From an uncultured Chloroflexia bacterium (GTDB lineage: Bacteria; Chloroflexota; Dehalococcoidia; UBA2979): a stretch of 64,000 nt of DNA. The DNA is taken from the NCBI GenBank assembly GCA_963728205.1, contig CAVSIV010000001.1, positions 928,001 through 992,000 on the forward strand. The letters run 5' to 3'. The notes under the pieces are model-generated. The model was not told the DNA's origin, searched no databases, and saw only the letters and a program-made list of their open reading frames with translations. Position 1 is the first letter of the stretch, and each line of letters begins with the position of its first letter. Position numbers and translations under genes: made by a program. Shown here piece after piece: positions 1-64,000 of this stretch.

Positions 1-1
1 C

Positions 2-382
2 GTCGACCACGTGCGGCGCGGCCAGGCGATGACCGAGGGCGACGCGGTCGCGTTCCTGGGCCGCTTCCTGTTCGACTGGGACACCGCGCGCAAGCCGATC
101 CGCACGCTGAGCGGCGGCGAGAAGAGCCGCGTGCAGCTGGCATTGCTGATGCAGGCGCAGCCGAACCTGCTGATGCTCGACGAGCCGACGAACAACCTCG
201 ACGTGGCGTCGTGCGAGGTGCTCGAGGACGCGCTGGAGGACTACCCCGGCACGGTGCTTGCGATCTCGCACGACCGGTACTTCCTGGAGCGGACCGCCGC
301 GCGCGTGGTGGAGCTGGAGGCGGGGCGGCTGGTGGAGTACGGCGGCGGCTACCCCGAGTACCGGGGGCTGCACGCGGACTGA
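2..382 (+). CDS. ABC-F family ATPase, C-terminal part (5' end outside window)
   Basis: LSGGEKSR signature, LMLDEPTNNLD Walker B, ISHDRYFL H-loop. Confidence 0.9.
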   Translation, partial: VDHVRRGQAMTEGDAVAFLGRFLFDWDTARKPIRTLSGGEKSRVQLALLMQAQPNLLMLDEPTNNLDVASCEVLEDALEDYPGTVLAISHDRYFLERTAARVVELEAGRLVEYGGGYPEYRGLHAD

Positions 383-462
383 CGTCGCACCGGTCCGCGC
401 CGATCCGCGACGAACGGCCCCGCGTCAGCGGGCTGAACAGCTCGCGCGCGCGAGTGAATCGG

Positions 463-482
463 TTCGACCGGCGCCGCTCGAA
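463..482. repeat. Family A palindrome, collapsed form with no spacer
   Basis: TTCGACCGGCGCCGCTCGAA: both family A ends joined directly. Confidence 0.6.
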
Positions 483-501
483 CGCGACCACTGGAGCCGC
501 G

Positions 502-1266
502 CTATCTCAGGATCAGCACCGCCGACACCAGCACCGAGTACGCGACGATCGCGATGCGCAGCACGCCCGGGCTGAAGTTGCGCGCCACGCGCACGCCGAG
601 ATAGCCGCCGAGCAGCGCCGCGACGGCCATCACGATGGCGGCCGGCCACTGCACGGGGCCGAACACGGCGAACCACGCGACGGCGATGGCGTTGATCACC
701 GCGGACATCACCCCCTTCAGCGCGTTCGAGTTGTGGAGCTGGTCGGGCAGCAGCACGCCGAGTACCGCCAGCGTGATCGTCCCGAGCCCGGCGCCGAAGT
801 ACGCGCCGTACACCGCGAGCACGAAGACCGCTACGTAGAGCTCGGCGGTCACGCGGCCGCTTTCGTGGCGCGCGACGCCGCGCAGCCGGGCGGCGATGAG
901 CGAGATGCGCGGCTGGAACGCGAGCACGGCCGCGCCGAACAGGATCAGGTAGGGGACGAGTGCCTTGAACGCCGACTCGGGCGTGCTGAGCAGGATGATC
1001 GAGCCGGCGATCGCCCCGAGGATGCTCGGCACCGCGAGCCGGGCGATCGTCCCGCGTTGCGGCGCGAGCTGGGCGCGGTAGCCGATCGACCCGCCGACGT
1101 ACCCCGGCCAGAGCGCGGTCGTGTTCGTGACGTTCGCGGCCTTGGCCGGGTAGCCGGCGGCCAGCAGCGCGGGGAACGAGATGAGCGACCCGCCGCCGGC
1201 GACGCCGTTGATGCCGCCGGCGATGAACGCCGCGGCCGCAAGGAACACCGCCTGCCCGAGGTGCAC
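502..1266 (-). CDS. TauE/SafE (TSUP) family transporter
   Basis: AGGINGVAGGGSLI and YGAYFGAGLG motifs; multiple TM segments. Confidence 0.9.
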   Translation of the reverse strand: MHLGQAVFLAAAAFIAGGINGVAGGGSLISFPALLAAGYPAKAANVTNTTALWPGYVGGSIGYRAQLAPQRGTIARLAVPSILGAIAGSIILLSTPESAFKALVPYLILFGAAVLAFQPRISLIAARLRGVARHESGRVTAELYVAVFVLAVYGAYFGAGLGTITLAVLGVLLPDQLHNSNALKGVMSAVINAIAVAWFAVFGPVQWPAAIVMAVAALLGGYLGVRVARNFSPGVLRIAIVAYSVLVSAVLILR

Positions 1267-1309
1267 CGCGCCTCCCGCCTCCCGGGACTGCTTCGCATCC
1301 GACGACTGC

Positions 1310-1381
1310 TTCGAGCGGCGCCCCAGGGCGCCGGTCGTCCCGGCCGCGAACGACCGGCACGCTGACCGCGCGCCGCTCGAA
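1310..1381. repeat. Family A palindromic element
   Basis: TTCGAGCGGCGC...GCGCCGCTCGAA ends with internal hairpin GCCGGTCGT/ACGACCGGC. Confidence 0.85.
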
Positions 1382-1537
1382 CCGCCTGGTTGGCCGGCGC
1401 CGAGTCACCGCGGTCGGGGGAGTGTCGGTGAGGGGCCGCAGCCTGGCAAGCGAGCAGGTGCGAGGCGGGGACGGGGTACCCTCGTAGCGGCCCTGGAATC
1501 GGCCACCGGGGTCGAGAGCGGGCGGGGAGGGGTGCCG

Positions 1538-1975
1538 ATGTTCTTCCTGCCCGGGCGCGGGAGCCCGGCCGAGCGGCTCCTGGCGTTCGTGATCTGGTGG
1601 GCGATCCTCGCCGCGTCCGTGTGGGCCGCGGCCTACCTCGTCGCCGGCATCCACCTCGACGGCTGGGAGAGCACGGCGATCGTCGCGCTCATCGTCGGCC
1701 TGCTGAACGTGCTGATCCGGCCCGTGCTGTTCACCCTGACGTTCCCCGCGACGATCGTCACGCTCGGCGCGTGGCGCATCGTCGCCGGCGCGCTGATCAA
1801 CGCCGTGCTGCTGTGGGTCGCCGACCGGGTTGCGCAGCAGTACCCGCAGCTGCACTACCACCTCGACCGCTTCCTCTGGGACGCGATCCTCGGGGGCATC
1901 ATCATCAGCGTCGTCGGGTGGGTGCTCGGGATGTTCTTCAGCCCACGGCGGATGGCGCGCCGGATGATGGGCTAG
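1538..1975 (+). CDS. 4-TM phage-holin-like membrane protein (YvlD/DUF360)
   Basis: GLLNVLIRPVL..LTFP..IVTLG..INAVLL pattern; GGGGAGG RBS before ATG 1538. Confidence 0.8.
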   Translation: MFFLPGRGSPAERLLAFVIWWAILAASVWAAAYLVAGIHLDGWESTAIVALIVGLLNVLIRPVLFTLTFPATIVTLGAWRIVAGALINAVLLWVADRVAQQYPQLHYHLDRFLWDAILGGIIISVVGWVLGMFFSPRRMARRMMG

Positions 1976-2166
1976 CCCGGGGCACTTCAGGTCGGAGCGA
2001 TGAACGGCACTGATGCGACTGCCGCCCGGGGTGCGAGGCGAAGGCACGCCCGAGGGCCACGCTCCTCCACGCATTCATCGCAGAGGTTCGTGAGCGCCAC
2101 GTGCCAGCCGCTTCAGTGGAGTCGGAGCTCGGCCGAGAACTCCAGTCCGCGAGCGCGGCCGCCGGA

Positions 2167-3163
2167 CTACGACGAGAGTTCAGCCCGGCGCGACCACCAG
2201 GCCTCGGCGGCGGTCATTGCGCTCTCGGCCTCGTGGATGCCATCGCCCACGAGCCCCGCGGTGGCAGCCCAGTGCAAGGGGACAAGAGCGAGAGCCCCGG
2301 GGAGCCAGCGGTGCTCGTCGCGAGTCAGCGGTTCCGGAGCCGTGCCTTCGTAGGCGGCGAGCAGTCGTCGCGGCTCGAGCAACTCAACCGGCTGGCCCAC
2401 GCCATCGGGGCCGCTCTGTGCGACGTGGTTCAGGCTGGCCGCGATGTCGTACAGCCGCTCCCTGACCCTCGCAAAATCCAGGTCGAAGGTGGCCCATGAG
2501 CCGTCTGACAGTTCTCCCGCGTTGCCCAATTTGTAGTCCCCATGAATCGGAGTGCATGGCAGTTCGACCTCCTTCCGGAGCTCGGAGAGCTCGCCGGTCA
2601 GTTGGCGCATCCGACGCACGACCGGCTCGCTGCGGGGTCCGAGCCTGCGGCGTGTGAAGCCGACCGAGTAACGCAGTTGGCCGAAGGTTCTGTGGTCGTC
2701 GAGGGGTTCGGGCGGACTGGGCTCCCAGACTGCTTCGAGCGCAGTGTGAAGGCGTCCGAGCTCCTCGAACAGGCGGACGTAGGAGTCCTCGTCCGCCCGT
2801 GGCTGGACGTGATCGATGAACTCCTCAATCTCAGCCCAACGATCAGCGACCCTCAGGAGGTCGCGGCCGGAAATCCGAATCGGCCGAGCGACGCGGACGT
2901 GCGTCCGCTGGAGCCGCTCCCGCAGGCGCCGCAGTCCCGCTACCCGGCCGCGGCGGACCCAGGGCCTGATGAACCCGGAGGACAACCGGCGGCTCAGCGT
3001 CTATCCGCACGTTGAGGTTGAACGCACCGCCAATGTCTGCCCATCCGGCCCCTCGCGCGACGCGGGCGATCAGGGCCGAGACGGCCGGGTCGTCTGGGCT
3101 GGCTCTAGGTCCGAACCAGCGCGGCAAGGGCGGGGGAGAGGTCGAAGCTTCGATTCCGGTCAT
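2167..3163 (-). pseudogene. APH/homoserine kinase type II-like phosphotransferase, frameshifted near 2965
   Basis: GGAFNLN..VVLRVHQ continues as PWVRRGR after one extra base; IHGDYKLGN and FDLDFA motifs intact. Confidence 0.75.
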
Positions 3164-3608
3164 GGCAACGGCCCCCGGGCGCACCCGAGGAAGGGTCCGC
3201 CGGCGAGCATGGCGCAATCTTGCCGCGGGACGCTATGACCGCCGGCACCCCGCCAGCCCTTTCAGCTCGCCTGATCACCATCGTGGAGAAGCTGGTCGGT
3301 CGAGCCACCGGGCACTCGCTGATCATACCGGCTCCCTCTCCCGTGCCAGCAGTCGCACCGTCCGGTGTCGCTCCGCGGCGCCACCGATTCGGAGATCTGC
3401 GCTCGTTACCTGTACCGGGCCGCTCAAGAAGAGCCACCCAGCGCGGTCATTGCCGCCACCGGCCGCTAGCCACCAGCGGGCAGTTCTTGCCCGCGTGAAC
3501 AGGCACCTCGCTCGTTGCGATGACCACGTTGCCGCAGACAGCCGCGGAGTGTCAGCACGACCACGGCATGTGCGCCGGCAGTCTCCCGGCGGGCGCACCG
3601 CGCTCTCC

Positions 3609-3637
3609 TTGACCCTCCCGGCCCCCGTCGGTAACGT
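3609..3637 (+). promoter_or_regulatory. sigma70-type promoter of rplY
   Basis: TTGACC-17 bp-TAACGT, 50 bp upstream of the ATG. Confidence 0.65.
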
Positions 3638-3687
3638 CGATCGGCCCGACAAACCTGAATTCGCACCCAGCCAGGGAGCATCCTGCG

Positions 3688-4362
3688 ATGCCCGATACCT
3701 ACTCCGTGGAACCGCGCACCGTCATCGGCAAGAGCGTGAAGAAGCTCCGCCGCGGCGGGACCATCCCGGCCAACATCTACGGCCGCGGTCTCGAGTCGCG
3801 CGCCGTGCAGCTCCCGTACGCGGACGCGCGCTCCCTGCTGCACGCGCACGGGCGCAACGTGCTCATCAACGTGAAGGTCAGCGACGAGGAGCGGGCGCGC
3901 CCGGTCGTCGTGCGCGACGTCGAGACCGAGCCGGTTTCCGGCGCGCTCCAGCACATCGACTTCTACCAGGTCGACCTCGCGCGCCCGATCCAGGGCAACG
4001 TCCCGGTCGTGCTCATCGGCGAGTCGTCGGCGGTCACGGTGCACGGAGGCGTGCTCGTGCACGGCAACGACACCGTCGAGGTCGAGGCGCTGCCGACCGA
4101 CATGCCCGAGCACATCGAGGTCGCCGTCGACGGCCTGACCGAGCTCGACCAGCAGCTTACGGTCGCCAATCTCACCGCGCCGTCGGGCGTCACGATCCTC
4201 ACCGACCCCGAGGTGGTGCTCGCGCATGTCGCGCGGCCGCGCCTCGCGGAAGGCGAGGAGGTGCCCGAGGGCGAGGAGGCCGTTGCGGCGGCCGAGGGCG
4301 AGGGCGCGGAGGGCGCTGCCGAGGGCGAGGCCGAGTCGGCCGAGGGATCCGCGGAGGGCTAG
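3688..4362 (+). CDS. rplY: 50S ribosomal protein L25/Ctc
   Basis: LRRGGTIPANIYG, HIDFYQV, acidic C-terminal tail. Confidence 0.95.
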   Translation: MPDTYSVEPRTVIGKSVKKLRRGGTIPANIYGRGLESRAVQLPYADARSLLHAHGRNVLINVKVSDEERARPVVVRDVETEPVSGALQHIDFYQVDLARPIQGNVPVVLIGESSAVTVHGGVLVHGNDTVEVEALPTDMPEHIEVAVDGLTELDQQLTVANLTAPSGVTILTDPEVVLAHVARPRLAEGEEVPEGEEAVAAAEGEGAEGAAEGEAESAEGSAEG

Positions 4363-5462
4363 CGCCCCGCGCGCGGCTCGATCACGGCGAGCGGCTGCGG
4401 CCGCCCGCCGGCGCCCATCACGTCGGTTCGCAGCTGCCCGCACGCCGCGGCGATCTCCACGCCGCGCTCGATGCGTACCGTCGCGTTCACGCCCACCGCC
4501 TGCAGCTCGCGCTGGAACGCGCGCACGCGCCCGAGCGACGGGCGTCGCAGCCCCGCGCCGGCCGTCGGGTTGTACGGAATCAGGTTCACGTGCGCCTGGA
4601 TGCCGCGCAGGCGCGTCGCCAGGCGGCGCGCCTGCTCCGGCGCGTCGTTGACGCCCTCGAGCAGCGCGTACGCGAACGTGACGCGACGGCCCCGCTTCGC
4701 GATATAGCCGCGCGCGGCCTCTACCAGCTCGTCGACCGTCACACCGCCCGCGGTGGGGATGAGGCGGCGGCGGAGGTCGTCGTCGGGCGCGTGCAGCGAG
4801 ATCGTGAGGCCGATCTGCAGGCCCTCGTCGCCGAGGCGCTCGATGCCGCGCAGCAGGCCGACGGTCGAGACGGTGATGCCGCGCTGCCGCATGTCGAGGC
4901 CGTCGGGGTCCACCATCCAGCGGATGGCGCGCATCATCCCCGCGTAGTTCGCCAGCGGCTCGCCCATCCCCATGAAGACGACGTTCGTCACGCGGCGCTC
5001 GCGCGAGAACTGGAGCACCTGCTCGAGGATCTCGGACGGCGCGAGGTTGCGCGTGAAGCCCTGCTGGCCGGTCGCGCAGAAGACGCAGCCCATCGCGCAG
5101 CCGACCTGCGTCGAGACGCACACCGTGGTGCGCTCGCTCGCGCCGTCGTCGTCGGGGTCGTAGTCCATGCGCACGGTCTCGACGGCGTCGCCGCCGCCGA
5201 GGTCGAGCAGCACCTTCGTCGTCGCGCCGTCGTCGGCGCTCCGCTCCGCGAGCACCGGCAGGGGGCCGATGCGGAGCGCGGCGGCGAGCCGCTCGCGCAG
5301 GCCCGCCGGCACGTCCGTCATCGCGTCGAACGAGGTGACGCCGTGCCGCAGCGCCCAGCGCGCGACCTGCTTCGCGCGGAAGCGCGGCTCGCCCCACTCG
5401 GCGAACAGGGCTTCCAACTCGTCGAGCGAGCGGTCGAGGAGGTGCGGCGTGGCGGCGGGCAT
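4359..5462 (-). CDS. rlmN: 23S rRNA (adenine2503-C2) methyltransferase, radical SAM
   Basis: CVSTQVGCAMGCVFCATG, FMGMGEP, AACGQL. Confidence 0.93.
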   Translation of the reverse strand: MPAATPHLLDRSLDELEALFAEWGEPRFRAKQVARWALRHGVTSFDAMTDVPAGLRERLAAALRIGPLPVLAERSADDGATTKVLLDLGGGDAVETVRMDYDPDDDGASERTTVCVSTQVGCAMGCVFCATGQQGFTRNLAPSEILEQVLQFSRERRVTNVVFMGMGEPLANYAGMMRAIRWMVDPDGLDMRQRGITVSTVGLLRGIERLGDEGLQIGLTISLHAPDDDLRRRLIPTAGGVTVDELVEAARGYIAKRGRRVTFAYALLEGVNDAPEQARRLATRLRGIQAHVNLIPYNPTAGAGLRRPSLGRVRAFQRELQAVGVNATVRIERGVEIAAACGQLRTDVMGAGGRPQPLAVIEPRAGR

Positions 5463-5488
5463 GCGATCAGTCTAGGGGAGGAAGCCTG

Positions 5489-5561
5489 TTCGAGCGGCAC
5501 CCTGCCGGGTGCCGATCGTCCTCGGGGAACCGGATCGGCACCCGGCTGGGTGCCGATCGAA
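5489..5561. repeat. Family A palindromic element
   Basis: TTCGAGCGGCACCC...GGGTGCCGATCGAA with long internal stem. Confidence 0.8.
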
Positions 5562-5592
5562 GGGGGGACCGACGCGGGACCGAAGCGGGCTC

Positions 5593-6288
5593 CTAGCGCC
5601 GCACGCAGGTGTACGCGGCGTACGTCTGGCGGCGGTACTCCACGTCGATCACGTCAAAGCCCGTCGCGTCGAGCATCGGTTCGAGCAGCCAGCGGTAGGT
5701 GCTGTGCTCGGTGCGGATGTGCTCGGCGAGGTCGCCCGCGGTGTAGCCGAGCGCGGGGTCGGTGGCGGCGCCGGCGAACCATCGAGCGAAGACGGCCTCG
5801 GTCTCCGCGGGCGCGCAGTCGTAGACGAGGTCGCGCAGCCGCAGCACGCCGCGGGGGCGCAGCATCGCCGCGATGCGCTCGAGCGCCTGCACCTTCCAGA
5901 AGTCGGGGAGCTGGTGCAGCGCGTTGCGCGTGAAGACGGCGTCGGCGGGCGGCCCGGCATGCGCATAGCTGAGGAAGCCCGCCTGCACGAGCTCGATGTT
6001 CGCCAGCCCCGCCTCCGCGACCTGCGCGCGCACCGCGGCGAGCATCGCGGGCGAGACGTCGACGGCCACGACGCGCCGGCAGTGCGGCGCAACCCCGAGC
6101 GCGAACCGCCCGGTGCCGGTGCCGAGATCGACGACGGTCGACGCTGCGTCGAGGCCGTGGGCGCGCAGCACCGCGACGTCGTCGATGGGATCGGGGCCCT
6201 GCTTGCGGTTGTAGTTCGCGACGAACGCCGGGTCGAGGTGCTCGGGTCCGGCGTGGGCGAGCTCGTCGAGCATCCAGTCGGTGTCCAT
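5593..6288 (-). CDS. Class I SAM-dependent methyltransferase
   Basis: VVDLGTGTG motif I, VAVDVS; start MDTDWMLDE. Confidence 0.9.
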   Translation of the reverse strand: MDTDWMLDELAHAGPEHLDPAFVANYNRKQGPDPIDDVAVLRAHGLDAASTVVDLGTGTGRFALGVAPHCRRVVAVDVSPAMLAAVRAQVAEAGLANIELVQAGFLSYAHAGPPADAVFTRNALHQLPDFWKVQALERIAAMLRPRGVLRLRDLVYDCAPAETEAVFARWFAGAATDPALGYTAGDLAEHIRTEHSTYRWLLEPMLDATGFDVIDVEYRRQTYAAYTCVRR

Positions 6289-6340
6289 GGGACAGACGGT
6301 AGCGGACCGCGAGGCCCGCTTCGAGCGGCGCCCGGTTCGG

Positions 6341-7318
6341 TTAGCCCAGGCGCGTGCCGATGAGGCCGGGGTCGCCGTTGAGGTATGCCTCAATCTCGGT
6401 CGGGCGCCGGCCGGCGCGCTGCACCGTGAGCAGCGCGAGCGCGCCGCGACCGCACGCCACGACGGCGCGCGCCTTCCGGCCCGGCAGCAGCGGCGAGAGC
6501 TCCCCGCCGTCGCCGGCGAGCACCGTGCCCGCCGCCGCGCCGCGGAGGCCCGGGACGTCGCCACCGAGCGGCCAGGCCGCGTGCACGGTGAAGACCTGGT
6601 CGCGATAGCGGGTCGTCGCCTGCGGCCAGGGCTGGAAGGCGCGCACGCGCCGCCAGATGTCGTCGGCGGGAAGCGACCAGTCGATGACCCCGTCCTCCTT
6701 GGCCAGACGCGGGACATACGTCGCCCTCGCCTCGTCCTGCGGGACCGCCTGGATCGCGCCGGCGACCCAGCGCGGCAGCAGCTCGCCGAGCAGCCCGGCG
6801 CCGAGCTCCGCGATGCGCGCGGTCAGCGTCTCGGTGGTGTCCAGCGGATCGATCGGCGTGCGCGCCTGGCCAATCACGGGGCCGGCGTCGACCTCCCGCA
6901 CGACGCGCATCAGCGTTGCGCCGCTCTCGGCGTCGCCCGCGAGGATGGCGCTTGCGACGGGTGCGGCGCCGCGGTGGCGCGGCAGCAAGGAGGCGTGGAC
7001 GTTCACGACGTCGTGAGGGAAGAGCTCGAGCAAGTGGCCCGGCAGGATGTGACCGGACGCCGCGACGACGCCGACGTCGGGCGAGAGCGCGCGCAGGTGC
7101 TCTGTCAGCGCGCGGCGGGCGCGCTCGGGCTGCAGCACCACGGGCACGCCGGCCTCGAGCGCGAGCGCCTTCACGGGCGTGACGGCGGGCTGGCCCGAGC
7201 GCCCGCGGGGGCGGTCGGGCTGTGTGACGACGGCGACGACCTCGGCGCCGGGCAGCGTGAGCAGCGTGCGCAGCGAGGGCACCGCGTACGCGGGCGAGCC
7301 GAAGAAGACGATGCGCAC
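6341..7318 (-). CDS. fmt: Methionyl-tRNA formyltransferase
   Basis: MRIVFFGSP, VVTQPDRP.GR, NVHASLLP.HRGAAP. Confidence 0.95.
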   Translation of the reverse strand: MRIVFFGSPAYAVPSLRTLLTLPGAEVVAVVTQPDRPRGRSGQPAVTPVKALALEAGVPVVLQPERARRALTEHLRALSPDVGVVAASGHILPGHLLELFPHDVVNVHASLLPRHRGAAPVASAILAGDAESGATLMRVVREVDAGPVIGQARTPIDPLDTTETLTARIAELGAGLLGELLPRWVAGAIQAVPQDEARATYVPRLAKEDGVIDWSLPADDIWRRVRAFQPWPQATTRYRDQVFTVHAAWPLGGDVPGLRGAAAGTVLAGDGGELSPLLPGRKARAVVACGRGALALLTVQRAGRRPTEIEAYLNGDPGLIGTRLG

Positions 7319-7353
7319 GGCTCGATGGTACCGGGTGCCCGTCGACGGCGCGC

Positions 7354-7382
7354 CTCAGCGCCTTGACCAGGCGCCGCTCGAA
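7354..7382. repeat. Family A half element
   Basis: CTCAGCGCCTTGACCAGGCGCCGCTCGAA, identical to the right end of the 24136-24220 copy; another half copy at about 6320. Confidence 0.8.
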
Positions 7383-7404
7383 CCATCCCGCCCGGCCCGC
7401 GCGG

Positions 7405-8604
7405 CTAGTGGAACGTGATCGCGGGCGGGTGCGGCGGGATGTCGCGGATGATGCGCAGCGCGGCGACGAGCCGCTCGACGTCGTCCTCGGTGTTGTAGAA
7501 GCCCGTGGAGACGCGCAGGCCCGGCGGCGCGTTCACCGAGCGGATGTGCACGGCGCGCTCCGCCAGCTCCTCGACGACCGCCTGCGGCTCCCACCCGGCG
7601 AACGTGAAGTGCGTCAGCCCGGACGGCGTGCCGACCGGGGTCGTCACCGCCACGCCGTCGAGGCTCGCCAGCCGCGTCCGCGCGAGGTCGGCCATGCGCG
7701 GCGTGCGCTCCAGCACCAGGTCGAGCCCGACCGCGTCGAGCAGCCAGCGCAGCGCCTCGCGCGTCGCGAAGACCGACGGCCCGTGCAGCGACACGGAGTC
7801 GTGGCGCCGCGCCGTCGTGCGCAGCGTGTAACCGCCGAACTCGTCCACCGCTTCGAACGCGGCGTGCGAGCCGTAGGCCGGCATCAGCCGGTCGCCCAGC
7901 GCGCTCGACACGTACATCGCGCCGACCCCGCCGGGCCCGCAGAGCCACTTCTGCCCCGGCCCGCTGTAGACGTCGACGTCCGTCGCCTTCACGTCGACGG
8001 GGACCGCGCCCGCCGACTGCGCGCCGTCGACAATCACGATCGCGCCGACCTCGTGCGCGGCGGCGGCGATCTCGGCGATCGGCAGGAGGGCGCCCGTCAT
8101 CCACGACACGTGCGAGCAGACGACGACCTTCGTGCGCTCGCCGAGCTCGGTGCGGATCGCGTCGACGACGTTCTCGGGCGCCCACGCCTCGGAGGCGGCG
8201 AAGCGGACGCGCACGCCGCGGCGCTCGGCCAGCACGTACGCCGACATCAGGCCGCCGAAGTGCTCCATGCGCGTCGTCACAATCTCGTCGCCCGCATCCC
8301 AGTCGAGCCCCCACAGCGCGGCGTTCACGCCGTCGGTCGTGCCGTGCGTGATCGCGACCTCGTCCGCGACGCAGCCGTAGACGCGTGCGAAGAGGGCGCG
8401 GAGGTCGTCCATCGCCGCCATCTGCTCGCGGAACGACGCGGACCCGACGCGGCCGGCGCGGTACTCGCGCTCCTGGCGCTCCGTCATCGCCTCGTGGGCG
8501 ACGCGCGGCAGCGGTCCATATGTGCCGGCGTTGAGGTACGCGCGCTCGGTGACGGCGGGCATCTCGGCCCGGATCGCGTCGATCGACGGTGTACGGCTGG
8601 CCAC
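7405..8604 (-). CDS. Class V PLP-dependent aminotransferase (cysteine desulfurase/C-S lyase-like)
   Basis: YLNAGTYGP, VDGAQSAG, GQKWLCGP. Confidence 0.9.
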   Translation of the reverse strand: MASRTPSIDAIRAEMPAVTERAYLNAGTYGPLPRVAHEAMTERQEREYRAGRVGSASFREQMAAMDDLRALFARVYGCVADEVAITHGTTDGVNAALWGLDWDAGDEIVTTRMEHFGGLMSAYVLAERRGVRVRFAASEAWAPENVVDAIRTELGERTKVVVCSHVSWMTGALLPIAEIAAAAHEVGAIVIVDGAQSAGAVPVDVKATDVDVYSGPGQKWLCGPGGVGAMYVSSALGDRLMPAYGSHAAFEAVDEFGGYTLRTTARRHDSVSLHGPSVFATREALRWLLDAVGLDLVLERTPRMADLARTRLASLDGVAVTTPVGTPSGLTHFTFAGWEPQAVVEELAERAVHIRSVNAPPGLRVSTGFYNTEDDVERLVAALRIIRDIPPHPPAITFH

Positions 8605-8665
8605 GGTCTCTCCCTCCGCGCGCGGGCGCTGCGGCCGGCGGGTCGTGCCGGCGTGGACCGCAAGG

Positions 8666-10270
8666 CTAGCGCAGCGACCAGCCCTGCACGTCGCGGAAGC
8701 GGCTGGCGGGGCTGAAGAGCAGGCCGTCGCTCAGGCCGCGCAGTGCCTTCGGATGCACGTAGAGGCGCGCGGGGTAGTAGAGGACGAGGCTCGCGGCGTC
8801 GCCGCGGAAGAGGTCGGCGAACTGGCGGTAGCGGTCGCGGCGCTCCGCGCCGTCGAGCGTGGTGCGCGCGGCCTCGAGCAGCGCGTCGGCGGCGGAGTCG
8901 TGGTACGCGGCGATGTTGTTGCCGGGCGCCGCGATCTGCGAGCTGTGCCAGCCCCCGTACGGATCGGGGTCGACCGCGGCCTCCCAGCCGAAGAGCGCGA
9001 GCTGGTAGTTGCGCGGGACGAGCCGTCGCGCGACGAGTTGTGCGGTGGGCGTCGGCACGACCGTGACCTGCACGCCCTGTGCCTCGAGCTCGGCAGCCGC
9101 CTCGGCTGCGACGGCCTCGCGCTCGGCGTCGGCGTTCGTCACGAGCTCCAGCCGCAAGGGCTCTCCGTCCTTGAGGAGCACTCCGCCGGAGTCACGCTGG
9201 TAGCCGGCGGCGGACCACAGCGCCTGCGGGTCGGGCGGGGGCTGCGCGGGGGCGGCCTCGTAGGCCCATGAGCCGGGGACGATCACGCCGTCACCGACGG
9301 TCCCCAGCGCGCCGCTCGCGGCGAGCAGCCGCGCGCGGTCGAGCGAGGCGACCACCGCGCGCCGGACACGCACGTCGTCCAGCGGCGGGATCTGGTTGTT
9401 GAAATACAGCACCGTGTAGGCGCTGCGCTGCAGCGGGGTGCCGGTGAGGCCCGGGCGCGACTGCAGCATCGCCCGCACGGCGTCGTCCTCCGTGTTGCCG
9501 AGCAGCCCGGCGCTGGCCTCGCCGGACCCGAGCGCGCGCAACTGCGCGGCCTGGTCCGGGTAGAAGCGCAGCTCGATCTCGCGGATCGCCGGCGTGCCGA
9601 GGACGTAGCTCGTATTGCGCTGGAGGACCGCACGTGCGCCGTCGATGGAGATCAGGCGATACGGACCGGTGCCCACCGGCGCGCGGTTGAAGGCGGCCTG
9701 GGGAAGGTTTGCCGGCGCGACGGCGCCCAGCAGGTGCTGCGGCAGGATGCCAATCGTGCAGCGCGTGAGGAAGTCGGCGGCCGGTTGCGGGAGGTGGAAG
9801 AGGACCGTGCGGTCGTCGTCGACGAAGACGTCCACGCCCTGCCAGGGCGCCGCGAGCGCGGCAGGGCCGGTGAAGCCCGGCGACTGGAGCAGCCCGATCG
9901 TGAACGCGACGTCCTGCGCTGTGACGCGTTCGCCGTCGTGCCAGGTGAGGCCGGGACGCAGCACGAAGGTGTAGGTCAGGCCGTCCGGCGTGACCTCCCA
10001 GCTCTGCGCGAGGTCGGGTCGCGGCGTGCCGTCGCCGTCGATGCGCATGAGCCCGTCGAAGACGAGCGACGCGACGTCGCGCGTGGCGTCGTCCGAGGCG
10101 AGCAGCGGATTCACCGCCCCGGGGTGTCCGACCACCGCCTCGACATAACGCGACGACGACGCGTTCGCGCCGACGTTCAGCCAGAGCCAGCCGCCGGCCA
10201 GCGTGGCGAGGCCGATCACGAGAAGGACGGGGTAGAGCGGGCGAGCCGGTGAGGGCCGGCGAGGAGGCAT
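8666..10270 (-). CDS. Peptide/nickel ABC transporter substrate-binding protein (family 5)
   Basis: LVFDGL..PDLAQSW..DGLTYTF.LR..WHDG; PVGTGPY. Confidence 0.9.
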   Translation of the reverse strand: MPPRRPSPARPLYPVLLVIGLATLAGGWLWLNVGANASSSRYVEAVVGHPGAVNPLLASDDATRDVASLVFDGLMRIDGDGTPRPDLAQSWEVTPDGLTYTFVLRPGLTWHDGERVTAQDVAFTIGLLQSPGFTGPAALAAPWQGVDVFVDDDRTVLFHLPQPAADFLTRCTIGILPQHLLGAVAPANLPQAAFNRAPVGTGPYRLISIDGARAVLQRNTSYVLGTPAIREIELRFYPDQAAQLRALGSGEASAGLLGNTEDDAVRAMLQSRPGLTGTPLQRSAYTVLYFNNQIPPLDDVRVRRAVVASLDRARLLAASGALGTVGDGVIVPGSWAYEAAPAQPPPDPQALWSAAGYQRDSGGVLLKDGEPLRLELVTNADAEREAVAAEAAAELEAQGVQVTVVPTPTAQLVARRLVPRNYQLALFGWEAAVDPDPYGGWHSSQIAAPGNNIAAYHDSAADALLEAARTTLDGAERRDRYRQFADLFRGDAASLVLYYPARLYVHPKALRGLSDGLLFSPASRFRDVQGWSLR

Positions 10271-10276
10271 CGCCGC

Positions 10277-10498
10277 CTACGCTTTGACGCTCCAGGCGGA
10301 GATCAACAGGAAGACGATGACGACGAAGATCGTCAGGCGGTGCAGCGAGCGCTGGATGCCGCGCCGGGTACGGAACGTGTAATCCTGGCCGCCGAGGGCC
10401 GCGCCGAACCCGGTGCCGCGCACCTGCATCAGCACGAGGGCGATCAGCAGCGCCGAGATCAGGATCTGCGCGAGGGACAGGAAGTCGCGAAGGTTCAT
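10277..10498 (-). CDS. secG: Preprotein translocase subunit SecG
   Basis: 2 TM, LVLMQVRGTGFGAALGG..FRTRRG. Confidence 0.88.
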   Translation of the reverse strand: MNLRDFLSLAQILISALLIALVLMQVRGTGFGAALGGQDYTFRTRRGIQRSLHRLTIFVVIVFLLISAWSVKA

Positions 10499-10585
10499 CG
10501 TGTTTGAGGCTATGGCCTCGGGGCGAGAGCGGCAACTGGAGCTATCACCGGACACGTGCCGCCGGACGTGACGCGCAAGGCTGTC

Positions 10586-11899
10586 TTACGTCCGGGCCAG
10601 CGCCGCCACGCGCACGCGGAGGTCGCGTTCGAAGTAGAGGCGCATCACGGTGCTCGCGAGTTTGTCGGTGTCGTGCCGCAGTCGCATGTCGCGGTCGACG
10701 AGGTCTGCGAGCACGAGGCGGGCGCCGGCGTAGTCGTCATCGCCCGGGGCGATGACCGGCTGCGAGGCCCAGCGCTCCGGGAACGCCTCCGAGGGGAGGT
10801 TGGTGTTTGCCAGCACCGCGTCGACGAGGTGGTCGATATGCAGGTGTCGCAGGATCGCACGGTAGTGGTCGGAGGCGGAGTACTCGTCGGTCTCGCCCCG
10901 TTGCGTGGCGACGTTGCTGATGTAGATCTTGTACGCCCGGGACTCGGCGAGGGCGCGGCCGATGCCGGGGACCAGCAGGTTCGGCAGGACGGAGGTGTAC
11001 AGGCTGCCGGGGCCGATGATGATGAGGTCCGCGTCCATCAGCGCGCGCACCGCCGTGGGGTGCGCGGCGGCCGTGCGCGGCTCGATGAAGACGTCGACGG
11101 GCGGCTTGCCGCTCTCGGGGATCTGCGACTCGCCGCGGACGACGGTGCCGTCCTGCATGCGGGCCGCGAGGACGATGTCCTCGAGCGTGGACGGCACGAT
11201 GCGCCCGCGCACCGCGAGGACGCGTGCGGTCTCGGCGATCGCGTCCTCCATCGAGCCGGTGACGCCGGCCATCGCCGCGATGAAGAGGTTGCCGAACGAG
11301 TGTCCCGCGATGCCCTCGCCGGACTTCTCGTTGAAGCGGTACTGGAAGAGCTCGGTGACCAGGGGCTCGGCGTCGGCCAGGGCGGCGATGCAGTTGCGGA
11401 TGTCGCCCGGCGGAATCACCTGCATGTCGCGCCGCAGGCGGCCGCTCGAGCCGCCGTCGTCCGCGACCGTCACGATGGCCGTGACGTTGCTCGTGTAGCG
11501 CTTGATGCCGCGCAGCAGGTTCGAGAGGCCGGTGCCGCCGCCGATGGCGACGATGCGCGGCCCGCGCTCCTGCGTCCGGCGCGCGTAGACGAGGTCGACG
11601 ATGTCGGCGCCGCGCACCTGCGGCGCCATCGCCTCCGCCAGCGACCGGTTGAGCCGCCAGCCGGAGAACGCCGCCAGCGACGACGCGGCGCCGATGAACA
11701 GGATGCCGCGCGCCCAGCGGGGGATGAACTGCAGGGTGAGCCAGTACGCCCAGGCGGGGAAGGTGTAGGAGACGTAGGCCTCGCGTAGCAGGTACGCGAG
11801 GCCGAGTCCCATGATCGCGACGCTGACGACCAGCAAGGCCAGCCAGCGCTTGATGTGGAGACCGAAGTACAGCCACTTGGTGAGGTCGGAACGACTCAA
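10586..11899 (-). CDS. yvcK: YvcK/CofD-related UDP-GlcNAc-binding protein with N-terminal membrane anchor
   Basis: IGGGTGLS, DDGGSSGRLR, PPGDIRNC, GHSFGNL, GPGSLYTS. Confidence 0.92.
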   Translation of the reverse strand: MSRSDLTKWLYFGLHIKRWLALLVVSVAIMGLGLAYLLREAYVSYTFPAWAYWLTLQFIPRWARGILFIGAASSLAAFSGWRLNRSLAEAMAPQVRGADIVDLVYARRTQERGPRIVAIGGGTGLSNLLRGIKRYTSNVTAIVTVADDGGSSGRLRRDMQVIPPGDIRNCIAALADAEPLVTELFQYRFNEKSGEGIAGHSFGNLFIAAMAGVTGSMEDAIAETARVLAVRGRIVPSTLEDIVLAARMQDGTVVRGESQIPESGKPPVDVFIEPRTAAAHPTAVRALMDADLIIIGPGSLYTSVLPNLLVPGIGRALAESRAYKIYISNVATQRGETDEYSASDHYRAILRHLHIDHLVDAVLANTNLPSEAFPERWASQPVIAPGDDDYAGARLVLADLVDRDMRLRHDTDKLASTVMRLYFERDLRVRVAALART

Positions 11900-12014
11900 G
11901 AGCAGCCTCGCTCGCTGCCCGCCTCGAATGGGTATATGCCGCGGCGGTGTATAGGGTCAATGCGCGGATTCGCATGAGCCATTGTGGCGACGCGGCGAGG
12001 ACCCGCCAGCGCGG

Positions 12015-12719
12015 TCATCGGGCGACTTCGCCGTATGCCCAGTGGCGGCGATCCCACAGCGTGGCCGGCTCGCGGTCCCACGTCGGCGGCAGCGCCGGCG
12101 TCGTCCACGATGCGTCCGGCGTCCACGCCTCCCAGCCGTCCGAGAACGGCGCGGCGCGGCGCTCGACCGCAGCGATCACGCGCTCCCCCTCGTCGCGCAC
12201 GAACGCCGCGAAGTCGGCGGGGTAGACGCCCTGCCGCACCCGCTCGGCCATCACGTCCTCGTCCTTCCAGGACCAGCGCAGATCGGGAGTGACAACGACG
12301 TCGAGCATGTGGTCGTTCGTGTCGACCCCAATCGGCGTCCGCCGGAACGGCTCCTCCATATTGACGTAATACGACGAGAAGGCGCGTTCGGATGTGGCCT
12401 CGTCGTGCTCCCAGAACAGCCACACCGAGTGGTGGGCGCCCGGGAACATCAGGCGCAACACGTCGCGCCGCCACTCGCCGTCGACGAGCGCTCGCTCGCC
12501 GGTCGTCGTGTCGGCTCCCCATCGCTTGTAGGTGGCGCCGCGCGGAATGAAGAGCGCCAGCAGGTCGTCGCGGTCCTCCACGATGCGCGCCGGCCAACTC
12601 ATGCCGGGCTTGCCGTCGCGCGTGATGTACCGCAGCGCAATAGCGTCGCCGCGCTGCCAGCGAGCGGCCGGCTCGCCGGCGGCGCCGGCGCCCGGGAGGC
12701 GGGTGGAAGCGTCCTGCAT
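12015..12719 (-). CDS. DUF402 (FomD-like) protein
   Basis: YYVNMEEP..R..DTNDHMLDVVV..WKDEDV. Confidence 0.85.
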   Translation of the reverse strand: MQDASTRLPGAGAAGEPAARWQRGDAIALRYITRDGKPGMSWPARIVEDRDDLLALFIPRGATYKRWGADTTTGERALVDGEWRRDVLRLMFPGAHHSVWLFWEHDEATSERAFSSYYVNMEEPFRRTPIGVDTNDHMLDVVVTPDLRWSWKDEDVMAERVRQGVYPADFAAFVRDEGERVIAAVERRAAPFSDGWEAWTPDASWTTPALPPTWDREPATLWDRRHWAYGEVAR

Positions 12720-12723
12720 CGCG

Positions 12724-14199
12724 CTAGCCGCCGAGGTGTCGCCGCAGCGCGTCCGTCGCGCCCTGCGGATTGGCGCGCCCGCGCATCTCGCGCATGACCT
12801 GCCCGACCAGGAACTTGATGGCGGACTCCTTGCCGCCGCGGTAGTCGTCGACCGCCTTGGGATTCGCGTCGATCACGCGGCGCGCGACCTCGTCGATCGC
12901 GCCCTCGTCGCTGACGACGCGGAGGCCGCGCGCGTCGACGATCGCGACCGGCATGTCGCCGCTCTCGAACGCCGCCTCCAGCACGTCCTTCGCCGTGTTC
13001 GCCGTGATCGCGCCCTCGTCGACGAGCCGCGCCAGCTCGCCGATGTGCGCGGGCGTGACCTTCGTGTCGGAGAGCTCCGCGTCGGCATGCCCCAGCGTGT
13101 TCAGGTAGCGCGGCACGTCGCCGATGAACCAGTGCGCCACCGCGCGTGCGCGCTTCGGGTCGCCGGCCGCGCCCACCGCCGCCTCATACGCGTCGGCGCG
13201 CGGTCGTGTCTCGGTCAGCTGCACCGCCTCGTCGTGCGTCAGGCCGTACTCGCGCTCGAAGCGCGCGCGGCGCGCGTCGGGCAGCTCCGGCAGCAGCGCG
13301 CGCGCCGACGCGACCTCGTCGCGCGTGATGCGCAGCGGCGGCAGGTCGGGCTCCGGGAAGTAGCGGTAGTCGTGCGCCTCTTCCTTCGAGCGCTGCGACA
13401 CGGTCTCGCCGGTCGCGTCCACGTAGCCGCGCGTCTCCTGGTGGATCGTGCCGCCCGCCTCGAGGATCGCGGTCTGCCGCTGCACCTCGAACTCGACCGC
13501 CCGCTGCGCGGAGCGGAACGAGTTCATGTTCTTCACCTCGACCTTCGTGCCGAGCTGCGACGCGCCACGCGGACGCAGCGACAGGTTCACGTCGAAGCGC
13601 ATGGAGCCCTTCTCCATGTCGGCGTCGGAGATGCCGAGGTAGCGCATCGTCTGCCGCAGCTTGCGCAGGAACGCCGCGGTCTCGGCACCCGAGTGCATGT
13701 CCGGCGTCGTCACGAGCTCCATCAGCGGCACGCCCGCGCGGTTCACGTCGAGCAGCGAATACGCCTCGGCGCCGTCGTCGCGATGCAGGAGGCGCGCGGT
13801 GTCCTCCTCGAGGTGGATGCGCTCGAGGTGCACCACCCGCGACTGGCCGTCGACCTCGATCTCGAGTTCGCCGCCGACGCACAGCGGCTGGTCGTACTGC
13901 GAGATCTGGTAGCCCTTCATCAGGTCCGGGTAGGGGTAGTTCTTGCGATCGAACTTTGACTCCTCCGGGATCTCGCAGCCCATCGCGAGCCCGGCCAGGA
14001 TGGTGAAGCGCACCGCCTCGCGGTTGATCACCGGCAGCATCCCGGGCATGCCCATGCACACCGGGCACACGTGCGTGTTCGGCTCCGTGTCGAAGTAGTC
14101 GCGCTCGCAGGCGCAGAACATCTTCGAACGGGTCTTGAGCTGGACGTGGACCTCGACGCCGACGACGACCTCGTAGTCCGTGCGCGTCTGCGTGGTCAA
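12724..14199 (-). CDS. gatB: Asp/Glu-tRNA amidotransferase subunit B
   Basis: GVEVHVQLKT.SKMFC, RKNY.YPDL.KGYQISQ, RYFPEPDL; TTG start inferred. Confidence 0.96.
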   Translation of the reverse strand: MTTQTRTDYEVVVGVEVHVQLKTRSKMFCACERDYFDTEPNTHVCPVCMGMPGMLPVINREAVRFTILAGLAMGCEIPEESKFDRKNYPYPDLMKGYQISQYDQPLCVGGELEIEVDGQSRVVHLERIHLEEDTARLLHRDDGAEAYSLLDVNRAGVPLMELVTTPDMHSGAETAAFLRKLRQTMRYLGISDADMEKGSMRFDVNLSLRPRGASQLGTKVEVKNMNSFRSAQRAVEFEVQRQTAILEAGGTIHQETRGYVDATGETVSQRSKEEAHDYRYFPEPDLPPLRITRDEVASARALLPELPDARRARFEREYGLTHDEAVQLTETRPRADAYEAAVGAAGDPKRARAVAHWFIGDVPRYLNTLGHADAELSDTKVTPAHIGELARLVDEGAITANTAKDVLEAAFESGDMPVAIVDARGLRVVSDEGAIDEVARRVIDANPKAVDDYRGGKESAIKFLVGQVMREMRGRANPQGATDALRRHLGG

Positions 14200-14328
14200 G
14201 GTGCGCGTTCCCCCGCTCGGTACGGAAATGGTCTGAAAACATCCTACCGCGCGACCGGCACACGGACGCGTCGGGGGCGCGGCGGGCGTCCGAGCCTGCC
14301 GTGTGCAGTCGCCGCCCCGGCCCAACCC

Positions 14329-14405
14329 AAGCGGCGGCAGACATGCCGCCGACGCCGACGCGGCCGTTCGGCCGCAATCTGTCGGCGGCATGTCTGCCGC
14401 CGCTT
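14329..14405. repeat. Family B REPIN-like element
   Basis: AAGCGGCGGCAGACATGCCGCCGAC...GTCGGCGGCATGTCTGCCGCCGCTT. Confidence 0.9.
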
Positions 14406-14464
14406 TGAGGACGACGTTCGGGGCCTCGGACCTGGCGCGCGCCGGGACGGGTACCATCGCCCGC

Positions 14465-15451
14465 ATGGCCGGCGCGACCGTCCAGGTGATCTCGACGAAG
14501 TACGACGGCTCGCCGCACTACGCGTACGAGGCGCGGCTCGTCGACCGCGACGGCCCGCGCCTGCGGCTCTTCGTTCCGCGCGGCACCGTGATGACCGGCT
14601 ACCGCGGCACGTTCGCGACGCAGGTCTCGTTCACCGCGCTCTTCTACACGGACGAGCGCTGGTACAACTGCTACCTCAACCACTGGACGACGCCGCGCCT
14701 GCGCATCGAGTCGTACGCGAACGTCGCGCTGCCGGCGACGTTCGACGGCGGTGTCGTGCGCTGGGTCGACCTCGACCTCGACGTGCTGATCCGGTCGACG
14801 GGCGCCGTGTCGCTCGTCGACGTCGATGAGTTCCTCGAGCACGGCCGCCGCTTCGCCTACCCGGGCGACCTGGTCTCCCGGGCGTATGCGACGGCGGACG
14901 GGCTGCTCGCGGCGGCGCGCGCGCGGCGCGAGCCGTTCGACCGCGACGCGCATCGCGTGGGGGAGGGGACAGCGATGGAGATCCTGCCGCTCGACGAGCC
15001 GTGGCGCGAAGCGGCGCGCGCGCTGTGGGCGGAGCGATGGGGCGCGACGCGCGTGGCCTCGCACGGCCGCCTCCACGACCTCGACGCGCTGCACGGATAC
15101 GTGGTGGTGGAGGACGGCGCGTTTGCCGGCGTGGCGACGTACGACCTCGCGGGCGACGCGTGCGAGGTGGTATCGCTCGACGCGCAGCGCGAGGGCAGCG
15201 GCGCGGGGACGGCGTTGCTCGACGCGATCGCCCGCGCGGCGCGCGCGGCCGGCTGCCGGCGGCTGTGGCTGATCACGACGAACGACAACACGGCGGCGAT
15301 GCGCTTCTACCAGCGCCGGGGGTGGCGCCTCTTCGCCGTCCACGCCGGCGCGGTCGACCGGGCGCGCGCGGAACTGAAGCCGGAGATCCCGGAGCACGGC
15401 GCGGACGGCATCGCGATCCGCGACGAGGTGGAGTTCGAGTTGGCGCTCTAG
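14465..15451 (+). CDS. DUF402 domain fused to a GNAT acetyltransferase
   Basis: TKYDGSPH, YANVA.P..VDLDLDV..DVDEF; then GAGTALL, LWLITTNDN..AMRFYQRRG. Confidence 0.8.
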   Translation: MAGATVQVISTKYDGSPHYAYEARLVDRDGPRLRLFVPRGTVMTGYRGTFATQVSFTALFYTDERWYNCYLNHWTTPRLRIESYANVALPATFDGGVVRWVDLDLDVLIRSTGAVSLVDVDEFLEHGRRFAYPGDLVSRAYATADGLLAAARARREPFDRDAHRVGEGTAMEILPLDEPWREAARALWAERWGATRVASHGRLHDLDALHGYVVVEDGAFAGVATYDLAGDACEVVSLDAQREGSGAGTALLDAIARAARAAGCRRLWLITTNDNTAAMRFYQRRGWRLFAVHAGAVDRARAELKPEIPEHGADGIAIRDEVEFELAL

Positions 15452-15493
15452 GCGCGGCAGTCTCGGACCCCCATCGGCACGTCGTCGGACGCC

Positions 15494-15569
15494 AGCGGCG
15501 GCAGACACGCCGCCGACAGTTCGTGGCCTGGTCGGCCGCGTTGAGATCGGCGGCGTGTCTGCCGCCGCT
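15494..15569. repeat. Family B REPIN-like element
   Basis: AGCGGCGGCAGACACGCCGCCGA...TCGGCGGCGTGTCTGCCGCCGCT. Confidence 0.9.
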
Positions 15570-15628
15570 TGACTGCGGTCCGCGAGAGTGCGACGCCCCC
15601 CGGCGCCGTTCCGCCTACACTCGCCACG

Positions 15629-16972
15629 ATGTCCCCCAAGCAATCCGACCTCCCGCCGGGCGTGCAGTCCGACCTCTTCGCTCCGGGCGACGGCGGGCCG
15701 CGACGCGCGGCCACCGGGGACGCGGCGACCGCTCCGCTCGCGGCGCGCATGCGACCGGCGGACCTCGACGAGTTCGTCGGCCAGGAGGCGATCGTCGGGC
15801 CGGGCAAGCCGCTGCGGCGGATGATCGAGCGCGACGAGCTCACATCGATCGTGCTGTGGGGGCCGCCGGGGTCGGGCAAGACGACGCTCGCCTCCATCGT
15901 CGCGAAGCACACGCAACGCTACTTCGCCGAGATCTCCGCGGTGAACTCGGGCGTCGCCGACATCCGGAAGGCGATCCAGGAGGCCCAGGACCGGCAGCGG
16001 CTGTCGGGCCGGCGCACGATCCTGTTCGTCGACGAGCTGCATCGCTTCAACCGAGCGCAGCAGGATGCGCTGTTGCCGTACGTGGAGTCGGGGACCGTCG
16101 TCTTCATCGGCGCCACCACCGAGAACCCGTCGTTCTACGTCGTGGCGCCGCTGCTCTCGCGGTCGCGCGTGTTCCGGCTGGAGCTGCTCGCGCCGGAGGA
16201 CGTCGAGGCGATCCTGCGCCGCGCGCTCGCCGACAGCGAGCGCGGCCTCGGGGGGCAGCCCCTCGCGATCGAGGACGACACGCTGCACGCGCTGTCGCTG
16301 CTGGCGGCCGGGGACGCACGCACCGCGCTCAACCTGCTCGAGGTCGCGGTCAACGCCGCCGAGCCGGGGCCGCAGGGCGCGCGCCGGGTCACGCGCGAAC
16401 TGCTCGAGGAAGCCGCGCAGCACCGCACGCTCCTCTACGACCGCGAGGGCGACGCGCACTACGACACGATCTCGGCGTTCATCAAGACGCTGCGCGACTC
16501 GGATCCGGACGGCGCGCTGTACTGGCTCGCGCGCATGCTCGAGGCCGGCGAGGATCCGCTGTTCGTCGCGCGCCGGCTCGTGATCCTCGCGGCCGAGGAC
16601 GTCGGCCTCGCGGATCCGTCGGCGCTGCCGCTCGCCGTCGCGTGCCAGCAGGCGGTGCACTTCCTCGGCATGCCCGAGGGACGGCTTCCGCTCGCCGAGA
16701 CGACGGTCTACCTGGCGCGCGCGCCGAAGTCGAACTCGGCCTACAAGGCGTACGAGCGGGCGGTCGAGGACGCGCGCCGGACGCCGAACGACGCCGTGCC
16801 GCTGCACCTGCGCAACGCGGCCACCGGGCTGATGCGACAGATGGGCTACGGCCGCGGCTACCAGTACGCGCACGACCACCCCGGCCACGTGCCGCCCGCC
16901 GAGCAGACGCACCGCCCGCCATCGGTGGAGGGCAACGTCTACTACGAGCCGGGCGAGCTGGGCGCGGAGTAG
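15629..16972 (+). CDS. rarA: Replication-associated recombination protein A (MgsA) AAA+ ATPase
   Basis: PLAARMRP, GPPGSGKT, FVDELHRFN, GATTENP, HYDTISAFIK. Confidence 0.95.
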   Translation: MSPKQSDLPPGVQSDLFAPGDGGPRRAATGDAATAPLAARMRPADLDEFVGQEAIVGPGKPLRRMIERDELTSIVLWGPPGSGKTTLASIVAKHTQRYFAEISAVNSGVADIRKAIQEAQDRQRLSGRRTILFVDELHRFNRAQQDALLPYVESGTVVFIGATTENPSFYVVAPLLSRSRVFRLELLAPEDVEAILRRALADSERGLGGQPLAIEDDTLHALSLLAAGDARTALNLLEVAVNAAEPGPQGARRVTRELLEEAAQHRTLLYDREGDAHYDTISAFIKTLRDSDPDGALYWLARMLEAGEDPLFVARRLVILAAEDVGLADPSALPLAVACQQAVHFLGMPEGRLPLAETTVYLARAPKSNSAYKAYERAVEDARRTPNDAVPLHLRNAATGLMRQMGYGRGYQYAHDHPGHVPPAEQTHRPPSVEGNVYYEPGELGAE

Positions 16973-16977
16973 GCGGC

Positions 16978-17051
16978 TTCGAGCGGCGCGTGGTCAACGT
17001 GCCGGTCGGTCGCGAGGATCCCACCGGCACCGTCACCCGGAGCCGCTCGAA
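16978..17051. repeat. Family A palindromic element between convergent genes
   Basis: TTCGAGCGGC...GCCGCTCGAA. Confidence 0.85.
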
Positions 17052-17061
17052 GCGGCCCGCG

Positions 17062-17592
17062 CTACTTCACCGTCAGCTCGGTGCGCATGCCCAGCTGGTA
17101 GTGACCCGGCAGGTTGCAGATGAGCACGTAGTGTCCGGGCGCCAGGTCGAGCGACAGATCCTTCGTCCCGCCGGCGTCGAACTGCGCGAGCGTGCCCGCG
17201 ACGTCGAGCTGCGTCGTGTCGACCGCCGAGCCCTTCACCGGCAACTTGTCCGCCGCGAGGTCCGTCTTGATGACGACCAGCTCGTGCGCGACGGTGCCGC
17301 CGTTCTTCACCTTGAAGTCGACCTTGCCCGCCGGCACCGACGACTGGTCGGCCTTCACCGCCCACTCGTTGAGCGTGACGTCGACCGTCGAGGTCGCGCC
17401 GCCGGGCGCCGCCGTCGCGCTGCCGCCGGCCGCGGTGGTTGCCGTGCCGACGCCTGCCGTCGCGGTGGCGGGCGAGCCGCCGCCGGACTGGGCGGGCGTC
17501 GCGGTGGAGCCGCCGCCGGACGAGCACGCCATGAGCAGCGTGCCGACGCCGAGCAGCGCGCCGAGGACGAAAGTGCGCGAGGCGCGGAACAT
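17062..17592 (-). CDS. Blue-copper (cupredoxin; sulfocyanin/auracyanin-like) lipoprotein
   Basis: Lipobox LMAC, Ala/Thr/Gly tether, type 1 Cu ligands HEL...C-NLPG-H-YQLG-M. Confidence 0.88.
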   Translation of the reverse strand: MFRASRTFVLGALLGVGTLLMACSSGGGSTATPAQSGGGSPATATAGVGTATTAAGGSATAAPGGATSTVDVTLNEWAVKADQSSVPAGKVDFKVKNGGTVAHELVVIKTDLAADKLPVKGSAVDTTQLDVAGTLAQFDAGGTKDLSLDLAPGHYVLICNLPGHYQLGMRTELTVK

Positions 17593-17632
17593 GTGAACCT
17601 CCTCCAGGAGCAGGGACGTGGTGGGCCGGAGT

Positions 17633-17650
17633 TTGTGACTGCGGTCACAA
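17633..17650. promoter_or_regulatory. CRP/FNR- or Rex-like operator
   Basis: TTGTGA-CTGCGG-TCACAA, about 40 bp upstream of the cupredoxin start. Confidence 0.7.
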
Positions 17651-17840
17651 GACTAGGCGTGCACGCCGTCATGGTCACGTGCCGGGGCTTCGGGAGCGTG
17701 GTCGAATCGATCCGCCGCGGCGAACTGCGAGGAAGCCGCAAGGGGGTGCCAGGTGCGTCCGCAGCCGGTTGCTATGATGCCGCCCCGCACCCGCGACCGC
17801 CCGCCGCGCTCGCCGCGCCCAGACGAGGGAGGTTCCAGCG

Positions 17841-18770
17841 ATGACGCTCGCGACCCGCACGCCGCCGACCCCGGAGGAGTACCTCGCCTACAAGGAGCGG
17901 TTCAACAACTGGGGCCGCTGGGGCGAGGACGACCAGCTCGGCACGCTCAACCACATCACGCCCGACGGCCGCCGCGCGGCCGCGGCGCTGGTGCGCGAGG
18001 GCCGCTCGGTCTCGTGCGCGAACCCGATCGCGACGCGCGCCGTCGTGCCGGACGAGCGCCGCAACGGCCGCCCCGCCGACCACCAGATGAGCGTGTCGCC
18101 GTGGAGCAGCGGCGACTACATCGGCGTCTCGTACCACGGCTTCGTGAACACGCACATCGACGCGCTCTGCCACATCTTCACCGGCGAGGGCGGCCAGATC
18201 TTCAACGGGCGCCCTGCCTCGCTCGTCACCGACGAGGGCGCGAAGTCGAACTCCGTCGACTTCTGGCGCGACGGCATCGTCACGCGCGGCGTGCTCTACG
18301 ACATCCCGCGCATGCGCGGGATCCCGCACGTCGCGCTCGACGCGCCGGTGCAGGCGTGGGACCTCGAGGACTTCGCGCAGCAGCACGGCATCGAGCCGCG
18401 TGCCGGCGATGCCGTGCTGATCCGCTCGGGGCACGACCCGTTCTGGTTGGCGAACCCGTCGCACCAGTTCGCGTTCCCGCCGAACACGCCCGGCGTCGGC
18501 GCGTCGGTGCTGGAGTTCCTGCACGCGCACGACGCGGCGCTGCTCGGCTGGGACCTGCAGGAGGCTGCCGACCAGGGCCTGCCCGGCCGCATCCCGATCC
18601 ACGAGGTCGCGATCCCGCACATGGGGCTCCCGCTGCTCGACAACGCGAACTTCGAGCGGCTGTCGGAGACCTGTGCGGCGCTGGGGCGGTACGAGTTCCT
18701 GCTGACGGTCGCCCCGCTGATCGTCGTCGGCGGCACCGGCTCGCCGGTGAACCCGATCGCGACGTTCTGA
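17841..18770 (+). CDS. Cyclase family (kynurenine formamidase-like) metal hydrolase
   Basis: NWGRWG.DDQLGTLN, HG..NTHIDALCH, GGTGSPVNPIA. Confidence 0.9.
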   Translation: MTLATRTPPTPEEYLAYKERFNNWGRWGEDDQLGTLNHITPDGRRAAAALVREGRSVSCANPIATRAVVPDERRNGRPADHQMSVSPWSSGDYIGVSYHGFVNTHIDALCHIFTGEGGQIFNGRPASLVTDEGAKSNSVDFWRDGIVTRGVLYDIPRMRGIPHVALDAPVQAWDLEDFAQQHGIEPRAGDAVLIRSGHDPFWLANPSHQFAFPPNTPGVGASVLEFLHAHDAALLGWDLQEAADQGLPGRIPIHEVAIPHMGLPLLDNANFERLSETCAALGRYEFLLTVAPLIVVGGTGSPVNPIATF

Positions 18771-18956
18771 GACGCGCGGCAGGCGCGCCCCGGCGCGCGG
18801 CAGGCGCGTTCCGGTGCGCGGCAGGCTTCGGGCATGCCGTGATCGCGGCAACCTCCGGCCGCCGGAGGCGCCCACCTCTCGCGGCGAGAGGCGCTTTCGG
18901 TGCACGGCAGTCGACATGCGCCGGTGGGGCGCCATGTGCCGATGAACGTCACCCAC

Positions 18957-19042
18957 AGCGGCGGCAGATATGCCGCCGACAGGACGCGGACGCAGTCCGC
19001 GGCTGACGCCGCGCTTCTGTCGGCGGCATATCTGCCGCCGCT
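18957..19042. repeat. Family B REPIN-like element
   Basis: AGCGGCGGCAGATATGCCGCCGACAG...CTGTCGGCGGCATATCTGCCGCCGCT. Confidence 0.9.
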
Positions 19043-19111
19043 TTGACTTTCGACAGGGCCTGAAGCCCTTCGGCGGGCTCAGGACAGGCCCGCCGCGTGC
19101 CGGAGGCGCCG

Positions 19112-20581
19112 ATGACCGAGCCCGTGCTCCTCGCCTACGACCTCGGGACGACGCGACTCAAGGTGGTGGCCTTCGAGACGAACGGGACGCTCGTGGCGCG
19201 CGAGGCGGCACGGCACCGCGAGCATCGCGATGGCGACCGCGCCTGGCAGGACCCCGACACCTGGTGGGCAGACGCGTGCGCGCTCACGCACCGCCTGCTC
19301 GCGCGCCCGGAGCTCGCCGGTCGCGCGGTGGCCGGCGCGTCGCTCTCCGGCCGGGGCGGCGGGTTCGTCGCGGTCGACGCCGCCGGCGCGACCGTCGCGG
19401 GATCGTGGTCCGACCGACGACACGACCCCCAGCTGCAGCGGCTCGTCGCATGGCGTCGCGACGGAGGGCACCTCGCCAACTACGCGGCGGCGCTGCTCGC
19501 GAAGACGCTCTATCTGCGCGAGGCCGAGCCGGCGATCGCCGCGCGCGTCCGCCACGCGATGTACGCGAAGGACTTCCTGCTCTTCCGCATGACCGGCGCG
19601 GTCGTGACCGATCCCACGTCGGGCCCGGACCGCGACGACTTCGACCCGCGCGCGCTCGCGTTCGCCGGCGTCGACCGCCACCTGCTGCCGCGCGTCGCGC
19701 CGCCGTGGGCGATCGCCGGGCGCGTGACCGCGGCGGCCGCGGACGCGCTCGGCCTGCCCGCCGGCACGCCGGTGGCGGTCGGCGGCCACGACGGCATCTG
19801 CGCGAACCTCGGCGCCGGCGCGGGGACGGTCGGCGCCTACGCGATCACGATTGGCACACACGCGGTCGTGCGCGCGGTGACCGCCGAACCGCCGCCCGGC
19901 GCGTATCGCTTCTACGGGATGCCGCCCGGCCGCCACGTGATCGGCGGCAACGCGGTGATGGCCGGCCGCGCGGCCGACTGGTTCCTCGACGCCTGGTACG
20001 ACCACCCCTCCGAGGAGGTCCGCCCTGCCGTGTTCGCGGCGGCCGACGCGGAGGCCGCGGCGATCGCGCCCGGCGCGGAGGGCGCGCGCTTCCTCCCGTT
20101 CCTCGCCGGCCAGGTCGCGCCCGAGGCGCGCCCCGGCGCGGCGGCCGCCTTCGCCGGCCTGCGCGCGACGCACGGCCGCGCCCACCTCTACCGCGCGGTG
20201 CTCGAAGGCGGCGCCTTCGCGGTGCGCGCGATTTTCGAGCAGGTGCGCGGCTGGTGCGGCGAGCCGACCGTCATGCGCTTCACCGGCTCCGGCGCGCAGA
20301 GCGAGACCTGGCGCCGCATCATCGTCGACGCGCTCGGCTACCCCTGCGAGGTGACCGACCACGTCGTGGAGGCGCGCGGCGCCGCCATCTATCTCGCGGT
20401 CGCACTCGGCCACTTCGACGACGTCGACGCCGCGGCGGCCGCGATGGTGCGGCCGTCGGCGCGCGTCGATCCCGATCCCGCCACGCACGCGCGCTACGAC
20501 GACGTCTACGCGCACTGGCGCCGCGTCTCCGACGCGATGCGCCCGCTCGACGCGGACCCCGCCGGCGCCGGTCTGCTGTAG
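19112..20581 (+). CDS. FGGY-family carbohydrate kinase (xylulokinase-like)
   Basis: YDLGTT, WQDP..WW, GGHDG, FLPFLAG, RAVLEG, GSGAQS. Confidence 0.9.
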   Translation: MTEPVLLAYDLGTTRLKVVAFETNGTLVAREAARHREHRDGDRAWQDPDTWWADACALTHRLLARPELAGRAVAGASLSGRGGGFVAVDAAGATVAGSWSDRRHDPQLQRLVAWRRDGGHLANYAAALLAKTLYLREAEPAIAARVRHAMYAKDFLLFRMTGAVVTDPTSGPDRDDFDPRALAFAGVDRHLLPRVAPPWAIAGRVTAAAADALGLPAGTPVAVGGHDGICANLGAGAGTVGAYAITIGTHAVVRAVTAEPPPGAYRFYGMPPGRHVIGGNAVMAGRAADWFLDAWYDHPSEEVRPAVFAAADAEAAAIAPGAEGARFLPFLAGQVAPEARPGAAAAFAGLRATHGRAHLYRAVLEGGAFAVRAIFEQVRGWCGEPTVMRFTGSGAQSETWRRIIVDALGYPCEVTDHVVEARGAAIYLAVALGHFDDVDAAAAAMVRPSARVDPDPATHARYDDVYAHWRRVSDAMRPLDADPAGAGLL

Positions 20582-20599
20582 CGAGTCGATGCGGGTTGC

Positions 20600-20676
20600 T
20601 TCGAGCCACGCCCGGTGAAGGCGCGGGCCGCGGCGTGAGGTGGCGAGCGGCACCTTCTCTCCAGGTGCCGCTCGAA
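20600..20676. repeat. Family A palindromic element
   Basis: TTCGAGCCACGC...GTGCCGCTCGAA. Confidence 0.75.
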
Positions 20677-20762
20677 GCACGCTCCGGCTGCACGGCTCGC
20701 GCGAACCACCGTGCGGTCGCTACCATGTCGCGCGGCGGGGGCCGGGCGACCGAGAGGTCCCG

Positions 20763-21915
20763 ATGGTCTCCACGCTCATCTCCGGCGGCACGCTCGTCGA
20801 CGTCCTGCGCGGGCAGCGCTACCGCGCCGACCTCCTCGTGCGCGACGGCATCGTCGTTGAGCTCGGTGCGGTGTCCCCCGCGGGCGCGGATGCCGCCGAG
20901 GAGCGCTACGACGCCACCGGCCTCTACGTCGCGCCCGGCTTCATCGACATCCATACGCACGTCTTCAACCATGGCCTCTTCCCGACGACCCGCCTCTTCG
21001 CCGATCGCGTCGGCGTCGAGCAGGGCGTCGCCTGCCTGGTCGACGCGGGCTCATCCGGCGCCGTCACCGCCGACGCCTTCCCCGGTGTCGTGATCGAGAC
21101 GCAGCAGACGCCGGTGTTCGCGCTGATCAACATCGGCTCGCCGGGGCTGCCGGCCGTCGGCGGCGGACACTCGTCGCGGCCCGAGCTCGTCTCGCTCGAG
21201 GCGACGGTCGCCGCCGTCGAGCGCCATCGCGAGTGGGTGCGCGGCGTGAAGGTGCAGGCGTCGGCGAGCCACACGGGCGACTTCGGACTGACCGCCGTGC
21301 GGCTGGCGGTGAAGGCGGCGGAGCTCACGGGCGTGCCCCTGATGGCGCACGTCGGCAACGCGCCGCCGGTGCTCGACGACGTGCTCGCGATGCTGCGGCC
21401 CGGCGACATCGTGACGCACGCCTACCACGGCAAGGTCGGCGGCGCGCTCACGTATGGCGGCCGCGCGCTGCCGGCGCTGCGCGACGCCGTCGAGCGCGGC
21501 GTGTTCATCGACATCGGCCACGGCCGCTCGTCGTTCAGCTTCGCGACCGCCGAGCGCGCCTTCGCCGAGGGGCTGCCCGTGCACTCGATCAGCACCGACA
21601 TCCACCGCGGCAACGTCGACCGCTACGTCGTCTCGCAGGCGCGCACGATGACGAAGCTGCTGCTGCTCGGCATGCCGCTGGAGGAGGTGGTGCGCGCGGC
21701 GACCGTGACGCCGGCGCAGGCGCTGCGCCTCGACGCCGACGGCTTCGGCGTGCTCGACGTCGGGCGGCCGGCGCACATCAGCGTCTTCGCGCTGCGCGAC
21801 GATCCCATCGACCTCGAGGATTCGGAGGGCGAGGTACGGACCGCCCCGCAGTGGATTCGATCCGATCTCGGTGTTCGTCCACGGCCGGCGCTTCGATCGC
21901 ACCGCGCCGGTGTAG
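20763..21915 (+). CDS. Amidohydrolase/deacetylase family metallohydrolase (dihydroorotase-like); 1-nt indel near 21856
   Basis: PGFIDIHTH, DAGSSG, MAHVG, VTHAYHG, ISTDIH; removing one base gives WIDPISVFVHGRRFDRTAPV-stop. Confidence 0.85.
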
Positions 21916-21924
21916 GAGGCTCGC

Positions 21925-21999
21925 TTCGACCGGCGCTCGGTGAAGGCGCCGGTATCGGGCTCCGTGCATCACGCGCGCGTTCACCGCGCGCCGCTCGAA
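21925..21999. repeat. Family A palindromic element
   Basis: TTCGACCGGCGC...GCGCCGCTCGAA. Confidence 0.8.
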
Positions 22000-22044
22000 C
22001 GCGGCATGGCGGCCCACTACCCTCGCAGCGAACGGAGCCGCCGG

Positions 22045-23151
22045 ATGGACATCTACGAGCGCATCGGCGTCCCGACCGTGATCAACGCGGCCGGCAAGCT
22101 GACGGCGCTCGGGGGCACCGCGCAGGCGGCCGAGGTCGCGGAGGCGCAGGCCGCCGCCGCGCGCTCGCACGTGGACCTCGCCGGGCTGCGCCGGCGCGCG
22201 GGCGAGCTGGTCGCACAGCACACCGGGGCGGAGGGCGCGTCGGTGACGACCGGCGCCGCCGCGGGGGTGGTGATCGCGATCGCGGCGTGCGTGGCGGGCA
22301 GCGATCCGCGACGCGTGGCGCGGCTGCCCGACTGCGACGGCTGGCCGAACCGCGTGCTCGTCCAGGCCGGTCACTGGGTCAACTTCGGCGCGCCGGTCGA
22401 GCAGATGGTGCGCCTCGGCGGCGGCCGGCCGGAGCTGGTGGGCGACGTCAACAACGTGCCCGAGGAGCGGCTCGAGGCCGCGCTGGGCGACGGCACGCCC
22501 GTGGCGGCGCTGCTCTACGTGCAGTCGCACCACGCGGTGCAGGAGCGAATGGTCTCGCTCGCGCGCTGCCTGGACCTCGCGCACGCCGCGGGCGTGCCGG
22601 TGGTCGTCGACGCCGCCGCGGAGGAGGACCTGCGGCGGTACGTCGCGATGGGCGTGGACCTCGTGGCCTACTCCGGCGGGAAGGCCTTTGGCGGGCCGAC
22701 GGTCGGCTTCGTCGCCGGGCGGCGCGACCTGGTGGAGGCATGCGAGGCGCAAACGCATGGCATCGCGCGGCCGATGAAGGTGGGCAAGGAGCAGATCGCC
22801 GGACTGCTCGTCGCGCTGGAGCGCTATGCGCGCGACGACGAGGCATCGGAGCGCGAGCGCCGCCGCGGCGTGAACGCGATCGTGCAGCGCGCGCTCGCCG
22901 ACGCCGGCGAGGCGGAGCACTTCATTCGCATGGACGAGGCCGGGCGCCCGATCGAGCGCGTGGCGATCCGCGCGCGGGCCGGCGCCTTCGACGTGCGCGA
23001 GCTGGTCGCGTTCCTCGCCGACGGTTCGCCGAGCATCCGCACGCGCAACCATCACCTCGACGACGGGATCGTGCTGATCGACCCCCGCGAGGTGACGGAG
23101 CCGCAGGCGGAGCAGATCGCCGCGCGCCTGCGCGCGTTCTTCAAGAAGTAG
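22045..23151 (+). CDS. SelA-like PLP enzyme, DgaE (D-glucosaminate-6-phosphate ammonia-lyase) family
   Basis: VINAAGKLTALGG, VDAAAEEDL, YSGGKAFGGPT, IARPMKVGKE. Confidence 0.85.
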   Translation: MDIYERIGVPTVINAAGKLTALGGTAQAAEVAEAQAAAARSHVDLAGLRRRAGELVAQHTGAEGASVTTGAAAGVVIAIAACVAGSDPRRVARLPDCDGWPNRVLVQAGHWVNFGAPVEQMVRLGGGRPELVGDVNNVPEERLEAALGDGTPVAALLYVQSHHAVQERMVSLARCLDLAHAAGVPVVVDAAAEEDLRRYVAMGVDLVAYSGGKAFGGPTVGFVAGRRDLVEACEAQTHGIARPMKVGKEQIAGLLVALERYARDDEASERERRRGVNAIVQRALADAGEAEHFIRMDEAGRPIERVAIRARAGAFDVRELVAFLADGSPSIRTRNHHLDDGIVLIDPREVTEPQAEQIAARLRAFFKK

Positions 23152-23171
23152 CGCGGTCGCCCGCGGGCTGC

Positions 23172-23255
23172 TTCGAGCGGCGCCTGGTGACGGCGCTGAG
23201 TCGAGGCGTTTCGCGGATGCCGGGTGCTCAGCGTGTCCATCACGCGCCGCTCGGA
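23172..23255. repeat. Family A element at the 3' end of the erm-like gene
   Basis: Near-identical reverse complement of 24136-24220; contains the methyltransferase stop codon. Confidence 0.9.
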
Positions 23256-24067
23256 CCGCCGTCCGTGCCGTTCGCGCCGCCGACCATCTGCCACGCGCGG
23301 AACACGCCGAGCCACTGGTCGAACGACAGCGCGGTCGGCGCGGCCGCGAGGTCGATGCGCAACTCCCGTGCGAAGCGGGCGATCTGCGCGGGCGTGAACG
23401 GGCGGCGCAGCGCGCCGCGCACCGTGGGCGGGCCGCCGAGCGCCGATGCGATGAAGCGCGCATACGTCGCCTCCTCGGTCGCGCGGAGCAGCGGGCGGTC
23501 GCGGCGCGCGAGCCAGAGCACGGCGCAGTCGACGCGCGGGGGCGGATCGAAGTCGGTGCGGTGCAGTCGCCGCGCGATCTCCACGTGCCAGCGCGGCTTC
23601 AGCAGCAGCGAACGCAGCGTCTCCGGCGCGTACGGTCCCCCGGCGAAGCGCTCGGCGGCCTCGCGCTGCACCACGAGGTACGCGTCGCGCGGCGGTCGCT
23701 CCGCGTCGGTGAGCCGCCGCACAATGCGTGTCGTCGACGCGAACGGCACGTTGCCGACGACGCGGTAGTCGTCGCCCGGAAGCGGCACGTCGAAGAAGTC
23801 GCGCGCGATCACCTCGACGTGTGGCGCGTCTGCGAACGCAAGGCGGAGCGCGGCGGCCAGGCGCGGGTCGAGCTCGACCGCGAGCAGCCGCGCGCAGCGC
23901 GCGGCGAGCGGCCGCGTCAGGGCGCCGGTACCCGCCCCGATCTCGACGACGAGATCGGCGGGCTCGACCGGCGAGCGAGCGATCAGATCAGCGGCGAGGG
24001 CGCCCCTGCGGAGGAAGTGCTGACCGAGATCGGCGCGTCGCGCAGCGCGGCGCCGCACCCCGGACAC
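23240..24067 (-). CDS. rRNA adenine N6-methyltransferase, Erm-like
   Basis: LGQHFL, EIGAGTG, VELD, GNVPF, F.PPPRVD, LSFDQWL; C-terminus looks more like Erm than KsgA (judged by eye). Confidence 0.75.
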   Translation of the reverse strand: MSGVRRRAARRADLGQHFLRRGALAADLIARSPVEPADLVVEIGAGTGALTRPLAARCARLLAVELDPRLAAALRLAFADAPHVEVIARDFFDVPLPGDDYRVVGNVPFASTTRIVRRLTDAERPPRDAYLVVQREAAERFAGGPYAPETLRSLLLKPRWHVEIARRLHRTDFDPPPRVDCAVLWLARRDRPLLRATEEATYARFIASALGGPPTVRGALRRPFTPAQIARFARELRIDLAAAPTALSFDQWLGVFRAWQMVGGANGTDGGPSGA

Positions 24068-24086
24068 GGATGACCATCACAGACAT
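23988..24086 (-). other. Putative leader ORF MSVMVIRVRG... overlapping the erm-like gene out of frame
   Basis: GAGGGAG SD 6 nt before the ATG; TACACT -10 at 24114-24119; RVR motif. Confidence 0.4.
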
Positions 24087-24135
24087 GCGGGGCTCCCTCT
24101 CGGTGCGCGTGGGAGTGTACATGCCCGGAGCGTGC

Positions 24136-24220
24136 TTCGAGCGGCGCGTGATGGACGCCCTGAGCACCCGGCATCCGCGCAACGCCTCGCACTCAGCGCC
24201 TTGACCAGGCGCCGCTCGAA
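24136..24220. repeat. Family A element upstream of the erm-like gene
   Basis: TTCGAGCGGCGC...GCGCCGCTCGAA with GCGTGC/GCACGC extensions. Confidence 0.9.
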
Positions 24221-24229
24221 GCACGCTTC

Positions 24230-24901
24230 CTATGCCCGTGCGGCGGCCACCGCCTCGACCGCCGCGCGGAACCCCGCCTCCAGCCGCGGCCAGTCGCCGG
24301 CGGCGATCGCGTCGCGCGGGAAGAGCGCGCCGCCGATGCTCAGGCACACCGCGCCGGCCTCGACGTACGCGCGCACCTCGGCGGCGTCCGCGCTCACGCC
24401 GCCGCTCGGCATGATCGGTGCGTGCGCGAACGGGCCGAGCAGCGCGCGCACCGCCGCCGGCCCACCCAGCTCGCGCGCCGGGAACAGCTTGAGCAGGTCC
24501 GCGCCGGCCTCCAGCGCCGCGCTCAGCTCGGTCGCTGTCGCGACGCCGGCGGCGTACACCGCGCCGCGTCGCGCGCACAGCCGCGCGACGTCGACGTTGA
24601 GGTTCGGCCCGACGATGAACCGCGCGCCGGCGTTCACGTACTGCGCGGCGGTGGCAGGCTCGGTGACGGTTCCGGCGCCGAGCACGAGCGACGGCAGGTC
24701 GCGCCGCGCCTCCGCCGCGAGCGTGGTGAAGACGTCGACCGCGCTCGGCCCGCGGTTCACGAACTCCAGGACCGTGCAGCCGCCGACGACGGCCGCCCGC
24801 GCGATCGTCGCCGCGGCTGCGGCGTCGTCGACATAGAAGTTCGGCATCACGCCGACGCGGACGATCTCGTTCAGCGTCGCGAGCCGCGGTGGGAGCTTCA
24901 C
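24230..24901 (-). CDS. eda: KDPG/KHG aldolase
   Basis: LEFVNR, LGAGTV, FIVGP, LKLFPA, MPSGGV; GTG start overlaps the upstream stop. Confidence 0.85.
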   Translation of the reverse strand: MKLPPRLATLNEIVRVGVMPNFYVDDAAAAATIARAAVVGGCTVLEFVNRGPSAVDVFTTLAAEARRDLPSLVLGAGTVTEPATAAQYVNAGARFIVGPNLNVDVARLCARRGAVYAAGVATATELSAALEAGADLLKLFPARELGGPAAVRALLGPFAHAPIMPSGGVSADAAEVRAYVEAGAVCLSIGGALFPRDAIAAGDWPRLEAGFRAAVEAVAAARA

Positions 24902-25770
24902 GCGCGTGCCTCCACCGGTACGCGCTCGACCGCGACGCGCTCGAAGCGGTAGCCGTGCTCCACGCGCGACAGCCGCCCGACGGTGAGGATCGGGAAGTGC
25001 CCACCGGAGACGAGCGCGTCCTCGCGGATCGCGCGCTCGGCGAACGCCCGGCGCGACGCCACGGCGCGCGGCGGGTCGAGGTCGAACACCGGCGTCCATT
25101 CCGGGTGCTCGAGGTGCGCCACGTTCGGCGCGGCGTCGCCGGTGAGGAACAGACGCTCGCCCTGCGACTCGATCAGCACCGAGCAGTGCCCGGGCGTGTG
25201 GCCGGGCGTCGGCACGAACGTCATCCCCGTCCGCGGCGAATACTCGCCGTCGAAGGTCTCGAGCAGGCCGGCGTCGCGCACCGGCAGCACGCGCGACCGC
25301 GAGAACCGGTTGCCGGGCGTGTCGGGCGAGCCGGGGTCGTCCAGGTACGCGACGTCCGCCGCGTGCAGGAAGAAGATCGCGTTTGGGAATGTCAGCGGAC
25401 CGCCATCGTCGTGCGTGTTCCAGCCGACGTGGTCGCCGTGGAAGTGCGTGAGCAGGACGGTGTCGACGTCGTGCGGGTCCACGCCGAGCGACGCGAGGCG
25501 GTCGAGCAGCCCCGCGGCACCCTCGTGCCGGCCGCGCGTGCGCTCGCCGTTGCCGGTGTCGATGAGCGTCGTGTGGCCGGCGCCGCGCACGAGAAACGAG
25601 CCGAAGTTCACGGGCAGCGTCGCGCGCGGGTCGACGGCGCCGACGGCCGTCATCCACGCGGCGTCGTCGACGCCGGGAAACCAGTCGGACGGCTGCTGTT
25701 CGCCGACGCCGTCGGACAGCGCCGCGACGTGGAGTGCCCCCAGGCGGAACTGTTCGACGAGCGTACTCAT
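24898..25770 (-). CDS. MBL-fold hydrolase (lactonase-like)
   Basis: THFHGDHVG, TPGHTPGH, GDA, GGHFP. Confidence 0.9.
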   Translation of the reverse strand: MSTLVEQFRLGALHVAALSDGVGEQQPSDWFPGVDDAAWMTAVGAVDPRATLPVNFGSFLVRGAGHTTLIDTGNGERTRGRHEGAAGLLDRLASLGVDPHDVDTVLLTHFHGDHVGWNTHDDGGPLTFPNAIFFLHAADVAYLDDPGSPDTPGNRFSRSRVLPVRDAGLLETFDGEYSPRTGMTFVPTPGHTPGHCSVLIESQGERLFLTGDAAPNVAHLEHPEWTPVFDLDPPRAVASRRAFAERAIREDALVSGGHFPILTVGRLSRVEHGYRFERVAVERVPVEARA

Positions 25771-26036
25771 ACCGCTCCTCCTCTCTCTTTTCGTGTGACG
25801 GCCTGGGCGCCGACTGGCACGGATGCTCGGTGGCAGGCACCAACGGGCGGTGAGATTGACGCCGGTTGTATCACTCACCGCTACCCGCCGAGGGCGCGGG
25901 CGTGATGTGCCGCGGTGAGCATCGCCGAAGTCAGGCACCCGGCCACTCGATCACGGGCACAGAAATGACGTGCGTGTTGACGCGGGAGCCCCCGTGCCTA
26001 CGGTCGCGCTCCCTCGACCCGGCGGAGGGAGGTTCG

Positions 26037-26639
26037 ATGCGCCGCCGGATGCTTCCCGCGCTGGCCGTGTGCGTTGTCGCCCTGGCGCTCGTCGTGCCCG
26101 CTTCGTCGGACGCGGACGGCCCGACCGCCGCCGCGCCGCCGTCGCTCCGGGTGCTCTTGCCCGGCGGCATCGGGATCCTCTTCGCCCCGCTCCCGGTGAA
26201 CATCGTGTTCGTCGGCTACGCGCCCGGCGACGGCGCCCGGGAGATCGACGTCGCCCGACCTCGACAGCATGGGCCGCTGGATGACCATCGGCTACGTGAA
26301 CGAGGCAGCGCCGACGCGCGGGCGGAGGACGCCGCGGTCGTGTCCGCCGACCAGTCCGCGCTGCGCGCGCTGATCGCGTACCAGCAGATGGACTACCAGG
26401 CGGCCGCGTCGTGGGCACAGGACGCGTACGACGGGCTCGTCGCCGCCGCCGGCCGCCTGCACGTGCCGGTCGAGCCCGAGGCGGTGCCGGCCGACGCCAA
26501 GGCGCGCAGCCCGGGGCGATTCTTCGTCGATCCCGTCAACCCGTACACCGGCCTCCGGCGGGAGACGGGGCCGATCGCCTTCGACGCGCCGGCAACGCTC
26601 CCCGACGAGCCGCTCGGCTGGTACTACCCGCGTTCGTAG
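26037..26639 (+). pseudogene. Secreted hypothetical protein, probably internally deleted
   Basis: GGAGG RBS and signal peptide, PVNIVFVGY, then a non-protein-like junction at about 26255-26330 with protein-like text in another frame. Confidence 0.45.
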
Positions 26640-26799
26640 TGCAACCTCACCGCCGCCGGCTCGGCGCGCGCCGTGGCGAATGCCCGAACGAATCGACATC
26701 CTGCCCGTTGGAACTACCAGGCACGGCCGTCCGGCCCTGCAGCCCGACCCGCCGCAGAGTCGGGCGGTGCGTGTCCTCCTGCTTCGATACTCGGGCGCC

Positions 26800-27603
26800 C
26801 TAGGCCAGCACCTGGACCGTCAGCCCGCCGTCGGCGACAAGGGCGGCCCCCGTGACGAACGACGCGTCCGGCGACACCAGGAACGACACGCACGCGGCGA
26901 TCTCGTCCGGCGTGCCGACCCGCCCCAGCGGGTGCATCGCCTCCAGTTCGTCGACGTTCCGCACGTTCGGGTACGCGATGTCGCGCTGCGCCATGCGCTG
27001 CGCGGTGTCCTCGCGGTCGTGGACGCGGATGTGCCCGGGGCAAATGCAGTTGCAGCGGATGCCGTCGCGCGCGTAGTCCAGCGCGATGTTCCGCGTGAGG
27101 TTGATCACGCCGCCCTTCGCCGCGTTGTACGCGGCGGCCGCGCGGTGCGCGGCGAAGCCCTGCACGCTCGCGATGTTCACGATGCGCCCCCCGCGCCCGC
27201 GGTCGAGCATGTGCGGGATCGCGTACTTCGCGCCGTAGAACACCGACGCGAGCGTCGTGTCGATCACGAAGCGCCAGTCGTCGAGCGACAGCTCGTGCAC
27301 GCGGCCGGGCCGCGCGCGGCCGGCGTTGTTCACGAGCACGTCGATGCGCCCCATGCGCTCGACCGCCGTGTCGATCATCGCGTCGACCTGCGCGGGGTCG
27401 GACACGTCCGTGCGCACGAAGAACGCCGCGTGCCCGGCCTCCGTGAGCGCGCGCTCCGCCGCGCGGCCGCTGTCCTCGTCGATCTCCGCCAGCACGACCG
27501 CGTAGCCGTCGGCGGCGAGCCGGCGCGCCGTCGACAGCCCGATGCCGTGCCCGGCGCCGGTGACGACCGCGACCTCTTGCTCGTCGGTGGATGGGTTCGC
27601 CAT
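26800..27603 (-). CDS. SDR family oxidoreductase
   Basis: VTGAGHGIG, NNAG, YNAAK, VADGG. Confidence 0.92.
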   Translation of the reverse strand: MANPSTDEQEVAVVTGAGHGIGLSTARRLAADGYAVVLAEIDEDSGRAAERALTEAGHAAFFVRTDVSDPAQVDAMIDTAVERMGRIDVLVNNAGRARPGRVHELSLDDWRFVIDTTLASVFYGAKYAIPHMLDRGRGGRIVNIASVQGFAAHRAAAAYNAAKGGVINLTRNIALDYARDGIRCNCICPGHIRVHDREDTAQRMAQRDIAYPNVRNVDELEAMHPLGRVGTPDEIAACVSFLVSPDASFVTGAALVADGGLTVQVLA

Positions 27604-27639
27604 GCGTTGCCTCCGTTGCGCTACCGCCGGACCATTCGC

Positions 27640-27722
27640 TTCGAGCGGCGCCCGGTCAAGGTGCTGGGCGGGCACGCTTCGCGCACACAGCGACTCGGCG
27701 CCCCGGCCAGGCGCCGCTCGAA
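27640..27722. repeat. Family A element in a divergent promoter region
   Basis: TTCGAGCGGCGCC...GGCGCCGCTCGAA; extended -10 TGCTACAGT follows at 27732-27740. Confidence 0.85.
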
Positions 27723-27760
27723 GCAGGCTCTTGCTACAGTCGCCGCCGGAGGAGGCGCCC

Positions 27761-29008
27761 GTGCCCGCGTTCCGACCGCTCGAGGGGGTCCGCGTGCTGT
27801 CGATGGAGCAGGCGGCGGCGCTGCCGTTCGCGACGCGCCACCTCGCCGACCTCGGCGCCGAGGTGATCCGCGTGGAGTCGCACCTGCGGCGCGTCGGCCT
27901 CAGCGAGCCCGATCTCTTTCGCAACAAGCGCCGGCTCGGGATCGACCTCGGGGCCGACGGCGGGCCCGCGGTGTTCCTGCGCGTCGCGGCCGGCTGCGAC
28001 GTCGTCGCGCACAACTTCACACCGCGTGTCATGCGCAAGTACGGCATCGACTACGAGGGCGTGCGCACCGTGAACCCCGGGGTGATCTACGTCTCGCTGA
28101 CCGGCTTCGGCACGACCGGTCCGTGGGGCGAGCGGCCGCTCTTCGGTCCCGGCGCCGAGGCCATCTCGGCACAGAACGTGATGATCGGCGAAGCGGGGGC
28201 CTGGCCGGCGCGACCCGGGACCATCGTCTACGCCGACAACACCTGCGGCATGAACGCCGCCTTCGCGATCCTCGCGGCGCTCGACGAACGCGAGCGCACG
28301 GGGCGCGGCCAGCACATCGACATCTCGCTGTACGAGACCGCCGTCAGCCACATCGGCGCGGCGGTCGCGGAGCGCGCGTTCGGCGGGCCGCTGCCGGAGC
28401 GCATCGGCAACGCCGACACGCGGTGGGCGCTGCACGGCGTCTTCGCCGCGGCCGGCGCCGACCGCCACGTCGCGATCGCGGCGACGGACGCGCAGCTCGC
28501 CGTGGTCGCGCGCGCGCTGGGCGTGCCCGCGGCCGACCCGGAGCACGTCGCCGCGGCCGTCGCTGCGCGCGATGCCGAGGCGGTGGCGGACGCGCTGCAG
28601 GCGGCGGGCGTGGCCGCGGCGGCGGTCGCCGACGCGGCGATGCAGGCGGCGGACGCGCACCTGTGGGCGCGCGGATACTTCGGCGTGCTCGGCGACGGCG
28701 ACAACGCACACCCGCACGCCGGCCCCGCGTGGGGCGGCGGCGCGGACGTCGCGATGGTCGCGCCGCACCACCTGGGCGAGGACAACGCGGCCCTGCTGCG
28801 CGCGGCCGGCTACGCGGACGGCGAGATCGCGGCGCTCGCGGCCGCCGGCGTCGTGGGCGCGCTGCCGGCGCCGCCGACGCGCGACCGCGCCGACACGGAG
28901 ACGCGCATCGAGCGCGGCGAGCTGGCGCGCGTCGACGCGGAGCATGACGGCTGGCGCGCCGCGCGCGCGGCCGCCGCGGGCGGCGCAAGCGAAGCGCCCG
29001 CGCGATGA
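27761..29008 (+). CDS. Family III CoA-transferase (CaiB/BaiF), Asp-containing
   Basis: LADLGAEVIRVE, NKR, HNF.P, YADNTCG. Confidence 0.9.
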   Translation: MPAFRPLEGVRVLSMEQAAALPFATRHLADLGAEVIRVESHLRRVGLSEPDLFRNKRRLGIDLGADGGPAVFLRVAAGCDVVAHNFTPRVMRKYGIDYEGVRTVNPGVIYVSLTGFGTTGPWGERPLFGPGAEAISAQNVMIGEAGAWPARPGTIVYADNTCGMNAAFAILAALDERERTGRGQHIDISLYETAVSHIGAAVAERAFGGPLPERIGNADTRWALHGVFAAAGADRHVAIAATDAQLAVVARALGVPAADPEHVAAAVAARDAEAVADALQAAGVAAAAVADAAMQAADAHLWARGYFGVLGDGDNAHPHAGPAWGGGADVAMVAPHHLGEDNAALLRAAGYADGEIAALAAAGVVGALPAPPTRDRADTETRIERGELARVDAEHDGWRAARAAAAGGASEAPAR

Positions 29009-29635
29009 CGCGCGCCCTGCCCGACGCCGCCGCCGTCGCGCGCGAGCTGCTCGCGCACGCGCGCACCGCGTTCGCCCCGCCGGCGCTCGCGTACGCCGGC
29101 GGTGCCACGCGCGCCCGCCGCGAGGCCGCCACGCAGAACACGCTCGCCGCGCAGGGCTACCCCTGCGCGCGCGTGATCGACATCGGCGACGCGGCCACGA
29201 TCGCACAGCGACTTCCACCCGCTCAACATCCTCGTGCAGGGGACGCGCGTGACGGGCGTGCTCGACTGGGGCGGCGTGGCGGTCGCCGACCCGCACTACG
29301 ACGTCGCGTGCACGATCGTCCTCAACCTCTGGGGTCCGGCAGAGATCCCGCGCGTGCTCGCGCGGCCGTTCGCCGCGATGCGCACCGCGCTCAACGCGCA
29401 GTACCGCCGGGCCTACGCGCGGCTGCGGCCGCTCGACGACCACCGGCTCGCCTACTACGAGGCGTTCGCCATCGCCGTCCGCCTGTACGAGGTCGCGGAG
29501 GCGCGGGCGGCGGGCGGGCACAGCGCGTGGGACCAGCCCGGGCTGCCCGACCGGCTCGCGCGCCGTTTCGCGGCGCTCACGGGCGAGGCCGCGGCGCCCG
29601 GGGCCGGTGCAGAGCCGGAGGTGACATGGCTGTGA
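29005..29635 (+). pseudogene. Degraded APH-family phosphotransferase
   Basis: HSDFHPLNILV..VLDW and DVA motifs out of frame with a much shortened N-lobe (shift near 29200). Confidence 0.7.
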
Positions 29636-30786
29636 GGCGCGACGACGAGCGGCGGCCGCGCGCGCTCGACGTCGCGACCGGCGTCGGCGCGGCGTACACG
29701 ACGAAGCTGCTCGCGGAGGTGGGCTGGGACGTCGTGAAGGTCGAGCCGCCGGGCGGTGACCCGCTGCGGACGCGGCCGTCGCGCTGGGGCGGCGGTCCCC
29801 CCGCCGGAGCCGCATCGGCGACGGGCGCCGGCGGGGCGTTCGCGTTCGTGAACTACGGCAAGCGCGGGGTCGTGGCCAGCGGCGATTCGCTCGCGGCACT
29901 CGGCGCGGCCGCCGACGTCGTCGTCGGCGACTTCTCGCCGGCGGGCTGCGCGGAGTCGGGCGTGCCGCGCTCCGCGTTCGACGCGTTCGCGCCGCGCCGC
30001 GCGGTCGTCTCCGTGACGCCGTTCGGGCTGCTCGGCCCGCGTGCGGGGTGGGCGGCGAGCGACATGGTGGTGCAGGCCGCGAGCGGGCTGATGTTCCTCA
30101 CCGGCGAGTGGGACCAGGCGCCACAGCAGCTCCCGCCGTACGCCGCCGCGATGGCCGGCGGCGTTGCCGGCGCGGGCGCCGCCGTCGCGGCGACGCTCGC
30201 CGCGCGACGCTCCGGCGAGCGGCAGCGCGTCGACGTCGCGATGGTCGAGGCGCTCGCGTCGCACACCTACACGCCGACGAGCGGCTACGTGTACCGCGGC
30301 GAGGTGCCGCGCCGCGAGCAGCGCGTGAAGCAGGGGCTGCGCATGGTTCCGGCGAGCGACCGCTTCGTCTATTGCGCGCCCGGCGCGGTCGCGACGATGG
30401 ACATGCGCGGCGTCGCCACGCTGCTCGACGAGCCCCGGCTCGCGGAGGATCGCTTCCAGACGGCCGAGGGCCGCATGCAGCACTGGGACGAGTTCCTCGC
30501 GCTGTTCGTCCCGCCGTTCGAGCGGCGCACCGCGCAGGAGTGGTTCGAGGCCGCGGAGCGGCTGCACCTCACGTTCGCGCTGGTGCAGACGGTCGACGAC
30601 CTGTTCGACTGCCCCCAGCTCGATGCCCGTAGAATGCTGCGCGAGGTCCCGGGCCCGCGAGGGGCGAGCGTGCGGATCCCCGGCCGGCCCTTCAGGCTGG
30701 AGGGGGGCCCGCCCGAGGCGAGCCGTCCCGCGCCGGCCACGCCGGGCGAGCACACCGACGAGGTGCTCCGGGAGTGGCTGGAGTAA
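29626..30786 (+). CDS. Family III CoA-transferase subunit lacking the catalytic Asp
   Basis: VVKVEPPGGDPLR, VNYGKR, TPFG; YAAAMAGG at the Asp position. Confidence 0.85.
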   Translation: MAVRRDDERRPRALDVATGVGAAYTTKLLAEVGWDVVKVEPPGGDPLRTRPSRWGGGPPAGAASATGAGGAFAFVNYGKRGVVASGDSLAALGAAADVVVGDFSPAGCAESGVPRSAFDAFAPRRAVVSVTPFGLLGPRAGWAASDMVVQAASGLMFLTGEWDQAPQQLPPYAAAMAGGVAGAGAAVAATLAARRSGERQRVDVAMVEALASHTYTPTSGYVYRGEVPRREQRVKQGLRMVPASDRFVYCAPGAVATMDMRGVATLLDEPRLAEDRFQTAEGRMQHWDEFLALFVPPFERRTAQEWFEAAERLHLTFALVQTVDDLFDCPQLDARRMLREVPGPRGASVRIPGRPFRLEGGPPEASRPAPATPGEHTDEVLREWLE

Positions 30787-30798
30787 GAACCCCCCGTC

Positions 30799-30846
30799 AA
30801 GCGGCGGCAGCATGCCGCCGATGCGATCGGCGGCATCCTGCCGCCG
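30799..30846. repeat. Family B element, short form
   Basis: AAGCGGCGGCAGCATGCCGCCGAT-GCG-ATCGGCGGCATCCTGCCGCCG. Confidence 0.8.
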
Positions 30847-30882
30847 ATCGACGGGGACGGGGGATTGGATGGAGGAACGCAC

Positions 30883-31725
30883 ATGACCACCACCCGCCGC
30901 AGCGCCGAGCATCGCGTCACCGCCTTCCTCGACGGCCCCGACTCCCCGGACATCCGCAACGTCATCCACTCCACGGACGGCGCGAAGGAGTACGGCTACA
31001 CCGCCGCGCTTGTCGGCGGCGTCACCGTCTACGGGTGGGCGACGCCCACGATCGTCGAGGCGCTCGGCGCGGGCTGGCTCGAGCGCGGGTGGGCGGAGAT
31101 CGCGTTTCGTCACCCGACCTACCCCGGCGATGAGCTGACCGTGCGCGTCGAGCCGTCCGCGGACGCCGGCGACACCTGGTCGCTGCGCATGACGAAGCAG
31201 GACGGCGCCGACGCCGTGGTCGGCACGCTCGGGCTCGGCGACGCGCCGTGGCTCGGCGACCTGCACGACACCGCACGCCGCGTCGCCGAGGCCGCGCCGG
31301 CGACGCTGCCACGCCTCACGATGGACGTCGCGCCGGTCGACCAGGACCTGCGGCCGATGGCCGTGTCGGCGTCGGCCGAGGAGATGCGCGCGTACGCGCT
31401 CGGCAAGCAGCGCTCGCAGGCCCCGCGCTTCATCGGCGAGCGGCCGCTGCTGCACCCGGGCTGGATCGCGGCGCGCATGACGCCGCTGCTGCACCACTCG
31501 TACGACTACGGCCCGGCGATCCACGCGAAGAGCCACATCCAGCACCTCGCGCGCGCGGAGTCGGGGCAGTCGGTCACCGTCGCCGGGCACTTCGTCGAGA
31601 CCTACGAGCGCAAGGGGCACCACTACGGCGTGATCGACGGCGTCATCCTCGCCGCCGACGGCACGGAGCTCGCGCGCCTGCGCCACACGACGATCTACGA
31701 GGTCGCGAAGCGGGGCGAGGGCTAG
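30883..31725 (+). CDS. Double hotdog-fold (MaoC-like) protein
   Basis: N.IHS..GAKEYGY..ALVGG hydratase-like motif; YERKGHHY in the second domain. Confidence 0.75.
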   Translation: MTTTRRSAEHRVTAFLDGPDSPDIRNVIHSTDGAKEYGYTAALVGGVTVYGWATPTIVEALGAGWLERGWAEIAFRHPTYPGDELTVRVEPSADAGDTWSLRMTKQDGADAVVGTLGLGDAPWLGDLHDTARRVAEAAPATLPRLTMDVAPVDQDLRPMAVSASAEEMRAYALGKQRSQAPRFIGERPLLHPGWIAARMTPLLHHSYDYGPAIHAKSHIQHLARAESGQSVTVAGHFVETYERKGHHYGVIDGVILAADGTELARLRHTTIYEVAKRGEG

Positions 31726-31731
31726 CCGCCG

Positions 31732-32985
31732 ATGGCCGACGCGCCGCGGCCCCGCGCGCTCGACGACCTGCGCGTCCTCGACCTCTCGACGTCGTTCGCG
31801 GGCGCCTGGTGCTCGCGCCTCCTCGCCGACTACGGCGCCGACGTGATCGCGGTCGAGCCGCGCGCCGGCCACCCGCTGCGCCGGCTCGCGCCGTTCACCG
31901 ACGACGGCCGCAGCATCCCCGCGCTCGCCGCGCTCGCGAACAAGCGCGTGGTCGCGCTCGACGTCGACGACCCGCGCGCGGGGCGGCTGGTGTGGGAGCT
32001 CGTGCGGCGCAGCGACGTCGTGATCGAGAGCTTCGCGCCGGGGCGCCTGGCGGAGCTGGGCTTCGGCTACGACGCGCTCGACGCGCGCCGCCGCGGCGTC
32101 ATCCTCTGCTCGATCACGCCGCACGGGCAGAGCGGCCCGCTGGCCGGCGTGCCGGGCAACGACCTCACCGCGTTCGCGCGCTCCGGCTGGGCGTCGATCA
32201 ACGGCGATGCCGCGCGCGAGCCGCTGAACGGGAGCGCGTTCCAGGCGTCGTACCAGGCCGCGCTTGCGGCGTACGGCGCCGTGCTCGCGGCGCTGTTCCA
32301 CCGCGACACGCACCCCGGCGAGGGCCAGCACGTCGACGTCTCCGAGGTCGAGGTCTGCGCGTCGACGTTCGCGCCGGCGCTGCTGCGCGGGCAGTACCTC
32401 GGCGAGGCGATGGGCCGCAAGCACGGCACCGACATCACCACCGGCCCCGTCCCCGTCGCCGACGGCCACTTCGCGCTCACGATCAGCCGCGCGCACTTCT
32501 GGCGCGACGCGATGAACCTGCTCGGGCTCGAAGACCTCGCGGAGGACGAGCGCTACGAGGCGAGCTGGTACCGGCAGCAGCACAAGGAGGAGTACGTCTC
32601 GCGCGTGCAGGAGAAGATGGCGGGCTGGCAGAAGATGGAGCTGTTCGACGAGCTCGCCGTGCGGCGCGTCGTCGCCGGGCCGGTGCTGACGATGGACGAG
32701 CTCCGCGCGAACCCGCACCTGCGCGAGCGCGAGTTCTGGGTGCACGCCGCGGACGACCCCGACGGCCCGGAGTATCCCGGCGCGCCCGTGCGCCTGTCCG
32801 CCACGCCATGGTCGCTCGCCCACCGCGCGCCGGAGCCGGGCGAAGACACGCTCCCCGTCCTGCGCGAGGTCGGCGGCGTCACCGAGGACCAGCTGCCGGG
32901 GCTGCTCGAGTCGGGCGTGATCGGCACCGTCGCGTCGCCGGCGGACGAGCCGGCCGGCGCGCCCACCGGCGACGCGCGGCGATGA
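31732..32985 (+). CDS. Family III CoA-transferase subunit lacking the catalytic Asp
   Basis: LRVLDLS, LADYGADVI, ANKR; FQASYQAA at the Asp position. Confidence 0.88.
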   Translation: MADAPRPRALDDLRVLDLSTSFAGAWCSRLLADYGADVIAVEPRAGHPLRRLAPFTDDGRSIPALAALANKRVVALDVDDPRAGRLVWELVRRSDVVIESFAPGRLAELGFGYDALDARRRGVILCSITPHGQSGPLAGVPGNDLTAFARSGWASINGDAAREPLNGSAFQASYQAALAAYGAVLAALFHRDTHPGEGQHVDVSEVEVCASTFAPALLRGQYLGEAMGRKHGTDITTGPVPVADGHFALTISRAHFWRDAMNLLGLEDLAEDERYEASWYRQQHKEEYVSRVQEKMAGWQKMELFDELAVRRVVAGPVLTMDELRANPHLREREFWVHAADDPDGPEYPGAPVRLSATPWSLAHRAPEPGEDTLPVLREVGGVTEDQLPGLLESGVIGTVASPADEPAGAPTGDARR

Positions 32986-34271
32986 GCGACGTGCCGCCGC
33001 GCGCCGGGGAGGGGCCGCTCGCCGGGCTGCGCGGCATCGTGCTGACGCAGGCGTGGGCCGGCTCGTACTGCACCGAGCTGCTCGGGATGCTCGGCGCCGA
33101 CATCATCCAGCTCGAGGTGCGCAAGCGGCTCGACTCCTGGCGCGGGTCCTACGACACGCCGATGCCGGCGACGCTCCGCGCCGTCCCCACCGCGCGGCAC
33201 GCGTGGAACTGCAACCCGCTCTACAACTCCGTGAACCTCGCGAAGCGGACGGCCACGCTCGACCTCGGCACGCCCGAGGGCATCGACGTCTTCCGCCGCT
33301 TGCTGCCGCACGCCGACGTCGTCGCCGAGAACTTCTCGCCGCGCGTGCTCGGGAACCTCGGCATCGACTACGACGCCATGCGCGCGATCAAGCCCGACGT
33401 CATCCTGTGCAGCCTGTCGGCGTACGGCCACACGGGGCCGTGGGCGAACGTGCCGGGGATCGGCGGGACCATCGAGCCGACGTCGGGGCAGTCGGCGCTG
33501 CTGGGCTATCGCGACGGCCCGCCGCTCAACTCCGGGCAGATGTACCCCGACGCGGTCGCCGGGCTCACCGCCTTCGGCGCGATGCTCACGGCACTGCACC
33601 ACCGGCACCGCACCGGCGAGGGCCAGTACATCGACCTCTCGATGCAGGAGGCGAACCTCGCGGTGGTCGGCGACGCGGCGCTGGAGCAGGGAGTCACCGG
33701 ACGCCAGCGTCCGCGTCTCGGGAACCGCCACATGACCTTCGCGCCGCACGGGATCTACGCGTGCCGCGGAAACGCGACCGGGGAGGAACGCTGGATCGCG
33801 CTCGCCGCGCAGGACGAGGCGCAGTGGGCGGCGCTGTGCGACGTCGCCGGCCACGCGGAGTGGCGCGGCGACGCGCGCTTCGTCGACAACGCCGCGCGCA
33901 AGGCGCACGAGGACGCGCTCGACGCGATCCTCGGCGCGTGGGCCGCGACGGAGGACCGCGACGACCTGGCCGCGCGGCTGTCGGCCGCGGGCGTGATCGC
34001 CGCGCCGGTGCTCGACGGCCGCGAGGTCGCCGCGGACCCACAGCTGCGCGAACGCGGCTTCCTCGTCGAGCTCGACCACCCCGAGGTGGGCCGCTTCCCA
34101 CAGTCCGGCGTGCCGATGCGCTTCTCGCGCACGCCGGCGCGCGTCACGCGCCCGGCGCCGCTCCAGGGCGAGCACAACTACGAGGTGTTCGCGGAGCTGC
34201 TGGGGATGAGCGAGGCGGAGTACCAGGCGCTCGCGGCGCTGGGCGTGACGGGCGTCGGCCCGCCGCCGTAG
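32982..34271 (+). CDS. Family III CoA-transferase, Asp-containing
   Basis: WAGSY, ENFSPRV, YPDAVAG, PHGIY. Confidence 0.92.
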   Translation: MSDVPPRAGEGPLAGLRGIVLTQAWAGSYCTELLGMLGADIIQLEVRKRLDSWRGSYDTPMPATLRAVPTARHAWNCNPLYNSVNLAKRTATLDLGTPEGIDVFRRLLPHADVVAENFSPRVLGNLGIDYDAMRAIKPDVILCSLSAYGHTGPWANVPGIGGTIEPTSGQSALLGYRDGPPLNSGQMYPDAVAGLTAFGAMLTALHHRHRTGEGQYIDLSMQEANLAVVGDAALEQGVTGRQRPRLGNRHMTFAPHGIYACRGNATGEERWIALAAQDEAQWAALCDVAGHAEWRGDARFVDNAARKAHEDALDAILGAWAATEDRDDLAARLSAAGVIAAPVLDGREVAADPQLRERGFLVELDHPEVGRFPQSGVPMRFSRTPARVTRPAPLQGEHNYEVFAELLGMSEAEYQALAALGVTGVGPPP

Positions 34272-34380
34272 CCGATTCCGGCAGCGGCCGCTCGCCCACG
34301 GGGGCCCGCCGCTCGCCCAGATGCGGGGCGAACCGCTATCGTCGCGCCGTCCCGAGTGCCCCACCCGAAAGACGGCCCGC

Positions 34381-35229
34381 ATGACCGACTACACCCAGAT
34401 CCGCTACGAGACCGTGGGGCGCGTCGCGCGCGTCGTCCTCAACCGGCCGCGCTACCGCAACGCCCAGAGCCGGTTGCTGCTCGAGGAGATGGACGATGCC
34501 TTCGCGCGCGCGTCCGAGGACCTCGGCGTCGGCGTGATCGTGCTCTCCGGCGAGGGCGACCACTTCTCGGCCGGCCACGACCTCGGCACGCCCGACGAGG
34601 TGGCCGACCGCGAGGCGCGCCCGGCGGAGGAAGGGGTGCGCGGGCGCTACGCTCGCTCGTGGGAGAACAACGTCGCGAAGTCGCTGCGCTGGCGGAACGT
34701 GCCGAAGCCGACGATCGCGATGGTGCAGGGGTACTGCATCTTCGCCGGCTGGATCATCGCGTCGGCGATGGACCTGGTGTTCGCGGCCGACGACGCGATG
34801 TTCCTCGGCACGAACTTCCAGTACTTCACGATCCCGTGGGACATCCCCCCGCGGCAGGCGAAGGAGATCCTCTTCGAGAGCCGCTTCATCTCCGCGGCCG
34901 AGGCGCACGAGCTGGGCCTCGTGAACCGGGTGGTGCCGCGCGACCGGCTCGAGGCGGAGACGATGGAGTACGCGGCCCGCGTCGCGGAGAACGACCCGTT
35001 CCAGCTGCGCATGATCAAGCTCGCGATGAACCAGGCGCAGGACGCGCAGGGGTTCACGCAGCACATCAACGGCGCGTTCGCGCTGCACCTGCTCTCGTCG
35101 CAGGGCGAGGCCGACCCGGCGTTCGCGCTGTCGAAGCCCGAGGGCCGGCGCCGCCCGATGGTGCAGCGTGCGATGGAGAACTTCGAGCGCCGACAGCAGG
35201 AGCAGGCCGGCGAAGGCGGCCCCGCATGA
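34381..35229 (+). CDS. Enoyl-CoA hydratase/crotonase family
   Basis: LNRP..RNAQ, FSAGHDL, KPTIAMVQG, LGLVNRVV. Confidence 0.9.
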   Translation: MTDYTQIRYETVGRVARVVLNRPRYRNAQSRLLLEEMDDAFARASEDLGVGVIVLSGEGDHFSAGHDLGTPDEVADREARPAEEGVRGRYARSWENNVAKSLRWRNVPKPTIAMVQGYCIFAGWIIASAMDLVFAADDAMFLGTNFQYFTIPWDIPPRQAKEILFESRFISAAEAHELGLVNRVVPRDRLEAETMEYAARVAENDPFQLRMIKLAMNQAQDAQGFTQHINGAFALHLLSSQGEADPAFALSKPEGRRRPMVQRAMENFERRQQEQAGEGGPA

Positions 35230-36740
35230 CCGCGCCGCGCGACGCCTACGACGTCATCGTGATCGGCGCCGGCAACGCCGCGCTCTGCGCCGCGCTGGCC
35301 GCCCGCGAGGCCGGCGCCCGCGTCGCGGTGCTGGAGAAGGCCACGCGCGAGGAGCGCGGCGGCAACACCTTCTTCACCGGCGGCGGCTTCCGCTTCCCGT
35401 ACAACGGCATCGACGACATTCGCGCCCTGATCCCGGACCTCTCGGAAGAGGAGGTCGCGGGGATCGACGTCGGCTCCTATCCGGCGCCGGCGATGCGTTC
35501 GGACCTGATGCGCGTCACGGAGGGGCTGGCCGACCCCGGCCTCGTCGATCGGCTCGTCGGTGACGCGTACCCGACGGTCCAGTGGATGCGCGAGCGGCTC
35601 GGCATGCGCTGGGTGCTCATGTACGGCCGGCAGGCGTACCGCGTCGGCGACAAGCTCCAGTTCTGGGGCGGAATGATCACCGAGGCGGTCGGGGGCGGCG
35701 AGGGCCTCTCCGACATGCTCTTCCGCGCGGCGGAGGAGCAGGGGGTCGACGTTCGGTACGGGACGAAGGCAGTGTCGCTGATCACCGACCGGCGCGCCGC
35801 GGTGACGGGCCTGCGCGTGCGCGACGACGACGGCTTCGGAGAGCTCCAGGCGGGTGCGGTGGTGATCGCGGCGGGCGGCTTCGAGGCGAACACCGCGATG
35901 CGGACGCAGTATCTCGGAGCCGGGTGGGAGTTCGCCAAGGTCCGTGGTACAAGACATAACACTGGCGATGGCATCAAGATGGCGCTTGAGATAGGCGCCC
36001 AGCCGTACGGCCACTGGTCGAGTGCACACGCCGTGGCCTGGGACTTCAACGCGCCGCCCACCGGCAACCGGCGCATCGGTGATCTCTACCAGAAGCACTC
36101 GTATCCGCTCGGCCTGATCGTGAACATCCGCGGCGAGCGGTTCGTCGACGAGGGCGCGGACCTGCGGAACTACACGTACGCGAAGTACGGCCGAGAGATC
36201 CTGCGTCAGCCGCAGAGCATCGCGTTCCAGCTGTTCGACCAGCAGACGGTAGCGATGCTGCGCGACGAGTACCGCATCCGCGAGGCGACGAAAGCTGAGG
36301 CGGGGACCGTCGGTGAGCTCGCCGACGCGCTGGGCATCGACCGGACGGGGCTCGAGCAGACCGTGGCGGCGTACAACGCCGCGTGCCGGCCGGGGGCGTT
36401 CAACCCGGCCGAGCGCGACGGCCTGCACACGGAGGGAATCGCTCCGCCGAAATCGAACTGGGCGCTGCCGCTGAACCAGCCGCCGTTCGTGGGATACGCG
36501 GTGACGTGCGGCGTGACGTTCACGTTCGGTGGGCTGCGTATCGTGCCGCAGACGGCGCAGGTGCTGGACACCGAGGACCGGCCGATCGCGGGGCTGTACG
36601 CGGCGGGCGAGCTGGTGGGCGGGCTCTTCTTCCACAACTACGCCGGCGGGACCGGCCTGATGGCCGGCTCCGTGTTCGGCCGGCTTGCCGGCGCGTCGGC
36701 CGCGGAGGCCGCGCTGAGGGCGGGGACGCGCACGGTGTAG
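35226..36740 (+). CDS. tcuA: FAD-dependent tricarballylate dehydrogenase-like flavoprotein
   Basis: GAGNAALCAA, RGGN, GGFEAN, RFVDEG, TFTFGGL, GGLFFHNY.GGTGL. Confidence 0.82.
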   Translation: MTAPRDAYDVIVIGAGNAALCAALAAREAGARVAVLEKATREERGGNTFFTGGGFRFPYNGIDDIRALIPDLSEEEVAGIDVGSYPAPAMRSDLMRVTEGLADPGLVDRLVGDAYPTVQWMRERLGMRWVLMYGRQAYRVGDKLQFWGGMITEAVGGGEGLSDMLFRAAEEQGVDVRYGTKAVSLITDRRAAVTGLRVRDDDGFGELQAGAVVIAAGGFEANTAMRTQYLGAGWEFAKVRGTRHNTGDGIKMALEIGAQPYGHWSSAHAVAWDFNAPPTGNRRIGDLYQKHSYPLGLIVNIRGERFVDEGADLRNYTYAKYGREILRQPQSIAFQLFDQQTVAMLRDEYRIREATKAEAGTVGELADALGIDRTGLEQTVAAYNAACRPGAFNPAERDGLHTEGIAPPKSNWALPLNQPPFVGYAVTCGVTFTFGGLRIVPQTAQVLDTEDRPIAGLYAAGELVGGLFFHNYAGGTGLMAGSVFGRLAGASAAEAALRAGTRTV

Positions 36741-36780
36741 GCGCGTGGAGGGCGAGGTGCCCGTCCTCCCCGGCTCCCGG

Positions 36781-36860
36781 CAAGCGGCGGCAGATACGCC
36801 GCCGATTCTGCGCGGCCTCGACGGCCGCGCCGGTATCGGCGGCGTATCCGCCGCCGCTTG
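36781..36860. repeat. Family B element between convergent operons
   Basis: CAAGCGGCGGCAGATACGCCGCCGAT...ATCGGCGGCGTATCCGCCGCCGCTTG. Confidence 0.9.
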
Positions 36861-36916
36861 CGACGGGGCCACGGGGCCGGCGACAGCACACGGCAGGCCT
36901 GAAGCCTGCCGCGCGC

Positions 36917-39366
36917 CTACGCCGTCACCAGGTCGCTCGACGTGACGCCGCCCGCCACCATCGCCGACACCTCGGCGTCGCTGTAGCCGGCCAGCGTCGT
37001 CAGCACCTCGGCGCTGTGCTGCCCGAACTGCGGAGCCGCACGCACGGCCGTGATCGGGCGGCGGCGCATGCGCCAGGTCGGCGCCGTTGTGAGCTGGCGG
37101 CCGGCGTCGGGGTGGTCGTAGGCGATGAACGCGTCGCGAACGAGCAGGTGCGCGTCCGTCGTCGCGAGCAGCGGCGTGAGCACCGGCGAGGCGGCCACGC
37201 CGGCGGCCTGCAGCGCGTCGGCCGCGTCGTCGGGGTCGCGCGTCGACGTCCACTCCGCGATCACCGCGTCGATCGCGTCCTGCGCCGCGCGGCGGCCATC
37301 GGCCGTCGCGTACGCCGGGTCGTCCAGCCGCGCGTCGCGCGATCACGCCGCGCAGCGCGCGCCACGCGTCGTCGGAGTCGACCGCGATCGCCACCCAGCG
37401 ACTCGTGAACTCGCGCAGCACGTTGCCCAGCGGGCCGACGGACTGCCGCACCGGGCCGTCGGCGGCGGGGTAGACGTTGTGCGGCGCGAAGAGCGCGTCG
37501 CGGCTGCCGATGCGCACGGGGAGCGGCACGCCGAGCGCCTGCGCGATCACGTACTCGCCGACGAGCCCGATGATGCCGTCGCGCTGGGGGACCATCGCGT
37601 AGACCCCGTGGCCGGTGCGCTCGCGCGCGACCAGCGCCACGCCGACCGCCGCGGCCGCCGTGACGCCCGCGACCGGGTCGCCGTACGAGATGCCGCTGCG
37701 GTGTGGCGGGCCGCCGGGGTAGCCCTGCAGCGCCACGAGGCCGCCCATCTGCTCGATCGACGGCCCGAAGCCGACACGCGCCGCGTCGTTGCCGCGGTGG
37801 CCGAACCCCGGCATCGACACGCAGATCAGCCGCGGGTTGAGGGCGCGCAGGTCCTCGTATCCGAGCCCCAGCCGCTCGGCGACGCCGCTGCTCCAGTTCT
37901 CGACGAACACGTCGGCGTCTGCGAGCAGGCGCCTGATCGCCTCGATGCCCTCGGGTCGCTGAAGGTCGAGCGTGATGCCGCGCTTGTTGCGGTTGTACTC
38001 GTTGAAGTAGGCGCTGAGGTTGATGTCGGGCGCGCTCGTCGCGCCGGCCATCGTGCGGATGCCGTCGGGGAACGCGGGTCCCTCGATCTTGATCACATCG
38101 GCGCCCATGTCGCCGAGGAGGCGCGTCGCATAGGGACCCGCCCAGATCTGCGTGACGTCGATCACACGGATGCCGTCGAAGGGGAGCGCAGGCGCCGCTG
38201 TGCCGGCCGGGGCCGCCGGCGTGGCGACGGGGGGCGCGCCCGCCGCCACGAGCTCCGCGCGCATGGCCTCGGTGTGCTCGCCGACGAGCGGGCCGCGCGC
38301 GTGCTCGCCGCGATCGCCGTCGAACTCGATCGGCCCCGCGGGCAGCGGGTGGCGGCCGAGCACGGGGTGATCGACCCAGCGCCAGAAGCCCGTCCCGACG
38401 AGCGCCGGCCATTCGAGCAACTCGCGCGGCGTCGGGATCAACGTCATCGGCGCGCGGAACTTCGCGGCCTCCGCGAAGATCTCGTGCGCCGCGCGCGTGC
38501 TCGCCCATTCCGGCAGCAGCACCGACATCAGCTCGTTGCCCTCGACCGACCAGCCGTTCGCGACGGCGGGGTCGTCCTTGAACTCCGGGTGGCCGATGCA
38601 CGTCGTAGACGGCGCCCGTCTGCCGCGGCATCGCGGCGACGCCCACGTAGCCGTCGGCGCAGGCGTGGATGCCCCACTGCGCGAACGTCTGATTGCCGTT
38701 CGGGCCGGCCTCGCTGCCGCGGGTCAGCGCGTTCGGCCCGGCGCCCTCCAGCGTCGCGACCTGCACCTCCTGGATCGAGATGTCGAGCACGTCGCCGATG
38801 CCGGTGCGACGCGCGGCGAACAGCGCGGCCGCGGTGGCGCCGAACGCGTGCAGCCCGGCCTGGTAGTAGGCCTGGTGGCCGGCGGTCTTCAGCGGCGGCA
38901 GGTCCGGGTCGCCGCACATGCCCATCTGTCCGCCCGCCGCGGCGGCGGTGAGCGCGGTCGCGCGCCACTGCGTGTGCGGGCCGGTCTGGCCGAACGGGGT
39001 GATCCGGCAGACGACCAGCGACGCGCGCGCGTCGGCGAGCGCGTCGAGGTCGATCCCGCGCGCGGCGAGCGCGCCCGGCGCGTGCGAGTCAATCACGATC
39101 TCCGCGCGCGCGAGCAGCGCGTCGAGCGTCGCGCGATCCGCGGGGTCGTCGAGGTCGAGGGCGACGCTGCGCTTGCCGGCGTGCAGGTAGGCGGCGAGCA
39201 CGCCGGCGTCGGGGCCGTCGCCCGCGTGCGGCGGGAGGTGGCGGATGGGGTGCCCGCCCGGCGGCTCGACGACGACGACATCGGCGCCGTACGCGCGCAG
39301 GAGGCGGCCGGCGAACGCGCCGGCGACGTCGGTGCTGAGCTCCACGACGCGGCAGCCATCGAGCAT
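36917..39366 (-). CDS. Tandem two-domain family III CoA-transferase, with 1-nt frameshifts near 38601 and 37338
   Basis: Domain 1 MLDGCRVVEL..GHQAYYQAG; domain 2 IRVIDVTQIWAGP..SYGDPVAG; the frames join cleanly across single-base indels. Confidence 0.85.
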
Positions 39367-39406
39367 GGGTGGGTCCTTTCGTAGTGGTATCCGCGACGCC
39401 GCCACC

Positions 39407-39491
39407 GCGGCGGCAGATACGCCGCCGACAGCACGCGGACGCAAGTCCGCGGCTGCCGCCGCGGGTCTGTCGGCGGCATGTCTGCCGCCGC
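39407..39491. repeat. Family B REPIN-like element
   Basis: Arms as in other B copies; spacer closely resembles the 18957 copy. Confidence 0.9.
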
Positions 39492-39671
39492 TGTGGCGGC
39501 GTGTCCGCCGCGGCGCGGTGGTGTCCGCCGCAGCGCGGTCGTGGCACGCGAGCGCGTCCGGCAGGGCGCGCTCCCGCCGCGCGCCGCATGGTAGCAACCC
39601 GCCCGCCGGACACGAACCAGCCCCCGGCGTGCCGAGGGCTGGTAGGCGATCGCGTCGCGTCGCGCCGAGGG

Positions 39672-40214
39672 CTACGCCCGGGCGAAGCCGTAGTCGAGCG
39701 TCGACGACAGGTCGAAGAACCGCTGCAGGCTCGGGTTGTAGCGGAAGAACATGTCCGCCTTGAACCCGTCGTCCAGGTAGTTCTTGTGGATGGGGTCGTC
39801 GAAGCGCAGGTCGAGCGTGTTCAGCGTCCACTCCTGCGTGGCGTGGCCGTTCTTCTTGATGTCCTGGAGCATCGACTTCCAGTGCTCGGGGGAGAGCTCC
39901 ACGACGAAGTCCGCGTCGCGGAGGCGGTTCTCCGATACTTCGCGCACGTCGTGGATGTCGAGCACGTCGAAGTTCGCCTCGATCAGCTTCTCGCCGATCT
40001 TGAAGACGACGACCGCGTTGAGCCGGCCGAACTTGCGGTAGCCCTCGTCCTGCTTCGCGACGTCGCCGAGCTTCTGGAACCATTCAACGGACGGGAAGTT
40101 GAGCTTCTTCGTCGCGGCGGCCGGCTTCTTTGCCGCGGCGCGGGTCGTCGTCTTCGCCGCCGCCTTCGCGGGCGCCTTGCGGCTGGTGGTCGTGCTCGTG
40201 CTCTTCGTCGGCAT
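39672..40214 (-). CDS. Hypothetical protein, SCP2 (sterol carrier)-like, with a Lys/Ala-rich N-terminal tail
   Basis: FPSVEWF start, ADFVVEL...W pattern typical of SCP2-like folds; strong coding bias. Confidence 0.55.
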   Translation of the reverse strand: MPTKSTSTTTSRKAPAKAAAKTTTRAAAKKPAAATKKLNFPSVEWFQKLGDVAKQDEGYRKFGRLNAVVVFKIGEKLIEANFDVLDIHDVREVSENRLRDADFVVELSPEHWKSMLQDIKKNGHATQEWTLNTLDLRFDDPIHKNYLDDGFKADMFFRYNPSLQRFFDLSSTLDYGFARA

Positions 40215-40247
40215 CAGTGCCCCTTTACGGTTGCGTGCTGCAGCAGG

Positions 40248-40550
40248 TTAGAAGTCGATCGGCTTCCCGGGGTCCTTCGCCGCGTCGAACGGCGTCATCT
40301 TGGCGAGGTGACGCATCGGCTCGGCCTCGGGGGTCTTCGCCATCTGGTCCTCGACCATGCGCTTGTACATGGGGTCGAGGGAGCGGATGGCGTCCAGCTC
40401 ATTGTGCGTGACCGCGAAGGCCGAGACCTTGCGGGCGATGTTGGACTTGCCGCAGAACTCGCACTTCGTGGGCTCCTCGCGGCGCGGGGGCCGGATCAGC
40501 ACCTCGAAGGTCGCCTTGCAGTCGGCGCACTGGTACGTGTGAAGCGGCAT
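40248..40550 (-). CDS. FmdB-family zinc-ribbon protein
   Basis: MPLHTYQCADC..FEVL..CEFCG....RKVSAF. Confidence 0.88.
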   Translation of the reverse strand: MPLHTYQCADCKATFEVLIRPPRREEPTKCEFCGKSNIARKVSAFAVTHNELDAIRSLDPMYKRMVEDQMAKTPEAEPMRHLAKMTPFDAAKDPGKPIDF

Positions 40551-40576
40551 GTTCGATCCGATCTCGCCGTGGCGGG

Positions 40577-41656
40577 CTACGCCGCGGCGGTTTCACCTTC
40601 GGCCAGCAGCATCCGGAACGGCCGGATCAGCTGCTCGCCGCGCTCGAGGCCGACGGAGCGGCAGTGGCTGAGGTATGCGCGCATCCAGTCGCGCTGGAGG
40701 CGCCGGACGACCTGCATCCCTTCGTCCATGCCCTTCACGCCGCCGCCGAAGATGACGGCAAGCGCTTCCCAGAGCACGGGGTCGGCCGCGTCGCGGGCCT
40801 GCGCGGCCTCGACGTTCGTCAGCCAGATCGCGAAGCCGGCGCGCTGCTCGGGCCGAGCGGCGATGGCCGTGCGGATGTGATCCATGGCGTAGGCGAGGGT
40901 GCGCATGCGGTCCGGGATCATGCGCGTCGCCAGCACGCGGTCGGCCTCGGTCGGGCCGTACGCGGCGAGGTAGCGCAGGATCGCGGTCTGCAGCGAGCCG
41001 CGCAGGAACCAGAGGCCGAGCACGGTCTGCGACCAGCCGGCGTACGTCTCCATGATCGCGCGGTTCATGCGGCCGGGGCTCTCCAGCAGCATGCCGCCGC
41101 CGTTGACCATCGCGCGCTTGCGGTAGCCCTCGAAGAGCCGCGCCGCGTCGTACACGCCGGTCGAGAGGAAGAGCTTCACCTCGTGGTAGCCGGGGCTGAG
41201 GTTCTGCAGCCAGCCGGAGACGACCTCGGCCTCGATCGAGCCCTCCTGCGAGAGCTCGGTCGCGACCTGGCAGATCGCGATCTCGACGTCGTCGGGCAGG
41301 CCGTGCGCGGTCTCCCACGGGACGTCGGTCGCGGTCGACCAGCGGCGCGAGATGCCCTCCTCGTAGAGCTGGCCGGCGCAGTCGGCCCACTGCTCGTACT
41401 TCTCCTGGAGGTAGTAGCCGCCGATGGAGCCGGCGATGGGTGACGGGTAGGCGCCGCGCGGCCAGCGGTTGCGGTACTGGATGCGGTCGGGAATCTCGGA
41501 GTAGACGCCCACGTTGAGGGCGTCGATCGTGAGCCCGCCGCCGTGCTCGAAGTCGGGACGCGCGCGGATGCCCCAGCCGATGGTCTTGTCCATCCAGCTG
41601 AGGTCGGGCATCGGCGGCGCCTGCGGCGCACCATCCTGGGCGGTTGCCTGGACCAT
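40577..41656 (-). CDS. Ferritin-like protein, paralog of the upstream gene lacking diiron ligands
   Basis: Shares LYEE..RWS..D.PWET..LPDD.E.A.CQ and RKR..NGGG; ExxH motifs replaced by DAARL and DRMRT. Confidence 0.8.
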   Translation of the reverse strand: MVQATAQDGAPQAPPMPDLSWMDKTIGWGIRARPDFEHGGGLTIDALNVGVYSEIPDRIQYRNRWPRGAYPSPIAGSIGGYYLQEKYEQWADCAGQLYEEGISRRWSTATDVPWETAHGLPDDVEIAICQVATELSQEGSIEAEVVSGWLQNLSPGYHEVKLFLSTGVYDAARLFEGYRKRAMVNGGGMLLESPGRMNRAIMETYAGWSQTVLGLWFLRGSLQTAILRYLAAYGPTEADRVLATRMIPDRMRTLAYAMDHIRTAIAARPEQRAGFAIWLTNVEAAQARDAADPVLWEALAVIFGGGVKGMDEGMQVVRRLQRDWMRAYLSHCRSVGLERGEQLIRPFRMLLAEGETAAA

Positions 41657-41754
41657 TCGTGTCCCCTCCAGGGAGGGCCCCATCGTGGGGGCCACACACA
41701 GCGGACGCCGCCCCTCGCGTGGTGCGGGGGAGCGGCGTCCGAGCGGATCAGTGG

Positions 41755-42891
41755 TTACGCGGCGAGGTACTGCTGCAGCGCGGAGTTGGCGCGACCGTTC
41801 TCGAACCGGTCGCCGAGGCCGGCCACCTTCACGCGCTGGATGTACTCCTTGACCTGGCGCTGCCGCACCGCCGTGGCGATCTTCTCGCCCTCCGACATCG
41901 ACGCGGCGTCCGACCCGCCGCCGAGCAGGATCGCCAGCGCGGCGTTCGACGGCGTCCCGCGCGTCGCGGGGTTCTGCCCGCCGCTGCCGGCGACGAGGCC
42001 CATCTCGATCTCGTCGAGGTACGAGTGGATCTCCTCGCGGCGCTCCGGGTCCGTCTGCGCGAGGTACTGCAGGTGCATCACGCCGAAGGCGACGTGGCGC
42101 GACTCGTCCGACGCCGCGAGGCGGTAGATCGCCTTCTCCGCGTCGTTGTAGGACATGCGCTCGCCCATCCGGAAGATCGAGAGCACGAGACCCTCGCCGG
42201 AGATGTGCAGGCGGGCCGACATCTCCGTGAAGTCGCGGGCGGAGTCGATGGCGCCGCCGGCCAGCGCCGCGTTCGACGTCTGCATCAGCAGGCCGCCGCC
42301 GTTGGCGAAGGTGCGCTTGCGGAAGACGTCGAGGTGGCGCGCCTCGTCCATGATCTGCGAGATCAGGAACATGCGCGGCTCGTAGTAGTCCGGGCTCGTC
42401 TCCGAGATCCACTTGCCCGGGACGTCACCGGCGACGAACTCGACCTCGGTGAGGAACGTCGTGAGCTGGCACTCGGCGCGCTCGATGTCGTCGGGGAGCT
42501 CCTCGAGGGTCTCCCACGGGATGTCGACCGCGGACGACCACTGGCGCTGCACGGCCTCCTCGTAGAGCTGGGAGGCGTTGCGCAGCCAGATGTCCGACTT
42601 CGTGCGGACCGAGTAGTTGCCGACCTTCGGGGCGGTGGGGCGCACGAGCGAGCCGCGCGGGCGGCCCGTCATGTTGTCGCTCCAGTCCGGGATCTGGGCG
42701 TACGGGCCCTTGTCGATGTCCTGCAGGAGGACGCCCTCACCCTTCGCGCCGTCGGCGCGCAGCCCGAACGTCTCGCGGGCCGTCAGCCAGTCCAGCTTGT
42801 ACCCGCGCGAGCGCCCGTACTCGAGGAGCGACTCGTAAGCGGTCTTCTGAGATGTGGACTGTGACTGATCGGGCCGCGTCTCGGTCGCCAT
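41755..42891 (-). CDS. Ferritin-like diiron-carboxylate protein (putative oxygenase catalytic subunit)
   Basis: TEVEF...DEARH...GEG...DESRH: canonical E/ExxH/E/ExxH set. Confidence 0.88.
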   Translation of the reverse strand: MATETRPDQSQSTSQKTAYESLLEYGRSRGYKLDWLTARETFGLRADGAKGEGVLLQDIDKGPYAQIPDWSDNMTGRPRGSLVRPTAPKVGNYSVRTKSDIWLRNASQLYEEAVQRQWSSAVDIPWETLEELPDDIERAECQLTTFLTEVEFVAGDVPGKWISETSPDYYEPRMFLISQIMDEARHLDVFRKRTFANGGGLLMQTSNAALAGGAIDSARDFTEMSARLHISGEGLVLSIFRMGERMSYNDAEKAIYRLAASDESRHVAFGVMHLQYLAQTDPERREEIHSYLDEIEMGLVAGSGGQNPATRGTPSNAALAILLGGGSDAASMSEGEKIATAVRQRQVKEYIQRVKVAGLGDRFENGRANSALQQYLAA

Positions 42892-43005
42892 ACGCTCTCC
42901 TGCTTTCGTGTCTGCGATGTTCGATCGGCTGCTGGTGCAGGGCCGCCGCTGAGGTCGCCGTCAGCGCGCGTACACCGTCAACGAACGTAGTCGTTCGAGG
43001 GCGTC

Positions 43006-43034
43006 AACATACAGTGTGTATGCAAGGCTGTCAA
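43006..43034 (-). promoter_or_regulatory. sigma70 promoter of the diiron operon with an operator palindrome in the spacer
   Basis: Minus strand TTGACA-17 bp-TATGTT; CATACA-GTG-TGTATG at 43008-43022. Confidence 0.8.
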
Positions 43035-43504
43035 CGAACACGTGCGTGGCCGGCGGGCGCCGCCAACAGGTTGGGACCGGCCGTCGCGCGGCACGTGGGG
43101 CGAGGGCGGTGGCAGGCATCGCGCGCGCCCGAGAGGCGGGTCGCGAGTCGCGCGAAGGCGGCCGGCGGCGACCACTGCGAGATGCGTACGACGGTGCCGC
43201 CGCGGTCCGGCGCGAGCGTGACCTCGACGATCGCGTCGCGCTCGTCGTCGCGGCTGCCGCCGCTCGTGGCGTGCCAGCGCACGCGGCGCGGAGCTTCGCG
43301 CTCGATCACCTCGCCGAGGCGCACGACACGCGGCTCCACGCCGGGGAAGCGAGCGGGGTCGGTGACGTAGTCGAAGACCTCCTCGGGTGGCGCGTCGACG
43401 CGCACCTCGACCTGCAGCTCCGGCACGTCGTCGACGGCGGTGCGTGGCGACTCGTCGCGCCGGTCGTCCGGGCCGGCGGGGGCGTCGTGCTCGTCGTGTG
43501 CCAT
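43031..43504 (-). CDS. SRPBCC/AHSA1 domain protein (3' end uncertain)
   Basis: VDAPPEEVFDYVTDP, GEV..EAPRRV.W, VEVTL..GGTVV; coupled to the ArsR gene. Confidence 0.75.
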   Translation of the reverse strand: MAHDEHDAPAGPDDRRDESPRTAVDDVPELQVEVRVDAPPEEVFDYVTDPARFPGVEPRVVRLGEVIEREAPRRVRWHATSGGSRDDERDAIVEVTLAPDRGGTVVRISQWSPPAAFARLATRLSGARDACHRPRPTCRATAGPNLLAAPAGHARVR

Positions 43505-43857
43505 CAGGCGTCTCCCTTCGCGGCGCCCGGTCCGCCGCCGCGCGCGGGTCGCGGCGGCGACGCCAGGTCGTCCTTCATGCGCGCCAGCGCGGCGCTCCAG
43601 AACCCCTCGACCTCGTCGCGCAGGCGGGCGAGGCCCTCCGGCGCGGCGTGGTACACGCGACGCCGCCCGTCGGGCGTCGCCGCCACGAGTCCGGCGTCGC
43701 GCAGCACGCGCAGGTGCTGCGACACCGCCGGCTGCGACAGCGCGACGCGCTCCACGATCTCGCCGACGGAGCGCTCGCGCTCGCAGAGCAGGCGATAGAT
43801 CGCGCGTCGGCTGGGGTCGCCCAGCGCGTCGAGCGGGTCGGTGGCGTCCTCGTGCAT
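43504..43857 (-). CDS. ArsR/SmtB family transcriptional regulator
   Basis: ALGDPSRR.I, SQPAVSQHLRVLRDAGLV, GRRRVY. Confidence 0.92.
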   Translation of the reverse strand: MHEDATDPLDALGDPSRRAIYRLLCERERSVGEIVERVALSQPAVSQHLRVLRDAGLVAATPDGRRRVYHAAPEGLARLRDEVEGFWSAALARMKDDLASPPRPARGGGPGAAKGDA

Positions 43858-43877
43858 GCCGACATGATATCGCGCTA

Positions 43878-43891
43878 CACTTATATAAGTG
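43878..43891. promoter_or_regulatory. Perfect palindrome, likely ArsR operator between arsR and clpP
   Basis: CACTTATATAAGTG in a 70-bp AT-rich divergent intergenic region. Confidence 0.75.
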
Positions 43892-43927
43892 CACACGAAT
43901 GTGTAATGCAGGCGGAGGAGGCAGGCG

Positions 43928-44578
43928 ATGAACGACAGCTCGACGGGGCGGCCGCGGGCGGTGGTGCCGATGGTGGTGGAGGCCGGTCCGCGCGGCGAGC
44001 GCGCCTACGACATCTACTCGCTGTTGCTGAAGGAGCGCGTCGTCATCCTCGGCACCGAGGTGACGTCCGAGGTCGCGAACGCGATCGTCGCGCAGCTGCT
44101 CTACCTCGACCGCGAGGACGCGGACAAGGACGTCTCGCTCTACATCCACTCGCCGGGCGGCGAGGTATACGCGGGGCTGGCGATCATCGACACGATGCAA
44201 CTGATCCGCGCGGACGTCTCGACGATCGCGGTCGGTTTCACGGCGTCGATGGGCACCGCCGTGCTGGCGGCCGGCGCGCGCGGCAAGCGGTTCGCGCTGC
44301 CGAGCGCGACGATCCACTACCACCCGGCGCTCGGCGGCGCGCAGGGGGGCGCGCGCGACGTCGAGATCCGCGCGCAGGAGCTGCTGCGGCTGAACCGCCG
44401 CCTGCGCGAGCTGCTCGCCGAGCGCACCGGCCGCCCGTTCGACGAGATCGCGCGCGACTTCGACCGCGATCACTTCATGGATGCGTACGAGGCGAAGGAG
44501 TACGGGCTCGTGGACGCGGTGCTCGAGCAGACGACGGTCGAGAGCCGGCGCACGGCCGGCTTCCAGCGGGCCGGGTGA
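43928..44578 (+). CDS. clpP: ATP-dependent Clp protease proteolytic subunit
   Basis: [23 protein letters not shown] (Ser), HYHP (His), DRDHFM (Asp). Confidence 0.93.
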
Positions 44579-44587
44579 GAAGTCCAC

Positions 44588-44673
44588 TTCGAGCGGCGCC
44601 GGGCCACGGCGCTGAGGCGCGATTCGGCGATTGCTCGGCGCCTCCTCAGCGCCTTCACCAGGCGCCGCTCGAA
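44588..44673. repeat. Family A element between convergent genes
   Basis: TTCGAGCGGCGCC...CTCAGCGCCTTCACCAGGCGCCGCTCGAA. Confidence 0.88.
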
Positions 44674-44706
44674 GCGCGCTCGGTCGTCGCGCAGCCGCGG
44701 CGGGCG

Positions 44707-45366
44707 CTAGCGGTTCGGGCCGCGTGACCGCGGGCTGCGTCCGCGGTCCGCGCGGCGGCCGGTCTGTCGCCGCGGCGGCGCGTCGGGCAGCGACGGGGCG
44801 AACCCGGGGTGGCGCTCCGCGAACTCGTCGGCCGTCATCCCGAAGCGGACCTCGTCCCAGCGCCGCCCGGCCGCGAAGATCGCGCTGCGCAGCCGACCCT
44901 CCTCGACGAACCCTAGCGCGCGGTGGAACGCGATCGAGCGCTCGTTGAAGGCGTACACGCCGCACTCCGCCTTCGCGTAGCCGAGCTCGCCGAAGTAGTA
45001 GCGCAGCAGCAACTGGATGGCCTCGCGGCCGTAGCCGTGCCGCCAGTGCTCGCGACCGAGCGCCAGGCCGAACTGGAAGCGCCGGTTCCGACGGTCGGCG
45101 CCGTGGACGGAGATCGAGCCCAGCACGGCGTCGTCCTCGGAGCGCGCGATGCAGAGGAACGCGTCGTCGTCGTTCTCATGGCGCTCCCGGGCGCGCTCCT
45201 CGGCCCACCGGCGTGCGGCCTCTCGCGACTGGGGGGAGTTGACGCGATGCCCGAGGCGCTCGACCTCGGAGTCGCGCGCGATCGCGTAGAACGTCTCCCA
45301 GTCCTCGGGTTCGATGCCGCGCAGGTGGACGCGCTCGCCCTGCCAGATGTCGTGTGTTTCGGGCAT
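44707..45366 (-). CDS. RimJ/RimL-type GNAT N-acetyltransferase
   Basis: WQGERVHLR, HWRHGYG.EA, FNERSIAFH..LGF..EG. Confidence 0.88.
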   Translation of the reverse strand: MPETHDIWQGERVHLRGIEPEDWETFYAIARDSEVERLGHRVNSPQSREAARRWAEERARERHENDDDAFLCIARSEDDAVLGSISVHGADRRNRRFQFGLALGREHWRHGYGREAIQLLLRYYFGELGYAKAECGVYAFNERSIAFHRALGFVEEGRLRSAIFAAGRRWDEVRFGMTADEFAERHPGFAPSLPDAPPRRQTGRRADRGRSPRSRGPNR

Positions 45367-45512
45367 GCGCCGGAGTGTAGCCGGGGTGGGCGGGGTCCCT
45401 CACGGATCTGCGCCGCCGACCGCGGGCGCGACGGCCTGCACGGGCGCCGCGCACCGCTGCGCGACACCCACGCCTGGCCCGGGGCTCCCCGGAGTGCGCG
45501 CGGCCGAGCAAC

Positions 45513-46142
45513 CTAGCGCGTGGCGCCCGTGCGCGCCTCGAGCAGCTCGCCGGCCAGCACCCCGACGATCCAGGACTCGGCCCGGTCGAAGGTCCAGCCG
45601 AACTCGCCGGTGAGCGACGCGAAGACGGACGGCATGGTCAGCGTGGCGACGGCGGCGGTCGCCTCCTCCGCGGGGACTCCTCCCCGCAACCCGCCCAGCC
45701 GGCCGAGGTGCTCAACGGTGGCGGCGCAACCCGCGCGGTGGCGCTTCATGCCTGCGGCGAACGCCTCCGTCATGTCGGACTCGACGCCGGCGGCGGACTG
45801 GAGTGCCGCGAGGATGTCTCCGCAGCGCTCGTTGACCTGTCGCGCGATGTGGACCTGGAGGGCGAGCACCTGGCGGGGATCATTGGCGGCACTCAGGGTG
45901 GCCGCGAGGGCCGGGATCTCGGCCTCTTCGTCGATCCGTTCGACGAGGAGCCTCAGCAGTTGCGGCTTCGGTCCGACGCTCGTGTAGACGGTGGGCAGGG
46001 CGACGCCGGCAGCCTCCGCGACCTCCGCCACGGAGGTCGCACCGTAGCCGCGCTCGGTGAAGAGGCGACGAGCCGCGTCGAGGATCGCGCGGCGCGTCTC
46101 GAGCGCCTGGTGCTGACGACGGCCGGGGCGTCTTGACGTCAT
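45513..46142 (-). CDS. TetR/AcrR family regulator
   Basis: TRRAILDAARRLF..GY..TSV.EVA..AGVA.PTVY. Confidence 0.92.
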   Translation of the reverse strand: MTSRRPGRRQHQALETRRAILDAARRLFTERGYGATSVAEVAEAAGVALPTVYTSVGPKPQLLRLLVERIDEEAEIPALAATLSAANDPRQVLALQVHIARQVNERCGDILAALQSAAGVESDMTEAFAAGMKRHRAGCAATVEHLGRLGGLRGGVPAEEATAAVATLTMPSVFASLTGEFGWTFDRAESWIVGVLAGELLEARTGATR

Positions 46143-46164
46143 GTCATATCCGATGTCTAATCAC

Positions 46165-46199
46165 GATATGATGTATCTAACTAGTAGATACGCCATATC
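46165..46199. promoter_or_regulatory. Probable TetR operator
   Basis: GATATG-AT-GTATCTA-ACTAG-TAGATAC-GC-CATATC inverted repeat between divergent genes. Confidence 0.75.
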
Positions 46200-46215
46200 A
46201 TATCAGGAGGACGGC

Positions 46216-46914
46216 ATGGCAACCATCGGCGTGGGCGCGGCGGAGTCGAGCACCGGCAGGATCAGGTGGAGTTCCACGCGGCTGGCCGGGGCGGGCGGTC
46301 TTGTCTTCCTGGCCCTGATCACGTTCCAGAACATCATGCGAGCGATCACCGGGCCGGCCCTCGGAGCATCGCCGGACGTGGTGATTCGGTTCCTGCGCGA
46401 CGACGGGTGGACGATTCACGTGCTCGCCGTGACCTACATCGTGGGCTTCGTCCCGCTGCTGGCCTTCGCGAGCGGACTCGCGCACGAGGCAAGTCGCGTG
46501 GAGCCACGAGCACGTGGTTGGGCGGCGATCGGCGTGCTCGGCACGATGGCGATCGCGGTGTTCTTCGCGCTGATCACCGTGCTGCAGACGGCACTGCTGG
46601 CGTCGGTGGACGCGCTCGCCGGGAATGCGGCCCTGACGCAGACGGTGTGGGCGCTCCACGACGGCATCTTCACCATCAACCTCCTCGCGGTGGCGACGGC
46701 GATGCTCGGGCTCGGGGTCGCCGCGCGGATGGCACGGCTCGTTCCCGGCTGGATGGGCGTGCTGTCCTGCGTCGGCGCGGCGCTCATGACCGCGGGCGCG
46801 CTGCCGATGGTGGCGGAGGTCGAGGGTTCGCACCTGCTGGCGGTCTCGTTGGCCGGCTACCTGTGCTGGCTGCTGCTGCTGCTGGTGGCGGGAACCCGGC
46901 TGTTGCGAGAGTAG
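46216..46914 (+). CDS. Multi-pass membrane protein (DUF4386-like)
   Basis: AGGAGG RBS; about 6 hydrophobic segments. Confidence 0.7.
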   Translation: MATIGVGAAESSTGRIRWSSTRLAGAGGLVFLALITFQNIMRAITGPALGASPDVVIRFLRDDGWTIHVLAVTYIVGFVPLLAFASGLAHEASRVEPRARGWAAIGVLGTMAIAVFFALITVLQTALLASVDALAGNAALTQTVWALHDGIFTINLLAVATAMLGLGVAARMARLVPGWMGVLSCVGAALMTAGALPMVAEVEGSHLLAVSLAGYLCWLLLLLVAGTRLLRE

Positions 46915-47058
46915 ACGGCCGCGAGGTTCACGCGGGAGTGGACGCCCTCGGCGGGCGGCCGTTCTGCCGCGAACACCACGGCCGATATCAGGCGGCACTG
47001 CTCGACTCGTCGAGTCGTGCCGCCGGCAAGACCATCCGCCGGATGCTGTTCGCGATAC

Positions 47059-47142
47059 TGGTGCCGGGGCTGGGATTCGAACCCAGATGCCTTGCGGCCG
47101 CGGGGTTTAAGCCCGCTGCGTCTGCCATTCCGCCACCCCGGC
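47059..47142 (-). tRNA. tRNA-Leu (TAA)
   Basis: GCCGGGG acceptor stem, GCGGG-CTTAAAC-CCCGC anticodon arm, variable arm, GTTCGAATC, CCA. Confidence 0.95.
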
Positions 47143-47197
47143 GCCGGACGGCGCCGATTGTCGCCGATCCGCCCGGCCGGGAGCAGCCCGCGCGGCG

Positions 47198-48496
47198 CTA
47201 CCGCGGCAGGCGGATCGTGAACGCCGCCCCGGCGCCCGGCGCGGACCGCACGTCGACGCGCCCGCCGTGCGCCTCCACGATGCCGCGCACGATCGACAGC
47301 CCGAGCCCCGCGCCGTCGCCGCCGCTGCCGCCGCGCCGGCGCGAGCGCTCGCCGCGGTAGAACGGCTCCCACACGCGGTCCAGGTCCTCGGGCGCGATCC
47401 CGGCGCCCGTGTCCTCCACCGTCACCGCGACGCCCCCGTCGTCGACGCCGGCGCGCACGGCGATGCGCCCCCCCGCCGGCGTGTGCTCGAGCGCGTTGCG
47501 CACGAGGTTCGCGACCGCGCGCTCCATGCGCGTGCCGTCGAGCTCGAGCAGCGGGCAGTCGCCCTCCGCCTCCACCTCGAGCGCGATGCCCGCGCGCTGC
47601 GCCTGCGCCTGCATCGCGTCGCCGACGTCGGCGACGATCTCCTGGATCGACAGCGGCCGGCGGTCGAGGCGCAGCGCCCCGGCGTCGATCTGCGCCAGCT
47701 CGAAGAGGTCGTCGAGCATGCGACTGACGCGGTCGATCTCGCGGCGCATCGTCCCCATGTAGCGCTCGACCTCCGCGCGGTCCTCGACGACGCCGTCGCT
47801 CAGCGCCTCGACCATCGCGCGCACGCTCGCGAGCGGCGTGCGCAGGTCGTGCGAGATCGCGGCGGTGAGCTCGCGCCGCGACCGCTCCATCTCCGCGCGC
47901 TGCCGCTCCGACGACTCCAGCAGCGACGCGAGCCGGTCGACGTCGCCCGCCAGCCGCGCCACCTCGTCCTCGCCGGCGAGGTCGAGGCGCGTCGCGTAGC
48001 GCCCCTCGGCGAGCTCGCCGATCGCGCGGCCGATCGTGTGCACGCGCCCCGTGACGCTCGACGCCACCCACACGCTGAACGTCACGGCGAGCAGGCCGCT
48101 GAAGATGAGCAGCGTGGTGAGCAGCGGCAGGTCGTGCGTGGTGGAGACGAACATCAGCCGCGCGACCGCGTAGACGTTGGCGAGCCCGACGAGCGATCCG
48201 ATCCCCGCCGCGACGATCGCCTTGGTGCGCAGCGAAAGCCCGAGGCGGTCGTCGGCGACGCGCAGCGCGAGCCAGCCGACGACGATGGTGGTGAGCCCGG
48301 ACACGACGAGGTAGACCGCGAGGTCGACCGCGGCGGCGCGCGGCGGGGCCATGAGCACGTCGAAGATGAGCAGCGAGACGCCGACCGCGGCCGCCAGCCC
48401 GCCGACGGCGAGCGCGAGCGACCGCAGCCACGCGAGCGACGCGCCCGCCGGCGCGGCCGGCGCGCGCGTGGGCACCGACGCTGCACTACGGCTCAA
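47198..48496 (-). CDS. HAMP-domain sensor histidine kinase
   Basis: ISHDLRTPL, NLVRNA, DTGAGI, GAGLGLSI. Confidence 0.95.
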   Translation of the reverse strand: MSRSAASVPTRAPAAPAGASLAWLRSLALAVGGLAAAVGVSLLIFDVLMAPPRAAAVDLAVYLVVSGLTTIVVGWLALRVADDRLGLSLRTKAIVAAGIGSLVGLANVYAVARLMFVSTTHDLPLLTTLLIFSGLLAVTFSVWVASSVTGRVHTIGRAIGELAEGRYATRLDLAGEDEVARLAGDVDRLASLLESSERQRAEMERSRRELTAAISHDLRTPLASVRAMVEALSDGVVEDRAEVERYMGTMRREIDRVSRMLDDLFELAQIDAGALRLDRRPLSIQEIVADVGDAMQAQAQRAGIALEVEAEGDCPLLELDGTRMERAVANLVRNALEHTPAGGRIAVRAGVDDGGVAVTVEDTGAGIAPEDLDRVWEPFYRGERSRRRGGSGGDGAGLGLSIVRGIVEAHGGRVDVRSAPGAGAAFTIRLPR

Positions 48497-49217
48497 ACTT
48501 GTACCCCACGCCCCACACGGTCTTGAGGTGGCGCGGCCGCGAGGCGTCCGTCTCGAGCTTCGCGCGCAGCCGTCGCATGTGGACGGTCACGGTGCTCGGC
48601 TCGCCCTCGAAGGTGCGGTCCCACACCGCGTCCATCAGCTGGTCGCGCGTGAAGACCTGGCCGGGGTGGCGCGCGAGGAACAGCAGGAGGTCGAACTCGC
48701 GGGCGGTGAGGTTGATCGGCTCCCCGGCACGGTCGACCGAGCGGCGGCGGCCGTCGATCTCCAGCTCGTCGAAGCGCAGCGTCTCGTCGCCGGGCGCGGC
48801 CGGCTCGCGCCCGACGCGGCGCAGCACGGCCGCGACGCGCGCCGCGAGCTCGCGCGGGGAGAACGGCTTCGTCACGTAGTCGTCGGCGCCGAGCTCGAGG
48901 CCGGCGAGCTTGTCCTGCTCGTCGCCGCGCGCGGTGAGCATGATGATCGGCGCCTGCGAGCGGGCGCGCACGCGACGGCAGATCTCCAGGCCGTCGAGCC
49001 CCGGCAGCATGACGTCGAGCACGAGCAGCGCCGGGTCGAACGCCTCGAAGGCGTCGAGCGCCTCGCGGCCGTCGCCCACGATGCGCACCTCGTGGCCGTC
49101 GCGCCGGAGGTAGCGCTCGACGACCTCGGCGACCATCGGCTCGTCCTCGACGACGAGGATGCGCGCGCCCGCGGGCGGGAGCGTGCGGGACGCGGAGCCG
49201 GGGGCGGGAGCGGGCAT
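48486..49217 (-). CDS. OmpR/PhoB family response regulator
   Basis: VVEDE, LDVMLP, KPFSPREL, LTAREFDLL, TVWGVGYKF. Confidence 0.95.
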   Translation of the reverse strand: MPAPAPGSASRTLPPAGARILVVEDEPMVAEVVERYLRRDGHEVRIVGDGREALDAFEAFDPALLVLDVMLPGLDGLEICRRVRARSQAPIIMLTARGDEQDKLAGLELGADDYVTKPFSPRELAARVAAVLRRVGREPAAPGDETLRFDELEIDGRRRSVDRAGEPINLTAREFDLLLFLARHPGQVFTRDQLMDAVWDRTFEGEPSTVTVHMRRLRAKLETDASRPRHLKTVWGVGYKFEP

Positions 49218-49267
49218 GGCAGCCTCGCGAGGTGAGCGTGCTCGGAGACGGAACGTATCCCGCAAAG

Positions 49268-49283
49268 GTTACACGGGGCTTAC
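49268..49283 (-). promoter_or_regulatory. Putative OmpR-type direct-repeat box
   Basis: Minus strand GTAAG-N6-GTAAC, 11-bp period, upstream of the regulator. Confidence 0.6.
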
Positions 49284-49296
49284 GGCAAGGGTTGCT

Positions 49297-49372
49297 TCGA
49301 GCCCGGAGCGGCAGCGACGGGATCGGGCCTGATGACCAGGAGCCGATCCCGTCGCTGCCGCTCCGGGCTCGA
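49297..49372. repeat. Family A' long hairpin element
   Basis: 30-bp perfect arms TCGAGCCCGGAGCGGCAGCGACGGGATCGG. Confidence 0.9.
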
Positions 49373-49381
49373 GCCGTCTTC

Positions 49382-50437
49382 CTACACCGGGTCGCGCAGC
49401 TCGGCGTGCGCGAACTCGCGCATGCCGTCTTCGAACGCCACCTCCGCGCGGAAGCCGAGCACGGCGGCGGCGCGGGCGGGCGAGGCGAACACGTGGCGCA
49501 CGTCGCCCAGGCGGTAGCCGCCCACGACCTCGGGCGCCGGCGCGCCCGCGCCGAAGGCACGCGCGAGCGCCGCGGCCATCTCGCCGACGGTGTGGGGCGT
49601 GCCGCTCGCGACGTTGAACGCGCCCGGCGCGGGCTCGGGCGCGGTGAGCGCGAGCACGTTCGCGCGGGCGACGTCGGCGACGTGGACGAAGTCGCGGCGC
49701 TGCCGGCCGTCCTCGAACACGCGCGGCGCGCGGCCGGCGGCGAGCGCGCTGCGGAAGATGCTCGCGACGCCCGCGTACGGCGTGTCGCGCGGCATGCGCG
49801 GCCCGTAGACGTTGTGGTAGCGCAGCGCGGTCACCGGCACGTCGTGCTCGCGGCCGAACGCGTGGCAGAGGTGCTCCTGGTGCAGCTTCGTCGCGGCGTA
49901 GACGTTGCGCGGGTCGGGCGGGGCGTCCTCGGCGATCGCGATCGCCTCGAGCGGCGCGCCGCACGTCGGGCAGGGCGGCTCGAAGCGGCCGGCGTCGAGG
50001 TCGGCGGCGGCCCGCGGCGGCGGCCGCACCGCGCCGTGCGCCGGGCAGCGATAGCCGCCCTCGCCGTACACGACCATGCTGCTCGCGAGCACGAGTCGGC
50101 CCGCGAACCCGGCCCGGTGCATCGCCCACAGGCCGGCGGCGGTCCCGACGTCGTTCGACGCGACATAATCGCGCACGTCGCCGAAGTCCACGCCGAGGCC
50201 GACCTTCGCCGCCTGGTGGCAGACGGCGTCGACGCCGGGGAGGGCGCGCACCCAGGCGTCGGGGTCCTCGACGCGCTCCCACGTGTACCGCGCGCCGGGG
50301 TTGAGGTAGCCGGGGCGTGCGCCGTGCGCGGCGGGGTCGAGCGCGTCCACGACGAGCACGTCGTGCCCGGCGTCGACCAGCTGATCGACGACGTGGCTGC
50401 CGATGAAGCCGGCGCCGCCGGTGACCAGGATCCGCAT
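49382..50437 (-). CDS. NAD-dependent epimerase/dehydratase
   Basis: VTGGAGFIGSH, ASSMVVYG, YAATK, RYHNVYGP. Confidence 0.93.
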   Translation of the reverse strand: MRILVTGGAGFIGSHVVDQLVDAGHDVLVVDALDPAAHGARPGYLNPGARYTWERVEDPDAWVRALPGVDAVCHQAAKVGLGVDFGDVRDYVASNDVGTAAGLWAMHRAGFAGRLVLASSMVVYGEGGYRCPAHGAVRPPPRAAADLDAGRFEPPCPTCGAPLEAIAIAEDAPPDPRNVYAATKLHQEHLCHAFGREHDVPVTALRYHNVYGPRMPRDTPYAGVASIFRSALAAGRAPRVFEDGRQRRDFVHVADVARANVLALTAPEPAPGAFNVASGTPHTVGEMAAALARAFGAGAPAPEVVGGYRLGDVRHVFASPARAAAVLGFRAEVAFEDGMREFAHAELRDPV

Positions 50438-50470
50438 CGCGCACCTCCCATGACCGCTTCGTCGTCGACG

Positions 50471-50508
50471 GTAAGGATTGCGTAAGACTCGATCCGTACG
50501 TTCCTTAC
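50471..50508. promoter_or_regulatory. Putative OmpR-type boxes in a divergent promoter
   Basis: GTAAG-N6-GTAAG at 50471-50486 plus inverted CTTAC at 50504. Confidence 0.6.
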
Positions 50509-52662
50509 GTGCCCACCGACGCGATCACATCACGCTCCATGCACGGCAGCCGGATCGAGCCCGGAGCGGAAGCGACGGGATCATCTCCGGGCCGGTTCGC
50601 GCGCCGATCCCGTCGCTCCCGTTCCGGGCTCGATCCGGCTGCCGCGGAGAACGTCGTCGAGGCGTATGCCGAGCGCTTCGCCGCCGGGATGCTCGACCTC
50701 TCGTGTCCCAGCCCGCCGCCCTCGCTCGTGATCGACGCCGCGGCACTGGCGCGGGCCGATCTCGGCTACGCGCCGCCCGGCGGCACCGACGCGCTGCGCG
50801 CGCGGATCGCCGCGCGCTACCGCTCGCTCGGCGCCGAGGACGTGCTCGTGACGAACGGCGCGTCCGAGGCGCTGGCGGCGCTCGCGCTCGTGCTCGGCGG
50901 GGCCGGGCGGCGCGTGGCGGTGCACGCCGGCGCGTTCCCGTCGTTCGCCGAGACGGCGCGGGCGACCGGAACGGAACTGGTGGACGCGGGCGATGCGGGC
51001 GAGGCGAGCGACGCGGCCGTGAGGTGCGACGCCGTGCTCCTCACGAACCCCGTCGTGCCGTCCGGCCGGCGGGTCGACGTCGCGCGCGTCGTGCGCGAGG
51101 CGCTCGCGGCCGGCGCGGTGCCCGTCGTCGACGAGGTGTATCGCGAGCTCGCGCTGGACGGCCGGCCTGCGCCGGCCGCGGCCGACCTCGACGCGCGCGC
51201 GGTCAGCGTGGGCGACCTATCGAAGCCGCTCGGGCTGGGCGGCCTGCGCATCGGCTGGGTCGCGACGCGCGACGCCGGGCTGCGCGCGGGCGTCGCGCGC
51301 TGGCTGCGCCTGCTCGGCGCCGGGCCGTCGGTGCTGTCGCAGGAGGGCGCGCTCGCCGCGTTCGACGGCTTCGACGCGTACGTTGACGACCAGGTGGGGC
51401 GCGCGGCGGCCGCGGCGCCGGCGGTCTATCGCGAGCTCGATCGCGCCGGCTGGCGCTTCGCGCCGGCCGAGGCCGGTCTCACGGTGCTCGCGGCGCCGCC
51501 CGCGCCGATCGACGACGACGCGCTCGACGCGCTTCGTCGCGAGGGCCGCTTCCTGCTGCGTGCCGATTCGTTCGGCGCGCCCGGGGCGTTCCGCGTCGCG
51601 CTGCTCGCCGACCCGCGCGAGCTCCGCCACGCGCTGGCGCGGCTGCGCGAGCTCGCCGCCGGGCCGGCGGCGCGCCGGCGGGGCGGCGCGACGAGGACCG
51701 CTGGGGGCGCGATCGACGGTGAGGTCGCACCAGCAGCACCGGGCGACGGGACGCGGGGCGACGCCGGCGCCGACCCCGTCGCAGTCGACCGCCACCCGGC
51801 GGACGGCGACGCAGGGAACGGCGCCGCGGCCGGCGACGCACTGATTGGCGATGCGGCGAACCGCGACGCGACCCCCGGCCCGGCCGCGCGGGAGGGCGCA
51901 CCGGACATCGCCGCAACGGAAGGCGCCGCCGCGACCTCGGCCGCCGACGCGCTCGTCGTGCTGATGCGCGCGCCGCGGCCCGGCTTCGGCAAGACGCGCC
52001 TCGCGGCCGGCGTCGGCGTCGATGCCGCCGGGCGGCTCGCCCGTGCGTTCGTCGCGGACACGCTCGCGCTCGCGACGGCGGGGCCGTGGCGGCCGCTCGT
52101 CGCGTTCACGCCGCCGGAGGCCGCGGCCGAGGTCGCCGCGCTGGCCCCCGGCGCGACGCTCGCGCCGCAGGTGGACGGCGACCTCGGCGCGCGCATCCGC
52201 GGGGCGCTCGACGCGGCGCTCCGCGCCGCACACGACGGCCCCGCGGTGCTGATCGGCTCCGACACGCCCGACCTCGACCCCGCGCTCGTCGCGCGCGCGT
52301 TCACCGCGCTGCGCGGCGGCGCGGACATCGTGCTCGGCCCCGCCGACGACGGCGGCTTCTATCTCGCGGGGGTGCGTCGCACGCACCCGCGCATGTTCGA
52401 CGGCGTCGAGTGGAGCACCAGGCGCGTCTTCGACCAGGCTCTCGCGGCCGCCGCGCGGCTCGGGTGGTCGCTCGCGGTGCTGCCGCCGTGGGGCGACGTC
52501 GACGACGCGACGTCGCTCGCCGCGCTCGCCGCGCGGCTCGCGGCGTCGTCGCGGGCGCCGGCGACGCGTGACGTGCTCGCCGCGCTGGCGCCGCGGCGCG
52601 GGGCGGCGGCGCGTCCGGACGTGCGCGCTCGCGCCGCGACCGGGCGGAGCGGCCGGCGATGA
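50509..52662 (+). CDS. Class I/II PLP aminotransferase fused to a DUF2064 (CofC/GT-A-like) domain; start uncertain
   Basis: VTNGASEA, TNP..PSG, DEVY, LSKPLGL.GLRIGW; then P.PGFGKTRL, Q..GDLG.R, IGSDTP, LGPADDGGFYL, DVD. Confidence 0.8.
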   Translation: MPTDAITSRSMHGSRIEPGAEATGSSPGRFARRSRRSRSGLDPAAAENVVEAYAERFAAGMLDLSCPSPPPSLVIDAAALARADLGYAPPGGTDALRARIAARYRSLGAEDVLVTNGASEALAALALVLGGAGRRVAVHAGAFPSFAETARATGTELVDAGDAGEASDAAVRCDAVLLTNPVVPSGRRVDVARVVREALAAGAVPVVDEVYRELALDGRPAPAAADLDARAVSVGDLSKPLGLGGLRIGWVATRDAGLRAGVARWLRLLGAGPSVLSQEGALAAFDGFDAYVDDQVGRAAAAAPAVYRELDRAGWRFAPAEAGLTVLAAPPAPIDDDALDALRREGRFLLRADSFGAPGAFRVALLADPRELRHALARLRELAAGPAARRRGGATRTAGGAIDGEVAPAAPGDGTRGDAGADPVAVDRHPADGDAGNGAAAGDALIGDAANRDATPGPAAREGAPDIAATEGAAATSAADALVVLMRAPRPGFGKTRLAAGVGVDAAGRLARAFVADTLALATAGPWRPLVAFTPPEAAAEVAALAPGATLAPQVDGDLGARIRGALDAALRAAHDGPAVLIGSDTPDLDPALVARAFTALRGGADIVLGPADDGGFYLAGVRRTHPRMFDGVEWSTRRVFDQALAAAARLGWSLAVLPPWGDVDDATSLAALAARLAASSRAPATRDVLAALAPRRGAAARPDVRARAATGRSGRR
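50544..50644. repeat. Family A' long hairpin element
   Basis: TCGAGCCCGGAGCGGAAGCGACGGGATC...GATCCCGTCGCTCCCGTTCCGGGCTCGA; close sister of the 49297 copy. Confidence 0.88.
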
Positions 52663-53933
52663 GCGGCGAGTCGCACGCGGTCCCGCCGTTCTCGAGCACG
52701 CGGCTAACGGCGCATCTCGGGCTGATCCTGTCGGTGATGCTCGCGCTGCTCTTCCTCAGCGGCGCGTTCTTCTTCCTCTACACGTTCAACTTCGACGCGC
52801 CGCCCTGGTTCACCGGCGTGCGCTTCCTCCACTTCTACGTGGGGATCGCGTCGGTGCCGATCCTGATCGCGAAGTACGGCAGCACCGGCTTCCGCTTCGC
52901 CGGCTACTACCTGCGCGTGCCGCGTTTCAGGCGCGCGGGGCCGCCGCCGCTGATCCCGCGCGTGCTCGCGCCGCTGCTGCTCTCCGACTTCTTCGCGCTT
53001 TACTTCAGCGGCGGCTACATGCTGTTCCACTACTACTACACGGTCACGAACATCGGCCCCTTCGAGGGCAAGCCGGTGCAGGTCCACCTGTGGGCGGCGA
53101 TGCTCGGCGTTCCGCTCGTGACGATTCACCTTCTGTGGCACTTCGTCGCCGCCGTGCGCACGCTGCCGCGCCGCCGCCCGGCCGCGGGTGCGACGGGCGC
53201 GACCGGCGCCTCCCCCGCGCTCGCCGCCGACGCCGAGGGCGCGCGCGCGGCGTACACGCGCCGCGCGTTCCTGCTGGGCGTCGGCGGCATCGGGGCCGCG
53301 CTGGCGGTCGCGTTCCAGAACACGCGGCTGCGCAGCGTCGAGTTCGCGCACCTCTTCATCGGGCGCATCCCGCCGGAGGAGCGCGGCGGGCCGGGCGACT
53401 TCCCCGTCGAGGTGCTGTTCGGCAAGGCGCACGTCGACGACGTCGCGGCGTACCGACTGGCCGTCGAGGGCGAGGTCGACGCGCCGTTGAGCCTGTCGTA
53501 CGACGACCTGCTCGCGCTGCCGGCGCACGAGTCGCGCATCCGGCTCAGCTGTGTGAGCGGCTGGACCGAGCACGCGGTGTGGCGCGGGCCGCGCGTGCGC
53601 GACGTGCTCGCGCTGGCGCGGGAGCGGCGCGCGGTCGCGCACTCGGTCGCCTTCCACAGCCTGAGCGGCTACGGCTTCACGTGGCACCGCGAGCGGCTCG
53701 ACGTCGACGACGCGCTGCTGGCGACGCACGTGAACGGCGCGCCGCTGAGCGAGAACCACGGCTTCCCGGCGCGGCTGATCGTGCCCGGCTATCCGGGCCA
53801 GAATATGGTGAAGCAGATCGACCGCATCTTCGTGCGCGGCGACGGCGAGCCGTTCCACCCGGACCTGCGGCTGATCGCGGACGTGCAGGGCGGCGACAGG
53901 GATAGCCCATGCGCCGTCTCGGCGACCGTCTAG
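52659..53933 (+). CDS. Membrane-bound sulfite-oxidase-family molybdopterin oxidoreductase
   Basis: His-bearing TM helices, internal TRRAFL, SCVSGW, HGFPARLIVPG.PG...VK. Confidence 0.88.
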   Translation: MSGESHAVPPFSSTRLTAHLGLILSVMLALLFLSGAFFFLYTFNFDAPPWFTGVRFLHFYVGIASVPILIAKYGSTGFRFAGYYLRVPRFRRAGPPPLIPRVLAPLLLSDFFALYFSGGYMLFHYYYTVTNIGPFEGKPVQVHLWAAMLGVPLVTIHLLWHFVAAVRTLPRRRPAAGATGATGASPALAADAEGARAAYTRRAFLLGVGGIGAALAVAFQNTRLRSVEFAHLFIGRIPPEERGGPGDFPVEVLFGKAHVDDVAAYRLAVEGEVDAPLSLSYDDLLALPAHESRIRLSCVSGWTEHAVWRGPRVRDVLALARERRAVAHSVAFHSLSGYGFTWHRERLDVDDALLATHVNGAPLSENHGFPARLIVPGYPGQNMVKQIDRIFVRGDGEPFHPDLRLIADVQGGDRDSPCAVSATV

Positions 53934-53935
53934 CG

Positions 53936-55399
53936 ATGGCGGCCGTCTCCGTCCGGCACGCTCGCCTCGCGCTCGCACGCGCCGCCATCTCCGAGCGCGC
54001 CGCGGCGGCAGGCGTGGTGGCGCTCACGACCGCGGCGAGCATCGGGTACTGGTGGTTCGTCGCGCTGGTGCGCTGGCAGCGCTTCACGACGAACGCGTTC
54101 GACCTCGGTTTCTTCGACCAGGTCGTGTGGAACACCGCGCACGGGCGGCTCTTCGCGACGACCTTCGTGCCGTACAACTTCGTCGGCGAGCACCTCGAGC
54201 CCGTGCTGCTCGCCTTCGCGGTGCCGTACCGGCTCGGCGTCGGCGGGCCGACGTTCCTCCTCGGGGCGCAGGCGGTGCTGGCCGCGGCGGCGGCCGTGCC
54301 GCTGTTCGCCGCCGCGCGGCGGTTCGGGCTGCGGCCGTGGCTCGCGGCCGCGGTGGCGGTGGCGTACCTCGCAAACCCGTACCTGCATCGCGCGCTGGAG
54401 TTCGACTTCCACCCGGAGACGGCGATCGCGCTGCCGTGCTTCCTCGGGCTGTGCGCGGCCGCCGCGGGGCGGCTGCGCTGGGCGGCGGTCGCGGCGCTCT
54501 CGCTGCTGCTGTTCAAGGAGGACGCGGTGTTCGTCGCGCTCGTGCTGGCGGGCGTGATCTGGTCGCGCGGCGGGCGGCGCGAGGCGGTGGTCGTCGGGGC
54601 GGTGGGGCTCGCGTACACGGCGATCGGCGTGGGGTGGCTGATGCCGCACATGCGGGCCGGGATCCCGAGCGACCTCGCCGAGCGCTACGGCGCGGTGACC
54701 GGCGGGCACGACGGCCTGCGCGCGCTGGCGTGGGCGGCGATGCACCCGTGGGTGCCGGTGGAGCACTTCGTCGCGCACGCCGGATCGGCGGCAGCGTTCG
54801 TGGCGGCGAGCGCGCCGGCGGCGGTGCTGGCGCCGTGGACGCTCGTGGGCATGCTGCCCGGGCTGGCGGTTGCGCTGTTGTCGTCGCACGGGCCGCAGCG
54901 CGGGCTCGAGTACCAGTACGGCGTGGAGCTCGTGCCGGTCGCCCTGCTGGGAGCGCTGCTCGGCGCGCGCGTCGTGGCGCGACGGCTGGGCGACGGCGCG
55001 GCGGCCGCCGCGCTGCTCGTGCCGGTGGCCGCGGGGTTCCTGCTGCTCAGCCCGGCGTCGCCGCTGACGCCGGGGCTCGGCGCGGCGCCGTCGGCGGCGC
55101 ACCGGCAGGCGGTGCGCGACGCGCTGGCGGTCGTGCCGGCCGGCGTGCCGGTCGCCGCGCAGTCCGGGCTCGTGCCGCGCCTCTCGCAGCGGCGGGTGAT
55201 TCGGGAGTTCCCGGGTCACTGGCGGGAGACGGACTACGTGGTGGTCGACCAGTACGGCACGCGCAGCAGCCAGTCGCTCGCCGCCGGTTTCGACGCCGCG
55301 CTCGCCGAGGTGCGGCTGGCGTACGACCGCGTGTACGCGCACGACGGGGTGGAGGTGTTCCGGCGGCCCGGGGCGCGAGACGGGGGAGGCGCGCCGTGA
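53936..55399 (+). CDS. DUF2079 membrane protein (GT-C-like)
   Basis: FDLGFFDQ..WN..HG, HLEP, FDFHPE, KED. Confidence 0.85.
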   Translation: MAAVSVRHARLALARAAISERAAAAGVVALTTAASIGYWWFVALVRWQRFTTNAFDLGFFDQVVWNTAHGRLFATTFVPYNFVGEHLEPVLLAFAVPYRLGVGGPTFLLGAQAVLAAAAAVPLFAAARRFGLRPWLAAAVAVAYLANPYLHRALEFDFHPETAIALPCFLGLCAAAAGRLRWAAVAALSLLLFKEDAVFVALVLAGVIWSRGGRREAVVVGAVGLAYTAIGVGWLMPHMRAGIPSDLAERYGAVTGGHDGLRALAWAAMHPWVPVEHFVAHAGSAAAFVAASAPAAVLAPWTLVGMLPGLAVALLSSHGPQRGLEYQYGVELVPVALLGALLGARVVARRLGDGAAAAALLVPVAAGFLLLSPASPLTPGLGAAPSAAHRQAVRDALAVVPAGVPVAAQSGLVPRLSQRRVIREFPGHWRETDYVVVDQYGTRSSQSLAAGFDAALAEVRLAYDRVYAHDGVEVFRRPGARDGGGAP

Positions 55400-56307
55400 C
55401 GCGGGCGGTGCTGATCATCCCGGCGCTCGACGAGGAGGAGACCATCGGCCCGGTGGTCGCGGAGGCGCGCGCGGTCTTCGACGGCGAGGTGATCGTGGTC
55501 GACAACGGCAGCGTCGACGCGACGGCGCAGGTGGCGGCCGGAGCCGGGGCGCGGGTCGTGTTGCAGCCGGCGCGCGGGTACGGGCGTGCGTGCATCGCGG
55601 GCGCCGCCGCCGCGCCGGCCGACGTCGATGTGCTCGTGTTCATGGACGGCGACGGCAGCGACCGGCCGGGGGACATCCCGCGGCTGCTCGCCGCGATTGC
55701 CGACGGGGCGGACCTGGCGATTGGCGTGCGCCGTGGCGAGGGCGTGGAGCGCGGGGCGATCGCGCCGGCGGCGCGGTTCGGCAACTGGCTGGCGGGCGTG
55801 CTGATCGGGGTGCTGTTCGGCCGGCGGCTGCACGACCTCGCGCCGCTGAAGGCGATCCGCGCGTCGGCGCTGCGACGGCTGCCGCAGCGCGAGGAGACCT
55901 ACGGCTGGACGGTGGAGATGCTCGCGTGCGCGGTCGTCGAGCGGATGCGCGTGGACGAGGTGGAGGTCGGCTACCGGCACCGGGCGGGGGGCGTGTCGAA
56001 GGTGAGCGGGCAGGTGCGGGCGTCGCTGCGCGCGGGCGCGCGCATCCTGGCGGCGCTGGGGCGGGTGGCGCGCGGCGGGCTGGGGGCCGCGCGGGCGGGG
56101 GCCGCGGTGGGTGCGGTGGTCGCGCTCGCGGTGCTGGGGGTGTGCGCGGCGTGGCTGGCGGTGCAGCCGGGGTCGGGTGTGCGCGCGCAGATCGCGCTGT
56201 GGCTCGCGGCGTGGCCGGTGGTGCTGGCGGGGGTCGCAGGCGGCTGGGCCGCGGGGCGTGTCGTGGGGGCGGTCGGGCGGCGCCGCCAGGTCCCGCCCGG
56301 CGCGTGA
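55396..56307 (+). CDS. Glycosyltransferase family 2 (polyprenol-P sugar synthase-like) with C-terminal TMs
   Basis: IIPALDEE, VVDNGS.D, GYGRA, FMDGDGS, YGWTVEM. Confidence 0.9.
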   Translation: MTRAVLIIPALDEEETIGPVVAEARAVFDGEVIVVDNGSVDATAQVAAGAGARVVLQPARGYGRACIAGAAAAPADVDVLVFMDGDGSDRPGDIPRLLAAIADGADLAIGVRRGEGVERGAIAPAARFGNWLAGVLIGVLFGRRLHDLAPLKAIRASALRRLPQREETYGWTVEMLACAVVERMRVDEVEVGYRHRAGGVSKVSGQVRASLRAGARILAALGRVARGGLGAARAGAAVGAVVALAVLGVCAAWLAVQPGSGVRAQIALWLAAWPVVLAGVAGGWAAGRVVGAVGRRRQVPPGA

Positions 56308-56387
56308 CGTTTTCCTCTGCGAGCGCGATCGGCGGCGCGGCACGCTCGCGAGCGGCGGACGGTCGTTCGCCGCGACGGAGGTGTGGC

Positions 56388-57029
56388 ATGGAGCTGGATC
56401 CCGCGTTTGCCGCGGTTCTCACCGGAGTCGATCTCGACGCGCTCGATCGCGACCCGGGCACGATCTTCGGGATCTGGGCCGATGGCCGGCTATCGCTGAC
56501 GAACGCCGCCTGGGAGCGGTTTGCCGCCGACAACGGTGCGCCGTCGTTGCCGCGACGCTGGCCGATCGGCGCGAACGTCTTCGACGCGATCCCCGGGGTG
56601 CTGCTCCCGTACTACCGGGCGGCGTGGGAGGCAGCGCTCCGCGATGCGCGGCCGTGGAGCCACCGCTACGAGTGCTCGTCGCCGTCGCGCTTCCGGGATC
56701 TGCACATGGTCGCGCACCCGGTCGGCGACGCCGGGCTGCTCGTCACGAACGCCCTGGTCGTCGAGCGGCCGCACGACCCGGCCGGGCGGCCCGCCGTGCC
56801 GCCGCTCCCGTCTGAGCATCGGACGGCGCGCGGCGGGGTGGTCCAGTGCGCCGAGTGCCGGCGCGTCCGGGCGGGCGACGCGATGTGGCGCTGGGACTGG
56901 GTGCCGGCCTGGGTGGCCGAGCCGCCGGCCGGCACGCGATCCGGGCTGTGCGAGATCTGCTTCGACCAGTACTACGGATCCGCGAAGGGGGAGGTCCGGC
57001 TTGCGCGGGAGCCGGCGCAGCGCGAGTGA
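56388..57029 (+). CDS. PAS-like domain protein with C-terminal CxxC...CxxC motif
   Basis: N.AW.RFA.DNG, YECSSP, CAECRRVR..W..SGLCEIC. Confidence 0.7.
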   Translation: MELDPAFAAVLTGVDLDALDRDPGTIFGIWADGRLSLTNAAWERFAADNGAPSLPRRWPIGANVFDAIPGVLLPYYRAAWEAALRDARPWSHRYECSSPSRFRDLHMVAHPVGDAGLLVTNALVVERPHDPAGRPAVPPLPSEHRTARGGVVQCAECRRVRAGDAMWRWDWVPAWVAEPPAGTRSGLCEICFDQYYGSAKGEVRLAREPAQRE

Positions 57030-57046
57030 GCGGGAGGGAGCGGGAC

Positions 57047-57120
<74 letters not shown>

Positions 57121-57145
57121 CGGGTGCGGCGCCGGGCGAGGGGGA

Positions 57146-57220
57146 TGGAGCGGAAGACGAGGGTCGAACTCGCGACCTCCTCCTTGGCAAGGAGGCGCTC
57201 TACCACTGAGCTACTTCCGC
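57146..57220 (-). tRNA. tRNA-Gly (GCC)
   Basis: GCGGAAG..TTGCCAA..GTTCGACC..CCA. Confidence 0.96.
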
Positions 57221-57254
57221 GTCGCAACCATCCATCCGGCGTCCCAGAGGTGAG

Positions 57255-57341
57255 TGGTGCCCAGGATGAGATTTGAACTCATACGCCCTTTCGGGCACTG
57301 CCCCCTCAAGACAGCGTGTCTGCCGATTCCACCACCTGGGC
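57255..57341 (-). tRNA. tRNA-Leu (GAG)
   Basis: GCCCAGG..TTGAGGG..variable arm..GTTCAAATC..CCA. Confidence 0.95.
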
Positions 57342-57355
57342 CCCGAGTGACCGCC

Positions 57356-57432
57356 TGGCAGGAGTGGAGGGATTCGAACCCCCGGCCTGCGGTTTTGGAG
57401 ACCGCTGCTCTAACCAGCTGAGCTACACTCCT
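57356..57432 (-). tRNA. tRNA-Trp (CCA)
   Basis: AGGAGTG..CTCCAAA..GTTCGAATC..CCA. Confidence 0.96.
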
Positions 57433-57445
57433 ACAGCGGTCGCTC

Positions 57446-57454
57446 AGTTTAGCA
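57446..57454 (-). promoter_or_regulatory. Extended -10 of the tRNA operon
   Basis: TGCTAAACT 13 nt upstream of tRNA-Trp. Confidence 0.55.
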
Positions 57455-57497
57455 ACGAGTCCGGTCTTCGGAAAACCCGCGGTGCCCGGCACGCGGG

Positions 57498-58226
57498 TTA
57501 TTTCGTCTGTGCTGACAGCGCTTCGTGGATGCGCGGCGGGAAGTTGCCGCAGATTCCGTCCACGCCGGCCGCGATCACGCGCCCGATGTCGTCCGGCTCG
57601 TCGACCGTCCACGAGAACACGCGCAGGGCGCGGGCGTGCGCGCCCTCCACGAGCGCTGGCTCGATCAGCGAGTGGTGCAGGCTGACGGCGGCCAGTCCCT
57701 CGCTCTCCGCAAACTCGACGGCCGACGCGTAGCCGTGCTGCTCCGCGGACCCGGGGCCGCTGTTGAGCGCGACCGGGACGGTGGGGAGCGCGCGACGGTG
57801 CGCGACGGCGACCGCGGGGTCGAACGCCCAGATCCAGCACCACGACTCCGCGCCGGCGTCGCGCACGGCGCGGGCGACGGCGTCTTCGATGTCCGACGCC
57901 TTCACCTCGATGGCGAGCAGGCACCGGCCGGCGATGTGCGCGAGCACCTCGGGGAGCGTGGGGACGGGCTCCGGCGTGGGGTGGTCGTGGATGGGCTGCA
58001 CGCGCACGGCGCGGAGCTCGTCGAGGGTGACATCGGCGACGGCGCGCGGGTCGCCGGTGGTGCGTCGGAGCGAGGCGTCGTGCAGCAGCACGACGTGGCC
58101 GTCGCGCGTCGCGCGGACGTCGATCTCCACGCCGTCGACGCCATCGCGCCGGGCGGCGTCGATACCGGTGAGGGTGTTCTCGGGCATCGTGCCCATGTTC
58201 GTGCGGTGGGAGATGACGAGGGTCAC
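57498..58226 (-). CDS. Glycerophosphodiester phosphodiesterase
   Basis: ISHR...PENT, VEIDV..TRDG..LLHD, IEVK, WTVD, GVDGI. Confidence 0.92.
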   Translation of the reverse strand: MTLVISHRTNMGTMPENTLTGIDAARRDGVDGVEIDVRATRDGHVVLLHDASLRRTTGDPRAVADVTLDELRAVRVQPIHDHPTPEPVPTLPEVLAHIAGRCLLAIEVKASDIEDAVARAVRDAGAESWCWIWAFDPAVAVAHRRALPTVPVALNSGPGSAEQHGYASAVEFAESEGLAAVSLHHSLIEPALVEGAHARALRVFSWTVDEPDDIGRVIAAGVDGICGNFPPRIHEALSAQTK

Positions 58227-58276
58227 TGAGAACCTCTCAAGCTCGGTTACCTCCCCGCGACTCGGCGGCCAAAATC

Positions 58277-59839
58277 TCAATTCACCCGACGGTATACGTC
58301 GAGTCCGTGCGCACTGAGGACACGTCGATATGATGATGCAACGTCCGACCGCTGCAGGATTGCCCGAACGGCACCCATCTTCTGCGAATCGGGGTTCACG
58401 AGGATCCATCGAGCGTGTGCCACCGGATCGAGAAGGGCCGCGCGCCAGACCGGTCCGTTGTCGAGCGTGATGTAGTCGTGTTGAGGGATGCCAGCGAGCT
58501 GAATCATAAGGTGGATCGATTGAAGGCTGCCACCGCAGCAAGCGTCATCCATGTCTACGAGAATATTGCCGCCGTCATACATCGAACGCCATTGATTCGC
58601 GACACCTCTCACGCTGGATATGCTTACACCGTAACCGCCGGCATATTTCGTGTCTGATACGGTCGCGATATTTCCGATGCCGTGTTGAACAAATATCGCA
58701 TTCTGTAGCAGCACAATTGCAACGACAATGACAAGAGCGATCATCCTGCTAGACCGCCGCCCTATCGACGTCACAAGAGACAGAGGTAGAACAATGGCCG
58801 GGAATAGCAATGATCCGTAACGCACGTTGAAGTAGGTACCGCCGAAGTGCGGCGTGTATATGACGCTGTTCCCGGAGTAGAGTGAATATACGTTAAAAAC
58901 AAGTGGTGTCAAAAGAAGGACAAACGCGAAAATCCATGCCTTCCGATCATTCCGCATAAGAAGGAATACAGTCACACAAGCACTAGCTGCAACAATCACC
59001 GGACCGGATATGATCATCGCGGAAGCAAGGTAAGAAGCGGTAGAGAGCGGTAGATTGTGTTCAGCGAACACCTGACTCGCCACGGATGCGGCGGAGGAAT
59101 AGGCCCCACGCGCGAACGCGAGCGGATCACCGAAGATGAGCCCGTTGTAGAAAAACCAGCAGAACATCGCGAATGCCGCGGGCGCGACTACCGCGATGGC
59201 GATCCCTTCGATCCGTTCCACGGCGTTCGGATCTTCGAGCAGCAGGTATAAGACGACCAGCACGCCCGCAACGAGCGCTGTGCCCCATCCGTCATAGCGG
59301 GTGAAGACTCCGAAGGCCAGCGCTAATCCGAACCCGATTGCTGACGATACGTCCCGGTTTCGCATCCATCGAACGAAGAACGCCGCGGACACCGTCAAGG
59401 ACGCGATCGCCAGCGGCTCCGTCAGGGCCATCGATTGGAGGTAGAGGATGGACGGATTCGTGACGAAGATGGCGGCTGCAAGGAAGCCAGCGGTACGCCG
59501 CCTCGTCAGCGACGCGGCTGTATAGGCGAGCGCGATCGCGGATACGGCGAAGGCTGGACCGTTGGCCATCGCGCCGGCGAGCCCCGTCCGCGCGACCTCC
59601 GGGAGATAGACGAACGGCTGCATGAGGAGGTGGAGTGCTGGCAGCCAGTTCGTGCCGAACTGCGCGAACCCCGGTGTCTTCGAGTCCAGCACCCGGCGGG
59701 CGATGTACGTGTGCCCGGCAGTGTCGCCGTAGCCGTAAACGAGATCAGCCTTGAAGGCGACGGTCGTCGCGACCGCGCCGATGACCAGAGCGACGAGGCC
59801 AACCACCAGCATGTCGGACCTCGTGAATGCTTCGCGCAT
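58277..59839 (-). CDS. GT-C (PMT/ArnT-like, family 39) membrane glycosyltransferase, low GC; start uncertain
   Basis: YGD...H..IARR, WLP..H, LTEPL, TRYDGW, NVRYG; many TM segments. Confidence 0.82.
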   Translation of the reverse strand: MREAFTRSDMLVVGLVALVIGAVATTVAFKADLVYGYGDTAGHTYIARRVLDSKTPGFAQFGTNWLPALHLLMQPFVYLPEVARTGLAGAMANGPAFAVSAIALAYTAASLTRRRTAGFLAAAIFVTNPSILYLQSMALTEPLAIASLTVSAAFFVRWMRNRDVSSAIGFGLALAFGVFTRYDGWGTALVAGVLVVLYLLLEDPNAVERIEGIAIAVVAPAAFAMFCWFFYNGLIFGDPLAFARGAYSSAASVASQVFAEHNLPLSTASYLASAMIISGPVIVAASACVTVFLLMRNDRKAWIFAFVLLLTPLVFNVYSLYSGNSVIYTPHFGGTYFNVRYGSLLFPAIVLPLSLVTSIGRRSSRMIALVIVVAIVLLQNAIFVQHGIGNIATVSDTKYAGGYGVSISSVRGVANQWRSMYDGGNILVDMDDACCGGSLQSIHLMIQLAGIPQHDYITLDNGPVWRAALLDPVAHARWILVNPDSQKMGAVRAILQRSDVASSYRRVLSAHGLDVYRRVN

Positions 59840-60277
59840 ACGGGGCCGACGCCACGCCTGCGGGTGCGCCCGTGCAGTGGCAGACACCCGCACCGTGAGG
59901 CCCTCTTTATCGGGGTTACCTGCCATGCGCGCAGTCCGCATCTTCAATGTCCGCCAGGTCACGGCCGCGTGCTCAGGCTCGCACCACCCGAGCGCGTCAA
60001 GACCAGCCGACTGTAGATGGAGTTCACCATCATCAGATGCACGAGAGCGGCCACCTCAGCCAGGTTCCTTCGACATCGATGCCCGACGCCCGCAGGTGTA
60101 CGCGGACGGGGGATCTCGTCCCCGCAAGCGACGAGCCCCAGCAGTGATACCAGAGGGTGCCGAATGACCTTTCGGCGGACCGTGGTCGCGATTGGATCCG
60201 AAGCCGTCTTCTGTGCCCGATCCGGGCCTGTGATCCGGCGGCATCCGGACCATCTGGCTCGCGGTGCCCCGCGCGCC

Positions 60278-61181
60278 CTACCCGTCCTCGCCCCGCTGCC
60301 GCTTGAGGAACTGCTCGAGGTCGCTGAGCAGATCTTCGGTCGGCGGGAGCTCGCCTTTTGGCGTCTCCTCCGAGATCGCCGGCAGCGGCGGGCGGTTCGC
60401 GTCGAACTGCTCCTCCAGCTGGTGCACGTACGACGACGCCTCCGGCGACTCCTCCATCACCTCGCGGATCTTCTCGTCGAACTCGGTGATGTGGTCCTGC
60501 ATGCCCTCCAGCGAGGTGTGCGTCCCGAACCCGTGGTCGATGAGCCGGATCAGCGAGACGGCCAGGTTCGGGTTCGGGCCGATCGTCAGGTAGTGCGGCG
60601 ACATCGCCCACAGGCTCGCGTTCTTCCACCCCTGCGCGCGCAGGCAGCAGGTTGAGCACGCCGACGATCCCCGTCTGCCCCTGGTAGCGCGACGCCGGCG
60701 CCTCCAGGCCGAAGATCTCCTCGAAGTCCGAGTGCGACGCCGACAGCGATACCGGCACCGGCCGCGTGTGCGGCACGCCCGACGGCTGTGCGCCCAGCGT
60801 GATGCTCGTCGTGGAGCCGACCGCGACCAGCAGCTCCTCGACGATCCCGGTGAACGTCTTCCAGTGCGTGTGCGGCTCGATGCCCTTCATCAGCACGAAG
60901 TCGCGGTCCGCGCCCTCGGGGCTCGCCACGAAGAAGCGGTTCTGCGGCCAGTCGAGCGTGCGCTCGCCGTGCTCGAGGCGCGTGCGCGGGCGCTGCACCG
61001 TGAAGTCGTAGAAGTGCTCGGGGTCGATGTCGGCGAGCGGCTTCGCTTCCCACTGCTCCACGAGATAGTCGATCGCCGCCGCTGCGCCGCCCGTCGCGTC
61101 CGTGAACCCGACGAAGGCCGCGAGGAAGACGGGATCGCGCAGCTTCCGGATGTCGTCCAGCGGACGCAGGGCCTCGTGCAT
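60278..61181 (-). CDS. PAC2 (proteasome assembly chaperone) family; 1-nt indel near 60645
   Basis: AF.GF.DA, FYDFTVQRP, GIEP..W, VPHTRP, SRYQG.TGIVG then SLWAMSPHY..PNP. Confidence 0.88.
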
Positions 61182-61244
61182 GGGAGCCTCCCTCGCGCGT
61201 CGCACGCGGGGGGCCTCGCGCGCGACGCTCTCGGTCCAGCGTAC

Positions 61245-62090
61245 CTAGATCTGGGAGTAGCCGGACCCCACCCGGTCGATTCCCGTGCCCTTGCCGTCCT
61301 CGATCCAGCCGAATTCCTTCAGAATCTGCTGGCTGTACGTCACGCGGCCGGTCACCTTGTCGACGGGCTCCGAGGCCAGCAGCAGCGCCGCGCGCGCCAT
61401 CATCAGGGGCGGCTCGCCGCGCGGGTCGTCCATGCCCGTCACCAGGTGGTGGAAGACGGTCCCCGGCGTCGGCACGACCTGCGACGGCGACACGCACGCC
61501 ACCGACACGCCGTGCTCGTAGACCTCCTCGGCGAGGCCCTGGGTGAAGCGCTCGAGCGCCGCCTTGCTCGCGCCGTACATCGTGCCGCCGCGCGCGGAGG
61601 CGTTCGGGTAGGGGCCGCGGCCCGGGCCGATCGCCGCGCCGGACGAGATGTTCACGATCGCGCCGCGGCCCTTGTCGAACATCCCGGGCAGCACCGCCTT
61701 CGACAGCATGAACGGGCCGTGCACGTTGACCGCGAACGAGCGCATCCAGCGGCTGGCCGGATAGTCGACGATCGGGATGTAGTAGTTGAGCGCGGCGTTG
61801 TTCACGAGCACGTCCGCCGGGCCGAACGCCTGGCGCGCCTGCTCGACGAGGTGCATGCAATCGTCTTCCTCGGAGACGTTGGCCGCCACGGCGACCGCCT
61901 CGCCGCCGGCGTCCTTGATGTTCTGCACCGTGCGCGAGAGCGAGCCCTCGAGCTGGTGGTCGCCCTCGTTCACCGTGCGCGCCGCGCAGACGACCTTCGC
62001 GCCCTCGGACGCGAACAGCTCGGCGATCGCCTGCCCGATGCCGCGGCTCGCCCCGGTCACGATCGCGACGCGGCCATCCAGCTTGCCCAT
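61245..62090 (-). CDS. SDR family oxidoreductase
   Basis: VTGASRGIG, NNAA, NISS, YGASK. Confidence 0.92.
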   Translation of the reverse strand: MGKLDGRVAIVTGASRGIGQAIAELFASEGAKVVCAARTVNEGDHQLEGSLSRTVQNIKDAGGEAVAVAANVSEEDDCMHLVEQARQAFGPADVLVNNAALNYYIPIVDYPASRWMRSFAVNVHGPFMLSKAVLPGMFDKGRGAIVNISSGAAIGPGRGPYPNASARGGTMYGASKAALERFTQGLAEEVYEHGVSVACVSPSQVVPTPGTVFHHLVTGMDDPRGEPPLMMARAALLLASEPVDKVTGRVTYSQQILKEFGWIEDGKGTGIDRVGSGYSQI

Positions 62091-62174
62091 GGCGTGCCTT
62101 CCCCTCGTGCATGTCGGTGGTGCGTGGTGAGTCGGCGCGGAGTGTAGACGAATCGACCCGTGGGGGCGGCCCGG

Positions 62175-62213
62175 GCACCGCACCGGGGCACCGCACCGGG
62201 GCACCGCACCGGG
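62175..62213. repeat. 13-bp tandem repeat, 3 copies
   Basis: GCACCGCACCGGG three times in the divergent intergenic region. Confidence 0.85.
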
Positions 62214-62349
62214 GTCAGCGGCGGGCGAGGACGAAGCCAATCGGCACCCTGCCGGCTGCCGCTCGACGACGGCGACGGGGGTGGGCGAGCGGGGCCCATG
62301 CGCGCCGGCGGTACCGTGGATCACGCACCGCATGCGAGTGGAGACGGCG

Positions 62350-64000
62350 ATGAGCGAGGATCCCACGACGACGGCGCAGGCCCCGACGGCGGAGCCGTTC
62401 GTGGTCACGATGCAGGGGCCGACCGGCAGCCGCCCGCTCGACGACGCGGCCCTGCACGCGATCGACGCCTACTGGCGCGCCGCGAACTACCTGACGGTCG
62501 GCCAGATCTACCTGCGCGACAATCCGCTGCTGCGCGAGCCGCTGCGGCCCGAGCACGTGAAACCTCGGCTGCTCGGCCACTGGGGCACGAGCCCGGGCCT
62601 CAACTTCGTGTATGTGCACCTCAACCGCATCATCCGCGAGCGCGACACGAACATGCTGTTCGTCACCGGCCCCGGCCACGGCGGACCGGCGGTCGTCGCC
62701 AACACCTACCTCGAGGGCACCTACAGCGAGATCTATCCGAACGTCTCCACCGACGCCGAAGGCCTGAAGCGCCTCTTCACGCAGTTCTCCTTCCCGGGGG
62801 GCATCCCGAGCCACGCGGCACCCGAGACGCCCGGTTCCATCCACGAAGGCGGCGAGCTCGGCTACTCGCTCGCGCACGCCTTCGGCGCGGTCTTCGACAA
62901 CCCCGACCTGGTGGCGGCGTGCGTGATCGGCGACGGGGAGGCGGAGACCGGCCCGCTTGCGACGGCGTGGCACTCGAACAAGTTCCTCAACCCGAAGCGC
63001 GACGGCGCGGTGCTGCCGATCCTCCACCTCAACGGCTACAAGATCGCGAACCCCACGATTCTCGCCCGCATCAGCCGCGACGAGCTCGAGCAACTGCTCG
63101 TCGGCTACGGCTGGCACCCGTGGTTCGTCGAGGGCGACGAGCCGGAAGCGGCGCACGAGCTGATGGCGGAGACGCTCGACGTCGTCTTCGACGAGATCCG
63201 CGAGATCCAGGAGCGGGCGCGCGCGTCGGAGCGGCCGCTGCGGCCGCGCTGGCCGATGGTCGTGCTCGTCACGCCGAAGGGCTGGACGGGCCCGAAGGAG
63301 GTCGACGGCCTGCCGGTCGAGGGCTCATGGCGCTCGCACCAGGTGCCGATCCCGGAGGTGCGCACGAACCCCGATCACCTGCGGCAGCTCGAATCGTGGA
63401 TGCGTCGCTACCGCCCCGAGGAGCTGTTCGACGAGCGCGGCACGCTGCGTGCGGAGCTCGCGGCGCTCGCGCCGCGCGGCGACCGCCGCATGGGCGCGAA
63501 CCCGCACACGAACGGCGGTCGCGTGCTCCGCGAGCTGCGTCTGCCCGACTTCCGCGACTACGGCGTCGCCGTCACGCCCGGCCAGACGATCGCCGAGGCG
63601 ACGCGCGTGCTCGGTGCGTTCCTGCGCGACGTGATGCGCCAGAACGCCGACGCCCACAACTTCCGCGTGTTCGGCCCCGACGAGACGGCGTCGAACCGCC
63701 TCGGCGCGGTGCTCGAGGCGACCGAGCGCGCCTGGATGGCGGAGACCGAGCCGACGGACGACCACCTCGCGCCGGACGGCCGCGTCATGGAGATGCTCAG
63801 CGAGCACACGCTGCAGGGCTGGCTCGAGGGTTACCTGCTCACCGGCCGGCACGGCTTCTTCTCGTGCTACGAGGCGTTCATCCACATCGTCGACTCGATG
63901 TTCAACCAGCACGCGAAGTGGCTGAAGGTGACGAAGGAGATCCCCTGGCGGCGGCCGATCGCGTCGCTCAACTACCTGCTGACGTCGCACGTCTGGCGCC
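62350..64000 (+). CDS. xfp: Phosphoketolase (runs off the window; absent from the ORF track)
   Basis: [53 protein letters not shown]. Confidence 0.96.

Follow-up and report, generated by a model that had tools for sequence, protein, structure and literature searches.

Soluble dimetal-carboxylate oxygenases perform some of the hardest biological oxidations, and to our knowledge the multicomponent architectures among them are few. In a 64,000-nt stretch of DNA from an uncultured Chloroflexia bacterium (the whole stretch is called the window below), four neighbouring genes, A, B, Zn and S, raise the question of whether they encode a system of this kind and what it would act on.

The four genes lie on the minus strand behind a promoter-like site, in the order A, B, Zn and S, and past a gap of 305 nt a CoA-transferase comes next (Table 1). 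All the elements listed in the initial annotation were found where it had placed them. The promoter that it had put ahead of the 378-aa protein matches at 10 of 12 positions and is the sole such site in the 7.7 kb between 36500 and 44200, the mean in shuffled sequence being 0.2; its observation that neither a ferredoxin nor a reductase lies in the operon also holds for the A-B-Zn-S locus. Direct repeats of 10 nt, spaced by 26–27 nt, cover the -35 region, the -10 region and the early leader of the A promoter. The exact 10-mer occurs in seven copies genome-wide (about 2.5 expected), and two of the seven lie at this promoter. The triple repeat is a candidate operator, with a possible function in regulation. 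The genome of the window carries three copies of A and a single copy each of B, Zn and S.

Table 1. Features of the A-B-Zn-S locus and its surroundings in the window
Feature	Position	Strand	Remarks
Promoter, sigma-70-like TTGACA-17-TATGTT	43006..43034	minus	upstream of A
Direct repeats, 3 x 10 nt	42977..43039	minus	GTTCGTTGAC, GTATGTTGAC, GTTCGTTGAC on the coding strand
A, 378 aa, ferritin-like	41755..42891	minus	full dimetal ligand set
B, 359 aa, paralog of A	40577..41656	minus	start is the ATG behind GGAGG
Zn, 100 aa, FmdB-type CxxC...CxxC zinc ribbon	40248..40550	minus	Pfam and NCBIfam
S, 180 aa, SCP2-fold domain	39672..40214	minus	AlphaFold model and Foldseek
Tandem two-domain family III CoA-transferase	36917..39366	minus	PF02515; three frames

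The 378-aa protein A had been credited with a full E/DEARH/E/DESRH diiron set, and all six carboxylate and histidine ligands are indeed present: E151, E183, H186, E233, E263 and H266, with DEARH at 182–186 and DESRH at 262–266. They are invariant in 14 of the 14 A-type sequences of one alignment (A2), and in the family alignment (A1) E151, E183, H186, E263 and H266 are jointly kept in 24 of 53 rows. The AlphaFold model of A (pLDDT 90.3) has the larger R2-type fold and not a simple four-helix bundle, and its nearest Foldseek matches were R2, R2lox, VlmB and PaaA at TM values of 0.4–0.68. When the family profile was compared with the PDB, the VlmB homologue 6d9f was matched with an E-value of 1.8e-10 and R2lox with 7.6e-6. 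Each of these four, R2, R2lox, VlmB and PaaA, is a dimetal protein that activates O2 or generates a radical. A also carries an additional arm of about 100 aa at its N-terminus, in which R79-G80 is invariant, and a basic, glycine-rich FRKRxxxNGGG loop is conserved in A and B alike. F190, four residues past H186, is nearly invariant and stands where the radical tyrosine of RNR R2 would be expected, a position that we take to be the site of that residue. The RNR R2 family (PF00268) did not match A and matched 2 of 53 relatives at E up to 0.01. A is presumed to be the catalytic subunit.

Searches of Pfam and NCBIfam with A and B reached no curated cut-off, and the solved relatives are distant (TM about 0.5), in agreement with the earlier view that both proteins fall outside characterised families. 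Against the NCBIfam R2lox equivalog models NF006200, NF006202 and NF006198, A scored 34.2, 17.8 and 11 bits, the cut-offs being 194, 315 and 274. It scored 11 bits against AurF (PF11583; gathering cut-off 29.6), which was matched at E up to 0.01 by 6 of 53 family members. The Phenol_Hydrox Pfam family was not matched, and when the family profile was compared with the PDB, the match to phenol hydroxylase was not significant (E 0.44–0.47).

B and A share 29% identity over 329 residues (E 6e-47), along with the blocks LYEE..RWS..PWET..LPDD..CQ and RKR..NGGG. DAARL and DRMRT stand where A has its ExxH motifs, so that the description of B as an obvious paralog of A with these motifs replaced proved accurate. 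At least five of the six metal ligands are replaced, the equivalent positions reading G, A, L, G, R and T. A and B form an old pair of a presumed catalytic and a ligand-less paralog, as in the tree the B-types lie essentially on one side. A B-type paralog adjoins A in about 44 of 81 sources, and B is presumed to be a non-catalytic subunit with a structural role.

The assignment of the third protein to the FmdB type on the basis of CxxC/CxxC motifs was confirmed, as Zn exceeded the curated cut-offs of both Pfam Zn_ribbon_8 (PF09723; 38.4 bits, cut-off 34.4) and TIGR02605 FmdB (42 bits, cut-off 31.3). Of 16 orthologues, 15 retain the CxxC...CxxC arrangement, the second pair in locus L038 being C-CG, and an alignment of the 16 also revealed a conserved C-terminal tail, LDPxY..MV(D/E). 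All loci with Zn also have B, and all those with a 2[4Fe-4S] ferredoxin lack it; these patterns are therefore inseparable from phylogeny. A rubredoxin-like role for the 4-Cys protein is a guess.

S consists of an N-terminal tail of about 38 aa, rich in Lys, Ala and Thr, and an SCP2-fold domain. The protein had been called SCP2-like, which is correct at the level of the fold: the top Foldseek matches of its AlphaFold model (pLDDT 89.5) were all SCP2 proteins, the best being 1wfr (E 2e-4) and 2cx7 (E 3.4e-4) with TMt values of 0.67–0.69, the higher one for 2cx7, followed by others including 3bn8 and UbiJ-SCP2 6h6o (E 1.2e-2). No Pfam family, SCP2 (PF02036) and MmoB_DmpM included, matched S at E up to 1, and none of 40 S homologues matched the SCP2 family at E up to 0.1.

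We also modelled the complex of A and S. The median ipSAE was 0.83, the best of three controls giving 0.00; the runs had at least 87% of contacts in common, and the partner pLDDT was at least 90. Among solved complexes 58 of 80 attain the same ipSAE mark, and among mismatched pairs 2 of 110; these counts apply only roughly here because our own alignments were used. In the model, S sits over the metal-site helices of A, those bearing E233, E263 and H266. On the A side the predicted interface includes residues 237–272 around E263 and R265; on the S side it takes in D149, R158 and Q164, three of the seven best-conserved S columns. The interface positions are more conserved than the rest of A (entropy 1.17 vs 1.59 bits), the equivalent positions of B vary more than the rest of B (2.18 vs 1.92 bits), and the interface residues of S are marginally more conserved than its remainder (1.97 vs 2.22 bits, one-sided p 0.085). 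At position 237 of A, all 45 proteins whose fetched locus includes S have Leu, and 27 of the 34 whose locus lacks it have Gln, a pattern that is confounded by phylogeny.

The A family comprises 738 representatives at 50% identity, and among the matches listed all members are unnamed; A orthologues from Dehalococcoidia and Chloroflexota MAGs among them are 66–91% identical. Of 99 genomes from the order to which the window belongs, 42 have the family. Across 80 related loci, the arrangements found were A-B-Zn-S, A-B-S-S-Zn, A-S-ferredoxin, A-B and A alone, and the four-gene order thus recurs in other genomes. Counted over 81 sources (the 80 loci and the window), S adjoins A in 47, Zn is present in 16 (17 with L021, detected by tblastn) and the 2[4Fe-4S] ferredoxin lies directly behind A-S in 15. 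A stands alone in nine loci away from a contig edge, and 20 loci were scored as A-B without S, L068 among them through an artefact of ORF calling, so that S is not linked to A in every case. In four of five genomes whose A locus lacks S, it is encoded elsewhere. Between the window and loci L018, L027 and L037, identities were 76, 57 and 60% for A, 69, 42 and 40% for B, 66, 38 and 31% for Zn and 50, 39 and 41% for S; A is the slowest evolving of the four. The neighbourhoods of A loci are catabolic, with an SDR in 19 loci, a luciferase-like monooxygenase in 15, a CoA-transferase in 22, and also ECH, ACAD and thiolase with a ChsH2-type OB protein.

It seems likely that the operon encodes an undescribed soluble multicomponent diiron (or Mn/Fe) oxygenase for a hydrophobic substrate. 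A would bind the diiron (or Mn/Fe) centre, activate O2 and hydroxylate or epoxidise a hydrophobic aliphatic substrate, an alkyl or acyl chain and possibly a CoA ester. S would dock on the A helices of E233 and E263/H266 and hand over or gate the hydrophobic substrate, acting as a substrate conduit or effector. B may be the structural partner of A in a putative A–B dimer, as PaaC is to PaaA or the beta subunit in sMMO. Electrons could come from the ferredoxin in A-S-ferredoxin loci and, in A-B-Zn-S loci, from a donor encoded elsewhere, perhaps by way of the 4-Cys protein.

Such an arrangement recalls several known systems. In sMMO and the phenol/toluene hydroxylases, alpha and beta are likewise paralogs with metal in alpha only. 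The MmoB/DmpM effector of multicomponent monooxygenases docks over the helices of the third and fourth ligand motifs, and the predicted docking face of S on A is the same. However, A is shorter (about 378 vs about 500 aa), S has an SCP2 fold and lacks an MmoB_DmpM match, and the A-B-Zn-S operon is without a gamma subunit, a Rieske protein and a reductase. Among lipid-binding proteins, UbiJ and UbiT of ubiquinone biosynthesis are SCP2 proteins, as S is by fold. The fold of COQ9 is not SCP2. For COQ7–COQ9, a diiron hydroxylase is described whose hydrophobic substrate is presented to it by a distinct lipid-binding protein (bioRxiv 10.1101/2021.11.15.468694), and to that extent the pair resembles A–S, but COQ7 is smaller, a membrane-associated protein of four helices with no sequence relation to A.

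R2lox (PDB 4hr0, 3ee4) has in common with A the R2-type ferritin-like fold and the E/ExxH/E/ExxH pattern, and the six ligands of A align with its ligand helices; it also binds a hydrophobic (fatty-acid) ligand. R2lox is marked by a Mn/Fe cofactor and a Tyr-Val ether cross-link. It is nevertheless remote from A, as the profile scores given above and TM values of about 0.5–0.68 indicate, and A differs from it in the N-terminal arm with R79-G80 and in the FRKRxxxNGGG loop. According to one report, haloarchaeal R2lox genes cluster with ferredoxin and sterol-carrier-protein genes, resembling A-S-ferredoxin loci in their neighbours, and are induced on hexadecane, and the function of R2lox is disputed, with no agreed substrate yet (PMC9314684). 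A Geobacillus R2lox is reported to be an alkane hydroxylase (PMC10867098). The consulted passages of this literature mention neither a ligand-less paralog nor an FmdB zinc-ribbon partner for R2lox.

The CoA-transferase behind S bears on the substrate. The tandem enzyme of the initial annotation is real, its three pieces matching PF02515 with E-values of 3.6e-57, 1.3e-87 and 6.8e-11, but it is broken by two +1 frame breaks, near 38595 and 37335, which interrupt each of its two domains and may reflect either an assembly error or a pseudogene, and it is uncertain whether it belongs to the A-B-Zn-S unit. The acyl- or aryl-CoA substrate proposed earlier rests on this neighbour. In 22 of 81 loci a CoA-transferase is encoded at a distance of up to about 8 kb, a share near the 24% or so that we estimate from the density of such genes in the window genome; by our estimate, roughly one 16-kb window in four would hold one by chance. 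Because the 77 PF02515 matches in 4.1 Mb of this genome make adjacency expected by chance, the inference of a CoA ester is weak.

This weighs on the alternative that the operon encodes a CoA-thioester epoxidase or hydroxylase like PaaABC(D)E, with A as PaaA, B as PaaC, Zn as the PaaD ribbon, S binding acyl-CoA and the CoA-transferase making the substrate. As in that system, a presumed catalytic diiron subunit adjoins a paralog without metal ligands and is accompanied by small accessory proteins; PaaA (3pvr_A) is a Foldseek match of A (E 2e-3, TM 0.44/0.54), Zn has a weak, sub-threshold match to Zn_ribbon_PaaD (E 0.051, 13.7 bits, cut-off 27), a CoA-transferase follows here and is near A in the 22 loci mentioned, ECH, ACAD and thiolase genes occur nearby in some loci, and the FRKRxxxNGGG loop of A and B could, as a speculation, bind phosphates. 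Yet neither A nor B matched PaaA_PaaC (PF05138) at E up to 1, genes like PaaB and PaaE are absent, the accessory protein has an SCP2 fold, and the CoA-transferase takes varying positions among loci and is here separated and frame-broken. We consider this explanation unlikely.

Still less probable is a biosynthetic enzyme of the VlmB, AurF or 'protein 60' kind, an N-oxygenase, N-N/azoxy-forming, aldehyde-deformylating or desaturase-type enzyme in place of a catabolic C-H hydroxylase. The closest solved sequence relative of the family is the VlmB homologue 6d9f/8wvr, aligned over the two ExxH helices, whose Foldseek titles read azoxy synthase and 'aldehyde deformylating oxidase activity', and besides the AurF matches already mentioned, AurF occurs on 50% of members in one Atlas neighbour cluster. 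That VlmB performs N-N/N-O chemistry and not C-H hydroxylation speaks against the favoured reading. On the other hand, A is only about 20% identical to VlmB (TM 0.43–0.54) and below the AurF cut-off, VlmB belongs to a natural-product context, and the recurrent neighbour clusters of A contain no NRPS, PKS, tRNA-dependent or amino-acid-modifying genes. The conserved partners of A are an SCP2 protein and a ferredoxin; we know of neither as part of VlmB or AurF systems, nor of B, S or Zn partners of VlmB.

Rubrerythrin combines a dimetal four-helix core with a 4-Cys part. A ligand-binding or regulatory, iron-handling or rubrerythrin-like peroxide-reducing complex, with the dimetal site and the 4-Cys protein serving peroxide detoxification or lipid sensing, is echoed by this make-up, by the disputed substrate of R2lox, a near fold relative, and by the absence of a linked reductase at the A-B-Zn-S locus, but it is as improbable as the preceding alternative, as A has the larger R2-type fold and matches no Rubrerythrin or ferritin Pfam family at E up to 1, and an SCP2 partner predicted on the ligand-bearing helices together with catabolic neighbourhoods fits substrate oxidation better.

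We thus favour the multicomponent oxygenase for a hydrophobic substrate. In a bolder form, which we put forward tentatively and regard as rather doubtful, it would represent a new widespread class of soluble multicomponent dimetal hydroxylases in which the SCP2-fold protein is both effector and conduit, the FmdB 4-Cys protein is iron-binding and rubredoxin-like, and unactivated C-H bonds of alkanes, alicyclics or isoprenoids are attacked in uncultured Dehalococcoidia, Binatia, Actinomycetota and Gammaproteobacteria; an iron-binding, electron-relaying 4-Cys protein would be the first defined role for the FmdB family. The A family is large and strongly conserved, without a curated model or a studied member, and it has an unusual recurring set of partners, namely an SCP2 protein, a ligand-less paralog and a zinc ribbon or ferredoxin. 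If A is an oxygenase, the locus would offer a tractable test of a lipid-carrier fold feeding a dimetal site, may account for part of the puzzling R2lox-type chemistry, and would be a new enzyme system for the oxidation of hydrophobic substrates in abundant uncultured soil and marine lineages.

The ferritin-like protein A carries a full dimetal ligand set consisting of E151, E183-x-x-H186, E233 and E263-x-x-H266. Its neighbour B is a paralog (29% identity, E 6e-47) in which the six ligand positions are occupied by G, A, L, G, R and T. Neither protein reached a Pfam or NCBIfam cut-off, and the best curated-model scores of A were 34 bits for R2lox (cut-off 194), 14 for DUF455 (34.3) and 11 for AurF (29.6). 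A phmmer search of the PDB with the single sequence of A found no significant match, the best E being 0.042. With a profile built from 53 family members, the VlmB homologue 6d9f/8wvr was matched (E 1.8e-10), as was R2lox (E about 1e-5), and Foldseek placed the AlphaFold model of A (pLDDT 90.3) nearest to RNR R2, R2lox, VlmB and PaaA, with TM scores of only 0.4–0.68. Judged from these sub-threshold model scores, distant profile matches and low TM scores, the A/B family forms a branch of its own within the dimetal-carboxylate superfamily. At the residue of A that we take, by a position rule, to correspond to the radical-tyrosine place of RNR R2, there is a Phe.

Among 8000 candidates scored, 1840 clusters (90% identity) belonged to the family at E 0.001; 738 representatives at 50% identity passed the same threshold. 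Each of the best 120 of the 1840 clusters was named either 'hypothetical' or 'ferritin-like domain-containing', and a precomputed Pfam domain was absent from all 120. Literature searches on the family found no relevant paper. In the 53-member alignment, the five ligands checked were all kept in 24 members and at least one was lost in 29. Pfam matches within the aligned members included TusA (7/53) and SnoaL_2 (1/53).

A basic, glycine-rich loop, F/Y-R-K-R-x3-N-G-G-G, comes after the first ExxH helix of A (residues 190–200; window about 42290–42325) and is found at the equivalent place in B (about 41085–41120). It is common to the metal-binding and the ligand-less paralogs, with K192 and R193 nearly invariant and G198 invariant; R79-G80 in the N-terminal arm of A is likewise conserved. 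The N-terminal extensions of five long members share an xWCRxxGH-like motif; four of these have the full ligand set and the fifth, P0241, is without three of the five ligands checked. Several long B-type members have repeated helical N-terminal extensions instead. A regular-expression search for a C-x-x-P-type motif gave no match.

The promoter and the genes for A, B, the FmdB-type 4-Cys zinc-ribbon protein Zn, the SCP2-fold protein S and the CoA-transferase, as described in the initial annotation, were all confirmed at their positions (see the table). Since the window has a G+C content of 70–78%, real frames were chosen by codon-position G+C; the bin 58001–60000 dips to 61%, against ~73% elsewhere in the window. 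The gaps within A-B-Zn-S are 98, 26 and 33 nt, so that these genes look like a single transcription unit; the membership of the CoA-transferase is less sure. The direct repeats at the promoter of A may be an operator; the exact 10-mer occurs seven times genome-wide, two of these at the promoter. A riboswitch in the leader of A is unlikely, as Rfam found only five tRNAs in the window and the 109-nt leader was no better folded than shuffled sequences (z 0.22).

Features of the A-B-Zn-S region and further copies of A in the genome that carries the window (G000)
Feature	Position	Strand	Remarks
A	41755-42891	-	378 aa
B	40577-41656	-	359 aa, from ATG behind GGAGG
Zn	40248-40550	-	100 aa
S	39672-40214	-	180 aa
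Two-domain family III CoA-transferase	36917-39366	-	305-nt gap after S
Sigma-70-like site TTGACA-17-TATGTT	43034-43006	-	sole such match in 7.7 kb; five genes downstream
Three 10-nt direct repeats GTTCGTTGAC, GTATGTTGAC, GTTCGTTGAC (coding strand)	42977-43039		spacing 26-27 nt; over -35, -10 and early leader of A
SRPBCC/AHSA1-like gene and ArsR-like regulator	43031-43896	-	directly upstream of the operon promoter; SRPBCC by Pfam, ArsR by eye
ClpP-like gene	43928-44578	+	divergent from the ArsR-like/SRPBCC gene; read by eye
Single separate tRNA gene	47062-47142	-	
Four-tRNA cluster	57050-57432	-	
Extra A copy, 81% identical	G000:C6:188623-189759		full length; no B, Zn or S nearby
Extra A copy, 77% identical	G000:C6:1536660-1537796		full length; no B, Zn or S nearby

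To survey gene linkage, 80 related loci and the window were compared (81 sources), with A and B typed by ligand content and S, Zn and the small ferredoxin found by HMMs built from the loci themselves. The architecture counts are approximate and were corrected by hand, owing to over-long ORF calls (the 'B' of L068 is an ORF holding an S domain), gene-order artefacts in L019, L065 and L076, the A of L021 left untyped and L092 too short to type. The order A-B-Zn-S was present in about 11 loci of Dehalococcoidia, the window among them, and A-B-S-S-Zn in about eight, from Gammaproteobacteria and some Dehalococcoidia. It is clear that the four-gene order is conserved in other genomes. About 15 loci, from Actinomycetes, Binatia, 'delta' and gamma lineages, had A-S followed by a 2[4Fe-4S] ferredoxin; A-S or S-A(-B) recurred as a further arrangement, A-B stood alone in about 22 loci and A alone in 11, of which two lay at a contig edge. 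Relatives of Tepidiforma are among the carriers of A-B loci (L050). Overall, S was beside A in 47 sources and B in about 44. In four of the five genomes for which the fetched locus held A-B only, S was found elsewhere in the genome; the fifth was a 1.6-Mb partial MAG. In a FastTree tree of 77 A-type and 42 B-type proteins, the label needed two changes, one of them the artefactual L068 ORF, and 0/500 shuffles were as low; B therefore goes back to essentially one old duplication.

The source MAGs of related loci were labelled Dehalococcoidia/Chloroflexota, Gammaproteobacteria/Pseudomonadales, Binatia, Actinomycetes/Acidimicrobiia (one of these Mycobacterium sp.), 'delta proteobacteria' and Latescibacterota. 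Within the window's own taxonomic order there was a match in 42/99 genomes, 22/48 high-quality genomes and 13/21 genera; across the phylum, sampled evenly, the B query matched in only 7/301. G000 has three copies of A (100, 81 and 77% identity) and one each of B, Zn and S; both extra copies of A keep all ligands and L237.

S had no Pfam match. With its model (pLDDT 89.5), Foldseek returned SCP2 proteins first (1wfr, E 2e-4; 2cx7, E 3.4e-4, TMt 0.67–0.69; UbiJ-SCP2), thus bearing out the SCP2-like assignment made from the sequence, and an Atlas neighbour cluster is auto-named 'putative SCP2 domain-containing protein'. A search for fused forms of S among longer proteins found none at E up to 1e-5, a result that the search tool itself rates as weak evidence. 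The predicted A+S complex had a median ipSAE of 0.83, against 0.00 for the best of three controls; the ipSAE mark was reached by 58/80 solved complexes and 2/110 mismatched pairs, counts that apply only roughly here because the alignments supplied for A+S were our own. At least 87% of the contacts were common to the runs and the partner pLDDT was at least 90. The score favours binding of S to A, without demonstrating it. The predicted interface comprises residues 237–272 and 341–356 of A, the helices carrying E233 and E263/H266, and residues 124–164 of S, including the conserved D149, R158 and Q164.

Conservation gave mixed support for this interface. The interface columns of A were more conserved than the remainder of A, and the equivalent columns of B less conserved than the remainder of B; those of S were only marginally more conserved than the remainder of S (p 0.085). 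Position 237 was Leu in 45/45 A proteins with S nearby and Gln in 27/34 without, a difference confounded by relatedness. An hhalign comparison of S with Zn served as a null control.

Zn was present in 16/81 sources (17 with L021), every time alongside B, and the ferredoxin directly followed A-S in 15 sources, with B in none. The Zn protein had no relative in the PDB (best E 0.17). Zn could be a rubredoxin-like relay, as it occupies the place that in other lineages belongs to the ferredoxin; its restriction to loci with B would fit a B-associated structural factor equally well. In the actinobacterial loci L070, L075–L078 and L080–L082, the ferredoxin has a C-terminal extension of ~70 aa in which additional Cys pairs occur (C..GCPL, CPxCG, CxxC, CPK). 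An HMM of Zn, run without filters and with E up to 10, detected no homology to this extension (best 0.35).

An acyl- or aryl-CoA substrate had been proposed from the neighbouring CoA-transferase. Such a substrate is possible, but the argument from linkage is weak: a CoA-transferase was found in 22/81 loci, against roughly a quarter expected. This expectation follows from the very large paralog expansion in G000, where 77 matches to PF02515 (family III CoA-transferase) in 4.1 Mb would place one within a 16-kb window by chance in roughly a quarter of places. Each domain of the tandem CoA-transferase contains a +1 frame change, near 38595 and 37335, at equivalent sites just before the (P)E/L..DDP motif (around Pfam model position 240–267). 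It seems likely that the breaks are indel errors of long-contig assembly (89% completeness). Contigs of four sequencing runs were short, mostly divergent pieces, and neither break was bridged or resolved by them; the six matching DNA runs each shared only 5–7% of sampled words, and no matching RNA run was listed. Further CoA-transferases of G000 are frame-broken, for example at G000:C5:14150–14300. At G000:C6:1316870–1317080, outside the window, a CoA-transferase gene holds about seven tandem copies of a 30-nt repeat encoding Gly/Ala/Pro-rich peptide units, in the same loop as the breaks; the array itself contains a frame change.

The loci also contain catabolic neighbours: SDR, luciferase-like monooxygenase, ECH, ACAD, thiolase with a ChsH2-type OB protein, and CoA-transferase. 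Taken with the ligand set, the relatives of A, the Phe at the R2 tyrosine place, the ferredoxin linked to A-S in one lineage and the SCP2 partner, which is predicted to dock over the metal-site helices, these fit an O2-activating oxygenase that would act on a hydrophobic substrate. As a published parallel, R2lox is a fatty-acid binder. Haloarchaeal R2lox is said, in a passage of PMC9314684 citing Kumar et al. 2020 (likewise cited in PMC10867098), to have ferredoxin and sterol-carrier genes beside it and to be hexadecane-responsive; a Geobacillus R2lox is, according to PMC10867098, an alkane hydroxylase, and COQ7 is described as partnering the lipid-presenting COQ9 (bioRxiv 10.1101/2021.11.15.468694). 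The observations of the initial annotation were confirmed and its interpretation held in part: A and B belong to an unnamed new family with a new set of partners, within a known kind of enzyme whose chemistry here we infer throughout.
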